Source: the human T2T-CHM13v2.0 reference genome, Homo sapiens
Assembly (NCBI RefSeq): GCF_009914755.1
Contig: NC_060930.1
Strand: one strand, 5' to 3'
Length of the DNA stretch: 64,000 nucleotides
Both the position numbers and the translations under genes were made by a program. A model generated the notes under the pieces. That model saw only the letters and a program-made list of their open reading frames with translations, was not told the origin of the DNA and searched no databases. Position 1 is the stretch's first letter; each line of letters opens with the position of its first letter. Shown piece after piece: positions 1 to 64,000 of the stretch.

Positions 1-212
1 TTAATGTAATGATTTATTTTCCTTTCCGTAGACACCCAGTAGTGGGAGTGCTGGGTGGAATGGTAGTTCTATTTTTATTTCCTTGAGAAATCTCCATACT
101 ATTTTCAATAGAGGTTGAACTAATTTACATTCCTGAAAACAGTGTATAAGGATTTTCTTTTCTCTGCATCCAGGCCAACAATAACAGCCATTCTGACTGG
201 TATAAGATGGTT
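1..212 (-). mobile_element. L1 (L1MA/PB-like) ORF2 3' fragment
   Basis: Reverse-strand L1 motifs ACCCAGTAGTGGGA, GAACTAATTTACATTCC and AGCCATTCTGACTGG; runs off the window edge. Confidence 0.8.
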
Positions 213-1015
213 CATTTTTTTTTCTGGTGTTATGTGATAAACAGGTTATTTTACAACACAGTTTAGATTAGCTTATCAATGATAGAGCCGACTTTGTGAT
301 AGCCATTAATACACACAGTCAAGAACTTAAATACCAATTTAAACCAAGAACCCTAAATGGGTATATTAAAGTTTTGTAAAAAGCATTGCGCAGTTTTGAC
401 ATAAGAATTGTTCAAGTGGTAATACAGCTAAAACACTCATGTTACTTTAAACATAATAACTTAATCTTTTAGGAAGTATACTTTCAAATGCTGCATAGAA
501 CACATCAGGATTTTACCTCTTTTTAAAAGTCTGATCTAATTGGACAGGAGCACAGAGAGTTTATCTTTTTCTGAAGTATGTTGCTGAAAGTAGGAGGAGG
601 GGAAGGAAAAGGAGAAGGAGCTAGGAGATGTTTTCTCTAGAATGTGGTCCCTTTATTACCGTATGTTGTAGTTGAACTTTCCAGGGTAAACCTAGTGTTA
701 CAGATGAACTCACTAATAGATGTCAAATGCCTTCTTGGTATAATATATTATTTCCTATCTCCATAGTATTGAGGATGAAATACTACAGATTGAAATGCTC
801 TGGAATGCAGTTTTAAAACTTTCATCTGAACATCGTTACATCTATGCCCAGGAATTTCCAAATTCTAAACCAAATGATACAGCTAGAGTTTGAAGACAAT
901 TTGAGAGCTGGTGAAGATGACAGTTACTTCTTTCTGTTTCTTGCTCTTTGTATAATGGAAATGAATGTTACTTTTAATGAGTCAGTTGCAAGAAATTAAG
1001 ATATCTGCTAGACTG

Positions 1016-1210
1016 GTTCTTTCTTTCTTTCTCCCTCTCTCCATCCCTCTCTTCTTCTCTTCCCCTTTCCCTCCCTCCCTCTCTTTTTCTTTGCTTTCTT
1101 CCTTTCTTCCTTCTTTCCTCCCTCCATTTCTCCCTCCTTCTCTTCCTCTCTTTCTCCTCTTTGCCTCTACTTCTCTTCCTTCCTTCCATCTGTCTGTCCT
1201 TCCTTGCTTT
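1016..1210. repeat. CT-rich polypyrimidine low-complexity tract
   Basis: About 190 bp almost entirely C/T; explains the overlapping spurious ORFs. Confidence 0.9.
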
Positions 1211-2529
1211 TGTTCATTGCAAGGAACTGACACACAAGGAATACATACAGTGGAGGTCCTACCATGACCAGACACTGTACTAGGCAAGTGAGCTAGAGAA
1301 GGGGACAAGATAAATAAGACCCTGCCCAAATGAAGAATCCAGTCAGGCAAATAAGCTATGGAAAGATATGAGGGAAATGTTGGGGTAATAAAAGATCTCA
1401 TAGGAGAAATATGTAGTCCAGGCTCCCATGAGCTCTCTCTCTCTCTTCCAACCTTCAGCCCCCTTCTTGCTCTTTGGGGATTTCTAGGGAGATGTATGCC
1501 TTATATGCAAAATGAAGTACCAGAAGATAAAAAAGTCAAATAGAAATTAAGATTGTATAGATTATTCTGCAGAGTTGATCATTCACTTTCGTGTGAAAAA
1601 TTGGTTATATATGTTCTTACTTTTCTCACTGTAATACTTTTACAAGAAACTTCTCAGCACTTCGCTTTCTTTGTCTGCAAAAATGACACAGAGATTTTTT
1701 AAAAGGTGGGGTTTCCCACCTTTTCAAGCAAATGGTGCATTTCCCAGCTGGCTCTTGTTACAGTGGATGCAAATGCAAACATATTCTTGATTGAGATCTG
1801 TGAAATCTCCAGAAAGTTCTTAATATTGATTTACATCCTCCCTTGCAGAAATAATTAATATTGATTACTGAGAGGCACTTAGCTTGATAATAATTGCACC
1901 CAGTTCACAACAAAAGCAAGTCAATTGTGGTGCTTAGGAATTTTTAATAGTGATTTTTGTCTTTTATTATTTTATTTTTCATGTCTAAATGAGAATTGAC
2001 CTTGCATAAAATCTGTTTAGCAAATTCAAATTAGACAAAGCAAAAATATTTATATGGGTGGGTAGGCTTGAAAGTAGCTGAAACGTCTAAAAATAATGTG
2101 GGAATAATTGGCATAATAGGGCAAATCATCAGTTATGACGCATGCTTCAAAACTGATTTGAACGTGGTACCTCAGTATGTGACTTAAGTGATACAGTAAA
2201 TAATGTTAAATAAAGAAATACCATGACTTATGCAAATCTAATATGTGGATATTTGAATTAATCAAGGAAATGTAAGAATCCTCTTAATTTAAAGAAAAAA
2301 TAATTTATCCTGTACCACCCACAGTTAACCTAAATTGTCATGTATTCCACTTAAGAAAAACTTCTTCATACCTGTCAAACATATTATAAAATGGCAAACA
2401 AGAATTAAATAACTTTTGGATTATTCTGCACAGTTGATCATTTCTGGGTAAGAAAAAAAATTGGCAAAACTTTATTTGTGAAGCAACCTAAATGCCTAGT
2501 GATAGAATATGATTAAAGTTTTAAAAATT

Positions 2530-2873
<344 letters not shown>

Positions 2874-3611
2874 CTATCCCACAATAAACTGGTAAATACA
2901 TTAATGGCAGACTACTGGTTTTTTTCCTATTTGAGTAGCATGTATTCTTAACACAAATAGACTTGTATCCTGAAGCAGCAATAAAATTTAAACGAGTCAG
3001 GCACTGATAAAGTAATAGGCAATGTCTAAATATCATTATTGTTATTAGAGCAAAAAAAAAAGATGTCAGTATTTCTCCAGGGTAAATGTTTTCCATTAAA
3101 CATTTAATGGAAAGAAATGTTAATCATTTCTTATTCCCTTGCACCCACCTTTAATTAATTGATACGCTACATTTTTTCACGCATGTCTTTCATACTTTTG
3201 AAGCATTTTCTTTGTCAAAATTAGAGTTAAAATTCTAAAAAAAAATTCTTGTCAAAGAAGTGGACTTTGCTTAATATTGCTTTATTATACGAGGTACAAA
3301 TCCATTTTGGCTAAGGCATATGAGCAACCTATAATAATAGAACACATTAGGGCACTTTTCAGATAGATTTATACAACTATATGAAAATTTTGAAATAATA
3401 GAACACCTAGAAGAAAATTTTGGAAACTTTCATCTAATCTCACAAAGAGATCATAAAAGTGAGTAGAGATCTCTTAATAAAAATTTCAATACGTTTTCTT
3501 ATATATATTTCAAAGTAACAGATTTCTAAACACAATATATACATAAATAAAATTGTGAAGAAAGCCAAAAAAATGAAGAAAGTATTTTCAAGTCCTAAAA
3601 AGCAAAGCGTT

Positions 3612-5052
3612 TTTAAAAATTTTTTATTTTAAATTCAGGGATACATATGCAGGTTTGTTACATAGGTAAATGTGTATCATGGGGGTTGGTATACAGATTA
3701 TTTCATCACCAGGTATTAAGCCTAGAATCCATTAGTTATATTTTCTGATCCTCTCCCTCCTCCCATTCTCCACCCTCAAATAGGCCCAGTGTGTGTTGTT
3801 TCCCTCTATGTGTCCATTTGTTCTCATCATTTAGCTCCTGCTTATGTGTAAGAACATGTGGTATTTGGTTTTCTGGTTCCTGTGTTAGTTTGCTAAGGAT
3901 AATGGCCTCCAGCTTCATCCATGTCCCTGCAAAGGGCATGATCCTGTTCATTTTTATGGATGCATAGTATTAAATGGTGTATATGTACCACATTTTCTTT
4001 ATCCAGTCTATCATTGATGGGCATTTAGGTTGTTTCCATGTTTTTGTTATTGTGAATAACATTGCAATGAACATGTGCATGGATGTGTCTGTATGATGGA
4101 ATGATTTGTATTCCTTTGGGTATATACCCAGTAATGGGATTGCTGGTCGAATGGCATTTTTGTCTTTAGGTATTTGAGGAACTGCCACACTGTCTTCCAC
4201 AGTGGTTGAACTAATTTACACTCCCACTAACAGTGTATAAGCATTCCTTTTTCTCCACAATCTTGCGAGCATCTCTTATTTTTTGACTTTTTAATAATAG
4301 CCATTCTGACTGGTGTGAAATGGCATCTCATTGTGATTTTGATTTGGATTTTTCTAATGATCAGTGAGGTTGAGCTTTTTAGCATATAACTGTTGGCCGC
4401 ATGTATGTCTTCTTTTGAAAAATATCTGTTTGTGTGCTTTGCCCACTTTTTTATGGGGTTGTTTGTTTGTTCCTTATAAATTTGTTTAAGTTCCTTACAG
4501 ATGCTGGATATTAGATCTTTGTTGAATGCATAGTTTGCAAAAATTTTCTCCCAGTCTGTAGTTTGTTTACTCTGTTGATAGTTTCTTTTGCTGTGCAGAA
4601 GCTGTTTAGTTTAATTAGATCCCATTTGTCAATTTTTGCTTTTGTTGTAATTGCTTTTGGCATCTTTGGCATCTTTGTCATGAAATCTTTCCCATGCCTG
4701 TGTCCTCTTCCAGGGCTGCCTGGGACCAGGACTGCCTAGGTCGTCTTCCAGGGTTTTTATAGTTTTAGGTTTCACATGTAGGTGTTTAACATAATTTTAG
4801 TTAATTTTTGTCTATGGTATAAGAAAGGGGTCCAATTTTAATCTTCTGCATACGGCTAGTCAGTTATCCTAGCACCATTTATTATCAAAGATCAGATAGT
4901 TGTAGGTGTGCAGTCTTATTTCTGGGCTCTCTATTCCGTTCCATTGGTCTATGTATATCTGGTTTTGTACCAGTACCAAGCTGTTTTGTTTACTGTAGCC
5001 CTGTAGTGTAGTTTAAAGTCAGGTAGCATGATGTCTCCAGCTTTGTTCTTTT
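3612..5052 (-). mobile_element. L1PA (older, about PA13-16-like), 5'-truncated
   Basis: T-rich end then CAGGTTTGTTACATAGGTAAA 3'UTR; ORF 3970-4200 resembles the L1 ORF2 C-terminus (PAIPLLGIYPKE, WKQPKCPS). Confidence 0.9.
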
Positions 5053-5386
5053 AGAGCAAAATTTAAAAAAAAAATTAAAGCCCAAATCTAATCACAATGA
5101 GAAAAGAACACATATCTTTTGTGAAATAAAATATGTAAATGTGCAATAAACAAGAAAGATTCAACACTAGTAATAAAACATTTGCAAAACAATATAATTT
5201 TTTAATTGCAGATCAAACCATAGAGTCTTATATGATAGCAACAAGTGGCATGTGAGTAAAAGGAAATACAAATCTTTGTATGCCCACCTTTCTGGAAGGA
5301 ATATATGTTTAAAGTTTAAAATAGTTTACATCGGTTGATTCAGTAGTTCCAATTCTAGACTGTATGTGACATATATGTTAAAACAT

Positions 5387-5790
5387 TGATATGACTTGGA
5401 TCTGTGTCCCCACCCAAATCTCATGTAGAATTATAATCCTTAGTGTTGGAGGTGGAGCCTGGTGGGAGGTGACTGGATTGTGGGGGTGGTTTTTCCAGAA
5501 TGGTTTCTCACCATCCCCTGTTGGTACTGTATAGTGAGTGAGTTCTTATGAGATACGGTTGTTTAAAAGTGTGTAGCACCTCCCCGTTCTCTCTCTTTTT
5601 CCTGCTTCTGCCATGTAAGATACCTGCTCCCACTTTGCCTTCTGCAATGAGTAAAAGCTCCCTGAGGCCTCCCCAGAAGCAGATACTGTCATGCTTCTTG
5701 TACAGAATTGTGAGCCAATTAAACCTTTTTTCTTTATAAATTACCTAGCCTCAGATATTTTTTATAGTAATGTGAGAATGGACTAATACA
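5387..5790 (+). mobile_element. MaLR solo LTR (MSTA/MSTB-like)
   Basis: TGATATG...TGTGTCCCCACCCAAATCTCAT start, GACTAATACA end, perfect 5-bp TSD AACAT. Confidence 0.9.
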
Positions 5791-7795
5791 AACATAGACA
5801 AACATTTCATTATTACCTCATTTATAGTATAGAGAAATTAGAAATAGACTAAATACCCAACCTTAGAACCCAATTAAATGAAGTATCATTAATTAAATGG
5901 GATGTAGAGAAAATGCTCATAATAAAAAGTTAAATAGGAAAACAATATACAAAAATAATCTTTTAGTAGATAAACTGTGTAAAATTGTATATTTTTAATT
6001 TATATTTTAATGGTACAATTAAGGATGATTTTTAATTTATTCTTTATGCCATGTGATTATTTTCTATGTCTCTAAATATCTATTGCTGTAATAGTCAGCC
6101 ATTAATAATCAATGTTATTTCAAGAGAGAAATCCAGAAAGAAGAAGCTATTTCAACACAGGTTTAGTATTTCAAAAGTTGGATTCATGGTATAATTTCAG
6201 GTCTTTTTAATTTAACATGTTTCTAACCTCTGCAAATCATTGCTATCAGAGTAATTGCATATTTACCCCAAACAGAGCAATAAACGCGTTCAAGTTCATA
6301 AGGCAGCTGTGTAGACATGAAACTCCATAATATTGTAATAATCAGGTTAGCTGGAGTTGATCTTATCAACCATCTACACATAAACGAGTCTCACAGTAAT
6401 ATTCTCATGCACATGATATATTGTATAAAAACTATTGTGATGTGTTGCTATGGTACCTGGGAGATCCTTATAGATTCGAGTTCCATACTCTGGCTCGTTT
6501 GGGCATGTTTTAGGCATTCACAAATGAAAGGAGGGAGAGTTTCTGTGCACACCCACAAGGTTTCTGGAGTCCTCCCTCCAGTTGGATAGATAGCAAATAA
6601 ATTTTCAAAGTATCCCTGTTTAAACATGGTCATATATTTATGCTGCATGGATACGGGATCCAACTTTCACAGTGCAGAAGTTTAAAAATATTAAACACCA
6701 AGGAAAAACATATTTAAAAGAAAAGAAAAAGGAAGAAATAAAATGAAAAGAAACACAACTACAATTCTCACCTCCTGTATTTTCACTTGTTCACAACAAT
6801 AAAACACCAATAAAACAGTTTCTCTGTCATTTGGCATTAGTGTCTACTTAGTGATCAGAGATCTTAGACAGCCCTACAGCAGTGAGTGATGGGTGGGGAG
6901 AGAGACAGATAGATTTCACTGTAAAGCTGGAACAAAGACTAGCTCCAGAATTCAAAGGTTGAATTCCTGTTCTGGTTAGAGATAAAAGAACAGATTCTTG
7001 AGTAGCTATTCTCACTTGAAAAAAGCCAGTGACTTTTCTGTGTATTTTTTTTATCTAAGAAGAAGAGCTAAAATATTTGTCTATTTGTCACCAATCAATT
7101 GTACAGGACTGCCTCTAATAATCTATTAAGTTTTTAAGGATTTCACCTATTTTGGACCAACAAGATAAAACGTTTTATTGGTCTTCTCTGGGTTTATCAG
7201 TTTCTTCTTTTACAGTGTTTTTCATCACTAGACCAGTGGATTACAAAATTATCAGTTTTGCAAATTTGGCTGGGATTTTGACATAGATTCCAACATACGG
7301 CTTATACTATGACAATAGGCAAAATAGAGAGAGGTTACCAAATGTATGAAAAGTATGACACTGATTGTTCTTTGCCATACATTAATTCTCTCTCCCTCTC
7401 TCTCCCCCTCCTCTTCCTCCCTCTCCCTCTTGACTCCACCAACCCGCACTAATGACCACATCTCGAATTTTGTCATTGTGTAAAAATATGTCCATGCTAT
7501 CAATGCAAAGTCTGAAATTCTCACATCTGACCATGAACCATCATCTCTCTGACTTTCCCAATCCCTCACATTGACTGAAGTTTCCTCGGGTATTCTTTCA
7601 ACTCTCTTGGTTACCCCCCTCTCCTGAGTGATGCTATTTCTTCCTCTCTAAGCTGGATATTGTGATCAATTGTGTCAGTATTCTCTCTGTTCCCTGACTC
7701 CCTTTAAATGTGCCCAGAGAAGGAAGGAAGTGATTGGCAGCTGAGGATTTTGGAAAGTTGTAAAAACAATGCTGAGAACAGGCATGGAAGTTGAG

Positions 7796-8187
7796 TGATA
7801 TGGTTTGGTTCAGTGTCCCCACCCAAATCTGATTTCAAATTGTAATCCCCAATGTTTGGGGAGGGACCAGATGGGAAGTGATTGGATGATGAGGATGGAT
7901 TTCCCCCTTGCTGTTCTGGTGATAGGGTGATAGCGAGTGAATTCTCACAAGATCTAGTTTTTGAAAGTGTGTAGCATCTCCCCCTTTGCTCTCTGTCTTC
8001 CTCCGGTTCTGACCATGGGAAGATGTGTCTCTTTCCTCTTTGTCTTCTGCCATGATTGTAAGTTTTAAGAGGTCTTCCCAGCCATGCTTCCTGTACAGCC
8101 TGTAAAACCATGAGCCAATTAAACCTCTTTTCTTTATAAATTACCCAGTCTCAGGTATTTATTTATAGCAGAGAAAGGACTAATACA
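7796..8187 (+). mobile_element. MaLR solo LTR (MSTA-like)
   Basis: TGATATGGTTTGG start, ATTAAACC signal, GGACTAATACA end, TSD TTGAG/CTGAG. Confidence 0.9.
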
Positions 8188-8964
8188 CTGAGATTGAAGA
8201 GTAACCTGACGAATGAGTTCGGGTTAGAGGCTGAGATTCAGGCAGAACATGCCAGAACATTATTGTTTTGGTAATTCTTATTCTTTTGGCTGCCTGCCTG
8301 TGGATGTTAGGAATTGAGTGGTTAAAGACTCAGACAACCACTGACTATCCAGAAGAAAACTCATTACTCAGCTTGGTTTTCCCACAATTCCAAGCTCCCT
8401 ATGTTCAGGCAACCTGCTGGCCTTTTCTGGCCATCTTGTTATTCACATATGTTTACACCCTCTTGAATGTTTCCTCCCAGAGCTCTTTAAAATATAGTCT
8501 GGTTCACTACAGCCCCTGCTTTCCTTGTTACAGACATTGTTACTTCTCACTTCAATGAGAAGATAAAAGCCATTTGAGAGAAACTGCTCTATTTTATTCC
8601 TCATCAACCCCTGTGTCTCTGAAGAACAGCACCAGTAAGCCCCTGATCTCCCCTCCATCCCTTCTCTTTTGGAGGATATTTCTTCATCTACTTTTGTATA
8701 CAATCACAACATTTCCCTTTCTAATGGAAACTTTCTCACCACTAGACAAAGGGTTAGTTTCCCCATCCCCTATGTTTACATATCCATGCTACTCTTTTTT
8801 TTTCTTCAGGTTTACTTTATCCGTCTCGTTTTCTTCAACATGAAACTTAAGAGTAGATTCTACTCACTGCTTCTTTCCCTTCTTCATCTTGTATTTAACA
8901 CAAAGCCACTATCATCAGGCTTTCAACACTACCCTCTACCTCCGCAGTCTCCTATGACTCAGAT

Positions 8965-9057
8965 GACATAGCCCATTTATACCTGTTGTCCCAGTGTATT
9001 TATTACTAACACCTTAGAGCTGTCCTGATTTGGGCAATAAATTATATGGTCCCTCTA
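8965..9057 (+). mobile_element. MER94-like hAT DNA transposon fragment
   Basis: TTTATACCTGTTGTCCC...GTCCTGATTTGGGCAATAAATTATATGGTCCCTCTA resembles the MER94 3' half. Confidence 0.55.
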
Positions 9058-9224
9058 CCAACCTTACACTTTCGTGGAAATGGTGAGGTACTAAGAAATT
9101 TTGAACATGTAATTAAATGTATAATAAATGCAGAGTTACAAACTCTAATAAGCACTATGACAGGGCAATACCTGGTGCTGTTGCTGTCATAGCACAGAGC
9201 AGGGGGAGATGGCATTGTTGAGAG

Positions 9225-9460
9225 CAGAGTTTCTCAACTTCAGCACAAATGAATATTTGAGGCTGTGTCATTCATTACTGTGGGGGTTGTAGTGTCCATT
9301 GTAGAATGTTTAGCAGCACCCCTGGCCATACTAGTAGGTGCTGGTTGGGTGTCTGACTCCCCTTCCTAATGATCCCTTCCAGTATGGAAAACTAAAACTA
9401 TCTGCAAACGTTACCAGTGTTCCCTGGGGAGCAAAATCACCTTCTGATTGAGAATGATTG
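9225..9460 (-). mobile_element. MER20 (hAT-Charlie) DNA transposon
   Basis: CAGAGTTTCTCAAC ... GTAGAATGTTTAGCAGCACCCCTGGCC ... GCAAAATCACC ... TTGAGAATGATTG. Confidence 0.85.
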
Positions 9461-9574
9461 GTTAAGAGGATTAGATAAGTGTTTCCAGAGGAAACAATAT
9501 TTGAGCTGAAATATGATTAGGAAGTGCAATGAAGGAAGCAGTGCCTTCCCAGCTCCCCAGCCAGTGTAATAGCA

Positions 9575-9735
9575 TCTTATAGTGGTATAAAAAGAGACAT
9601 TGTATAGGTTTTGAAAACAGCAGAGGTGTTAGAAATTCATCACCAACATTTACAAGCTGTATGGTTTTTGATTAGGCACTCAATCTTTCTGAACCTTAGA
9701 ATCATCTTCCATGAAATAGGGATATTAACACTATA
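9575..9735 (+). mobile_element. MIR fragment
   Basis: Degenerate MIR core TTTACAAGCTGT...CTCAATCTTTCTGAACCTTAG...TGAAATAGGGAT. Confidence 0.55.
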
Positions 9736-9916
9736 GTGGAATAGTTATTTTTTATTGTTACCTCAAATATTCTCCTTCCCTCTTCCACAGCCCAGGTATA
9801 ATGAAAAGATTTAATTCATGCTGAGGAAAGTGGTTACAGTAGAACCTGCAAATGCAGATGTTCAATTTTTGACTTCTAAGTTCTAGAAAACTATCCAGGA
9901 ATAAGATAAAAACATA

Positions 9917-9978
9917 TTTAAAAGAGTGCTTGAAGAGTTTGAACCAGTTTAAAAGAGTGCTTGAAGAATTTGAACGAG
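9917..9978. repeat. 31-bp tandem duplication
   Basis: TTTAAAAGAGTGCTTGAAGAGTTTGAACCAG followed by TTTAAAAGAGTGCTTGAAGAATTTGAACGAG (2 mismatches). Confidence 0.9.
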
Positions 9979-10409
9979 ACCTTGTGGAAGGGAATGGGGG
10001 TCAAGTCTTTTTGAAGAGGAAGGCAAGAGGGAAGTCAATATGGGGTCTTCATACACCATTCTTGTATCATTAACCAACTCCTAGATGACATTCAGTGATT
10101 AGTAAGAGTTTTTTTTGTTTTTTTTTTGTTTTTTTTTTCACTGAACACCTACTCTGGAGATGTCCAGGTGAGCAGAAGAAGACAGAGACCCTGCCTTCAG
10201 AGAGCTTACATTTAAGCATAGACAGGAGCTGGATCTCACTTCCTAGAGTGTCCCTTTGGAAGTCCACTAGCCTTGGTGGGCAGGGCAGTTGCCTGGAGCC
10301 ATCTTGGAGCAGCACAGCAGAAATGAGCAGTGAGCCCAAGATGCAAATTTCCTGCTGTTGCAGAGCGGTGTGTGATTTCTCATGGGCTCCAGGCACTGAA
10401 ATTTTCTGA

Positions 10410-11130
10410 TGTGAGACAGGTCAGGGAAGAGACTCAGTCCTGGCAGACACAAGACAAGGTCACTAAGATCCCAATGGGCCTCACATGTCCGCCATGTTCC
10501 ATCCCATGTTTTCTTGCCTCCCTTAACAGGCTGACCCAAGTTATGTAGCAGAAAGGAGGCCTCTCTCAACTTAGCTGACCAGCCTGAATTCCTAACCATA
10601 AAAAGAAGAACCTCACCATTTATCTCCTTGAAGTCGTGTCTTCCAAGGCTGTTGAAGCAGAACTCTAGCATTCCTTAAGGACTTCATCATCTTTCAAGGT
10701 TGCTAAAGGGAGACTTTGGTGTTTCTGATAAGAACCGAACCAGATGCAGCCAGCTGAAGATAAGATGGACTCTAGAACTGACCTTTCATCAACTTTTTTT
10801 CTTATTATAATACTAAAATCTCTGCCAAAGGTGGAGCTAATCTGCCGCTCTCAGATCACTCTATGTCAGTTAGGGCGTAATGTCTCATTGCACAAGCTCT
10901 AAGAAAACCCCTAAACATGCTTGCACATCACTCCTTTTTCTGCCTCTACTTCTTTAAGATGACTAGAGCTGGGCCCTTTGGGGAAGGAGCATCAGGACCC
11001 CTCCCCTGTATGCTGCTCCCTGGCACATCTCCAGTCGCAAGCCTATTAAACCTTGCCTAGGAAAATTGGTTTGTCCTGGAGCTAATTTTTACTTAGAGAG
11101 AGCCAAGGAACTTGAGGTCCAGTTGCAACA
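10410..11130 (+). mobile_element. Probable solo ERV LTR, family uncertain
   Basis: About 720 bp bounded by TG...CA, with ATTAAA near 11045 followed by a U5-like tail ending GTTGCAACA; no clear TSD. Confidence 0.5.
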
Positions 11131-11650
11131 ACAAATAAGCAAGTCAGTGGACCTTCCTGGATTCTCACAGCCTGCGTGGAAGAACATACTTCCTAGGATG
11201 CAGTGTGAACAGTCATCACTGGTAGTCATGAAGGGTATGACTGACATCTCTGTGGACGTCCCATTTCCAGGGAGCAGGTGGGAGCTGCGTCACTTCCATC
11301 TGTTAGCCAGGGGACCTGCCAAAGGTGCATCCTCCAGGATGTGGCATGTGGTGGGTCTGAGCCGAGGTCCAGCTGCTGAGGGCAGCCACTGAAATAGCCA
11401 GCATAGACCTTGAGCAGGCTACATCAGTAAATAGATGGATCCCAATTCAGTGGATTTGTATTGCAGCTGGATAGCCTCCTCACCCCTCTCTCCCCACCCC
11501 ACACTTTGCATATAAGCTCATCAACACCCCCATGAGAAATGGGAGAAATAACCCGTGATGCTGGAACATAAAGGTTAAGTTTTGTACCTTTTAAACCTGT
11601 GACAGGAGTTCTTATAAAAAAAAGATAATGTACACCTATCCCTCACCTAA

Positions 11651-12017
<367 letters not shown>

Positions 12018-12549
12018 TAGAATTTTTTAAAATGCGGTATTTTATACAAAAAAATTGTGGCATAATCCATCCTAACCTTAGGCTCCCAATGATTTTCATA
12101 TATAGAAAAATATATCAATTAAACAACCAAAATACATTGTATACGCTGTTTGAAAGTAAGTAAAGTTTACGTATATAACATAACATAATGAAAGTTTGTG
12201 ATACTCTTTTTTTTCTTCTTTCAGCATTCTCTATCTACTTTTCAATCTTTGTGAGGCTCTTGGTATGTTGCACTAAAACTACACTTGAAAAGAAAGAGCA
12301 TAAAAAACATCCTTAGGGCAAAATAAAGGATGAACGAGAGAGCACTTTGAAAGAAGTGGAAATTGTACAATCATACAATATACCTTAGAGTCCAGAAGAT
12401 GCAGCTGTCCTCCTCACTCTCAGGGCACATTTGCAAGCAACACATTTGCCCAAACACTGGTGGACAATTCAAAGTTGTTTCATATAGTTTTTCATTCTAG
12501 AAACTATTGTGTAAGGGAAATTAGTAAATGTGTTTTTGCCCAAAACTGA

Positions 12550-12925
<376 letters not shown>

Positions 12926-12965
12926 TGAAAAGTGATATAATCTTTCTTTTAAGGTGAAAATATTG

Positions 12966-13378
12966 TGTTAAAAGAAAGACCTTAGACAAATTACATTTAA
13001 CAGAATTTAACAAAGCCAAAAGCACAATTCATGAATTGGGCAGTTCCTAAACCAGAATAGGCTCAGTGAGACTTTGCCGCTGCCACGTGGTCTAAGTAGA
13101 TTTATAGACAGTAAAAGGAAAGCAGTGCACAGAACATGGAAGTGAGGTACAGAAACAGCTGAATTGGTTACAGCTCAGCATTTGCCTTATTTGAACACAG
13201 TTTGAACAGTTGCTGTTGCCTGCCTGCAACTGGCTGAACTCTGTGGTTGGTAGGAGAATAAGTTACAGAAAGTTTACACATCCAGTTAGGTTACCTTTAT
13301 AGTTCTCTGTGTATGGAGAAATCTTTAGGCTAGACTTAAAATATATTAGGAGGCAGGTTTAGACTAAACAATTAAATA
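12966..13378 (-). mobile_element. MER57-family ERV1 solo LTR
   Basis: TGTTAAAAG...TTAGACAAATT, GAAGTGAGGTACAGAAACAGC, TTTGCCTTATTTGAACAC and AGGAGGCAG...AGACTAAAC match the MER57 reverse complement. Confidence 0.8.
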
Positions 13379-13623
13379 GGTGTTAAAGTCTTTATTTAAG
13401 GTGAGTCTATATACCATATGCATGATACATAGGAGACACTCTATAATAGTATTTGTTATTATTGTTTTCCTCCTGTCCTTGAGATTCCCCGACCCCCTTT
13501 CTTTCTAATCTACACTCTTTACCAGTGAGACCTCAATCATGTCCATGACCTGCTCTCTGTTAATGACTCTGGTTTTCAAATTTCCTACTTCCTGGTGCTT
13601 CGAGTTAAGCAATAACTCAATGA

Positions 13624-13885
<262 letters not shown>

Positions 13886-14262
13886 AATTCAATGATTTTT
13901 AATATATAATTTTTTACTCCACCAAAATTTCCCTTCCTCCTTGCACTAAAGGCATCAAATTTCATCCAAAAAATGAGACTAGTCATCTTGGAGTCATCTT
14001 CTACCTCCTTCCTTTTATCTCCCTTGATCAATTGGATTATTTCACTTTTTGATGCCTCAGTTCATCTTTTGAAAGCCACGAGTAACAGTAGTTATTGTTT
14101 ATATCTTTATGACCTATCTGATAGATCATAAAGATTAAATGAGTACATGCATTAAAAAACAAAAACTTCAGCACAGTGTGCAGGCAGATAGCCCTTATTA
14201 ATATGTCACGTCCTCTCCTCCTTTCCACCCCTGTTGACTAAACAGATACTAGAAAAGCAGAT

Positions 14263-14783
14263 TTTGAGAATTGTCTATTTATATCCTTAGCCCACTTTTT
14301 GACGGGATTGTTTGTTTTTTTCTTAGTGATTTGTCTGAGTTCATTGTAGAATACAAATGGCCAAGAAACACATGAAAAAATGCCCAACATCACTAACGAT
14401 CAGGGAAATGCAAATCAAAACCACAATGCAATACCACCTTATTCCTGCAAGAATGGCCATAATGAATAAATAAAAAATACAGTAGATGTTGGTGTGGATG
14501 CGGTGAACAGGGAACACTTCTACACTGCTGGTGGGAATGTAAATTGGTACAGCCACTGTGGAAAACAGTGTGGAGATTCCTTAATTAACAAAAAGTAGAA
14601 TTCCCATTTGATCCAGCAATCCCACTACTGGGTATCTACTGAGAGAAAAAGAAGTCATTATTTGAAAAAGATACTTGCACATGCATGTTTATAGTAGCAC
14701 AATTCACAATTGCAAAATCATGGAACCAACTCAAATACCCATCAATCAAAGAGTGGATAAAGAAACAGTGATATATCTCTATC

Positions 14784-14824
<41 letters not shown>

Positions 14825-15190
14825 GATGGAATACTACTCAGCCATAAAAAGGAATGAATTAACAGCATTTGCAATGACCTGGATGAGATTGGAGACTATT
14901 ATTCTAAGTGAAGGAACTCAGGAATGGAAAACTCAATATTACATGTTCTCACTGATATGTGGGAGCTAAGCTATGAGGATGCAAAGGCATAAGAATGACA
15001 CAATGGACTTTGGGGACTTGGGGAAAGAGTGGGAGGGGGACGAGGGATAAAAGGCAACAAATATGGTGTAGTGTATCCTGCTCGGGTGATGGGTGCACCA
15101 GGATCTCACAGATCACCACTAAATAACTTACTCATGTAACCAAATACCACCTGTACCCCAATAACTTATGGAAAAATAAAATAATAATGA
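14263..15190 (+). mobile_element. L1PB1-like element with 5' inversion
   Basis: 14263-14350 is antisense L1 and 14351-15190 is sense ORF2 end plus 3'UTR; TSD AGAAAAGCAGATT/AGAAAAGCTGATT; internal (TCTG)n near 14785-14822. Confidence 0.9.
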
Positions 15191-15251
15191 AAGAAAAGCT
15201 GATTCTTTGAAAGGATCTTTTCCCAATCTACTTTTCAAACCCCAGACTTCT

Positions 15252-15330
15252 TTGTTTTTTGCAAAGTGAAAGCAAGTTTATTAAGAAAGTAAAGGAATAA
15301 AAGAATGGCTACTCCATAGACAGAGCAGCC
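15252..15330 (-). mobile_element. Polyadenylated retrocopy of a MER41-type LTR R region
   Basis: Minus strand GGCTGCTCTGTCTATGGAGTAGCCATTCTTTTATTCCTTTACTTTCTTAATAAACTTGCTTTCACTTTGC plus A tail; 17-bp TSD TCAA(A/G)CCCCAGACTTCT. Confidence 0.8.
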
Positions 15331-15845
15331 TCAAGCCCCAGACTTCTAATAAACATTCCCATTCATTCTTTGTCTTTGTCAAAATGGACATCTTTCTGTC
15401 TCTGACCTTTTCTATTTCATTATTTCTGCTTCATACTCTTTTGAAATGCCCTTACCCTGGCTGTCAAAATCTTACTCAGTCTTTAGGGACAAAATAAATG
15501 CCACCTTTTCCAGGAAATTTGTTGAGGTTCAAGTCAGAATTCATTATGCTCTCCTTCACTAGAATTAAGCTTTATGTTGTTCTTTTTGGTTAATATTTAT
15601 CACATTATTTTTTATAGTTAGTTGAATAAATGTGTTTTATCTAATAGATTATAAATTGCTTGCAGGAGCATTATATTTTAGACTTGAATTTTACCATTAA
15701 CATCTATTATTATGGTGTCTTTCTTTTAGAAAAGACTCAATTAATATTTATTAAGTAGCATTATAATTATTTTTAGTGACTCTTGGCATAACACAAATTT
15801 TCTCAACTTTTAATTTTTATTAATAAAAGGAACTAATGAGAATTT

Positions 15846-15880
15846 TACACTTGATCTTAGCCAAAAGGCCGAAAAGCGAT
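15846..15880 (-). pseudogene. 3'-truncated, tailless U2 snRNA retropseudogene (nt 1-35)
   Basis: Reverse complement ATCGCTTTTCGGCCTTTTGGCTAAGATCAAGTGTA equals the U2 5' end with 1 mismatch; flanked by the direct repeat GAGAATTTTA. Confidence 0.92.
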
Positions 15881-16203
15881 GAGAATTTTAGAATATCTGC
15901 ATTGCATAGAAAGTTTGAAAAAATACAGAGGATAATAAAAAAGTATCATTGTTAAATAAATATTTGTATAAACAGGGTGTCTCAAAAGGCTTAGTACAAT
16001 TTTAAGTTTTAATATTCTCATATATGTAAATGCTACAAATTAACAAAAGCATTACTTAAAAGTATGGTTATTTAAATCTCTTTAGATTATTAATTTGGTG
16101 AATATAGAATGATAAACTTCAATGTATGTTTTCAGTTCCTCTAATTAAGGAGAGCAAACATTAATTGAAGTAAAAAAATTAAAATTAAAAATATGTTATT
16201 TGC

Positions 16204-16635
<432 letters not shown>

Positions 16636-16649
16636 TTATTTGCCCCAGT

Positions 16650-17385
16650 AACAACAAGAACACCCAATATTCAGATCAGAATCTAATACTACTATCCAAT
16701 AAAAAGAACCAGGGATCGAGGTAGAAATGAAATGACTGTTTCTAAGGCAGGAATAAGGAATATACCAGATAAGCTTGGAGCTTCTTGTAGTACCGGGAGA
16801 TAGGGATGTACTAAAATAAAACCCAGTGATGGAGTGGGGTCAGGAGCATGTCAAAGAGACACAGAAGCCAATTGCAGAGCTCCCAATGGCCAAAGATGAA
16901 CAACTTTGAGCAAGAAAATGAATATCATATCCAAAGTATAAAATAAATATTTATCATGCAAAAGAATTTCAGTTAATTTATGTGGATAGTCACCCCTCAA
17001 GAAAGTGGAGCATAAACTTCTCCTCCCGTAAGTGTGGGCTGTCTATAGTGATATCTTCCAAAGAGAGAGGTAAGGAAAGGGAAGAGGGGCAGGTAGTAAC
17101 TTTACAGTGGAGAAACCTGACAAACACTACTTCAGTGACATGGTTGGATGGGATCCTGGAAAAGAAAAAGGAAATTAGGGAAAAAATAAGGAAATCTAAA
17201 TACACTATGGACCCTAAGTAATAACAATGTATCAATATTGCTTCATCAGTGGTAACAAATATTCCGTACTAATTTAAGTTTCTAATATGGGACACTGGCT
17301 GTAGGGTATTCAGAATTCTCTGTATTAGTTTTGCAATTTTTCTGTAAATCTGAAGCTATTCTAAAATTAAACATTTGCTAAAAAA
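16650..17385 (+). mobile_element. Old L1M (L1MC/MD-like) 3' region
   Basis: GAGCTCCCAATGGCCAAAG, GGATGGGATCCTGGAA and TTGCAATTTTTCTGTAAATCTGAA motifs. Confidence 0.7.
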
Positions 17386-18021
17386 TAAGAGGGTATTATA
17401 AAAATTACCAAAAAATGATAATTTAGACGAAGTGGACAATTCCTGGAAAAATACAAAGACTGCTTGCCTAACAAAAGCAACAACAAATGTATAATTCAAA
17501 ATTCACAAAACTACAAAAAGTAAAATAAATAGTCATTTAAAAATGTAAAAACAATTGGTAGTACCTATTCTTCTGGGGCTATTAAAGCATAAAATTGCCT
17601 ACAGACTTCTGTGGGTAATTTGTATTTATGTGCCCATAAACATATTAATAATATGAAAATGGCATAAAAATAAATATAGTTATGATAACGATGTATAATA
17701 CATTTATTGGTTTATTGTTTTTTCCTTTAATATTTTCTCATGAACCCTATTCAATTGTACATTTCTCACAACAATTTAAAACAATGACAAGACTTCATTT
17801 TATTTGTTGATATTTTTATTCATTGTTAAATATTTAGAGTAACTATTTTTAAAATAATTTTGATAAAGTTTTCATAAATGTAATGATTCCCATCAATGAC
17901 TTACTATTACCATTGTAGTGGTACTACAGTGTGTGGTCATTTCAGGTTTGTGATGCACATTGACAGCTTGTTTCCTGATGTTGTCCCAACTACATTCCTA
18001 CTGGCAGAATATGAGTGAGCC

Positions 18022-18115
18022 AGTAGGGCAGGGTAAAAAATGCTCCTCACAGCTTGCAGTGAGCCGAGATCCCGCCACTGCACTCCAGCCTGGGCGACAG
18101 AGCGAGACTCCGTCT

Positions 18116-18150
<35 letters not shown>

Positions 18151-18490
18151 CTCCTCACCCTAAAGATACATATGTCCTAATTCCTAGAATCTGTCACTGT
18201 CACCTTTTGTGGAAAAATGGTCTTTACAGGTGTGATTAAGTCAACAATCTTGAGATGAGAAGATTATCCTACATTATACATGTGCTCACTAAAATAATCA
18301 CAAGCTTCCTTACAAGAGGGAGGTAGAGGGAGACTTGACTTCAGACAGAAAAGGAGAAGGCAGTGTGACACAGAGGCAGAGACTGGAGTGATGTAGCCAC
18401 AAGCCAAGCAATGTCGGCAGCTGACAAAAGATGGAAAGGGCGAGAATGAATTCTTTGCTAGAACCTCCAGCGCAAGTGTGTCCCTGCTCA
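18022..18490 (+). mobile_element. MLT1 (C/D-like) MaLR LTR, interrupted by an Alu fragment
   Basis: GTGTGATTAAG...CTTGAGATG...AGATTATCCT and GAGACTGGAGTGATG...CACAAGCCAAG motifs. Confidence 0.8.
18051..18148 (+). mobile_element. 5'-truncated AluYa5-like insertion (66 bp plus A32)
   Basis: Diagnostic GAGATCCCGCCACTG; all CpGs intact; pure A tail; perfect 16-bp TSD AAAAAATGCTCCTCAC. Confidence 0.88.
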
Positions 18491-20782
18491 AAAGACATCA
18501 TTTTTCAGAGAGTTTACTTGTCATGATATTAAGTTTATCCATACATTTATGAAGAACTGACATCTTGACATGCTATGTCCCAATTTATTCAAACTTCCTT
18601 TCTTCTGAATCTATTTATAACATAGATAAGCGGATGCAGTAAGCCCAGGAAAAGCTAAAAATAAAGAAGTAATTTTAAAAAATAAGCAGGTTTGTGATGT
18701 TCTGATTTGGGAGGGATAGCCAGAGCTCAGTGAGATGAGAAAATCTTGGTAAAGAGAAATAGCCCTACGTAAGAAACTATGAAGTGCTGATGAGGACATT
18801 GGAACAGAATTGTAGTGGGAAATGCCTGGTCTTCCAGAGATGCAGGGTCACTGGTATTAGGAGTATCTCTCAGCAAATTTATAAACATTTATTAAAATAA
18901 AAATAAATCCATAAAAATGCATCTACTTCAGATGAAAATATTGGAAAAAGGGGGTGTGGGAGAAAAAAATGATTGATTGGCTTCTTACATCAAAGTTTAT
19001 GAGCCTTAAGGGAACCAGTGTTGGGAGAATTGCAAGAGGGTGGCCTAGATCAAAGGGAGATTTGTTTTTATCCGTCAGTGACCTGGCGAAGAAATACTAA
19101 TTACGACCATGAAGTAACTCCATGGTATATCTTGTGGCCCTGTGACTGTTTTTGAGAAGAGAAAGGAGGGCAGGGCAGCTGGCAAGGAGATTAAAGTCAG
19201 TAGAAAATAATAAATTGAATTTGTGAACTTTCTGAAAGTTAAATGAGAATAGAACAAAATGATTTTGCAATAATGGTTACAAAATGTCCTATAAATTAAA
19301 CAGCAAAGTCACCATATTCCTTTCCTAGAAGAAGAAGTGCGAACACAAGGGTCTGGGGATAGGTAATTACAGTAAACACATGTGAATGATGCAGGGTTAA
19401 ACTTTATTTATTTATTTATTTTTTAAATCTTACACCCCAAAAGGAAATGAAGTTTGCTGAGAATCAGTTGAAACTGGCAGAGCTCTGGCACTTTGGAGAT
19501 CATTAATGGCCATCTCCCAGCTTACAACACCCTCTGATCTGATGATGCTGCCCAAGCTGTGCCCAGGAGAGCAATGCTTTTAGTTTCTTTCAGCCTAATT
19601 ATGAAGGTGCCTGGCCCATGCAGTGAAGTAATATAATGGATAATAAAGCTCCCCGAGAGTCCTGATATAAGTATAGTGCAACAAGTCGAATGAACTAATG
19701 AAAACCTGGGAAGCTTCACGAACAAAACCCTGAAAAGCTAATGTCTAAGGCAATGAGAAGGAATGCACTGTGATGCGTGCATGCCAAAACCACAATTCTA
19801 AAGGATGGAGGAGCTCAGGACTGACCTTCTATGAGAGACAAGACTACTGAATTATTTACACTGCAGGAATGCACCAGGAAATGATTTCATCCATCAAGGA
19901 GTATGTTTCTGGTGATCACTTTATTGGTCCAGGTAGAAATAGTTGGATATTCACACCCACAGAATAGTGATCAACCAACCAGAAAACAGAAAGGGTGGAT
20001 GAACCTCCCTAATTCATCACGAGGGCATGTTTCAGACTTTGGAGATGAAAAGTTGGAGCAAGGTAGAAAGTTGTGTTTATTAGAACACGAAGCTGCATCA
20101 GGCTTCCTACTGTCACTCAGACGCTAGATGGGGAGCTTCCTTACTCTTCACTGCTAAGACTGATTCAAACCCTTTATTTCAAAGCGTATGCTCAAGATTT
20201 CTCGAGGAGTTCACATGGTTTCCTCTGCTGCTTGGGTATCTGAGTGTAAAATGATGCACCTATGCACTTAGGTGATGCTGTACGTAGCACACCTACCCAG
20301 AAATGAAACAAATCCCCACCTGTTTTCAAAGGTAAACAGGAGATTCTCTCATTCTGTCTCTCTCTCTCATGCTTACCCTTGCTCTCACTCCCTGTCTCCT
20401 CTCTTTCTCTCTTACGCAAACATAAACACATACACACACACACACACAAACCTGTGTACACAAACCTGCTTTATTTTAATAATCATGATTGAAGAGCTGG
20501 GGAGCATTAGCAAATGATCACACCGCACAGAACTCTGCAGGAAGCAAGGTAAAAATGTCAGTGAGACATCCATGTTTTCTGAGCCATCCTCCTCCTGATT
20601 TTGAGGTTCCTAATTTAGCCTTTCTCCCAGTCAGCACCCAGGATCATCTTTACCCTTCATGTCCCTACAGCTCTGGATTGTCCTTGATGAACAATTAACC
20701 CTCTCTTGCTCTTAAAACTGAAACATATAAACTACCAGGTGCTTAGCAGACTACAGTTCTTTCCAATTAGAATTCACATTTT

Positions 20783-21078
20783 AGCCAGGCGTGGTGGCTC
20801 ACGCCTGTCATCCCAGAATTTTGGGAGACTGAGGCAGGCGGATTACTTGAGGTCAGGAGGTCGAGACCAGCCTGGCCAACGTGGTGAAACCCCATCTCTG
20901 CTAAAAATACAAAAATTAGTCTGGTGTGGTGGTGCATGCCTGTAATCCCATCTACTCGTGAGGCTGAGGCAGGAGAATCCTTGAACCCAGGAGGCGGAGA
21001 CTGCAGTGAGCTGAGATTGAGCCACTGCACTCCAGCCTGAGCAACACAGCAAGACTCCACCTCAATAATAATAAAAAA
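20783..21078 (+). mobile_element. AluSx-like
   Basis: Complete sense Alu; TSD AATTCACATTT/AATTCACACTT. Confidence 0.93.
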
Positions 21079-21099
21079 ATTCACACTTTATTTTTTTCC

Positions 21100-22000
21100 G
21101 TAAATATCTATTAGGTGTCATTCTGTGCCAGTCACTATGATAAGTATAGGGGAAATAGAAAGATCAAGTTGCAATTTCCATTTGTAATGATCTTAGAATG
21201 TGTTGCAAAGAAATAGAAGAAACAATTAAAATACAATGGAAAATTTTCTAAGGTGTGGAGAGGTCTTGCGGGAAGAAAACCTGAGTTGACCCAGTGAATT
21301 GTAGATAATCTTGCACATGAAGAGCCATCTAAACTTTGGCTTTGGGTGAGTAGCAGTTTCCCTGGTGCTCAACGGGAGAAGAACTTTCCATATAGAGGGA
21401 AGACCAGAAAGCAATGGCAAAAAAAAAAAAAAAAAGAAAAAAGAAAGTACTAGAGAGAAAAATATGGCAAGAGGCAGAGTTTGATGTGAACTATGAGGCT
21501 ATTAGAAGTCAGAAGAGAAGAAGTTTGAATTGCAACCTTTAAGGCCTTGCAGAATATTGAAAAATATCAAGCCTGAAAGTTGCATAATCAGATACACATC
21601 TAACAGACATCACTCTATGGTCATTGAAGGAAGTCTGTAGATAGGACTAGAAAGAAGGGGAATGAGTGTAGAGAGGCAGGAGCACAGTTAGGTATTTGTT
21701 CCAGTAATTCAAGCAAGAAATAGAAGAGACCAGGAATAAGGAAGAGTGAGTTGAGATGAGACTGGGTGGTATATGAAATATTTTAGGAGACCGATGTTTT
21801 GTGTTATTTTTTAATAAATGAAAAGACAAGAGGAAGAAGCTAGGAAAATTCTTAGATTTCTGACGTCAGTAACAGGATTGAGAGTGGTCCTGGCCACCAA
21901 TCCGGGAAATTTAAGAGTGAAATTAGACTTAAAGTGCTGAGAAGGGAATGAGTGTGGTTTTGCAAATTTGAGTTTGAACTATCCGTGCAGATGACTAGAA
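21100..22000 (-). mobile_element. Degenerate L2 fragments
   Basis: TGTGCCAGTCACT, GAGGCAGGAG...TTAGG...CCAGTAATTCAAGCAAGA and TTGAGTTTGA motifs. Confidence 0.5.
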
Positions 22001-22249
22001 ACAAGGTGACATTTGTTACTTCCTAAGATTTAAAATCTAATTCATCCAAGGTTACATGTCATTTAATGGTGGGACTCAAAACCTGCTCTCCCTTACCCTA
22101 AATTTGTGATTGGTGCATTATTACTGAGTACGACTTCTAGCTTTGTGTATCTGTCTATAGGTGCAATAATGTGCATGGACAGTCACATTTGTTATATCAA
22201 GTTCACCTCTGATTTCTGTAAAAAGACTACCAAATGGTGGGTTCAGACA

Positions 22250-22348
22250 TCAGTGATGAAGCAAGGATGAGCTAACTGGCTTCGGATAACAGTGAACCTG
22301 TGACCTTGACTTCATAAACTCCATTTCTAATAAGCCAAACTGAGACCA
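22250..22348 (-). mobile_element. Ancient tRNA-derived SINE head (MamSINE1-like)
   Basis: GCTAACTGGC...GAACCTGTGACCTTGACTTCAT...TCTAA resembles a reverse-complement tRNA-Ile-like head. Confidence 0.4.
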
Positions 22349-23759
22349 CTGACAGGTGTCATGTAATATATGAGAAAGAGCAATTCATTCGAAGGAAGAA
22401 ACTGAGACCTAGGTTCTGGATTTCAACATGTTTTTAAGAGATGAAGACAGAGAAGGCAGGAAACTCCCTAGAATTCCATTGCCTTGTAAAGCTGAATCGA
22501 ACAGAATATTCCAAGTAAGACTAACACAATGTCTGTCCTCTCCAATAAGAAGAAAAGTTGTCAATGTAAAGTGTAGTATTCTCTGTTTACCTGTGTGTGT
22601 GATAACATTTTATTTAGAGATACACTTGATGCTAAAGAAAACTAACCATGGGTTCTGGTGAAAGACCAAGTATTTCTGAATGTTACCAGAGGTCTCTCAA
22701 TTTGTTGCTGAAGCTGGATTTAGAATAGAAGGACTTGTTCTAGAATATTTACATCATGTATGTAAAAAAGACTCAGTTGAAGGAGCTAATGGCGAAAAGA
22801 TTTAGAGCTTCACTCTGATACCTCCCAGCCCTCCACATGCCTGATTTGCTCCCTTAGCTGCTCCTTGGAGTACAAACCTGGAATTAGACTTTAGCATTTC
22901 AATGCAGTCGCTTCTTTGTCTCTGACGAGTAACTCACTGATGAACTCATCCACTTCCCTTATTCTCCTCATGAGACAAAATTTCATACTAGACAAAAGGG
23001 CATTATCCTTTGTATTTTTCTTTTTTTATTAAGGAAAACACTATGACCTATTTTTAAAGTCCCACTTCAAATATAATATATTTTTACAAATCTTTCAAAC
23101 AGATGAGATTTTGCTCAGCTCCAAAACTCTGAGTTTGCTTTTTTTAAAAAACACAGTTGTCTGTCAATATATTTCATCATGCCTCTCCTTTTGGAGTGCA
23201 AGCTCCATGAAACCAGAAAATGGATTTCATTCATTTTCATATGCGCTGCGGTAGTCAGCTTATTGTTTTTATGGAATAAATAATGCTACTTGTTCATTTA
23301 AAGCACATTAAATTCTCCTTTAAAGTAGGGATAAGGAGCAGGGGGTAATTATTCATTTAACTTTAGTTACCTCATTTACAAAATAGAAACAATTCCCATT
23401 TAGGCAGGGCTGGACGAGAGACGGGCTGAAAATATGTGAAAGGGCTTTGTGTAATAAAGAGAACCACGCATATCTAATAAATTGTTATTTAATCATACAG
23501 CTTTTCTAGTTATGTCATCATATAGGAAATGAAGTACAAATGAATCTCCACGTCTTTAATTCTCAATGAACTTATTTTTATGAATCATAAAACCTGAAAC
23601 AATTACCCAATATGGCTTTAAGAATCACAGAAATTTACTTGACAGAGTACTAAATTGAGTCAGAAGACTATGTGGCCAAATACGTAAGAAAAAAATGTTG
23701 CAGTGGCCTACAATTAGAACATGGATACAAATATGCTTTTATTATTATTTTTAAAAAAT

Positions 23760-23991
23760 TTTCTTTTTTAGAGATGGTGTCTCATTCTGTTGCCCAAGCT
23801 GAAGTGCAGTGACTCGATCACAGCTCACTGCAGCCTTGAACTCCAGGGCTCAAGAAATCCTCCCATATTAGCCTCCCGAGCAGTTGGGAGTACAGGCAAG
23901 AAAGATGGGATCTTGCCGTCTTGCCAAGGCTGGTCTTGAACTCCTGAGCTTAAGTGATCCTCGCCTTGACCTCCCAAAGTGCTAGGTATTA
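23760..23991 (-). mobile_element. AluJ with internal deletion
   Basis: J-type CAGCTCACTGCAGCCTTGAACTCC; linker region missing. Confidence 0.85.
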
Positions 23992-24675
23992 TTCCTTTAA
24001 AACCAACTTTGATAAATGACTTTTTGCTAAAAATTATATTTTCTTAAAAATATTAAATGCTAGGCTTCCCCACAGGGTTCTAAATGCTACCGTATATAAT
24101 TTTATCTAGTAAATACAAGTAAGATGACTGTTTCAATGTATAATTTTTATTGGACTGAACACTCTGTCTAGTTCTTCCAATTCCTTCTCTAAGGTTTGTA
24201 GAATTATTTCAGCACAATATAGCAAAAGCCTATCCAAGAGTTTTAGAGTTCTCACTACCTCTGCCAATATTATGAAAAGAAAATGTTTCAAGAGATTATT
24301 TAACAGAACCTTTTTAAAATATTTTAAAATGTATCTTGCTATATTGCCTACATATAAGTACATAATCTTGGGCAAATATTTTATGTTATGCTCATCTTTC
24401 TTATTATATTACTATCATCTTTGAAAGGATATTATATGGTTATATTATATAAATAAATGGCCATTTTACATTAAATAAGTTAGGTAGAGAAACAAGAACT
24501 ACAGCTGGATGTAAATACCTGTTGATTTTGTTAATCATATACTTTCAAGAAGTTTGGGTAGATTAATTTTTTCCAAGAGCTGGAATAAAAAGTGTTGTCA
24601 TCCAGACACTCATGAACTATTTATACATCATCCCTAACTAATGAAATGAACTGCATAGTTAAAATGTTGTCTACC

Positions 24676-24983
<308 letters not shown>

Positions 24984-27235
24984 TCAACATTTGACTTATG
25001 TTTAACTATCTATGATGATAATATTTCTAAAATAGAGTACATATACATTTAAATTCAACCATGAACAGTCCTTATGGGACGGACACTAGGCTGGGTTGTG
25101 TGATGCAATGGTAACTAAAATGGCAATTTGCCCTCTAGGAACACAGGCCTAATGTGTTTATATCTTCTTAGAAGGCTATGTTTTGTTGTTTTATTTTTTG
25201 AGACCCAGGTCCATCATTAAGAGCATGATTGAACCAAGCAGCAACATATGAATTATTGGCTCAATACCTGTGAGGCCTGGAGCAAGATCTTAAATATCTT
25301 AAAGATAGCTGCCTCCAGGGCCTTGAGCACAGACATTAAACCACTGTCTCCATTCTCTGGCTTTGCTTGGCTCCATTCCCCATGCAAGCTGTCTACGCCT
25401 GGCAGACAAAGCAACAACCACAGGCTCACATCCTCCTAGATTAGCCACTCCAGCAAGAATTGGAAGTCTTGCTCCTGACACTTATGGATCAATCCCAGAA
25501 ATTTCCCTCTACATGAATTACTTGTCTTTGTATAAAGCAATTATTGCAGTTGGGGCCTACCCTTGTAGGGGAGTAGAAAATAGTCTGAGAAACTCAATCA
25601 CAACCACATGGGGTTGGAGAATAATTTCTGAAAGGAGCAAGAAGAAAGAGGTTCTGAAAGCAAGCTGGGCAATAAAGCATCCCAAACTTGCCTGACCCTC
25701 TTTGGAAGCCAAGAGGTGAAACCCAGCAGACAGTGAGTTACTCTTTACTAAGTCAAGAGGTTTAATAGACTTGCATTTCTTTATATCTTACATTTTTACA
25801 CCTTAAATTAAGAGCAGCAAAAGTCTTAACAAAATTCACAGCAGAACCCCCAAGCAGAGGCCCAGGTCATTTGGAGCCAGTTATTTCTTCTCTATTGCCC
25901 CCTCCCTTCTGTGTCTCTGGGAATGTCCAATCCCATACCTCAGAGCCTGGCGTGGACCTTCCCACATCCACTGTCTTTCCACCAACACTTCCCCATTGTG
26001 ATTTTCATTGTCTGGCATTGCCCTGATGCTATGGGCCATCATCTTACTTGAGCTTGTCAACATTGAGAAAAAGGATTTTCTAAACTGAATGATTTCTTGG
26101 AATTAAACTTGAGTGTCTACATTTCCTTGAACTCAGCTAAAATGGATTGTAATCTCCATTTCACACGCCAGGGGACACGTTCAGCTTTAGCCCTGGTTTC
26201 CCAACCCTACTTTTTCATTGCTTTTTTCTTCAAATTTAGTTCCTCGTTTGTTCTTGGCATAATTTTCATGTGGCGTCATATGTTAGAAGAAGCATTAACG
26301 TCGGCTTCAACCCATCTAACTCTAGTGAAAGTCCAGTGTCTACTTTTTATTATTTCTGTTTCTTCCTTCAGCATTCATACCTGTCTCTTTTGCATCTCCT
26401 GTTATTAGCGTGTTTTTCTCTAGAATTTTCTGCTCTGCCTTTGCTACTTGTAGTATCTGGTAGACCTGAATACCAACAATCAAGAGTATTAATATAGTAA
26501 CAAATTTCAGCTTTGTATACAAATACTTGTGAGTTAACACTGCAGTCAGGCAGGTAGGAATTTCTGGAGAATTATTCTCTCAAGGAGGAGGAGGAAAACC
26601 CTATAATTGGCTTTGTTTCAGACAGTCTCTGAGGACTCCATGATTTATAAAGTCATGCATATGCATTTTCTTTAAGCTCTGGTGACTGCTAAATTACTCT
26701 TGAATTTAATCTGTCTTCCAGCCTAGCTCTTATCTTCTAGGATTCTGAGGAACTAGCTGGTCATCAGTAAACTTGGTGAGTAGCTTGCTAATGTGTCCCA
26801 TGGATTCTGGGTCACCAAATTTGTCTTGGGTTATGGTCTTGCTCTGCTTTTCTCAGTGTCCAGAGAACTGTTTGCTATGAAGATATTTCTCCTCAGACCA
26901 TTGCGGGCCATACTGTTTTTTAGTGGGTCACAGCCAGAAACTTGACGTTAGGAAGGTACGACTACAGACTTTTCTTGATTCCCTATTGCCACAGACTGGT
27001 AGTAACAAAAGAAACTCAAATTACCCAAAGGATGATATAGCATATCCTTTTCCAGAAATAAAAAAGTAAAAATAATGGTTAAATATCACCTTCTACTAAA
27101 GAATTTGATTGCCAGAATTTTAGAACATTGTGCTATTGGTATACAGTATTTTCATTTCTCTTGAAGTAGTATTTGTGTATACAGAAATGTGGTACTTAAA
27201 AATAAAGTTTAATTTAATTATTAAATATTATTTAA

Positions 27236-27547
<312 letters not shown>

Positions 27548-29128
27548 TGAGAGGTGACAGCGTGCTGGCAGTCCTCACAGCCCTAGCTCGCTCTCGGCGC
27601 CTCCTCTGCCTGGGCTCCCACTTTGGCGGCACTTGAGGAGCCCTTCAGCCCACCGCTGCGCTGTGGGAGCCCCTTTCTGGGCCGGCCAATACCGGAGCCG
27701 GCTCCCTCAGCTTGCAGGGAGGCGTGGAGGGAGAGGCGCGAGCGGGAACCGGGGCTGCGCGCGGCTCTTGCGGGCCAGCTGGAGTTCCGGGTGGGCGTGG
27801 GCTTGGCGGGCCCCGCACTCGGAGCAGCCGGGCCCTGGGCAGTGAGGGGATTAGCACCCGGGCCAGCGGCTGCGGAGGGTGTACTGGGCCCCCAGCAGTG
27901 CCAGCCCACCGGCGCTGCGCTCGATTTCTCGCCGGGGCCTTAGCCGCCTTCCCGTGGAGCAGGGCTCGGGACCTGCAGCCCGCCGTGCCTGAGCCTCCCA
28001 CCCCCTCGGTGGGCTCCTGTGCGGCCCGAGCCTCCCCGATGAGCGCCGCCCCCTGCTCCATGGCGCTCAGTCCCATCGACCACCCAAGGGCTGAGGAGTG
28101 CCGGCGCACGGCGCGGGACTGGCAGGCAGCTCCACCTGCAGCCCCCGTGCGGGATCCACTGGGTGAAGCCAGCTGGGCTCCTGAGTCTGGTGGGGACGTG
28201 GAGAACCTTTATGTCTAGCTCAGGGATTGTAAATACGCCAATCTGCACCCTGTGTCTAGCTCAGGGTTTGTGAATGCACCAGTGGACACTCTATATCTAG
28301 CTACTCTGGTGGGGCCTTGGCGAACTTTTATGTCTAGCTCAGGGATTGTAAATATACCAATCAGCACCCTGTATCTAGCTCAAGGTTTGTAAACACACCA
28401 ATCAACACCCTGTGTCTAGCTCAGGGTTTGTGAATGCACCAGTCGACACTCTGTATCTAGCTACTCCAGTGGGGCCTTGGAGAACCTTTGTGTGGACACT
28501 CTATAGCTAATCTGGTGGGGATGTGGAGAACCTTTGTGTCTAGCTCAGGGATTGTAAACGCACCAATCAGCGCCCTGTCAAAACAGACCACTGGGCTCTA
28601 CCAATCAGCAGGATGTGGGTGGGGCCAGATAAGAGAATAAAAGCAGGCTGCCGAGCCGGCAGAGGCAACCCAGTTGGATCTCCTTCCATACTGTGGAAGC
28701 CTGGAACTTTCACTTTGTAATAAATTTCGTTACTGTTGCTCTTTGGGTCCACATCTGCCTTTATGAGCTGTAACACTCACTGAGGAGGTCTGCAGCTTCA
28801 TTTCTGTAAGGCAGCCAGACCAGGAGCCCGCCGGGAAGAACGAACAACGCCAGTCGCGCCACCTTAAGAGCTGTAACACACGTGGAAGGTCTGTAGCTTC
28901 ACTTCTGAGCCGGCGAAACCACAAACCCACCAGAAGGAAGAAACTCCGAACACATCTGAATATCAGAAGGCACAAACCCACCAGAAGGAAGAAACTCTGA
29001 ACACATCTGAATATCAGAAGGCACAAACTCTGGACACCACCTTTAAAAACTGTTAATGCTCACTGCGAGGGTCCGTGGTGTCATTTCTTGACGTCAGTGA
29101 GACCAAGAACCCACCAATTCCGGACACA
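27548..29128 (+). mobile_element. LTR12C (ERV9) solo LTR
   Basis: TGAGAGGTGACAGCGTGCTGGCAG start, CpG-rich U3, tandem TCTAGCT/CCAATC enhancer repeats, CCACCAATTCCGGACACA end. Confidence 0.95.
28601..28670 (+). promoter_or_regulatory. ERV9 LTR core promoter (CCAAT, GT box, GATA, AATAAAA TATA equivalent)
   Basis: CCAATCAGCAGGATGTGGGTGGGGCCAGATAAGAGAATAAAAGCAGG is intact. Confidence 0.7.
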
Positions 29129-29194
29129 TTTAATTTAAAAAGATTTTAATTCTAAGTTTATAACCCATTATCTTTACTCTCCAAAATAAATGCT

Positions 29195-29719
29195 CCAGTT
29201 TTTTATTGCTGTATAACATCTTCTGTGGCTTAAAACAGTAATAATTTTTATTTCTCATCTTTTCTCTAGGTGAGAAATTTTAGAAAGAACCAGCTAAGCA
29301 GTTGTGGCTTGGAATTTCTTAACACGTTAAGAGACAGAGCAACTGTAGCTGGAACAGAGGTGATTGGAGGAAGTATTGGGACAGTTGGAGACTGATCATC
29401 TTTTTCTTTCATGTAGTCTCAGAATCCAGCCATATGGACTCCACATGGTCTAGACTGAGCTTCCCAACAGCAAGGTAGCCTCAGGGCTGACAAACTGCTT
29501 ACGTGGCCAATCAAGACTTTAAGAACAGGCACACCAGCTAGCAAGGTAGAGGCTGCAGCACCTTTGGTCAGCTAGCCTTGTGAGGCTCATACATCACTTC
29601 TGCTCTCCTCTATTGGTAGCAATAGTGATCAAACGATGCCCAGTTTCAAGAAGAGGCGGCATACACCACACCTCTCTGCAATGGATGTCAAAGAATTTGC
29701 AGATGTTTTGAAACTGACA
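29195..29719 (-). mobile_element. MLT1 (G/H-like) MaLR LTR
   Basis: TATTGCTGTATAAC...GTGGCTTAAAACA start and GTCAAAGAATTTGCAG end. Confidence 0.7.
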
Positions 29720-29786
29720 TAATTGAAACAATTATGGTTATCTCACACACTTGCCTAAATAATGAATACCATATTTCCCATAAATG

Positions 29787-30088
29787 CAAATATTTAACAA
29801 ACATGTATTAAGCATTTCTTGAGTCACAGATGCTGTGGGTAAAAAAGATGAACACATAGTCAGCCCCCGAATGTTTTATTTCCTAATGAGAGAGAAAGAC
29901 ATAAATTGGTAGTACTACTGCATGAGAGACGCCTGCATTGTGATGGCACAGGGAGACGGGGAGCGGGGGTGCCGGAAAGAAAGTTCATGCATCCTGGAGG
30001 AATTAACCTTGAATTGAATCCCAAAAGATGGGTGGTGACTGGTTGTCTGTTCAGAGAGTGGGACCAGAAAAAAAGGCACGAAAAAGTG

Positions 30089-30129
<41 letters not shown>

Positions 30130-30700
30130 CCCAAGCGGGGTGTTTTTGTGGCATATGTTTGTGGCAAGGAATGTCAGAAAGTGAGGGTGGAGACAAGGCT
30201 AGATAATGAAGAGCTCATGGCTCAGGGAACCTAGCTAGAGCATCTCTTGAAACTCATGGGGAATTGTGGAAAGATTTAAAGCACAAGAGTGATATAATCC
30301 CATTTGTTCAGGCAGCTAGGGAGAAATGCAGAGTTAAGGACAGCAACAAAAAGATACTGTGTAGGGAACCAGCTGGAAAATTCTTGCAATAACTCTGGTG
30401 ATAAATATTGGAGTAAATAAAAGTAGCAATAAGGAGGATGGTACAAATATCTTAAATACCAAGTCAAGTCTAGATAACTTAATGATTAATTGGCTGTGGG
30501 ACCTGTACATACACAAAGGATTAAAACGGTGACTACTGTAAGATACTAGTAGGAGAAAGAGTATATGGTCACTAACTTTGAAGAAGCAGAAGGGGTTCTG
30601 GGAAAGATGAGTTAAGTTTTGCTCACATGGAGTTTGATGGTCCTTTGAGACTTCGGAGCCATATAGGATACCAAATATAAATAATAACAACTGGGGTTTG
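29787..30700 (-). mobile_element. Degenerate L2 fragments
   Basis: TTTAACAAACATGTATTAAGCATTT 3' end and GATGAGTTAAGTTTTG...GAGTTTGA. Confidence 0.5.
30091..30126. repeat. (GT)18 microsatellite
   Basis: Perfect GT run. Confidence 0.97.
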
Positions 30701-31245
30701 TACTTGGTGTAGACATCACTTTTCATAGCAGTGTGAAACTTTAGTGACATTTATCTAGTAATCCTGCAGGTCCTGGCCAGGCATCCACCTCCGAGATTCT
30801 TGCCAAGAATCCACCCACAGGTTCCCCACACAAGATTTCAATGCATGGCTTAATAAACTGCACGTCAGCAACACTAAAGAAAGACACAAACAAAAGGATA
30901 ATATCAACAGATACAGATCAAGATAAGGCACTCTAGTGGGTGGTATTACTATTTTTCCTCACGTTAGGAAAATAGTAGTAGCTTCCATAGTACAAAAATA
31001 TTTTGTACAGTCTATCAAGGGTGAAGTTTTTCCATTTTATATGCCAAAGTCTATGTGTGTGAACTAAACTCTGAATGGGTTCTCTTACTAAAACTTCAGT
31101 CGGGAGATAATTTTTCCATTGATGATATAAGCAAAGGTGTTTAACAAATAACATTTGATTTTGAAAACTATAACTTGATTATAATATTACATTTTTCCTC
31201 ATTCATTTATTTAATGACTTCAAAAGCATCACAGATTGTTGCTGC

Positions 31246-31544
31246 TTATGTGTATATAATTAGAATAACAGAAGGTGATATAATGAACAAGGAATAAATG
31301 AATTTGAAGTAATAATGGCTGAAAAATATCCAAAATTAAGACTGACACCAATGCACAGATCCAGGAAGGTCAGACAATACTAAGGTATATCATACTCAAC
31401 TTTCAGAAAACCTAGGAAAAAAGAAAATCATGAAGAAAGACATGGGGGGAAACCAACCATTACCTATAAAGAAACAAGGATAAGAATTACAGCTGATTTT
31501 TTTTAAATCAGAAGAAAAGGAAGGAGTGAAATCTTTAAATTGTT
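31246..31544 (+). repeat. Inverted duplicate of 32783-33097 (L1M ORF1-derived)
   Basis: Roughly 90% identical by eye to the reverse complement of 32783-33097. Confidence 0.9.
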
Positions 31545-31689
31545 TCAAAATATATCTGCAAATTCTTTGACATCCCTTGCAGTGGTGTGGTGTATGCCTA
31601 CTTCAGTGGACTTTCATTTTCAGTGGACTTTCAAATATTTAACCAACATTTATTAAGCATTTCTTCAGTGGACTTTCATTTTCCCCCAG

Positions 31690-33800
31690 TTGTCATGTTG
31701 CTATCATTATATGATTTACTTCTGCTTCTGCATATTTTAAACCTCATAACAAATTGCTAGCATTTTTCTTTGCTATAGACAATAATCTTAAGATGACTCA
31801 AAATTTTTAAAATGGCTTTTAGATTTACCCACAATTTTACGATTTCTGAAGATCTTCATTCCTTTGTGTAGATCTGCTTATTTGATATCATTTTCTTTCT
31901 ACCTAAATAACTTCTTTTAACCTTTCTTGTAGTACAGGTCTGCTCACAATAAATTTTTTCAGCTTTTCTTTGTCAAAAAATCATTTATTTAGCCTTCATT
32001 TTTGCAAGATATTTTCAAGAGTTATCAAATTCTAGGTGACAATTTTCTTTGAGTATTTTAAAGATCTCTCCTTGGTCTTCTTGCTTGCACAATTTCTGAC
32101 AAGCAGTCTCTTCTCATTTGGATCTTTCTTCCTCTGCATGTAGCGTGTCCTTATCTCTGGCTGACTTTGAGATTTTCTTTTTACCTGGGATTGTCAGCAG
32201 TTTGACTATGAGGTGTACCTACCTGAGTTTTTCGTATTCTCATTGCCTGTGTTTCCCTAAGCTTCTTGTTCTGTGATACATTCTCTTTCATTGCATTTGC
32301 TTAAATCTTTCTTTTTCTTTAATTTTTTTAGTTGTTCTCAAATTTACAGTATACATTTTAAATATTTAAATCCATCATCAAATAACATTATATTATTAAG
32401 GGTATAATACAGTTACCTTATAACAATATTACCAATTTCTCCCTCCCATCCCTTAAGGCATTGCTGTCATTAATACTATAATCACCTAATGCATTGTTAC
32501 TTCTGTTCCTTTAAATAGTAATTTTTCTGATAAGAATAAGAAAAAATTGAAAATTAATTTTTATTTAGTCTTTCTCTGACATTTTTCTTTTCTTTATGTC
32601 AGTCTAAGTTTATGACCTATAGTATTTTTCTTCTACCTTAAGTACTTCTCATATTTCTTACAGTACAGGTCTCCTGGAAATTAATTTGTTCAGTTTTGGC
32701 TTGACTGAGAATATATTTATTCTTAATTTTTGAAGGTTAATTTCCCTGGGTGTAGAATTCTAGACTGACAATTACTTTCTTTAACAATGTAAGGATTGCA
32801 CTCCTTCCTTTTCTTGCTTACATGGTTTCTGATTTAAAAAAAATATCAGCTGTAATTCTTATCCTTGTTTCTTTATAGGTAAAGGTGGGTTTTCCCCCTG
32901 TGTCTTTCTTCATGATTTTCTTTTTTCCTAGATTTTCTGCAAGTTGAGTATGAAACGCCTTAGTATTGTCTGACCTTCCTGGGTCTGTGGATTGGTGTCG
33001 GTGTTAATTTTGGATGGTTTTCAGCCATTATTACTTCAAATTTGTTTATTCTTTATTCATTATTTCTCCTTCTGTTATTCTATTTACATACACATAACGT
33101 TTTGACATTGTCCCACAGTTTTGAGGTGTTCTGGGTTTTTAAATTATTTTTTCTCTCTGTATTAATGTTTGGGCAGTTTTTGTAGTGCCTCCTTCAATTT
33201 CCCTAATTCTCTCCTCAGCTGCATCAAGTCTTCTGATAAGCTGCTGAAGGCATTCTTTATTTCTCTTACTGTGCCTTTTATTTCTAGGATTTCCTTTGGA
33301 TTTTTTATATTGCCCATATTGCTGCTGACATCAACCATTTGGTCTTGCATAGGGTCTACTGTTTGCATTAGATACCGTAACATGTTGATCACAGTTATTT
33401 TAAATTCCTTGATAATTCCAATACCTGTGTCATATTTGAGTTTAGTTCTGTTGATTGCTTTGTTTCTTCAGACCACTTTTTATCTCACCTTTTGGTATGC
33501 CTTGTAATGTTTTGTTGAAAGCCAGATATGGTGCATCAGTGACAGGTTCTGAAGTAAACAGGCCTTCGGTGTGAGGATGTTAACCTAACTAGGAGCTGGG
33601 CTGGGTTTACGGTTTTTATTGTCAGGTACCTGAGGCTTCAAATTCCTTTAGTGTCCCTGTTTTTCTTTCCTCCCTTGTCTCTGGGGCTTTGTATTGCACT
33701 GTTCCTCAGAGAGCTTGTGTCTTGCCACTGGAGTCTTGGTATGGTAGAAGAATGTAAGAAAGGAGATGAGTCCAATCATATTTAGATTAAGTTTTGGTCT
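31690..33800 (-). mobile_element. Old L1M ORF1-region fragments (at least two copies)
   Basis: GTACAGGTCT...CAGTTTT/CAGCTTT ORF1-end motifs occur twice; ORF 33162-33392 resembles the ORF1p coiled coil (EILEIKGTVREIKNAF). Confidence 0.75.
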
Positions 33801-33877
33801 TTTTTCCATATAAAATAGTGTTTACTATAATGTACATTTTACCATTGAGAAAATGGAGTGGGTGAATCCAATCACTT

Positions 33878-34228
33878 TGATATGATTTGGCTGTGTCCCC
33901 ATCCAAATCTCATTTTGAATTCCCACATGTTGTGGGAGGGACCTGGTGGGAGGTAACTGAATCATGGGGGAAGTCTTTCCCATGCTGTCCTTGCGATAGT
34001 GAATAAGTCTCACGAGATGTGAGGACTTTACAAAGAGGAGTTCCCCTGCACAAGCTCGCGCTGTTTGCTGCCATCCAGGTAAAGCATGACTTGCCCCTCC
34101 TTGCCTTCTGCCATGATTGTGAGGCCTCCCCAGCCATGTGGAACTGTAAGTCCATTAAACCTCTTTCTTTTATAAATTGCCCAGTCTCAGGTATGTCTTT
34201 ATCAGCAGCATGAAAACAGACTAATACA
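33878..34228 (+). mobile_element. THE1 (B/C-like) solo LTR
   Basis: TGATATGATTTGGCTGTGTCCCC start, GACTAATACA end, perfect TSD CACTT. Confidence 0.93.
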
Positions 34229-34639
34229 CACTTACATCAGGTCACATGAAATTAAGGTTGAAGCAGGTTTGGAATCCAAACATCAGACTCCAGGGTTTAA
34301 GCTCTTAGCATTGACAAGAGCTTGTCTCACAGTTTCTAAGGTAATTGCTGGTATTTAAGTAAATAAGTCTGGTTCTATATTATGCATCTGTCATTTTCAG
34401 GAATAAGAAGTTAGATAAAAATACTGTCCTAAAAGACATTGTCAACTCATTTATCTTTCTTCATGTTTAGGATTTAGGATCTCAATTTATACTTTTTAAA
34501 CTCAGTTCCTTAGTCATTCATACTAACCTCTGGTGAAGTTAATATTCTGTATTTTAGTAGCAATTTTAGATCAAAATTATCAACTGCTTTTGAAATAACA
34601 GGACATTTTATGTTACATTAATTATTTAATTATTTCTAC

Positions 34640-34882
34640 TTTTTGAGGTATAATTGACAAGAATTGTATAGATTCAAGGTCTACAATGTGATTTGATATA
34701 CATGTACACGGTATAATAATTACCCAGATCAAATTGGTTGCTATAGTTAATAATACTGTATTGTTTACTTGAAATTTGGTAAGAGTAGATTGTAAGTGTC
34801 TTCACCACACGCATATACACACAAAGGGTAACTATGTGTGGTGATAGATGGCTTGATTACTTTGTGGTAATCGTAACACAAA
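34640..34882 (-). mobile_element. L1MA-like 3'UTR fragment with 5' inversion
   Basis: 34640-34737 is the antisense extreme 3' end; 34738-34882 is the upstream 3'UTR in sense orientation. Confidence 0.7.
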
Positions 34883-35399
34883 ATTTTCATCTTTTAGTGG
34901 ATGTGTGTCTCTGGGATGAATGTCGCTTTCACATGTGTTTCTATCCTTCCTCCAGGGATGTAGCTTATTTTTTCCCCATTTGTGGCCTATTCCCTTATCT
35001 GGCTGCAACAGCCCCAATCCATTTCATTGAAGCCCTATTCCTTTTTTACTATATTTTTATTTCTTCCTGCGGGTGAGACAAGAAAGTTTGAGTGGGCTGG
35101 AGTGATGAGGAATTTTCTTCTCCCAGGTGGGATAAGGTTTCAGTATTGCCCTCTGGGGAACTCTTTTTTCTGGAGAGTAGGACTTTGTTGTGGAGTTAGC
35201 TCTGGGAGGGTTTCACAATGGCTATTTCTGTCAGAACCATGAGAAAGTCTTTCTTGAATCCTTGAAGTGAGAATTTAGTAGAGTTCCTGGAGTGAAAGAC
35301 CAAGAAAATATAAAGACCTCCTGTGACTGCAGCTCCAGGAGTTTCTTGCTTTCATGCTAGTCTGTACTCATGCTTTATCTGCTCATCAAATCTACTAGT

Positions 35400-35716
35400 T
35401 ATAATGGTTAATTTTATGCATCAACTTGGCTAGGTCATGGTACCCAGTTTATTTGGTCAAGTATCAGTCTAGATGTTACTGTAAAAGTATATTTCAGATG
35501 TGATTAACATTTAAATTGAAGACGTTGAGTAAAATGGATGATCCTTTATAACTTAGGTGGGCCTTATTCAATCAGTTGAAGGCCTTCGGAGTAAAGACTG
35601 AGATCCTCAGAAAGAAAAAATTCTGTTTCCAGACTGCCTTCCATTTCAAGACTCCAGCACACACACATACACACACACACACACACACAGCGATTTATCT
35701 GGAAAACCCTAATGCA
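35400..35716 (+). mobile_element. MLT2 (ERVL) LTR with (CA)n
   Basis: ATGGTTAATTTTATGCATCAACTTGGCTAGG and CAATCAGTTGAAGGCCTT. Confidence 0.8.
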
Positions 35717-36410
35717 ATGTTGTCTACCTTTTCTGCAGGATGCATTGACATATTAATAGAGTTATTTTTACGTCCTTATCTGATCATTCTTATGTGTGTG
35801 ATCTCTGAATCTGGCTTGGTTGACACTTACATCTCTTAGCAGTGGGTCATTCTTTTCTTATTTTTGGGGTACTTCATAATTTTTGATTGAATCTCAGACA
35901 TTATGGCAGAACAGCAAGGACTGGGATAATGAGTATTTATGCCCAGAAGTAGGCATGCCTCTTCCTCTGCAAGAGAGTTGTTCAGGCTTGAGTCAACATG
36001 GCCAGCAGTTGGCTGAGTTTGAGTTTTGCTCTTGTTCTGGTTACTTTCACTGTACCTTGGTCTCAAATAGTTTCTATGGAGCATGGCCACTACCTATGCT
36101 ACTTACAAGGGCTGGAACGCTGGAGAGTTTTTTCCAAAATTCCTCCCCGACGTTTAGCTTTCATTAGCCTCCGCACACCTGTGCCACAGAAGTGGTTCTC
36201 TTGTCCTGAAGCAAATGGTAGTCTGCTGTAAGTTGTTACTCAATGAAAACCCGGTGGTGTACCAAGGATGGTTCTCAGTTTTTCTATTTCAGCCTCAGTC
36301 CTGAGGCTCAAGGATGATGCGTTCCTGTCCATCTTTGTATCTCTGTTATCAATAGACTCCGACTTTCTACCCAGGGTTAATGGCTTTTGCCAATTGTCAC
36401 TGTAGGATTC

Positions 36411-36717
36411 TTTTTTTTTTTTTTTTTTTGAGATGGAATCTCGCTCTGTCACCCAGGCTGGAGTGCAGTGGCGCATCTCGGCTCACTCAGTGCAAGCTCC
36501 GCCTCCCGGGTTCACGCCATTCTCCTGCCTCAACCTCCCGAGTAGCTGGGACTACAGGCTCCCACCACCACGCCCGGCTAATTTTTTGTGTTTTTTTTTG
36601 GTAGAGACGGGGTTTCATCGTGTTAACCAGGATGGTGTCCATCTCCTGACCTAGTGATCTGCCTGCCTCGGCCTCACAAAGTGCTGGGATTACAGGCGTG
36701 AGCCACTGCGCCCGGCC
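36411..36717 (-). mobile_element. AluY
   Basis: GCAAGCTCCGCCTCCCGGGTTCACGCCATT; TSD ACTGTAGGATTCTT. Confidence 0.95.
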
Positions 36718-38054
36718 ACTGTAGGATTCTTAGAGTGGAAATGACATTCTTCTCTGCTCTCTATATGTTAGGAAGGAGTGGAACTTCCATAAACAAAAAC
36801 AAAACAAAGGACTTTCCTCTTTTTTCCAAAAGTGGAATTTTGAAACTTCTCTATTTTGAGAAAGAATGACATGGGATGTGAAGAAAACATAAATAGACAA
36901 TTAAACCCCCCCTCAAAATTGCCAACCTATTAACTCAACTAATTAGCTAAATATAACAGCTGACTTTGATAACACAGTGGTGAGTCTGGACCTGTAAAAC
37001 ATCATGACATGACTTCACTCTTGCCATTGTGTTTTATAATCATGTCATAAACCTTGCTCAAAATTCCCTTATTCTTCAAAGTACTGAGTTTCTATAGGAA
37101 CAGTAAATACATATACAGTGTTCTAATTCAACATATCTAGTGACACAAAAACTTGGCATGAGGCTAGACCCAACACAATGTTGTTTTATCAGGTGCGAGG
37201 TTCTGGGTTTTTGTTCTTGACAGCTTGTTTGTTTTACTTGGATTTCATAATTTTATAAAAGCCATCTTCCACACCAAGCTCTAATTATCCGTATCCTTTC
37301 TTCCTTCCATATACGTGGTTTTACAGTGCTACTAACAGTGTTGTAAAATAAAGAATTATTTAATAAAGGGACTAACTGAATGTCATCTTACAAGTTATAG
37401 ACATTATTATGCATTTTCAGATCTGCATGAGTCAAGTTTGATTATTAAGTCCAGGTAGAATTCTGATCTTTTTCTCCTGTATTTCTGTCAGTTCTGTTGC
37501 TGTTGCTTCTCCCTTTTGGTCACTGAGTTATATTTGACTTTATCAGAGAATACTTTGAGGCAAAGAAAACCACTGCTGTTACTTTCCAAACAGTTCTTGG
37601 TACACTGCATTTGGAATACTTTTTGAATTAATATTTTATTTTGATGAAAAATATTGTAATGAATTTCAAACATTAGTATTTTTATACTTATCTATGGATT
37701 CTTTTCAATGACTATATTCTCTCATGTTGTCTTATTAGACAATTGAGACCATTGATAGCTGATAGCAACCTTACAGTATAAGAAAGAATAGTTTTATTTA
37801 GGATACTCCAAAGCAATAGCATATCTTAATAGTTCTGCAGCATAATTTAATGAAAAAGACATTGAACTTAAAGTCAGGACACGTTGGTTCCTTCCTAGTT
37901 CTGCCATTTTCTATGTGCTTCACTTCAAAAGGAGATTCCTTTTTTTCTGGTTCTAGGTTTTCTTTCTCCTAAAATTTTATTAATACTCAGGACACCTACA
38001 ATAAGTAAATGGATTAATGTGTTTGGACCTAAGGAAATTAAAAATTAATGTCCT

Positions 38055-38426
<372 letters not shown>

Positions 38427-39680
38427 TTAAAGAAGAGCACATGATGGATTCAATGCAACTTCATGAAGAATTCAGAAACCCAGAACTTCAACCTATCTCA
38501 CTTTAGTGATTAGCTCTTACTCATTTCTAACACATGTTTTCTGTATTTAAAAGTTTCTTTTCAATATTTCGGTAAATAATATCAATTGTTTTTCCACTTG
38601 GAATTGGAAAAAGGAGGTCATTGTTATTTTGATTGTGCCATCCGAGCAATAAATAGCTTCATTCTACCGTGTTGACTTATGGATTTAGAAATAAAGGCAC
38701 TTTTCTAAGAAACTGAGACAAAAAAATTTTGATTTGCCAATCTTCTGGCTTAAAACGTTTTTAATCCAGGCAATAATTTCCATGTGAATAGACACTCTTC
38801 CGCTTACAACATTGTCTCATAAAAGCTTTTTATGTATGAACACATTACTCTGATGGGCCACAAAACAATTCCATTCTTTAAAAAAATATGCACAGAAAAT
38901 CGTATCATTAGGAGAAATAGGAAAACTAATTTTGGCAAAAATAATTTTTTTTATGAGAGTCTGCTCATAAGTCAAAATAGCTTTGAAGACATTTGAGGAC
39001 CCCCCCACACACATACACATACACCAATGTTTGTACTTATTCTGAACAAGAATACAGTGAAAAGAAATGTAGTAGTAACCATGTATATAAATCCAGAGTC
39101 AGACAACTCATGGTCTGTTAAAATATTCTTTCCAAAATTTGAGGGGAAATGTTTCTTTGGGGCCTTGGTGAATTTATGTTCACTTGGGATTAGCACATAT
39201 GCCTAATTTAAAGTCATTTTCTTTAAAAATTTACTGATATTCACAAGAAACAAAAAGAGCCACTAATTCTGGTCTTCAAGATTCTCTTTCTTCATCTAGA
39301 GGTCACTTAAAATTTGATAGATACAAAAGCTCTTTCAGGGAGGTATAGCCTGGCATGAATAAAGACCAATATGAATGTGATTAAAAGAGTATGAGGATTT
39401 TTGTGTTTGCATGCATCCTGTAATTCCCTGCAGACATGATATATAGGGTGATATAAGGAATATGTAGTCTAGTGTGAGCAACCATCACTACACTCTGCAA
39501 ATTCACTCACTGCAGGGAACCAATTGAGACTTCTGTGAGAGCAGGGCTTTCTAACCCAGGTATTTCTCCTTAAGGATTGCTTCCAAACAAAATGCATTCT
39601 GTTCAAGAATGTCTTTTAAAACGTGGTTTCAGAGGCAGAGAGGAGGAGATTATCTATGATGCTTCAACTTTATCATGTAA

Positions 39681-40060
<380 letters not shown>

Positions 40061-40966
40061 TTCTTCATTATGTTTAGTATTTTATAGACAGGAGGAAATA
40101 CTCTGCATAAAAAACTGTCTTTTCAAAATAATTCCTTTACCGTGCCACATAGAAGCTCCCAAATAGCCTTTAAGCTCTAAATATTTAGAACCAGGATGAA
40201 AAGAAAATTTAGAACCATTATGGATAATTTCTACCTAGCCTTAATTTTTATCATTAAAGCTTCAGAATGCTTAGTTTTATCATGTGCTTCTGGGGTATGT
40301 GGTGTCATAAGTTTACAATAGAGGTAAAATTGTGAAACCGACCAATCCTGTTCTCCTGTTAAATGTTGTAAAAGTTCTAAATAATATTACTAAAGATCAC
40401 TGAAGTGTAGCTTCTGCCCTCTCATCCCTCTACAAATATGAAAATTGTTTTTTGTCAGTGAATATTCCATTTATCTGAATATTTATTCAGCATATTGTTC
40501 ATAATCAACTAGTATTTAGTATATCATAATTATTAAAAATATAGTCTAGAAATAATCTAAGTTCAAATTTCAACATTTGCTAGCTAGTTACTTAGCTATA
40601 GAGCTACAATTTTCTATATTGTGCAATGATTAAAGAAGATTACATATAGGACAAAGCTTCTATATGTTATAGGAAAAGTGATTACACATGTGATTTATAC
40701 ACATACAATGCATGCACAAGTGTGTAACCTAACAACAATGTTAAGTAGGTGATTAGGATTGGGGAAATGCTACTTGTGTGCACTCCAAGGAATCAGCATT
40801 TGGGTAATGGTGAATAGACTGAACAATTGATGAAGAAGTGAAGTAAATCATTTTGTTGCACCTTTGAATATTTTTTCCAGTTTTGGATCTTTGAAGATAG
40901 ATTATCAAAATATTACCATAATTCTTTTTTTTGTTGTTTTTTTTTTTTGTTTTTTTTGCTCAGCTA

Positions 40967-41306
40967 TACTCTAGTTTGAATGTGCCTTCCAAAAGTTAGG
41001 TTGAAATTTAATTGCCATTGTAACAGTTGTTAGAGAGGACTTTAAGAGATTAGGCCATGAGGGCTCATGCCTTAATAAAAGGGCTCATGTTCTTAGCCCT
41101 TCTGCCTTTCTGCTATGTGTGGATCCAGCATTTCCCTTCCATCTGGAGGATGCATATACAAGGCAGAATCTTAAAAGCAGAGAAAATGGGTCCTAACATG
41201 GTCTGAGAGTTCCCAGCCTCCAGAACCATGACTCAATACATTTCGTTCCTTATAAATTACCTGGTCTGAGGTATTCTGTTATAGCAGCACATAATAGACC
41301 AAGACT
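40967..41306 (+). mobile_element. MST (B1/C/D-like) MaLR LTR
   Basis: TAGTTTGAATGT...GAAATTTAATTGCCATTGTAACAG start and TATAAATTACC...GTATTCTGTTATAGCAGCAC end. Confidence 0.75.
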
Positions 41307-41791
41307 AGCTGATTATTTCTTTGCAAAACATTAATTTAATGAATAAGTGGTTGTTGATAAAAAATTTCATTTGAACTATGTTGGCTAAATACTTTTTAAA
41401 CTATTGTAAAAACGATAATGGAAAGAAATGAACTATAGATGAATGGGTTCATTTGTCTGTGCAGAGTTGAAAAAAATTAAATGACATGAGAATGCATTTT
41501 CTTTTCAGAAACTATGATTTATTCTCACTCTTAGTATGATGTAAATAAAACCAGACTGTTTAATGAGCCGACCGTACACTTCTTTTTAAAGTTGTCTTGA
41601 TCATGGGTAGAGAAAATTTGGTTGAAAATATAATACTAAACAATATTGCAGTGATAGATATGGTAAATATAATAAATATATTACATTTTATTGTCGCATA
41701 TTAGTTTCTAAAGATATTACTAGTTTTCTGTTTACTAATTAAAGATTCATTCTAATATAAATTTTTATTGCTGCAAAAGTTTTAAGGGACA

Positions 41792-42093
41792 GGCTGGGTG
41801 TAGTGCCTCACACCTGTAATCCCAGTACGAGGTGGGAGGATCACTTGACCTCAGGAGTTTGAGATCAGGTTGGGCAACATATTAAGGCCCCGTCTCTTAA
41901 AAAAAATTAAAAATTAGCCAGGCATGACGGTGAATGCCTGTAGTCCTATTTATTTAGGAGGCTGAATCCGGAGGATCACTTGAGGCCAGGAGGTCAAGGC
42001 TGCAGTGAGATATTGTTGCTCCACTGCTCTACAACCCAGGTGACATAGTGAGACCCTGTCTCAAAAAAAATAATAATAAAATAAAAAAAATAA
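41792..42093 (+). mobile_element. AluJ
   Basis: GGAGGATCACTTGA in both arms and GGTCAAGGCTGCAGTGA. Confidence 0.88.
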
Positions 42094-43005
42094 GAAACAG
42101 GACATTTGAAAAGCTCCCACAGCTCTCTCAAGCTTATTCTGGAGTTTATTCATTCACTCGACAAACACAGTGGAATGGCTATTATATGAAAGGCGCTGGG
42201 CAAGCCCTGAGACAAGGAACTAGAAATGAACCCAGCTTTTATGGATCTTAAGAAGATTGCTGTAAAACGGAATCATGAAGCAAGCAAAGCAACATCTAAA
42301 ATATGATTTAACTGCTAATTGATTCTGAAGACTGACACCATGAAGTTAAATTTTAAATCACTGTTTTATTAGCAATTTTACACGTTAATAGAAGCAACAA
42401 TTAGTTATAAAACTAGTAAGTCTTTTGGGCCCATCCCTCCCCTCCACCCTGAGAGCAGCTTTATTAGTCCACAGCATTATTTCAGCCTGGTCATTTATAT
42501 ACAAGCAACAAGGCAAATGCCCATCACTCAGGTAAGACTTCTCTATCTAAAGTCTAGAATAGTCTTCATTTCCAATGAATTTAGATGTCTTTTCAGAAAT
42601 GATAGCATCTAACAGATCATAAGTGGTTCTGAGCTGTGTCGACTCCTTCCTGGTTTGCATTCTCTCCAGGGATCTAGAGCCAGTGTCTGCCTGTTCCAAG
42701 CCCCAAATCATTAGCAGTGAATCTCCTTCTCCCAGAAGGAACATTTCCCAGTCACCAGACATGCAGTTGGCCATCTTTCCTAAAACAAGTCAGAATTAAC
42801 ATGCAAAGAGCTATTACCTCCAACATCTTCACCAAATGCTTCCTCCAGCTCCTTGTGTGAACCCACAGGTCTCCCCGTCAAGGCTGGAGAAAATGGTTCC
42901 CATGAGTGCTAGGTGCAGATCCACTCATCCCCCTGGGTGGCAGTGTGGGAATGTTCTAGCTGCTAGAAACCTCCATTTAGGCCAGTGAGCTAGATACACA
43001 TCGAA

Positions 43006-43336
<331 letters not shown>

Positions 43337-44044
43337 GAACTTCCTGAGTCAGAGAAACAGCCTTTCCCATCATGATTCCACTTCCCCTGAAGCCCTCCCT
43401 GGAGAATGCTCCCATTCTTCCCTAACCGCCCTGCTTTAGTGCAAGCTGCCTGAGGGGTGCTTTCTTCAATTCCCAATGCCACGGCCTTCCTTCTGCATCT
43501 GATTATTCAAACTGCCACTCATTCCTGTCATCTGAACGTGCTACGCCACTCCTTCCCATTGTGCTCCCAACAAGGATATCCCTGGCTATTGCCCTGCCTA
43601 AAGTCTTAATTGTCTTCCCATGTCAATTCTGTGTCCACATAGATGACCCACTGACAGCCTAACTCCTTGGTTTCTAGTGGTCTCATGACCAATTTTAGGA
43701 GCCACACACTGCCACAGTGTCCTTACACTTGTTAACCACAGTGGTTCCACTGCTAAACTCACATCTCAGACATTCCACTCTCTAGCTACACCTGCCTATA
43801 CTTCAAGCTCTTTTTTTTTTTTTTTTTTACTAATTTCTTGACTTAATCTCTTAATCCTCCTAATCCTAATTCTCTCCCAATCCAGGCTCCTTGGTTTTGT
43901 TTTTTTTTTTTTTTTTTTTTTTTTTTGGAGACAGAGTCTCACTCTGTTGGCTAGGCTGGAGTGCAGTGATGCAATCTCCTTTTACTGCACCCTCTGCCTC
44001 CCAGGTTCAAGCGATTCTCCTGCTTTAGCCTCCTGAGAAGCTGG

Positions 44045-45497
44045 TGAAAGGTGACAACCTGCTGGCAGCCCTCGCTCGCTCTTGGCGCCTCCTCGGCCTC
44101 GGTGCCCACTCTGGCCGCGCTTGAGGAGCCCTTCAGCCCGCCGCTGCACTGTGGGAGCCCTTTCCTGGGATGGCCGAGGCAGGAGCCGGCTCCCTCAGAC
44201 TGCGGGGAGGTGTGGAGAGGCACGGGCGGGAACCAGGGTTGTGCGGCGCTTGGAGGCCAGTTAAGAGTTCCGGGTGGGCGTGGGCTTGGCGGGCCCCGCA
44301 CTCGGAGCGGCAGGCCGGCCTCGACGGCCCCGGGCAGTGAGGGGCTTAGCACCCAAGCCAGCAGCTGCGGAGCGTGCGCCAGGTCCCCCAGCAGTGCCGG
44401 CCGACGGTGAGTCTCCCCACCACCCCCCACCGCCGTGGGCTCCTGCGCGACGCGAGTTTCCCCGACGAGCGCAGCCCCCTGATTCAGGGCAGCCAATTCC
44501 ATCGATCTCCCAAGGACTGAAAAGTGCCGGCGCATGGCGCGGGAAGGGCAAGCAGCTCCACCTGCAGCACCAGTGCGAAATCCACTGGGTGAAGCCAGCT
44601 GGGCTCGAGAGTCTGGTGGGGACTTGGGGAATGTTTATGTCTAGCTAAGGGATTGTGAATGCACCAATCGGCACTCTATCTAGCTCAAGGTTTGTAAATG
44701 CACCAATCACCGCTCTGTGTCTAGCTAATCTGGTGGGGACTTGGAGAATCTTTAAGTCTAGCTAAGGGATTGTGAATGCACCAATCGGCACTCTGTATCT
44801 AGCTCAAGGTTTGTAAACACACCAATCAGCACCCTGTGTCTGGCTCAGAGTTTGTGAATGCACCAATCGACACTCTGTATCTAGCTAATGTAGTGGGGAT
44901 GTGGAGAACTTTTGTGTCTAGCTCAGGGATTGTAAACGCACCAATCAGCACCCTGTCAAAACGGACCAATGAGCTCTCTGTAAAACAGACCAATCAGCTC
45001 TCTGTAAAATGGACCAATCAGCAGGATGTGGGTGGGGCCAGATAAAGGAATAAAAGCAGGCTGCCCAGGCCCGCAGTGGTAATCAGCTGGGGTTTCCTTA
45101 GGGAGGTTGGAAGGTTTGTTCTTTCTCTCTTTGCAGTAAATCTTGCAGGTGTGTGTTTTTTGGGTTCATGCTGCTTGTATGAGCTGTGATGATTACCATG
45201 AAAGTTTGCAGCTTCACTTTTAAAACCAGTGAGAGCACAAACCCACCGGGAGGAACAAGCAATTCCAGACGTACTGCTTTAGGAGGTGTAACACTCACCG
45301 GCGAGGTTTGTAGCTTCACTCCTGAGCCAGTGAGACCACGAATCCACCAGCAGGAAAAAAAGATTCCAAACATGTCTGAATGTCAGAAGAAACAATTTCC
45401 AAACACACTGCCTTTAAGAACTGTAACACTCCCTGTGAGGGTCTATGGCTTCATTCTTTAAGTCAGTGAGACTAAGACGCCACCAATTCGGGGCACA
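44045..45497 (+). mobile_element. LTR12-family (ERV9) solo LTR
   Basis: TGAAAGGTGACAAC start, CCAATC enhancer repeats, CACCAATTCGGGGCACA end, 4-bp TSD CTGG/TTGG. Confidence 0.93.
45014..45085 (+). promoter_or_regulatory. ERV9 LTR core promoter
   Basis: CCAATCAGCAGGATGTGGGTGGGGCCAGATAAAGGAATAAAAGCAGG with several upstream CCAAT boxes. Confidence 0.7.
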
Positions 45498-45823
45498 TTG
45501 GGACTATAGTTACTGCCACCATGCACATCTAAACAACGTTCTGGAATATCTTCTTGCTTTGGTCAACCACCAGGCATGGGAAAATGGCTTCATCGGTTGT
45601 CTTTCCACAAACAAGGTAAGACACTGAAGAATACCTCACGCCAAAAGTCAAGCTAGAAAGTATGTGCGTTATAAAGTTAATGAGACTCACCTATCTACTT
45701 AAATCCATACAAAAGGGTATTTTCTTACCTCTTCTTACGGGAGTGAATGACACTGCCTCCTGTCTCAAGCTAATATGTTTCTCTGAGACCTGAATCCCTT
45801 TTCCTTTGGCTTTTGTTTCTCAT

Positions 45824-46316
45824 TGTGTTATCTATTGTTACAAATCACCACAAAATTTAGCAGGTTAAAACACTGAGTGCATATTACCTCAGTTTTTGAA
45901 GGGGGGGAATCCAGAAGTGGCTTGGCTGGGTTGTTCTGCCTAAGCCTCTCATGAGGTTGAACTAAAGTAATGGTCAGGGCTGTGGTCAAGCAAGGTTCAG
46001 TGGTGGAGGATCTACTTCCAAGTTCGTTCACGTGGTTTTTGGTTGACTTTAGCTCCTTTCTGGCTGTTGGACAGAGACCTCAGTTCCATGTGGACCTCTG
46101 AGCAGGCTGCTTTGAGCTTCCTCAGGCATGACCACTGGCATCCCCCAGGGAGAGTTCAAGAAGAACAGCGAAGGCAGAAGCACGGTGGTTTTTAAAATCT
46201 AGGAAATGACTTTGGTCACATTCTATTTGTTACAAATATCAATCCCAGCAAAATGGAGGCAGCTACATAGCTGTGTGTCTACCAGGAGGTGGAAGTCATC
46301 TTAGAGACTTGCTACT
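45824..46316 (-). mobile_element. MLT1F-like MaLR LTR
   Basis: CCACAAAATTTAGCAGGTTAAAAC, GGCTTGGCTGGG, GGATCTACTTCCAAG and CCAGGAGGTGG...ATCTTAGAG. Confidence 0.75.
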
Positions 46317-46624
46317 AAGACTTGGTGCTAAGTGGAGGGTCTTCGAATTTTGACGACCTTCTCCCTCCTGTTTATTAACCTCTTTCCTCTGTTGACTCCT
46401 AGTATTTAAGCATGTTCAACTTTTTCCGCTGGACAAACCCTGCGTGTCTTTTCATTGTAATTTGTCTTTGGTCCACACTGCTCTGAGGAGATTGTGATGG
46501 CCAGGGTTGCTGGGGCTTCCTTGTGGTTGGGTCTCATGGACAATTCTCATTCTCTGGGTCTTACTTGATGATTGAGAAGTAGTTCCTACAGCAAACCACT
46601 TTCTCCTTTTAGAAAACCTTTTTC

Positions 46625-46861
46625 TTTGTATTTTTTTTTCTTTCAATATTTTTCTTTCAATACCTTTTGGGGTACAAGTGGTTTTTGGTTACATGGATTA
46701 ATTATATAGTGGTGAAGTCTTGAGATTTTAGGACACCTGTCACCCAAGTAGTGTACGTTTTACCCAATATGTAGTTTAATTCCTCATTCTCCTTCCACTC
46801 TCCCCTTTCTGAGTCTCCAAAGTTCATTACACCACTCTGTATGCTTTTGTGTACCCATAAC
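46625..46861 (-). mobile_element. L1 3'UTR end (L1PB/MA1-2-like)
   Basis: TTTTGGGGTACAAGTGGTTTTTGGTTACATGG...GTCACCCAAGTAGTGTAC. Confidence 0.8.
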
Positions 46862-47151
<290 letters not shown>

Positions 47152-47598
47152 CCCCATAGCTTTGAAAGCCTTCTTTTCTTATCTTCCATCCCTCTGCATC
47201 ATCCAGGTTTTCTACTACCCCTTATACACTCTCTTGTTAGTGTTCCTTAAAGTCACATTTTCGCCCTCTCCTCCCTTGGGAGACCCCATTTACTTTCATG
47301 GCTTTCTTTCATGACCTCTACATACTGAGAATGGTACAGGAACATCAAATCCATGATTATAAATAATTATAAACCCTAGGCCAGGTTTTCTGCGGGCAAA
47401 ACTGTTGAAACCAGTCAAGTTTTGAACTCTAACTACAAAAACATTATTTGATAGCTACTCCAGCTCACTGAAAGGCAATTTTATGTCTTCAAATGAAATA
47501 AGGATACAATTTGATCTAGATAAGATAATAGTGACTTCTATTTCTAAGTTTCTACTTTCATGGCTTGTTTGGCTGAAGCAGGCATTGAAATGCCTACG

Positions 47599-47677
47599 TT
47601 TTTTTTTGAGACAGGATCCTGCTCTGCCACCCAGGCTGGAATGCAGTGATGTGATCTTGGCTCACAGCAACCTCTGC
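47599..47677 (-). mobile_element. Short Alu 3' fragment
   Basis: T tract then GAGACAGG...CCCAGGCTGGAATGCAGTG...GCAACCTCTGC. Confidence 0.85.
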
Positions 47678-49299
47678 TTATGGCTTATTTGAACTTTACA
47701 TTTATTATTTATAGATTTGGCTACTGCTGTTTGAGGACAGAGACAACCAAGAGGAACATAGACACATCTGGAGTACAAAACACAAAACAAAACATCAGCA
47801 TCTTCTGTAGGTCCATGGGAGATGAATATATTCCACCAGGATTGTGTAAGCATAACATGGCAGAAATCTGTGTTGGCCATCGAGTTAGATGAGAGCTCAC
47901 CGGATGGGTGTAGAATTCTAGAGCTACTGTAGGCAATTAAATTATCTGATAATCAGTGGACCCAACATTGGCACAATAAGCCATAATAGGAAGGATTTCT
48001 ACCCAGGCATAGGAAATGGCAGCACTTAACAGCTGTTGTGAATTCATAGATAATGCTATTACTCTGCAGCTGTGAGGCAGCAGCCCTGTAAGAAATCACC
48101 AAAACTCAGCTGTTAAGGACCTCTATGATTAGGCAGTGGGATTTTTTTTTTTTGTTTTCTGGCAATTTGCCATTTTGTTTTCCTGTAGAAAGTATATATT
48201 AAATAAGAAAACTGGTGTATGCCAGTTTGGCGTTCTAGCAGCTAGTTTACTGTCTCATGACTTTAGGGTGTCATTTGTTGCAAGGGAACAACTTAGTGCT
48301 GTATGACCGTATAAATTATTTCTTTAGATATGAAATGATTCCTTTTTGACCTAGAAGAATTTATGCATTTCCTAGTGTGCCTTGCTTGTATGCAGAGGAC
48401 ATCTTACATAATGACAGAATATAGGCCAATGTAATTTAATGTGTACAGAAAATTCAGTTCATGATTGATGCCTGCTTTAGTATGTATCAATGTTACTAAT
48501 ATTTAAACATTTAGACAATGTTTGGACAAAGTGTTGGCCAGAGATTGAACAATGGAAATGAAACCAAAAACCTCATATGATACTTAAATCATATTTTGTG
48601 CCCATATCAGCTAGTATATTGAACCAGAGCATCTGATTCGATTAATCATTGGGTCAAAATTTGCAGTTTTGAAACTGATTTAAAATCATAGTATAACATG
48701 TTGATTAAAGTAACGATATAGCAGAAACTCCATCAGTATTTCACTCCATCAGATGGACCAGAATTTGGTTAATTACAAAAGTCACTTAAGGTAGTAAACC
48801 TTGAAAAATAAGTAAATACACGCAATCTTTTTGGTTTGAGCTAAAGCATATACATGCACCTTTTTGGGTAATTTTTGATAAGATCTTTCTCTGAGTATCA
48901 ATTGGCTAATTGGAGTTTCTTATATTTTCCTGTGGCCCTTTGAACAAAAACTACACTGATGTTACCTCGTTTGTAATGTCTAGTTTTTGTTTTAATTGGA
49001 GCAAGAAAGAGCATGAAGACATATGCAGGAATTTGAGTGCAAAATGTTTCTTGGGTTGTATGAGTTTCTCCTAGATTATTAACATAAAGAATGCTTTGCC
49101 TAAACCCACTGGGACATAGTTTAGCAGTTTTCAGTTGCTCCAGACTTATTTTGACACTCATGTTTCATTGTTTTAGGTAACATGTAATTAAATTACATAA
49201 TTATAATACCAAGTAAAACTGACAAGAGGTTTAGCAGGAAACATGACTGACACTTGATGAGTGAAAACCACACTGGGGATGGGGAGGAGAAGAGTACAG

Positions 49300-49830
49300 T
49301 TACAAGAGAGAGTGGTCAGACTGAAAATACCCATCAGTATGAGTGACAGAGAGCCTGGATGGCTACACCACTGGATGGCTGTTAAGAGCCTCTGTAGATT
49401 TGACCTGTTATTAATAGTTGGAAACAAAACTTCAATTTCTAATTCCATCTGGTCTTGTTGCTCAGAAAAATTGTTAAATTCCTATCAGTAGAAGATAAGT
49501 CAAGAAATGCTTTGATCCTGATCTGCCACAATGTCACTTGGCTTTGTTCTTCACAGCCACAAGATAGCTGTTGTACCTCCAAATATTGCATTTCTATTCC
49601 AGGCAGGAAGGAAAAATGACAAAGAGAAAGGTGCAGCATTTATATTAGGAAAATAACCTTTTCTGAGAAATCACTTGCAGTGTTCTGATTACTGCTCCTG
49701 TACAAAAATCGTGTCATATAGATCTTTCTAGTTGCAACAAAGGCTATAAGTTAGTTATCTAACTTTGAGCACATTGATACTGAGAAAAAAAAAAAGCAGG
49801 ATTCTATTGGTAAGAATGAACTGGAGCTTA
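49300..49830 (-). mobile_element. Degenerate MLT1 (J/K-like) LTR
   Basis: CACAAGATAGCTG...CCTCCA...TTCCAGGCAGGAAG and GGATTCTATTGGTAAG. Confidence 0.45.
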
Positions 49831-49879
49831 GGTCTGGTACAGGACACTAATGGGGTCTTTGTGCTTCTTACAGATTCTA

Positions 49880-50125
49880 ACTCAAATAGCTCAAAGGACA
49901 CCTTCTCCGGGAAACCTTCCCTGACTTCCGACGCTGTTTCCTGTTGTAAGTTCTCATAGCCCCATATACATTTTCTTCAAGTTATTTTGCTACTATATTT
50001 GTGTTAATTTGATTACTATTTTCTACATAAGTATGATGGCAGGGGCCTTTTTGTATTTTTGCTCACAAATCTATACCTAGCACCCAACATATTGCCTAAT
50101 ACATAATAAATACTTAGTGTGTTTA
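49880..50125 (+). mobile_element. L2 3' end
   Basis: CCTTCTCCGGGAAACCTTCCCTGAC...CCTAGCAC...TGCCTAATACATAATAAAT. Confidence 0.6.
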
Positions 50126-50587
50126 TCAAGCAACCCACCAAGTGGTTAACCATTACTTTAAAAAAGTCTCTCAGGAAGAAAATCATTTAGTGCTGCCTTG
50201 TAACCTATTCCAGTAGACACCCTCAAAAACTAGGTCTGTTTTTTCTCTACAAATGCTTTGTTTTTCTTGCTCATTGAAATCCACTTTTACTCTTTATTAT
50301 TATTAAATGAAAGAATAATTAGTCAATGTCCTCATCAGAGCAATTTTCTTTTCCTGGTCTTTAGAATAAGTTTCTGCATTCATTATTTATATTTTATTTT
50401 CCAGGCAAAATGTCCATAGGTTCTGTCTTTTAAAATCCTATTTTCACTGTTTCTGCTTCATTCAGGCACAGATATGAAACACTGATACATGAAAGAATGC
50501 CAGGGGTCATCTAGTTCAACCTTCTTTCTTTGGAGGTGGGGAAACTGAGGCCTAGAGAGTTTAATTGAATTTCTCAAATGACCTTTA

Positions 50588-50902
<315 letters not shown>

Positions 50903-51281
50903 ATACTGACAGAAGCAAAATACAGCCATAGTTTTCCAATTAATTCCCTGACTTGCGCTCCATTCTTTTAGATTACATGTTTTAGAGACCCAGGCAAGAT
51001 ACAATAATGAAAAGAGGCCTAATCACCATATATATTCCAAATAGTGGTCCATTGCCATGGATGGTTTCATCTGTATTGGAACTGGCAAAAGCTGAATTGG
51101 TTCTCATGTTTGTAAGTGGGACATAAGTATCTGTAGTTTATTAATTAGGGTCATTTTTACATTTAAGTTTTTTTAAAAGCAAGCTTTCTGTTTCATTTAT
51201 TATCTCTAAATTTTACTATATCCTTGCCTGCTTGTCAGTCAGAGTTTGTTTTTGAATTTCATAAATATGGGCGTAAAATAT

Positions 51282-52036
<755 letters not shown>

Positions 52037-52450
52037 AAATAGCCATCATGCAATTCCTACAATTGCAGGTCTGCAAGAAGGCCCAAGTTCTGAAGATAAC
52101 ATGTTTTTATTCTTGAATAAAGAATGTTATTATGACCTTGATCTTCAATATTCTTATAGCAACCTCAGTTTATAAATCCAATTTCAGGCTAATATTAATG
52201 AAAAACTGAAAAATCCATCGTAAATTGAGATTCAACTGTTGATTCACTATGGCTTCCCAGCTGTTACAAAAGATACACACTACCCAATTGATGTGCAATT
52301 TAGCGATCCGTAAACATCAAGATATGCATTGAAGGATACTTAAACCCAAATACCATTACTTCTAGCTTTGGAGCCTTAAGAAAGTTGCCTAATCTCTCTA
52401 CACTTCCTCCTCTGTAAAATAGAGATAATCCCTACCTCAAGAATTGCTAG

Positions 52451-52795
<345 letters not shown>

Positions 52796-55022
52796 TCATT
52801 ATTTTTAATATTTCTCACATCCAATTTTGTCAATGTATTAGTGGATTATACTTATTTAACAAAGTTCATGTTCCAAGAAGTTTTGAAATTTGAAGACTTT
52901 GGTTGTATCACCCTAATGTTAATTTCATATACAATGTGTTATAGCCAATGATGTTCCAGAAGGTAATTAGCCAGATCAGGTACAAGAGATAAATTTTACA
53001 CTCAATTAAAGGAACAAAGTTAAATTTTAATTGTTTCGTATGAGACTGGACAGTGGTGTAGAAGTTCTTTGTCATTCCTGATCCCATCTAGAAAGGTTTG
53101 TCTGTTGAGCATGGCATTATCCCAGCTCCCTTGGAAATGGCTAAGGGACTGAAAAATTGTCAATGTGTTGCTTAATTACCTGCACCTGTCTACATAAGAA
53201 CATGTTCTGTGGTAATTATGGATCTGGTGCAAACCATCATGCATGGGGTTTTATTGTGCTTCAATTTCCCTTCATATCTCAATTCAGTCCCAGGGCTACC
53301 TTTTGGCATATGAGCACCCTCATTCAACACAAAATAAATTGGTTCTACTCAAGAAGATTAGAAATGGTGGGAAATATAATTCCCTTTTATTCTTGGCAAC
53401 AGTGTGCATTATTTTTAACCAGCAGAAAATACACAAGAGAAAGAGGAAATGGATTTTTCCTTCAATGAAGTTGAAGCTTCATCAACTAACTGACCTGACA
53501 CTGACCTTGAAAACCTCATTGACACTACCCTCTGATTCTGCCCCTCTGGGACTTGAGAGAAAAGGTTGGAGGGGCATCCAGAGGAAGGCTTGCAGTGCCT
53601 GTCTTGACGATAAACTCTATGCTTCCAGTTGCAGGAAAGAATACACAAGCTCAGAATCTCTTGGGCTGAGTGACAAAGGAGGAAAAGGGATGGTTCCAAG
53701 TAGGATTGGAGCTTCTGCTTCCTCACTTCCTCACGTAGCTCCATCTGCCTCTTCAGAGAGCTCCCATCTCCCACTGTGTGCAGCTGAGTTCCAAGCACTC
53801 CTGGCGGCATAATGACTGGGACAAAGATATTTCCTGCAGTTGTCAATGGTGCTCCTATACTGAAACTCTCCTAGGAACTTGGCCAAATCTTCCTGCTCCC
53901 CATCCCTGATTTCTGTGAACAAGAGGGAAGACTTTGTCACACTTCTCATTGGTGATCATATTAATTTCTAGGCCATGTGTATCTAGATATGAAATAATAT
54001 TTCTGTTATTTTAAAATATAAGATCCTTGGAAGATGTCATCTATTGGAACATGTAACTATATAGCCAGAAGAGGAGATCACTAGAGCCAGACTGCTCTGT
54101 CTACATACTTAAAAAGACATTTGGAGGAAGAGAGCATCTGCAAATGTTGATGAAAATGGGTTTGGAACTTCTCTTTTGATCAGGAAATAGGTAGACCATA
54201 AAATGTCTGATGCATGTTGCTGCCTGAAGCAAACCCACAATCTGGAACCCAGTCATCTTGTTGCTCTAGAAAGCATCAAGAGAAAATGGAAGAAGGCTTA
54301 AAAGGCCCATCACATTTTAATCTCTATGGTTGGATTAATCAAAAGTTTTCATAGTTTTACTAAAGAAAAATGAGTGGTCATTTATACTTCATCTCTAACA
54401 AGAAACTTTTTTGTCCAGTGCTCAAAAATACATATGCTATTATGCTATAGTTTCCTTATGACTTGTTTTGTTTTCTGTAGTTGATTGTGAGCCTCCAAAG
54501 GGCATGGAGCTATATGGTATGATTCTTTGCTCCTCAGGCATTTTCTTGCTCAGGAGACATACCTAACATGTTTTTACTTAATGATAAAGGTGGTATGAAT
54601 GCATCATCAATAACAGAAGCTTAGAGCTAGAAGTAAATGTTTAATCATTTACTTTTGCTTGTTTTTCTTTTCCTTTTTTTTTTGCATTGTCTACTTTAAG
54701 ACCCACATATTACAAATAAGAAGCATTAAAAGTCGTTAGTGTCAAGATCGGGGACATGAATTAGGTCTCTTGATTCTAAAGATGATTACAGTAATAACAG
54801 AAAAGGCTTTCTCATCAAGCAGTGTAACTCAGTGGAACAAGCTTCAGATTGAGCAGTGGCAATGTGGTTTCATGGACAGGCACTGGCTGGGAGCTTGGAT
54901 CTCATTATTGTGGGTTCATCTCAGTCATGTGTTGACCTGAGGTGCAGGTGGCTCTATTGGGAGTCAGCCAGCTGTGGATGGTAACCACACATGACCAAAA
55001 TGAGTCTTCAGAAGCTATCACT

Positions 55023-55230
55023 TGAACACAGCAACGACACTGGGCACTACTAAGAAGGAGGGAGGAAGTGGACCAAGGGCTGAAAAACTAACTATTGGGT
55101 CCTATGCTTAGTTCCTGGGTGACAGAATCAATTGTACCCTAAACCTCAGCATCACACAATATACCCAGGTAACAACCTGCACATGTACCCACTAAATCTA
55201 AAATAGGAGTTAAAATTGTATTTTAAAAAA
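55023..55230 (+). mobile_element. Short L1 3'UTR insertion (L1PA16/PB-like)
   Basis: AAACCTCAGCATCACACAATATACCCAGGTAAC...GCACATGTACCC; TSD AGAAGCTATCACT/AGAAGTTACCACT. Confidence 0.85.
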
Positions 55231-57359
55231 GAAGTTACCACTATCATTGAGCTCTTTTCCTGAGGAAATCTAGGGCTTCTGTCAAAACTTCGCTAATTTA
55301 AATGAGTATTTCCTTCTTTTGTATTTATAGGGAAGTCAACAAAAATACAGCTGCCCCTGTCTTATTATATATTGCATATATACTAATTCTGAGCTCTCAG
55401 GGTTGGGAAAGAGAGTATAGGAAGACTCCTTCTGAGGGCTTGTCTTGACGCAGAATGGCCTAAAATTCGCACTAGAGACAGACTGATTTATAGGGATTTT
55501 TTTTTTTTATCTCTTGGACCTTGTTCTAAAAAAAAGTAATGGAAAATTCAGAATATTTGACTCAACTAAATCTAATCTCTATGATCACATCCAGAGCCCT
55601 TCCCTTGTTGGTGCCTCTGCCCTCCTCCCTTTATTTGTTAATAAGATCTGACCTACATCAGGAACTTTTTGGGCTAGATCCAGGAATTTTTCACCTTAAA
55701 TTTCTTTCTAAAGAAATTGAGGTTTCAGAAACAGAAGAAGCCTAACCTGTTAAAAAAGAATCCACAGCATTACATGAGGGTAGCCTCATTATTATCCTGT
55801 ATGAGCTGGGAACTCAAACAACAGAAAGAGATTTTTGGTTAATCACTAAGGCCTCCATTCTATGGTTGCCTTCTGTGTGAGCAGGGCTGAAAGGGACATT
55901 GTAACTGGCAGAGACGAAAAGCTTTCAATATCCCTTGCAAAATAAATGAATAATATTTATAGCTGTGACTTCCTTGTGATTTTCCTTTCCACCTTTGAAA
56001 GTTAGATTTTAAAAGGTAATTATTTAAAATCTATGTATGCACAATTATTTAGTAGGCCTTACTAAAAAAGGTTAAGGACATTTGTTAAAATCAAATTGAA
56101 TAAAAGGGTACAACTGAAGAAGACAAATTAATCAAAATTAAATAGAAATGATTCAAAAGTCCATTCAGTGGAGACAACTACAAATCACAAGCAGGTGTCT
56201 TGACTGTCTCTTTAGGGGCTAAAGACCATTTCATGAGATGCCTCACGGGAAATGGGTATGTTATCTGAAGGGAAGCCCTGTGCATCCTGCCATACGACCA
56301 TCTATATCTTTAAGAAAACAGAATCTATCCGATTCTGCTAAATCCAACTGAGCTCTCATTAGCCCTAGAATTTTCACAATATCTTTCAACAGTCAGGCCC
56401 ACCACTTTCTTTAAAAGCACTCTATTTTCGAATGTACCTAGCTGTGTAACATTATCTAACCACTTTGTCTCAGTGTTTCCTCATATGTAAATTCAGAACA
56501 TTTATATTTAATGACTCTTAGGCCTCATTCAGATGTAAATGTCAATCATAATGACAGAAGTGGAGCTAATGGACTCTAATTCTCTTTTTGCTATATGCAG
56601 ACTAGACATATATGGCTTCATCTTATTTCTGTTAATTATTCTTTTTTGGTTTTTAATTTGTAGAAAACGGTTGCCTTAAAATGTTTATAATTGGTGGACA
56701 GGTGATATTTTTCAAATATTAATTTTTATTTAATTTCTATTAGTCATGGAGATGTAATAATGCAGAAGCTAGTTTATTTCATGCCACAGTCTCTTAAAGA
56801 GGTAGTAGAGGAGACAAATACATTACTGAGCTCAGGAATGTTAGCAGAGACCCATCCAACATTTCATTATCTTTAAGAAATAGAGCCACACATCACTGCA
56901 TGGTGATACAGATAAGTCTGACTGTTTAAAATAATAATTCTGAAGAAATATTACATTACAAATGCAAACAGATCAAGAAAGCTGAGGTTGCTCAGTATGT
57001 ATTGATAATATTAGATTATGTCTCTGCATTCAAAGTAATCAGATTCAAGTTTCTAGGAAGAGAATGAAAAATTATATACCATTTTATTTGTTTATTATTC
57101 AAATAAGTTAGTGATTTATATCACTTTCAGAGAAGTAGGAGTAAGAAAAAACTTTCTAAGGGTAAGAAACATAGGATATAGGACTTTGAACATGTAAACA
57201 TCTGGGAAGATATGCTTGCACAAAAGTCAGAAATCAGCAAGAGTTGTTCTCACCTATGGGAAAAAGGTAAGATATTACTGTGTCTCAAATGTACGTGATC
57301 AGTTTGTTGCAACAGAGTTTTAACTCAATATTGTTTATTGACCAACCTGATCAACAGAA

Positions 57360-58153
57360 TTTTTTTAAATTTAACTTTTAATTTAAGTTCAGGGATACAT
57401 GTGCAGGTTTGTTACATAGGTAAACTTGTTTCATGGGGGTTTGTTGTACAGATTATTTCATTACCCAGGTATTAAGCCGAGTGCTGATTAGTTATTTTTC
57501 TGGGTCATTTCCCTCCTCTCCTCATCCACCCTCCAATAGGCCCCAGTGTGTGTTGTTCCCCTCTATGTGTCCATGTTTTCTCGTCATTTAGCTCCTGCTT
57601 ATAAGTGAGAACATGCGTTATTTGGTTTTCTGTTCCTGCATTGGTTTGCTACAGATAATGGCCTCCAGCTCCATCTATGTCCCTGCAAAGAACATGATCT
57701 CATTCTTTTTATGGCTGCATGGTGTTCCATGGTGTATATGTACCACATTTTCTTTATCTAGTCTCTCAATGGTGGGCATTTAGGTTGTTTCCATGTCGTT
57801 GCTATCGTGAATAGTGCTGCAGTGAACATATGTATGCATGTGTCTTTACAATAGAACTATCTATATTTCTTTGGTTATGTACCCAGTAATGGGATTGCTG
57901 GGTCAAATGGTATTTCTGTCTTTAGATCTTTGAGGAATCACTGCACTGTCTTCCACAATGGTAGAACTAATTTATACTCCCACCAATAATGTATAAGCAT
58001 TCCTTTTTCTCCACAACCATGCCAACATCTGTTATATTTTGACTTTTTAATAATAGTTATCTCACTGGTGGAAGATGGTATTTCATTGTGGTTGTGATTT
58101 GCATTTCTCTAATGATCAGTGATGTTGAGGTGTTTTTTTAATATGGTTATTGG
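57360..58153 (-). mobile_element. L1PA (about PA13-16-like) 3' end
   Basis: Same 3'UTR type as 3612-5052: CAGGTTTGTTACATAGGTAAA and ATAGGCCCCAGTGTGTGTTG. Confidence 0.9.
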
Positions 58154-58734
58154 GATGGCCAGAAATTGCTAAGTACAATAACTTACAACATCCATAGGTG
58201 TATCTTGTGTAGATTTACTTGGGAGAAAAATCTACTTAGTTTGACCTCCATAGAAGTGTGTATTAATCCTCTTTACTTACAATAAATTTACATTTTTGTC
58301 TGAAACATTTATACCTGCAAGCAGTTGGGAAGCCAATCATCATTGCCCTTCTCTTATTCCACCTCAGAATGCCCTGGTTATAAGTTGCCCTGAAAAAAAA
58401 AAGTCTTAGGAATAGAGATAGCTTTCTGGAAAGAACAGAAAGGCAGGGCAAGGAAAGAGAAGAGAAGAGAAGAGAAATCTTGGGTTTTTGAGAGGACAGT
58501 AGGAAAACTGCTGGAAAGAGATACAAAAGTAGAGTGGTTGACCACATTTTTGAGCATTACATCCTGGTAGGTATGCAGAGGAACACTCCAAACGTGAAAT
58601 AAATTAAGAAAAAGATAGTGGTATAGTCAATAACATAAAATAGTGTCTCACTTCACAAAATGGTTGTATTTAATAAAAATAGCATACAATATAATCAAAT
58701 ACTTTTTTCTAATGGGAGATCTAAGAAGAAAAAC

Positions 58735-59660
58735 AAATGGAGACTATCTTCTGGCTACAATGAAACCGCTTGTATTAGACCGAATATCTCACTGAGAACA
58801 ACTTTTAAGCTTTATAGCTCTCAATTTGAAGGCAACAGAAAGCAAAGAAGGCAGGTGGGACTTTAAAAGTCAAGACTCCTAGGGAAGGAAAATGTAACTA
58901 GGTGAGCACGAAAGTCTCTGCCCACTTTCCTCCTCAAGGCGTTTAGTGATTCCCAGTTTTGAGAATCTCAAAATCTATGCATAAGCAATGACTTAGAAGC
59001 TAAGAATTTACATTCAGGGATTTACCGAGGAGAGCCTTATTAAACAGTCCACACTTTTAGCTGAGACTCCTGAAGAGGCTTCACCTTAAAGATAAAGGCA
59101 CACCAGAAAGAGATCAACCCTTGAAAAGAACTAAAGCCAGGCCCAGTTTATCCCAATCCCTTATTAGATCAAGGTGACATGCTCCAACATTCACTGCTTG
59201 CTACAAGAGAAATTAATCCCATCTGGAGAAGGGAAGCATCATTCATAGCCTATAAAATTTTTCCTACAAAAGTTCTGCTAGGAAATTTTTTTAAATTACC
59301 TAACGATTTCAAAGGAGCAAAAATAAAAAGTGAGGGCTAACTTTTCAACCCACAAAATGGAAACCACAAGACAATAAAGTAATATCTTTGAGATCGTAGA
59401 AAAACATGTCTACCAACAAAGAGTTCTAAACACATTGAAAATATATTTTAAAAATGGAGGTGAAATATAAATACTAAAGAAGCATAAACGATTAGTCACC
59501 AGTAAAGACACACTGAAAGCAATAAGAAAAGGAGTTTTTCAGGTGAAAGGAGAATGATCTCAGATGGACACATACAAATGGCAGAAGAAGCAAAAAGTAC
59601 CAGAAAGTAAATAGGTAATACATTTAAAGGATTGTTGATGGTACAAAATAATGTTTGTGA
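58735..59660 (+). mobile_element. Old L1M 5'/ORF1-region fragment
   Basis: AAATGGAAACCACAAGACAAT...ATCTTT and CAGGTGAAGGAGAATGATCTCAGATGG. Confidence 0.55.
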
Positions 59661-59849
59661 GTAAAATTGGCTTATGATTTTCCTTTCTTGTGATATTCAT
59701 GTCAGGATTTGGTATCAAGATACTGCCAGTCTCACTAGCTTAAAATGTTTATAATATGAAATTTAATGGAGATAATGTATTTGAAGGAACTTAGCCATTT
59801 TGCAAAGAGTAGGTGCTCAAAAAGAGTGATGCAGTGGATGGGGTTTGAA

Positions 59850-60066
59850 TCCCCTTGGATTCAGATCTAAGATGTTCAATTTCCTAGCTATCTAACTTCA
59901 GAACAGTTGCTAAAGCTCTTTGAGTCTCAGTTTCTATATGTACAAAATAAGAATAATTATTATGTTCTCATTACGTTTTTCCATAAAGATTAAATTTTTA
60001 AATTAAATATTTCTGTAAAATGCTTAACTCAATGACTGCCATATAGTTTACTGTTCAACAAATGTG
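59850..60066 (+). mobile_element. MIR
   Basis: CTCTTTGAGTCTCAGTTTCTATATGTACAAAATAAG...TGTAAAATGCTTA. Confidence 0.65.
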
Positions 60067-60124
60067 AGGGTTTATTCCCCGTTTCTCTTTCTTTCATTCC
60101 TTTGTTTTCTCTTTTTCTCTCCCT

Positions 60125-60524
60125 GAATGCCTCAGACTGGGTTCTGGATGCAGGTCCTGAGCTGGTGTTTGGAATGCCATGTCTTTGTTAGGAATTCTTA
60201 ACCTGTAGGAGGCAGTGGTGGGGGAGACAGGACTAGGCAAAGGGAGAAACTGAACAGTATCCAGCTCCAAAGAAGCCTTTATCAATTCCCTAGAGAGCTC
60301 TGGAAAACATAAATATATGGCCCGTTGGATTTGACCTACACTGCACTAGCTGGGCCTCTACACCTCTGCCTGGATTAATGGTTGGATATGGACTGGCCTG
60401 GAAAATGCAGGCCCTTAGACCAATCTGCTGTGTGTAGTGAAGACAAACCTGGAAGACTCCACAGCTGGGGAAGCAAGTTCTCCCTTGAAGGAGACTCAGG
60501 CCGCACAGCTCCATGACCACCATA
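60125..60524 (-). mobile_element. LTR16-like (ERVL) LTR
   Basis: CAGGACTAGGCAAAGGGAGAAACTGAAC...GAGCTCTGGA motifs. Confidence 0.5.
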
Positions 60525-62196
60525 CTATTCGCTCATCTCGTCTTCTCCCCTCCCTCTTCCCCCACTTCCCTTCCTTCTTCTGTCCTCCTCAGAACACCAA
60601 AAGAAGTCATTATTTAAATATTCTCCATACCCTCCAATATAAGGTCTGTGTGGAGAATATTATTATAGACATATCAGAATCAGAACTGGACTCAAGGTGT
60701 GCTCATCCATAAATGGAATGAGTGGGAAAGAGAACAAAGGGATTATTCTTTCTGAACAGTGAAATTTTCTTGATCCTAGAATATATCTTATCACTTTTCC
60801 TGGGATATGTGGCCATACTCATTAGCATTCACTGTTGATCTGAAAAGGAGAAACCAAAATACAGCCATTTTTGTATCTTAATTCAATTAAATAATAATAT
60901 TTTTATTAATATAAATACATTCGATTGTGCATTAATTAGTGCTAGGCTAAAATCTTTAATATGTATTTAGCGTTTATAACAAACATTGGTAAAAATTTAA
61001 ATTATTCAGAATATGTATAGTTATGTTCTCTTACATAGCTATTAATCAAAATTTGAAAAATCATTTAGTCTTAGGAAGCTTGAACATATGAAAGTGCAAT
61101 AAATTTTAGAAATATAGAAAATTAAAACTTCTGCTAGTCCCTTGTAGTTTTTTGTATTACAACTTTTCTTATGTGTTATACTTTTTATGGAGAAAATTCT
61201 ATGTGCATCTAGCGTGTTTTCTGGCAGAAAATCACTAAAAATCACTGAGTTTCTCTTCTTACATCCCCTTTCATATGATTCAGCCTTGTCATGAACTTCT
61301 CTAAACTGATCCTTTATAAGAATTGCAAGAGAAGAGGAGAGCAGAAACTGGAAAAAAAGAGAGTGAAATGAAAGCAGTACAGTATTTTTGCATCCACTCA
61401 AACCAAGGCCCCTGAATTAGTGCTCTGCAGAAATGAACAAGGAATCAACTTCCCTTGCGTTTTTGTCCTCAAAATGGTAAATCCTTGTTAGTGCCTTTAT
61501 GTGAAATCTTAGAGAAAGCTCTTGAGTGGAAACATTTGTTTAGCTTAGTTAGGAAACCAATTATGTCATAGCTATAACAGCCAATTGGCAAATTAGATTT
61601 TTGCACTCTAACGCTATTTGCATCTGTACAAACAAGCTTATGCTGAAGAAGTGTGCATGCACTGTTTCTTGGCTGCTTAACATGACACTCTTCAGAGAGC
61701 TAGGATTAAGAATGTGTACTTTATTATGCCTAATGACATTATACATACCTTGGTCACAATGTCATACTTTAAGGTAACATAGGAATTACATTTTTGTTCA
61801 TTTCTGCAACTTATTGAGAATGATCTGTTTTGGTGTTTCCACATAAGAAAATGAGGAAAAAAATTTATCATTTTCTTTGACATGGAATAACATTTTATTA
61901 AGCAATGTTTGGACTATAGATTAGCATAAACATGAAAAAGGTAATTTTTTGCATTTCAATTTATTGCCATAGTAATAAGATGAGGTCTTTTTATAACATA
62001 TATAATGAAATAAATTTGTAAAAATGTTTGTGCAAAGCATTCAGCAATGTAGATTTCTTTATGAGTATAAACTTTCAAGGATTTCATACTAGCTGCCTGG
62101 ATTAGCCAAAAATATACATTTTATTGGCATATTTATTTATTTTCATCATAAAAGGGGAATGAGTATATCAGTTGCTTCTCTTGAATTTGAAAATCT

Positions 62197-62420
62197 TCAT
62201 TCATCCATTCATTTGATGGATATTTATGGAGACTTACTACAACCCAGGCACTATTCTCAGGGCTGCTGATACACTGATGAATGAACATATAAGTCCTCTT
62301 GCCACCTGGAGCTTATACCCTAGTGTGGAAGACAAACAGAGAAGCAAACAAACAAAAAAGCGCAAATGAACAGATGAGTATAAAATATAATTTAGGTAAT
62401 GATAAATGCTGTATCAATTT
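62197..62420 (-). mobile_element. L2 3' end
   Basis: CATTCATCCATTCATT...CCAGGCACT...GGAGCTTATACCCTAG. Confidence 0.7.
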
Positions 62421-63734
62421 GATTTTAGCCAATGTGTTACCAAAAGAACATCATCTAAGACAAACACATAGTAACCATGTATTTGATGAATGTAACTAAT
62501 ATAATACATTTAAAATGAAGAAGTTTTGAAATATACAAGAAACTCTATGTACACAAGCACTGAAAATATAACAGGGCAGATACTAATGGAGAAGAAATTA
62601 TAATAGCGAGAATAATTATTTTCTTTATATCTATATACCATGACTTCTGAAACAAATTTCACCCCTTTCAAATTATTAAAGATAATCAGAAGCATTCTCC
62701 CCAGAAACATAGATGAGTATGACAGTCACCAAAAAAGACCATATAAGTCATTGTATCTCACAGTTAAATTGCTATATTGAGGAATGCCCAGACTGCAGAA
62801 GTGAATTTAATTTAACTGGAGTCTTGCTGGCTCATTTGCCCAGATACAGCCATGGTATGCAATGGCATGCCAAGGGAATTAATAACTGATGGATGATCAG
62901 ACCTGCTCAAAGCAGTGGTAATCATTTGCTGCTTAAACCACCACATTTTGGCAAATAAAAAGGCTTCGCTGGTGCCAAATCTGTAATTACTTTACTTAAC
63001 AGTGATGACATGTGTGCCTGTTTTGCGAGGTCCCATACTGATGCTTCTGTTGTTGGCTAAAAACCACCCGGTACTTGAGATAATAACCTCATTTCTGCAT
63101 CTGTCTCTCTGTAAGATGGATCTTTTAATTTCTTTTTCTTTTCACTTTTGTTTTGTTGTTGCTGTTCTTTGAAAGTTAAAAAAGACTGAATTTTACCCTT
63201 TTTTTGTGGGAGGGTGAGATGAGGCAGGAGGGTTTTGTTTGAAAAGCCTCACAATCTCTTAAACATAACTTTTAAAAACTGTTTATACCTCCACATAATG
63301 ATCTCAAGATAATGACCTTGAAGTGACAGTCTATTGTTACATGGATAGTAATGTATATATATGTATATTCATGTGACTAAGCGTTATGGTGATAGAAACT
63401 AGGGCTAGATTTCCCTCAATAACTTCATCACTTCCTAGTAGCAAGTTCCAATTTCAGACCAGTGGTATAGAGCAATCAATAGTGGTGCTCTAAATTTGCT
63501 GAGTGAAAATTACCCCAATTAGGGTTGAATACCTAAATTATAGCTAGGGAGTGATGTAGGCTGTTGAGACAATAAATCCAAATGTGTGGAATCGCAAATG
63601 GAAGGTTTCTCTTGAGAGGAGAAAGTTCAGGCAAATTTACCTAAAAAGGATGAAAAAATATTTTCCAACCAGTGAAAGAATTTGATTCTAAAAGCTTTTT
63701 CTAAGTCTTCTTATTGGAATGAAGTAAAAATATT

Positions 63735-64000
63735 TTGTTGACTATTAATATAGCTACTTCCATTTCTATTGGCTAGTGTTTGTATGATATATATATTTTT
63801 TCCATACTCTCATTTTAAATCAGTCTGTGTTTTTATATGTGAAGTGAGTTGCTTTTAATTGTTTAAGTAGCTTTCATAAAGTTGAGATGTACATTTTTAT
63901 CCACTCCAAAAATCTCTGCCTTTTAAAAGAAATGTTTAGACCACGTATATTTAATAATCAATGCAGTTGGGTTTTAGTGTAACATTTGACATTTTAAAAA
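63735..64000 (-). mobile_element. Old L1M fragment near the ORF2 start
   Basis: TATTTTTTCCATACT...TATATGTGAAGTG...AATCTCTGCCTTTTAA...TTTAGACCA. Confidence 0.55.

What the first reader, a model, noticed from the sequence alone, without database searches (positions are those of the whole stretch)
15235..15347. L1-mobilised mini-retrocopy of only an LTR R region (MER41-type)
Seen: a 70-nt body with AATAAA about 16 nt before a short A tail, a 17-bp TSD, a TT/AGAA L1-endonuclease-like site on the minus strand, and no U3 or U5. The first 24 nt fold into a hairpin (GGCUGCUCUG-UCUA-UGGAGUAGCC). Established: integrase makes 4-6-bp TSDs, so a long TSD plus poly(A) indicates L1 target-primed reverse transcription. 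Inference: the template was either a tiny RNA that starts and is polyadenylated inside one LTR, or a 5'-truncated longer transcript. If many copies share this 5' end, they would form a SINE-like family of LTR-derived small RNAs. The MER41 assignment is from recall.
Basis: partly seen in the sequence, partly recalled or inferred. Interest (0 to 1): 0.7.

Follow-up and report, generated by a model that had tools for sequence, protein, structure and literature searches.

The report
Family of LTR R-only retrocopies
This 70-base insertion is one of dozens found, and likely hundreds, of human DNA copies of just the short transcribed segment of an old retroviral promoter (MER41); they carry the marks of LINE-1 pasting and share one start point, and they likely record tiny RNAs that began and ended inside the viral repeat.

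Summary
In detail: a 70-nt body identical to part of MER41 LTRs, AATAAA 16 nt before a 9-nt A tail, a 17-bp TSD (1 mismatch) and a TT/AGAA site. It is not a lone copy. Of 81 tailed copies collected by their 3' end, 39 start at the same point; 37 ends fall in an 8-nt window where 0.34 are expected. That point lies 29 nt after a TATA-like box. Eight R-U5-internal copies lacking U3 also start there, so it is very likely the LTR start site. Best reading (0.68): short LTR-initiated RNAs, cut at the unprotected R poly(A) signal and retroposed by L1. Collapse of full-length retrocopies between their two R repeats is disfavoured, because HERV-W (same R length) gives at most 3 R-only against 11 full-length copies, versus 33 against 10 here (p=3.5e-4). 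A hairpin-loop stop remains possible. It works like a SINE but is not one: no Pol III boxes and no lineage of its own. MER41 also left long L1-made copies, although a 2017 review calls HERV-W the sole L1-mobilised HERV group. No RNA data were available.

The parts
15331..15347 (-). 5' copy of the 17-bp target-site duplication; preceded on the minus strand by TT (15348-15349), giving a TT/AGAA L1-endonuclease-like site
15261..15330 (-). 70-nt MER41 LTR R region (MER41A-type), from the inferred transcription start to the poly(A) site
   Evidence: 100% identical to intact LTRs L006-L011; starts 29 nt after the TATA-like box of 14 of 14 LTRs checked; those LTRs lack the tandem GAS of MER41B
15307..15330 (-). 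5' hairpin of R (9-bp stem), inherited from the LTR
   Evidence: z=-3.78; no covariation test made
15277..15282 (-). AATAAA polyadenylation signal
   Evidence: sequence; U5 follows 16-17 nt later in intact LTRs
15252..15260 (-). short decayed poly(A) tail, AAAAAACAA, beginning at the LTR's CA dinucleotide
15235..15251 (-). 3' copy of the 17-bp target-site duplication

Best explanation
This is an L1-type insertion (tail, long TSD, endonuclease-like site) of exactly the R region of a MER41 LTR, one of a family that shares its 5' end, and it likely copies a short RNA that started at the LTR's own start site and was cut and polyadenylated about 70 nt later. Shown: anatomy, MER41 origin, shared 5' end, TATA-like box at -29, the same 5' end in R-U5-internal copies, and a strong splice donor after 5' LTRs but not after solo LTRs. 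Inferred: RNA polymerase II fired from MER41 LTRs in the primate germ line or early embryo. In solo LTRs (and leaky 5' LTRs) nothing protected the promoter-proximal poly(A) signal, since by analogy with HIV-1 and foamy virus U1 snRNP on the downstream donor would do that. L1 ORF2p reverse-transcribed the resulting R-poly(A) RNAs to full length. The copies lack U3, hence a promoter, and are likely inert fossils.
For: (1) 3'-anchored sample, 81 of 94 loci fetched: 39 begin at the R start; 37 ends lie in an 8-nt window against 16 over 380 nt of U3 (0.34 expected; P=4e-44 even at triple rate). (2) Among 42 copies with a TSD above the 99th-percentile null, the TSD ends 1 nt before GCTG in 22 and directly at it in 8; TSD length is 7-22 nt, mode 14; 37 of 42 have at least 3 purines in the first 4 TSD bases. 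(3) 5'-anchored sample, 56 hits: 35 R+tail (33 independent), 8 R-U5-internal without U3, 1 R-U5-tail-TSD, 1 R-U5-nonviral, all with the same start. R-U5 without U3 is the known 5' end of full-length HERV-W retrocopies (PMC5016936). (4) TATA-like box at -29 in 14 of 14 LTRs, matching -25 to -30 for TE start sites (PMC12963367). (5) GGTAAGT donor 164-177 nt after AATAAA in 6 of 6 LTRs followed by internal sequence and in 0 of 12 without; HIV-1 has its donor about 200 nt away (PMC3694450). (6) HERV-W control: at most 3 R-only against 11 paired full-length copies, versus 33 against 10 here, Fisher p=3.5e-4.
Against: No RNA was observed; the start site is inferred from DNA. In U3-R RNA a longer hairpin is predicted whose loop ends 1 nt before the shared 5' end. 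R-only and long tailed copies have the same subtype mix (21:13 vs 18:13), which fits a common source pool as well as collapse does and does not point to solo LTRs. The far end (tail and TSD) of an R-U5-internal copy was sought for one locus only (L132) and not found, so those 8 are not proven retrocopies. Whether the leading G is templated or a copied cap could not be settled. 13 of 94 tailed loci (chr18-X and one chr14) were not read.
Confidence: 0.68

Rival explanations
1. Collapse of full-length processed proviral copies: L1 inserts TSD-R-U5-internal-U3-R-polyA-TSD, and recombination between the two 70-nt R repeats (or a jump of the reverse transcriptase from the 3' R to the 5' R) leaves TSD-R-polyA-TSD, a 'solo R'.
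For: It gives exactly this structure and the same 5' end. Long MER41 retrocopies exist: 17 of 81 carry PPT plus shared internal sequence, and 8 R-U5-internal 5' ends were found. R-only and long copies share the same subtype mix.
Against: HERV-W has an R of the same length (71 nt, PMC5016936) and many full-length copies but few R-only ones: at most 3 against 11 (plus about 10 more R-U5 hits with non-U3-looking flanks), p=3.5e-4. About 77-80% of copies would have had to collapse through 70 nt of homology, whereas 9 of 23 intact about 550-nt LTRs sampled still flank internal sequence.
Confidence: 0.17
2. A structural stop: long U3-R transcripts fold a hairpin across the U3/R junction, and reverse transcription stalls, or the RNA is cut, at its loop, so ordinary 5' truncations pile up at one base.
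For: With 15-60 nt of U3 added, the predicted fold switches to an 8-15-bp stem whose 3-nt loop ends 1 nt before the shared 5' end. This copy has 5 nt of microhomology at its 5' junction.
Against: Eight R-U5-internal copies start at the same base although a 5' LTR transcript has no U3 to fold with. The TATA spacing predicts this base independently. A stall is expected at the foot of a stem, not after unwinding it (inference). 35 of 81 copies read through the hairpin.
Confidence: 0.1
3. A true SINE: one or a few R-only copies became source elements and amplified themselves.
For: Short, tailed, TSD-flanked, uniform 5' end, probably hundreds of copies.
Against: No Pol III A or B box and an internal TTTT. 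The eight commonest substitutions of 35 R-only copies include seven that also occur in U3-bearing tailed copies, and none is private to more than 3 copies. R-only copies mirror several LTR subtypes and several poly(A) sites.
Confidence: 0.03

Closest known systems
HERV-W (LTR17/HERV17) processed pseudogenes
   Same: L1 hallmarks (tail, TT/AAAA, long TSD); R-U5 5' ends and U3-R 3' ends; R about 71 nt (PMC5016936, passages read). MER41 shows the same long classes here, and HERV-W shows 2-3 possible R-only copies.
   Different: In MER41 the dominant class is R alone (39 of 81 tailed copies). The passages I read in PMC5016936, PMC5537654 and PMC3031232 describe no R-only class, and PMC5537654 calls HERV-W the sole HERV group mobilised by L1. 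The two Pavlicek 2002 papers, which report many 0-0.5 kb HERV-W pieces, could not be read.
SINEs (Alu) and the SINE-R part of SVA
   Same: Short, non-autonomous, L1-dependent, mostly full length with a fixed 5' end. SVA also carries HERV-K10 sequence (PMC2912911).
   Different: No internal Pol III promoter, and the copy cannot start its own transcript (U3 is absent). Sources are many LTRs, not a master lineage. SINE-R is part of a composite element.
Promoter-proximal polyadenylation at retroviral 5' LTRs (HIV-1, MoMLV, foamy virus)
   Same: Poly(A) signal inside R; a splice donor about 170-200 nt downstream in the 5' LTR context; accidental short R transcripts (PMC3694450, passages read).
   Different: Known from live viruses in culture; here it would be recorded as germ-line DNA fossils of an extinct simian ERV. 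U1 dependence in MER41 is untested.
L1-made retrocopies of other short or non-autonomous RNAs (retro-DNAs, retro-miRs, sno/snRNA pseudogenes)
   Same: L1 copies any polyadenylated RNA, and retrocopies reveal how the parent was transcribed (PMC11195612 passages; PMC7692494 listing only).
   Different: The parent is a repeated LTR promoter/terminator unit, and both RNA ends are sharply defined.

Membership tests
MER41 LTR | Sequence identity to LTRs that carry MER41 marks | tested here: met
   100% over 70 nt to TG...CA-bounded LTRs; these carry the MER41B-like motif printed in PMC2897888. No Dfam/Repbase library was on hand.
MER41 LTR | Subtype A versus B (tandem GAS 21 bp apart marks B, PMC2897888 Table 2) | tested here: inconclusive
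   22 of 23 best-matching LTRs lack GAS within 250 nt upstream (A-like); L030 has the 21-bp tandem and matches 67 of 70 positions. R alone cannot fix the subtype.
Retroviral (integrase-made) solo LTR | U3-R-U5 with TG...CA ends and 4-6-bp TSD | tested here: not met
   No U3 or U5; 17-bp TSD; A tail.
L1-made ERV processed pseudogene | Poly(A) tail at the R/U5 border | tested here: met
L1-made ERV processed pseudogene | Long variable TSD and TT/AAAA-like site | tested here: met
   17 bp, TT/AGAA; family TSDs 7-22 nt, mode 14
L1-made ERV processed pseudogene | Colinear with proviral mRNA (R-U5-internal-U3-R, or its 5'-truncated form) | tested here: not met
   Only R is present, and it starts at the inferred start site rather than at a random point: a variant, not the standard form.
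SINE | Internal Pol III promoter (A and B boxes) or small-RNA-derived head | tested here: not met
   No box match; no Rfam family near its threshold.
SINE | L1-dependent 3' tail and TSD | tested here: met
SINE | Copies act as sources (own subfamilies with private diagnostic changes) | tested here: not met
   No substitution private to more than 3 of 35 R-only copies; the 70-nt length limits power, and no tree was built.
Capped Pol II transcript, U1-controlled poly(A) site | Cap-mapped start and U1-dependent suppression | not testable with these tools
   Only DNA correlates: TATA spacing, donor position. The RAMPAGE paper's supplements had no MER41A/B rows. The cap-G test was inconclusive.

The most novel reading that the evidence does not exclude
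MER41 LTRs made a class of about 70-nt capped, polyadenylated R-only RNAs in the primate germ line, and L1 fixed several hundred of them as a promoter-less, SINE-like family hidden among annotated MER41 fragments. MER41 is then a second HERV group massively mobilised by L1, and such fossils map the start and poly(A) sites of extinct LTRs at base resolution and record family-specific failure of U1 protection.
Probability: 0.55. Interest if true: 0.72.

Novelty: new variant of a known kind. Interest (0 to 1): 0.6.

Why it matters
It suggests a route by which LTR promoters feed L1 with tiny RNAs, between processed pseudogene and SINE. It contradicts the review statement that only HERV-W was mobilised by L1. 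It gives a DNA-only way to map start and poly(A) sites of dead LTR families. It also means some annotated MER41 copies (56 non-U3 pattern hits against 363 U3-type hits, before correction) lack the U3 enhancer, which matters for studies of MER41 interferon and placental enhancers. It predicts a testable RNA species from solo LTRs today. This single copy is probably inert.

Tried and rejected
Chance repeat: rejected. Known small-RNA family: two Rfam hits at E 2.7-4.8, far below threshold. Random 5' truncation: rejected. Cap-derived extra G: the subtype tested has mixed upstream bases, inconclusive. Far-end TSD of R-U5-internal locus L132: no second copy nearby at up to 1 mismatch; the other 7 were not tried. 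LTR12-like elements of the window as a second control: my motif search printed nothing, so HERV-W was used. In the HERV-W control, hits with AGTGG- or ATCGG-like flanks proved to include U3-bearing variants (L175, L176, L182) and were not counted as full-length; only the 11 pairs 1.1-7.7 kb apart were counted, and the three possible R-only copies (L177, L194, L201) were all counted against my reading although their TSDs were not verified. Only 100 of 136 tailed HERV-W hits and 100 of 230 tailed MER41 hits were listed. In the MER41 5'-anchored set, 3 false positives (L130, L152, L169), 5 Alu-broken, 3 unresolved, 2 segmental duplicates and L146 were left out of the 33:10 or 33:8 tables as stated in the report. 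Literature: 10 searches found no description of R-only or MER41 L1 retrocopies. Pavlicek et al. 2002 (Genome Res) was not held under three ids; Pavlicek 2002 (Gene) and Costas 2002 were not looked up. RetroSeeker's held supplements had no MER41 (one file cut; the rows shown were from the fly table), so its human table may list some of these loci. bioRxiv supplements were not seen.

Full report
1. The observation. The window shows a 17-nt direct repeat at 15235-15251 and 15331-15347 with one mismatch. On the minus strand it encloses a 70-nt body, AATAAA 16 nt before the body's end, and a 9-nt A tail; the bases before the 5' repeat read TT/AGAA. The first 24 nt fold as a 9-bp stem (z=-3.78). Rfam gives nothing near threshold. 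The insert lies antisense in an intron of the predicted lncRNA LOC105374914 (hub annotation).

2. Source. A search of the window's own genome gave 1376 candidates, 40 scored. Intact LTRs match the body at 100% and continue into U5 exactly where the tail begins. They carry the motif that Schmid and Bucher print as MER41B-like (PMC2897888, passages read) about 64 nt upstream, with 1-4 mismatches of 26 in 21 of 23 LTRs. L030 has the 21-bp tandem GAS of MER41B; the other 22 lack GAS within 250 nt upstream. So the family is MER41 and the copy is A-like. All MER41 subtypes are reported to date from the simian ancestor (PMC11905727, passages).

3. A family with one 5' end. A pattern anchored on the poly(A) signal plus an A run found 230 places at up to 2 mismatches (control 1) and 93 at up to 1 (one more). 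I read 81 of these 94; the 13 unread are on chr18-X and chr14 and were left out by list order. 5' ends measured against single real LTRs: 39 at the start of the body, 35 longer, 1 six bases upstream, and 6 shorter (4 of them abut an Alu). 37 ends fall in an 8-nt window, against 16 over 380 nt of U3 (0.34 expected; P=4e-44 at three times the rate). Of the 35 longer copies, 20 hold all of U3, and 17 of these continue through a polypurine tract into shared internal sequence: classic L1-processed proviral copies. Among 42 short copies (from both samples) whose TSD beats the 99th percentile of 300 mismatched pairs, the TSD ends one base before GCTG in 22 and at it in 8; TSDs are 7-22 nt (mode 14) and purine-led in 37.

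4. The shared end is very likely the start site. A TATA-like box (CATAAAA, with single-base variants) begins 29 nt upstream in 14 of 14 LTRs; TE start sites have it at -25 to -30 (PMC12963367, passages). Patterns anchored on the 5' end with a non-U3 flank gave 13+43 hits against 363 U3-type hits. Their 3' fate: 35 R+tail (33 independent; L156/161/170 are duplicates of one insertion), 8 R-U5-internal, 1 R-U5-tail-TSD (L146), 1 R-U5-nonviral (L121), 5 broken by Alu, 3 unresolved, and 3 false. R-U5 without U3 is the recognised 5' end of full-length HERV-W retrocopies (PMC5016936, passages). Against this: the far TSD of L132 was not found, and the other seven were not tested. Only 2 loci were caught by both samples; a Chapman estimate gives about 550 R-only copies, which is rough given 2 recaptures.

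5. Mechanism. Retroviruses with the poly(A) signal in R must silence it in the 5' LTR. HIV-1 and foamy virus use U1 snRNP on the major splice donor, about 200 nt away in HIV-1, while MoMLV leaks (PMC3694450, passages). A GGTAAGT donor lies 164-177 nt after AATAAA in 6 of 6 MER41 LTR or R-U5 copies followed by internal sequence and in 0 of 12 without. I infer that solo LTRs, and leaky 5' LTRs, made about 70-nt R-poly(A) RNAs that L1 copied to full length. Tails begin at several points 4-26 nt after AATAAA, as cleavage sites would. R-start copies are enriched for one R subtype relative to U3-type hits (43:13 against 44:56 in the first 100 listed of 363, p=1e-4), so sources were a subset of LTRs. 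Steps shown: DNA anatomy and statistics. Steps inferred: transcription, capping, U1 control, tissue.

6. Rivals. (a) Collapse of full-length copies between their two R repeats gives the same product. As a control I took HERV-W motifs from a genomic LTR. Of 58 5'-anchored hits, 11 pair with a tailed 3' end 1.1-7.7 kb away, and at most 3 are R-only (28 of the remaining 47 hits were read, and many have U3-variant flanks). 33:10 versus 3:11 gives p=3.5e-4. Collapse through equal-length repeats should not differ so much between families, but MER41 is older and a family-specific template jump is not excluded. The equal subtype mix of R-only and long copies does not favour my reading. (b) With U3 attached, the RNA is predicted to fold a longer hairpin whose loop ends 1 nt before the shared end. 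The R-U5-internal copies and the TATA spacing argue against this as the cause, but the coincidence is real. (c) True SINE: no Pol III boxes and no private lineage.

7. Against what is known. The closest class is HERV-W processed pseudogenes. A 2017 review calls HERV-W the sole HERV group mobilised by L1 (PMC5537654, abstract and passages); the MER41 copies here contradict that. A broad HERV classification states that it did not separate processed copies (PMC4724089, passages). RetroSeeker notes ERV-mapped TSD-plus-tail insertions in bulk without naming MER41 (PMC11727581, passages and held supplements). Ten searches found no R-only class. However, Pavlicek et al. 2002 was not available and reported many very short HERV-W pieces (as cited in PMC5016936), so prior notice is possible. 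Other papers seen as passages only: HERVarium preprint, CFC-seq preprint, PMC3031232, PMC11195612, PMC2912911, PMC5538554, PMC2853125.

8. Verdict. New variant of a known kind; interest 0.6. The value lies in the family, not in this copy.

Noticed in passing
L072 (C1:202863270) and L118 (C17:49939923): Two R-only copies sit antisense inside the R region of another MER41 LTR, each with a TSD; L037 sits inside the internal part of the long copy L038. More self-nesting than 0.1% genome coverage suggests; unexplained (T-rich endonuclease hotspot, or homology-guided targeting).
   Followed up: no
L126, L134, L143, L150, L164; L039, L071, L080, L106: Alu elements inserted into the T-rich 50-nt stretch of R in 5 of 56 and 4 of 81 copies: R looks like an L1-endonuclease hotspot.
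   Followed up: no
L101 (C12:43607768), L002, L045: Tailed copies holding a whole U3-R preceded by non-viral sequence (L101 has a 16-bp TSD 812 nt upstream): retrocopies of host transcripts that ended at a solo MER41 poly(A) site.
   Followed up: partly
L121 (C1:70802763): R-U5 followed by non-viral sequence and lacking U3: possibly a retrocopy of a solo-LTR-driven read-through transcript.
   Followed up: no
L146 (C4:154804718): R plus part of U5, tail and 12-bp TSD: a second poly(A) site inside U5.
   Followed up: partly
L156, L161, L170 (C10, C14, C22): One R-only insertion multiplied by segmental duplication (near-identical flanks).
   Followed up: partly
L177, L194, L201: Possible R-only retrocopies of HERV-W type, so the class may exist at low frequency in other ERV1 families.
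   Followed up: partly
window 14330-15190: 3' part of an L1 element with its A-rich tail ends about 45 nt before the insertion (L1 label from recall); no sign that the two are one event.
   Followed up: no
window about 27950-29000 and 44600-45100: Two tandem-repeat-rich LTR-like elements (LTR12-like by recall) stood out in the repeat scan.
   Followed up: no

What the first reader, a model, noticed from the sequence alone, without database searches (positions are those of the whole stretch)
31246..31683. Mosaic of templated copies of nearby DNA: a likely fossil template-switching event
Seen: this ~440-bp block is assembled from neighbouring pieces. (A) 31246-31544 is an inverted copy of 32783-33097. 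(B) 31542-31598 is an inverted copy of 29658-29714 (the MLT1 end, GTTTCAAAA..ATCTGCAAATTCTTTGACATCC.TTGCAG..GGTGTGGTGTATGCC) and overlaps A by a GTT microhomology. (C) 31632-31665 is a direct copy of 29787-29820 (34 bp, 2 mismatches). (D) Short local duplications flank C. Donors lie on both sides within about 2 kb. Established: serial short templated insertions with microhomology are the signature of FoSTeS/MMBIR or Pol-theta end joining. Inference: one old germline repair event is preserved here, and repeat annotation would hide it as unrelated L1, MLT and L2 fragments.
Basis: partly seen in the sequence, partly recalled or inferred. Interest (0 to 1): 0.8.

Follow-up and report, generated by a model that had tools for sequence, protein, structure and literature searches.

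The report
Old patchwork insertion copied from neighbouring DNA
A 420-base stretch in a human chr6 lncRNA intron is stitched together from copies of three DNA pieces lying within 2 kb, most likely the scar of one ancient error-prone repair or replication accident of a known kind.

Summary
31246-31544 is an inverted copy of 32783-33097: 273 of 315 columns match, with 26 mismatches in 299 aligned bases. 31542-31598 is an inverted copy of 29658-29714 (52 of 59 columns). 31632-31669 is a direct copy of 29787-29824 (35 of 38). A 15-21-nt unit occurs three times around piece C.

Against the whole T2T genome, each piece matches its local donor far better than any other copy. In a tree with 17 other genomic L1 copies, A and its donor are sisters (100/100). 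They share 36 derived changes and two stop triplets seen in 0 of 17 others. The C 38-mer has only two places in 3.1 Gb at up to 3 mismatches: itself and its donor.

The three pieces are equally diverged from their donors (p = 0.72). They are the only local high-identity pairs in the 64-kb window outside roughly 300-nt, Alu-sized repeats and tandem arrays.

Best reading: one serial template-switching event (FoSTeS/MMBIR-like, or polymerase-theta-like at its short end). I estimate it at about 25-60 Myr old, using recalled substitution rates. No orthologues could be examined, so a single event is inferred, not shown. It is a new example of a known kind, of modest interest.

The parts
31246..31544 (+). 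Piece A: inverted copy of an L1 ORF1-region segment. It is in L1 sense orientation here, with non-L1 sequence on both sides.
   Evidence: 273 of 315 columns match the donor; sister of the donor with 100/100 support; the 13-nt gap is a deletion in A, since 16-17 of 17 other copies have bases there.
32783..33097 (-). Donor A: part of a continuous antisense old L1 fragment running from about 32302/32575 to beyond 33400.
   Evidence: other L1 copies align across both donor borders (for example query 8-401 and 1-340). So this is the original, embedded in its element.
31542..31598 (+). Piece B: inverted copy of the end region of an old LTR-like interspersed repeat. It overlaps A by GTT.
   Evidence: 52 of 59 columns match; the only genome-wide match is the local donor.
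29658..29714 (-). Donor B, inside an interspersed repeat at about 29403-29725.
   Evidence: three other genomic copies (64-71% identical) align across the 29658 border and on to 29719-29725.
31599..31600 (+). TA, two bases with no assigned template.
   Evidence: junction contexts.
31601..31621 (+). U1: first extra copy of the 21-nt target unit.
   Evidence: 21 of 21 identical to 31663-31683.
31622..31633 (+). U2: second, partial copy of the unit (AGTGGACTTTCA), joined to U1 through a TTC overlap.
   Evidence: the exact 15-mer at 31619-31633 equals those at 31602-31616 and 31664-31678.
31632..31669 (+). Piece C: direct copy of a 38-nt stretch of unique sequence. Its ends overlap U2 (CA) and U3 (CTT[C/G]AGT).
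   Evidence: 35 of 38 match; only two places genome-wide at up to 3 mismatches.
29787..29824 (+). Donor C, 73 nt from donor B, in sequence with no other genomic copy.
31663..31683 (+). U3: the presumed original target sequence, where synthesis finally rejoined the right flank.
   Evidence: That this copy is the original is inferred.
30880..31245 (.). Left flank: unique sequence, joined to A with no microhomology.
   Evidence: 1 of 1 matches is the query itself; junction J1.
31725..32211 (-). Right flank: an older, unrelated antisense L1 ORF1-region fragment. Its truncation on the L1 3' side abuts the mosaic.
   Evidence: homology to other copies starts at query position 126 or later, that is at 31725; 64.9% identical to the donor L1, and a long-branch outgroup in the tree.

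Best explanation
Window 31246-31662 (417 nt) is a single composite insertion. A DNA 3' end made it by copying, in turn, several nearby templates on both strands and on both sides of the break before rejoining its own flank.

Read left to right on the + strand, the path is as follows.
1. From the unique left flank, the end copied 33097 down to 32783 of an already decayed antisense L1. This gave piece A (299 nt, inverted).
2. It switched through GTT to 29714 down to 29658, in an LTR-like repeat 1.8 kb to the left. An alternative reading is a switch through ATTGTT at a site 9 nt away, followed by a slip. This gave piece B (57 nt, inverted).
3. After two unassigned bases (TA), it landed on the 21-nt target unit of the right flank. 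This gave U1.
4. It slipped back by 17 nt through TTC and recopied 12 nt of the unit. This gave U2.
5. It switched through CA to 29787-29824, only 73 nt from donor B. This gave piece C (direct).
6. It returned through CTT[C/G]AGT to the target unit (U3) and continued into the right flank.

Shown: each piece derives from its local donor and is not an independent member of a repeat family.

Inferred:
- All switches belong to one episode.
- The process was microhomology-primed serial template switching (FoSTeS/MMBIR type). The short stuttering part resembles polymerase-theta or synthesis-dependent MMEJ repair.
- The event may have deleted the 3' part of the flanking older L1.
- It happened roughly 25-60 Myr ago.
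For: Local origin of piece A:
- The genome-wide search lists 41 matches (310 candidates, 40 scored). The local donor gives 87% over 299 nt. The longest other matches give 66% over 283 nt and 69% over 241 nt. The reciprocal search agrees.
- In an alignment with 17 other genomic L1 copies, A and its donor are 91% identical. A against the others has a mean of 69.6% and a maximum of 74.3%.
- Of 254 scorable columns, 36 are shared-derived, 8 are private to A and 10 are private to the donor.
- In the IQ-TREE tree, A and the donor are sisters (100/100). The shared stem is 0.20 and the tips are 0.046 and 0.058.
- Two shared TAA triplets occur in 0 of 17 other copies.

Local origin of pieces B and C:
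- The only genome-wide matches of 31540-31700 are itself and the two donors.
- The C 38-mer has 2 places in the genome and its control pattern has 0.
- The other three copies of B's family match B less well than the donor does.

Direction of copying: donors A and B are embedded in continuous repeats. Piece A is flanked by unique DNA on one side and by piece B on the other.

One episode:
- Mismatch rates are 26/299, 3/55 and 3/38, which are homogeneous (chi-square p = 0.72).
- The pieces abut or overlap.
- Donors B and C lie 73 nt apart.
- Of the 36 local pairs (within 5 kb, at least 80% identity, at least 30 nt) in the 64-kb window, only A, B and C lie outside ~300-nt Alu-sized repeats and two tandem arrays.

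Microhomology at the joins: J2 3 nt (or 6), J4 3 nt, J5 2 nt, J6 3 nt exact or 6 of 7.

Known parallels, from passages read:
- An 861-bp breakpoint insertion drawn from two flanking regions, ascribed to three template switches (PMC6902434).
Against: - No orthologue or empty site could be examined, so one event as opposed to two or more is not shown.
- Two of the six joins show no microhomology: J1 has 0 nt, and J3 has 0 nt plus 2 unassigned bases.
- The three U copies show no differences, although about 2.3 substitutions would be expected at the divergence of A, B and C. That gives P of about 0.10 by my own arithmetic. It could mean that the U/C part is younger, yet C itself differs from its donor at 3 of 38 positions.
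- A 299-nt tract copied from 1.2-1.8 kb away is long for polymerase-theta insertions. The short stutter is not specific to MMBIR. The pathway therefore stays open.
- Only 40 of 310-322 candidate L1 copies were scored in each search, and only three other copies of B's family were retrieved. An unsampled closer relative is unlikely but not excluded.
- The copy shows no excess of private changes (8 against 10 for the donor). There is thus no sign of error-prone synthesis apart from the 13-nt deletion in A.
Confidence: 0.75

Rival explanations
1. There were two or more separate local events at the same spot. For example, an A+B inverted templated insertion came first, and a small duplication-plus-insertion (U1, U2, C) arose a few bases away at another time.
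For: - The U copies are identical to each other (21 of 21 and 15 of 15), while A, B and C are about 8% diverged from their donors.
- J3, between B and U1, has no microhomology and carries 2 unassigned bases.
- Fragile or repair-prone sites can be hit repeatedly. This point is from general knowledge.
Against: - C is as diverged from its donor (3 of 38) as A is (26 of 299); homogeneity p = 0.72.
- Donor C lies 73 nt from donor B although both are about 1.85 kb from the block. I estimate about a 5% chance of this for an independent draw within plus or minus 2 kb.
- Identical U copies have a P of about 0.10 under one age, which is not significant.
Confidence: 0.13
2. Ordinary repeat content: A, B and C are independent insertions or remnants of L1, LTR and other families, and only happen to lie near relatives.
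For: A and B do belong to interspersed repeat families with many or several genomic copies.
Against: - A and its donor are sisters (100/100), with 36 shared-derived changes against 8 and 10 private ones, and two shared stop triplets absent from 17 of 17 other copies.
- A has no L1 3' end or poly(A).
- C has no other copy in 3.1 Gb.
- Apart from Alu-sized repeats and tandem arrays, these are the only such local pairs in 64 kb.
Confidence: 0.02
3. End-joining capture: free DNA fragments copied or released from the neighbourhood were ligated into a double-strand break by classical NHEJ, without priming on templates.
For: The joins at J1 and J3 show no microhomology. Capture of DNA fragments at breaks is known; templated sequence insertion polymorphisms are an example (PMC5110952, search listing and abstract start only).
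Against: - All three donors are intact, so the fragments must have been copies.
- Four of six joins have 2-7 nt overlaps.
- The three-fold re-landing on one 15-nt target, with a 17-nt slip, is a synthesis footprint and not a ligation product.
Confidence: 0.07
4. An L1-mediated origin: twin priming (5' inversion), or a template switch by the L1 reverse transcriptase during insertion of the donor L1.
For: A is an inverted L1 piece near an L1 of the same lineage. 5'-inverted L1 insertions are common; this is recalled from Ostertag and Kazazian 2001 and was not seen in any call.
Against: - A duplicates the same L1 coordinates as the donor, not an adjacent part.
- A lies on the 3' side of the antisense donor, 1,238 nt away, with an older unrelated L1 in between.
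- About 80% of the lineage's divergence (stem 0.20 against tips of about 0.05) had accumulated before the copy was made.
- B and C are copies of genomic DNA in opposite orientations.
- There is no poly(A).
Confidence: 0.01

Closest known systems
FoSTeS/MMBIR complex breakpoint insertions in human copy-number variants. An example is the 861-bp insertion from two flanking regions ascribed to three template switches at PLP1 (PMC6902434, passages read).
   Same: - Several segments, hundreds of bases in total, copied from nearby sequence on either side.
- Mixed orientations.
- Joins with 2-9 nt microhomology or imperfect 'microhomeology'.
- Donors retained.
   Different: - Here the event is fixed and old (about 8% diverged from its donors), not a new pathogenic variant.
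- It is not attached to a large duplication or triplication.
- It ends with a three-fold stutter on the target.
Polymerase-theta or synthesis-dependent MMEJ templated insertions. PMC2895639: passages read. PMC2943611: search listing only.
   Same: - Repeated priming, short synthesis, dissociation and re-annealing at microhomologies.
- The U1-U2-C-U3 part (12-38-nt pieces with 2-7 nt overlaps) looks like such a 'synthesis footprint'.
   Different: - Piece A is 299 nt, and its template lies 1.2-1.8 kb away.
- The templates lie on both sides and on both strands.
- From my recall, typical polymerase-theta inserts are tens of bases from the immediate flank.
Short-range template switches in human and great-ape evolution, the four-point model. 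PMC5453318: passages read. PMC7954356: listing and abstract start only.
   Same: An evolutionary, fixed record of a nascent strand copying a nearby template in reverse complement. The process creates a new inverted repeat without needing a pre-existing one.
   Different: That model covers one switch-and-return over short range. Its authors state that they do not attempt long-range switches or multiple successive rounds. This block needs at least five or six switches over plus or minus 1.9 kb.
MMBIR-linked templated insertions detected by MMBSearch (PMC8421209, passages read).
   Same: Inverted copies of a nearby template, flanked by microhomology. Several templates and larger sizes are noted for human events.
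   Different: That tool's signature is a template within 100 bp and an insert no longer than a sequencing read. Here the distances are 1.2-1.9 kb and one piece is a direct copy.
L1 5' inversion by twin priming (recalled; not seen in any call).
   Same: An inverted L1 segment lies next to an L1 of the same lineage.
   Different: The copy was made from a long-decayed element, it duplicates the same coordinates, and it is joined to non-L1 genomic copies.

Membership tests
Serial template-switch insertion (FoSTeS/MMBIR type) | Each inserted segment has an identifiable template nearby that fits better than any other sequence in the genome. | tested here: met
   A matches its donor at 87-91%, against at most 74% for 17 full-length relatives. 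The only genome-wide matches of B and C are their local donors.
Serial template-switch insertion (FoSTeS/MMBIR type) | Two or more segments of differing origin and orientation are joined directly, and the donors are retained. | tested here: met
   A and B are inverted, C and the U copies are direct, and all donors are intact.
Serial template-switch insertion (FoSTeS/MMBIR type) | Microhomology or microhomeology is present at the join-points. | tested here: inconclusive
   Four of six joins have 2-7 nt overlaps and two have none. After about 8% divergence the original joins may be blurred, and no chance expectation was computed.
Serial template-switch insertion (FoSTeS/MMBIR type) | All joins arose in one event, that is one generation. 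| not testable with these tools
   This needs orthologous sequences. The only indirect support is equal divergence (p = 0.72), donors B and C 73 nt apart, and uniqueness within 64 kb.
Polymerase-theta-mediated end joining insertion | Short inserts (tens of nt) are templated from the immediate flanks, with repeated re-priming. | tested here: inconclusive
   The U1/U2/C part fits. A (299 nt, template 1.2-1.8 kb away) does not fit the typical size, which I cite from recall.
Independent members of repeat families (the ordinary annotation view) | Each piece is no closer to its neighbour than to other family copies, and carries no shared post-insertion mutations. | tested here: not met
   36 shared-derived columns, a 100/100 sister pair, and 2 shared stop triplets in 0 of 17 others.
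L1 twin-priming 5' inversion | The inverted segment is the adjacent upstream part of the same L1 RNA, made at insertion, within one poly(A)/TSD-bounded element. | tested here: not met
   A has the same L1 coordinates as its donor. The copy was made after about 80% of the lineage's divergence had accumulated. An older L1 lies between the two.
L1 ORF1 region (identity of A and its donor) | A significant match to L1 ORF1 protein families. | tested here: inconclusive
   - Pfam on A and on the donor alone: 0 families.
- Longer read-throughs: Tnp_22_dsRBD at E = 0.15 and 0.017, below the curated cut-off.
- PDB: 0 hits.
- The label also rests on hundreds of genomic relatives and on my recall of the ORF1p sequence.

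The most novel reading that the evidence does not exclude
The block is a step-by-step record of one germline repair episode with at least six template switches over plus or minus 1.9 kb, including three landings on the same 15-nt target. Under this reading it is one visible member of a large, uncatalogued class of ancient, long-range, multi-round template-switch insertions that repeat annotation files as unrelated orphan fragments. A single-genome test, 'the local donor beats every family member', could then find them genome-wide and give a germline rate for this process. As a by-product, the event created a 299-nt inverted repeat with a 1,238-nt spacer in an lncRNA intron, which could fold into a long double-stranded RNA.
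Probability: 0.25. Interest if true: 0.55.

Novelty: new member of a known kind. Interest (0 to 1): 0.35.

Why it matters
Complex templated insertions are well documented in disease-causing copy-number variants and in tumours. [quoted passage not shown]

This locus shows that such an event can still be recognised after tens of millions of years, and from one genome alone. The test is to ask whether a repeat 'fragment' is closer to a neighbour than to any other family member, and whether it shares that neighbour's post-insertion decay.

The locus itself has no evident function. It lies in an intron of the uncharacterised lncRNA LOC105374914 (hub annotation). The only conceivable consequence is a long intronic RNA hairpin, with a predicted duplex energy of -417 kcal/mol. 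Whether that hairpin forms was not tested.

Tried and rejected
- Protein-level identification of piece A as L1 ORF1 led nowhere firm. Pfam on A and on its donor, with stops read as X, gave 0 families. The PDB sequence search gave 0 hits at E up to 10. Longer read-throughs of both L1 fragments gave only sub-threshold Tnp_22_dsRBD matches.
- Earlier findings of this scan were not open to the session.
- I tested whether the neighbouring antisense L1 fragment (31845-32211) is an older local duplicate of the donor L1. It is not. It is 64.9% identical and sits as a long-branch outgroup in the tree.
- I looked for further templated pieces in 31225-31700 by exact 10-mer matches within 27-36 kb. Beyond A, B, C and U there are only scattered 10-12-mers at the level I would expect by chance for this search space. 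One exception is the 11-mer AATTGTTTCAA across the A/B join. It recurs 9 nt from donor B and may mean a 6-nt rather than a 3-nt microhomology.
- I looked for more copies of B's repeat family. Two searches returned the same three overlapping copies.
- Not tried: naming the repeat families or comparing with family consensus sequences (no library was available), and orthologue comparison (no other primate genome was available).
- I considered and rejected an assembly artefact. The copies differ from their donors by about 8%, with indels, as old paralogous sequence would.

Full report
**1. What is there**

The window is human T2T-CHM13 chr6:8,866,001-8,930,000 (hub note; confirmed). I read 29,500-33,300 and searched 29,000-34,000 for repeats. 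I also ran BLAST of 31,200-31,720 against the whole window and made pairwise alignments with flanks.

- Piece A (31246-31544) aligns in reverse complement to 33097-32783. 273 of 315 columns match. There are 26 mismatches in 299 aligned bases, with gaps of 1, 2 and 13 nt.
- Piece B (31542-31598) aligns in reverse complement to 29714-29658. 52 of 59 columns match.
- Piece C (31632-31669) aligns directly to 29787-29824, with 35 of 38 matching.
- The homology stops sharply at all borders.
- Around C, the 21-mer CTTCAGTGGACTTTCATTTTC occurs at 31601-31621 and, identical, at 31663-31683. A partial copy lies between them. The exact 15-mer TTCAGTGGACTTTCA starts at 31602, 31619 and 31664.

**2. Local copies or ordinary family members?**

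It could be run because the whole genome is searchable.

*Piece A.*
- The query 31246-31683 gave 41 listed matches (310 first-look candidates, 40 scored). The local donor matches at 87% over all 299 nt. The longest other matches reach 66% over 283 nt and 69% over 241 nt. Shorter ones reach 78-79% over about 130 nt and up to 87% over 67 nt.
- The reciprocal search with the donor gave the same picture: A at 87%, and the next full-length copy at 67%.
- I extracted 17 non-redundant genomic copies that cover nearly the whole segment and aligned them with A and the donor. A and the donor are 91% identical. A against the others averages 69.6% with a maximum of 74.3%. The donor against the others averages 69.5% with a maximum of 73.1%. 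The others among themselves average 72.0%.
- Of 254 scorable columns, A and the donor share a state different from the clear majority of the others in 36. A alone differs in 8, the donor alone in 10, and all three differ in 5.
- A maximum-likelihood tree puts A and the donor together with 100/100 support. The shared stem is 0.20 substitutions per site and the tips are 0.046 and 0.058. The other copies form a star with tips of 0.10-0.24.
- Two TAA triplets in the presumed ORF1 frame are shared by A and the donor and occur in 0 of 17 other copies.
- The copy was therefore taken from an element that had already passed about four fifths of its decay. It is not a second insertion of the same family, and it is not a product of the L1's own insertion.

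*Pieces B and C.*
- The query 31540-31700 found only itself and the two local donors in the genome.
- The C 38-mer, with up to 3 mismatches, has two places in 3.1 Gb: itself and the donor 1,845 bp upstream. The reversed control pattern has none.
- Donor B lies in an old interspersed repeat at about 29403-29725. Two searches retrieved three other copies that overlap it, at 64-71% identity. These match piece B at 87.5% over 32 nt, at 76.5% over 51 nt, and over 15 nt only. The local donor matches at 52 of 55 aligned bases over the full 57 nt.
- For B the discrimination is real, but it rests on few comparators.

*Direction of copying.* Other L1 copies align across both borders of donor A. Other LTR-like copies align across the borders of donor B. 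Piece A, by contrast, is flanked on the left by sequence with no other copy in the genome and on the right by B. The donors are therefore the originals.

**3. One event or several?**

This cannot be shown without orthologues. Four observations favour one episode.
- The mismatch rates to the donors are 26/299, 3/55 and 3/38. These are statistically homogeneous (chi-square p = 0.72; pooled 8.2%).
- The pieces abut or overlap with no foreign sequence between them apart from two bases, TA.
- Donors B and C are 73 nt apart although both lie about 1.85 kb from the block.
- A self-comparison of the whole 64-kb window found 36 local pairs (within 5 kb, at least 80% identity, at least 30 nt). All of them except A, B and C are roughly 300-nt elements that coincide with the masked, Alu-sized stretches, or belong to two tandem arrays.

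One point goes the other way. The U copies show no differences, where I would expect about 2.3 substitutions at the divergence of A, B and C. That gives P of about 0.10 by my arithmetic. The U/C part could therefore be somewhat younger, although C itself is as diverged as A.

**4. Anatomy of the joins**

| Join | Pieces | Overlap |
|---|---|---|
| J1 | left flank to A | none |
| J2 | A to B | GTT |
| J3 | B to U1 | none, with TA of unassigned origin |
| J4 | U1 to U2 | TTC, a 17-nt backward slip |
| J5 | U2 to C | CA |
| J6 | C to U3 | AGT or CTT exact, or CTT[C/G]AGT at 6 of 7 |

For J2 there is an alternative. The 11-mer AATTGTTTCAA spanning the join also occurs at 29733-29723 on the minus strand, 9 nt from donor B. 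The switch may therefore have used ATTGTT, followed by a slip between the two GTTTCAA repeats.

The 13-nt gap in A is a deletion in A, since 16-17 of 17 other copies have bases there. It lies between AGAA and AAGAA. The 2-nt gap is an insertion in the donor, since only 0-1 of 17 others have bases there.

The copy carries no excess of private substitutions: 8 against 10 for the donor.

**5. Surroundings**

- 29726-31245 is unique sequence that holds donor C and a (GT)n run.
- To the right of the block, homology to other L1 copies begins at about 31725 at the earliest. This is an older antisense L1 ORF1-region fragment, unrelated to the donor L1 (64.9% identity; a long-branch outgroup in the tree).
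- That fragment lacks everything on its L1 3' side, and its truncation abuts the mosaic. The event may therefore have been a deletion with a templated filler. This is inference only.

**6. Mechanism**

*Favoured model (confidence 0.75).* The structure is what serial, microhomology-primed template switching produces. A free 3' end copies 299 nt from one strand 1.2-1.8 kb to the right. It then copies 57 nt from 1.8 kb to the left. It makes two abortive landings on its proper target, copies 38 nt again next to the second donor, and finally rejoins the target.

*Parallels in the passages I read.*
- Human CNV breakpoints with 'iterative' template switches are documented, including an 861-bp insertion from two flanking regions ascribed to three switches. 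Microhomology of 2-9 bp or imperfect microhomeology occurs at many joins (PMC6902434).
- MMBIR-linked templated insertions are described as inverted copies of nearby templates flanked by microhomology (PMC8421209).

*Which pathway.* The long piece A and the kilobase distances favour a replicative, MMBIR-like process. The short stutter fits either process. Sequence alone cannot decide.

*Rivals.*
- Two or more events at one site (0.13).
- Capture of free fragments by end joining (0.07).
- Independent repeat insertions (0.02).
- L1 twin priming (0.01).

**7. Age**

The pooled pairwise mismatch is 8.2%. The Jukes-Cantor distance is 0.086, or 0.043 per lineage (95% interval 0.029-0.061). The tree tips are 0.046 and 0.058.

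With a substitution rate of about 1-1.2e-9 per site per year on the lineage to humans, this gives roughly 25-60 Myr, with a best guess near 40 Myr. The rate is recalled and comes from no call. The date would place the event near the catarrhine or simian stem, which is a testable prediction.

**8. Comparison with what is known, and novelty**

- The block works like a FoSTeS/MMBIR-type complex insertion.
- It differs from published evolutionary template-switch catalogues. Those model one short-range switch-and-return and explicitly exclude long-range or multi-round events (PMC5453318; PMC7954356 seen as listing and abstract start only).
- My four literature searches did not list a description of this locus. 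They were not designed to find one.
- I rate it a new member of a known kind: a clean, old, well-resolved example without evident function.
- It created a 299-nt inverted repeat with a 1,238-nt spacer inside an intron of lncRNA LOC105374914. The predicted RNA duplex energy is -417 kcal/mol. Whether that pairing ever matters is untested.

**9. Limits**

- No repeat-family library was available, so the names MLT1 and L2 are unverified. 'L1 ORF1' rests on sub-threshold Pfam matches, on genomic relatives, and on my recall.
- No other primate genome was available.
- The genome searches score only the best 40 candidates.
- B's family is represented by three copies.

Noticed in passing
window 31845-32211 and 32575-32953: Two antisense L1 ORF1-region fragments lie in tandem about 730 nt apart and cover the same L1 coordinates. 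They are only 64.9% identical, and the left one is a long-branch outgroup in the tree, so it is a different, older L1. Both lack their L1 3' parts. The left fragment's truncation (about 31725) abuts the mosaic, which hints that the event also deleted sequence.
   Followed up: partly
window 31538-31548 and 29723-29733: The exact 11-mer AATTGTTTCAA spanning the A/B join recurs in reverse complement 9 nt from donor B. The switch may have used a 6-nt microhomology (ATTGTT) followed by a slip between two GTTTCAA repeats, and not the 3-nt GTT.
   Followed up: partly
window 28186-28578 and 44638-44956: Two tandem-repeat arrays are related to each other: 28214-28372 against 44798-44956 is 86.8% identical over 159 nt. 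Internal repeats are spaced about 80-160 nt apart. The family was not identified.
   Followed up: no
window 29726-31245: About 1.5 kb of sequence with no other copy detected in the genome. It holds donor C and a (GT)n microsatellite at about 30094-30127.
   Followed up: partly
window 31246-31544 with 32783-33097: The event created a 299-nt inverted repeat (91% identity over aligned bases, 1,238-nt spacer) inside an intron of the + strand lncRNA LOC105374914. The predicted RNA duplex energy is -417 kcal/mol. It is a possible long double-stranded RNA, but this is untested.
   Followed up: partly
window 32302-32640: An interspersed repeat, with genomic copies 66-75% identical that align from about 32302 to 32638. 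It begins at a T-rich run (about 32306-32330) and runs into the donor L1 fragment. I did not resolve whether it is the continuation of that L1 or a separate element.
   Followed up: no
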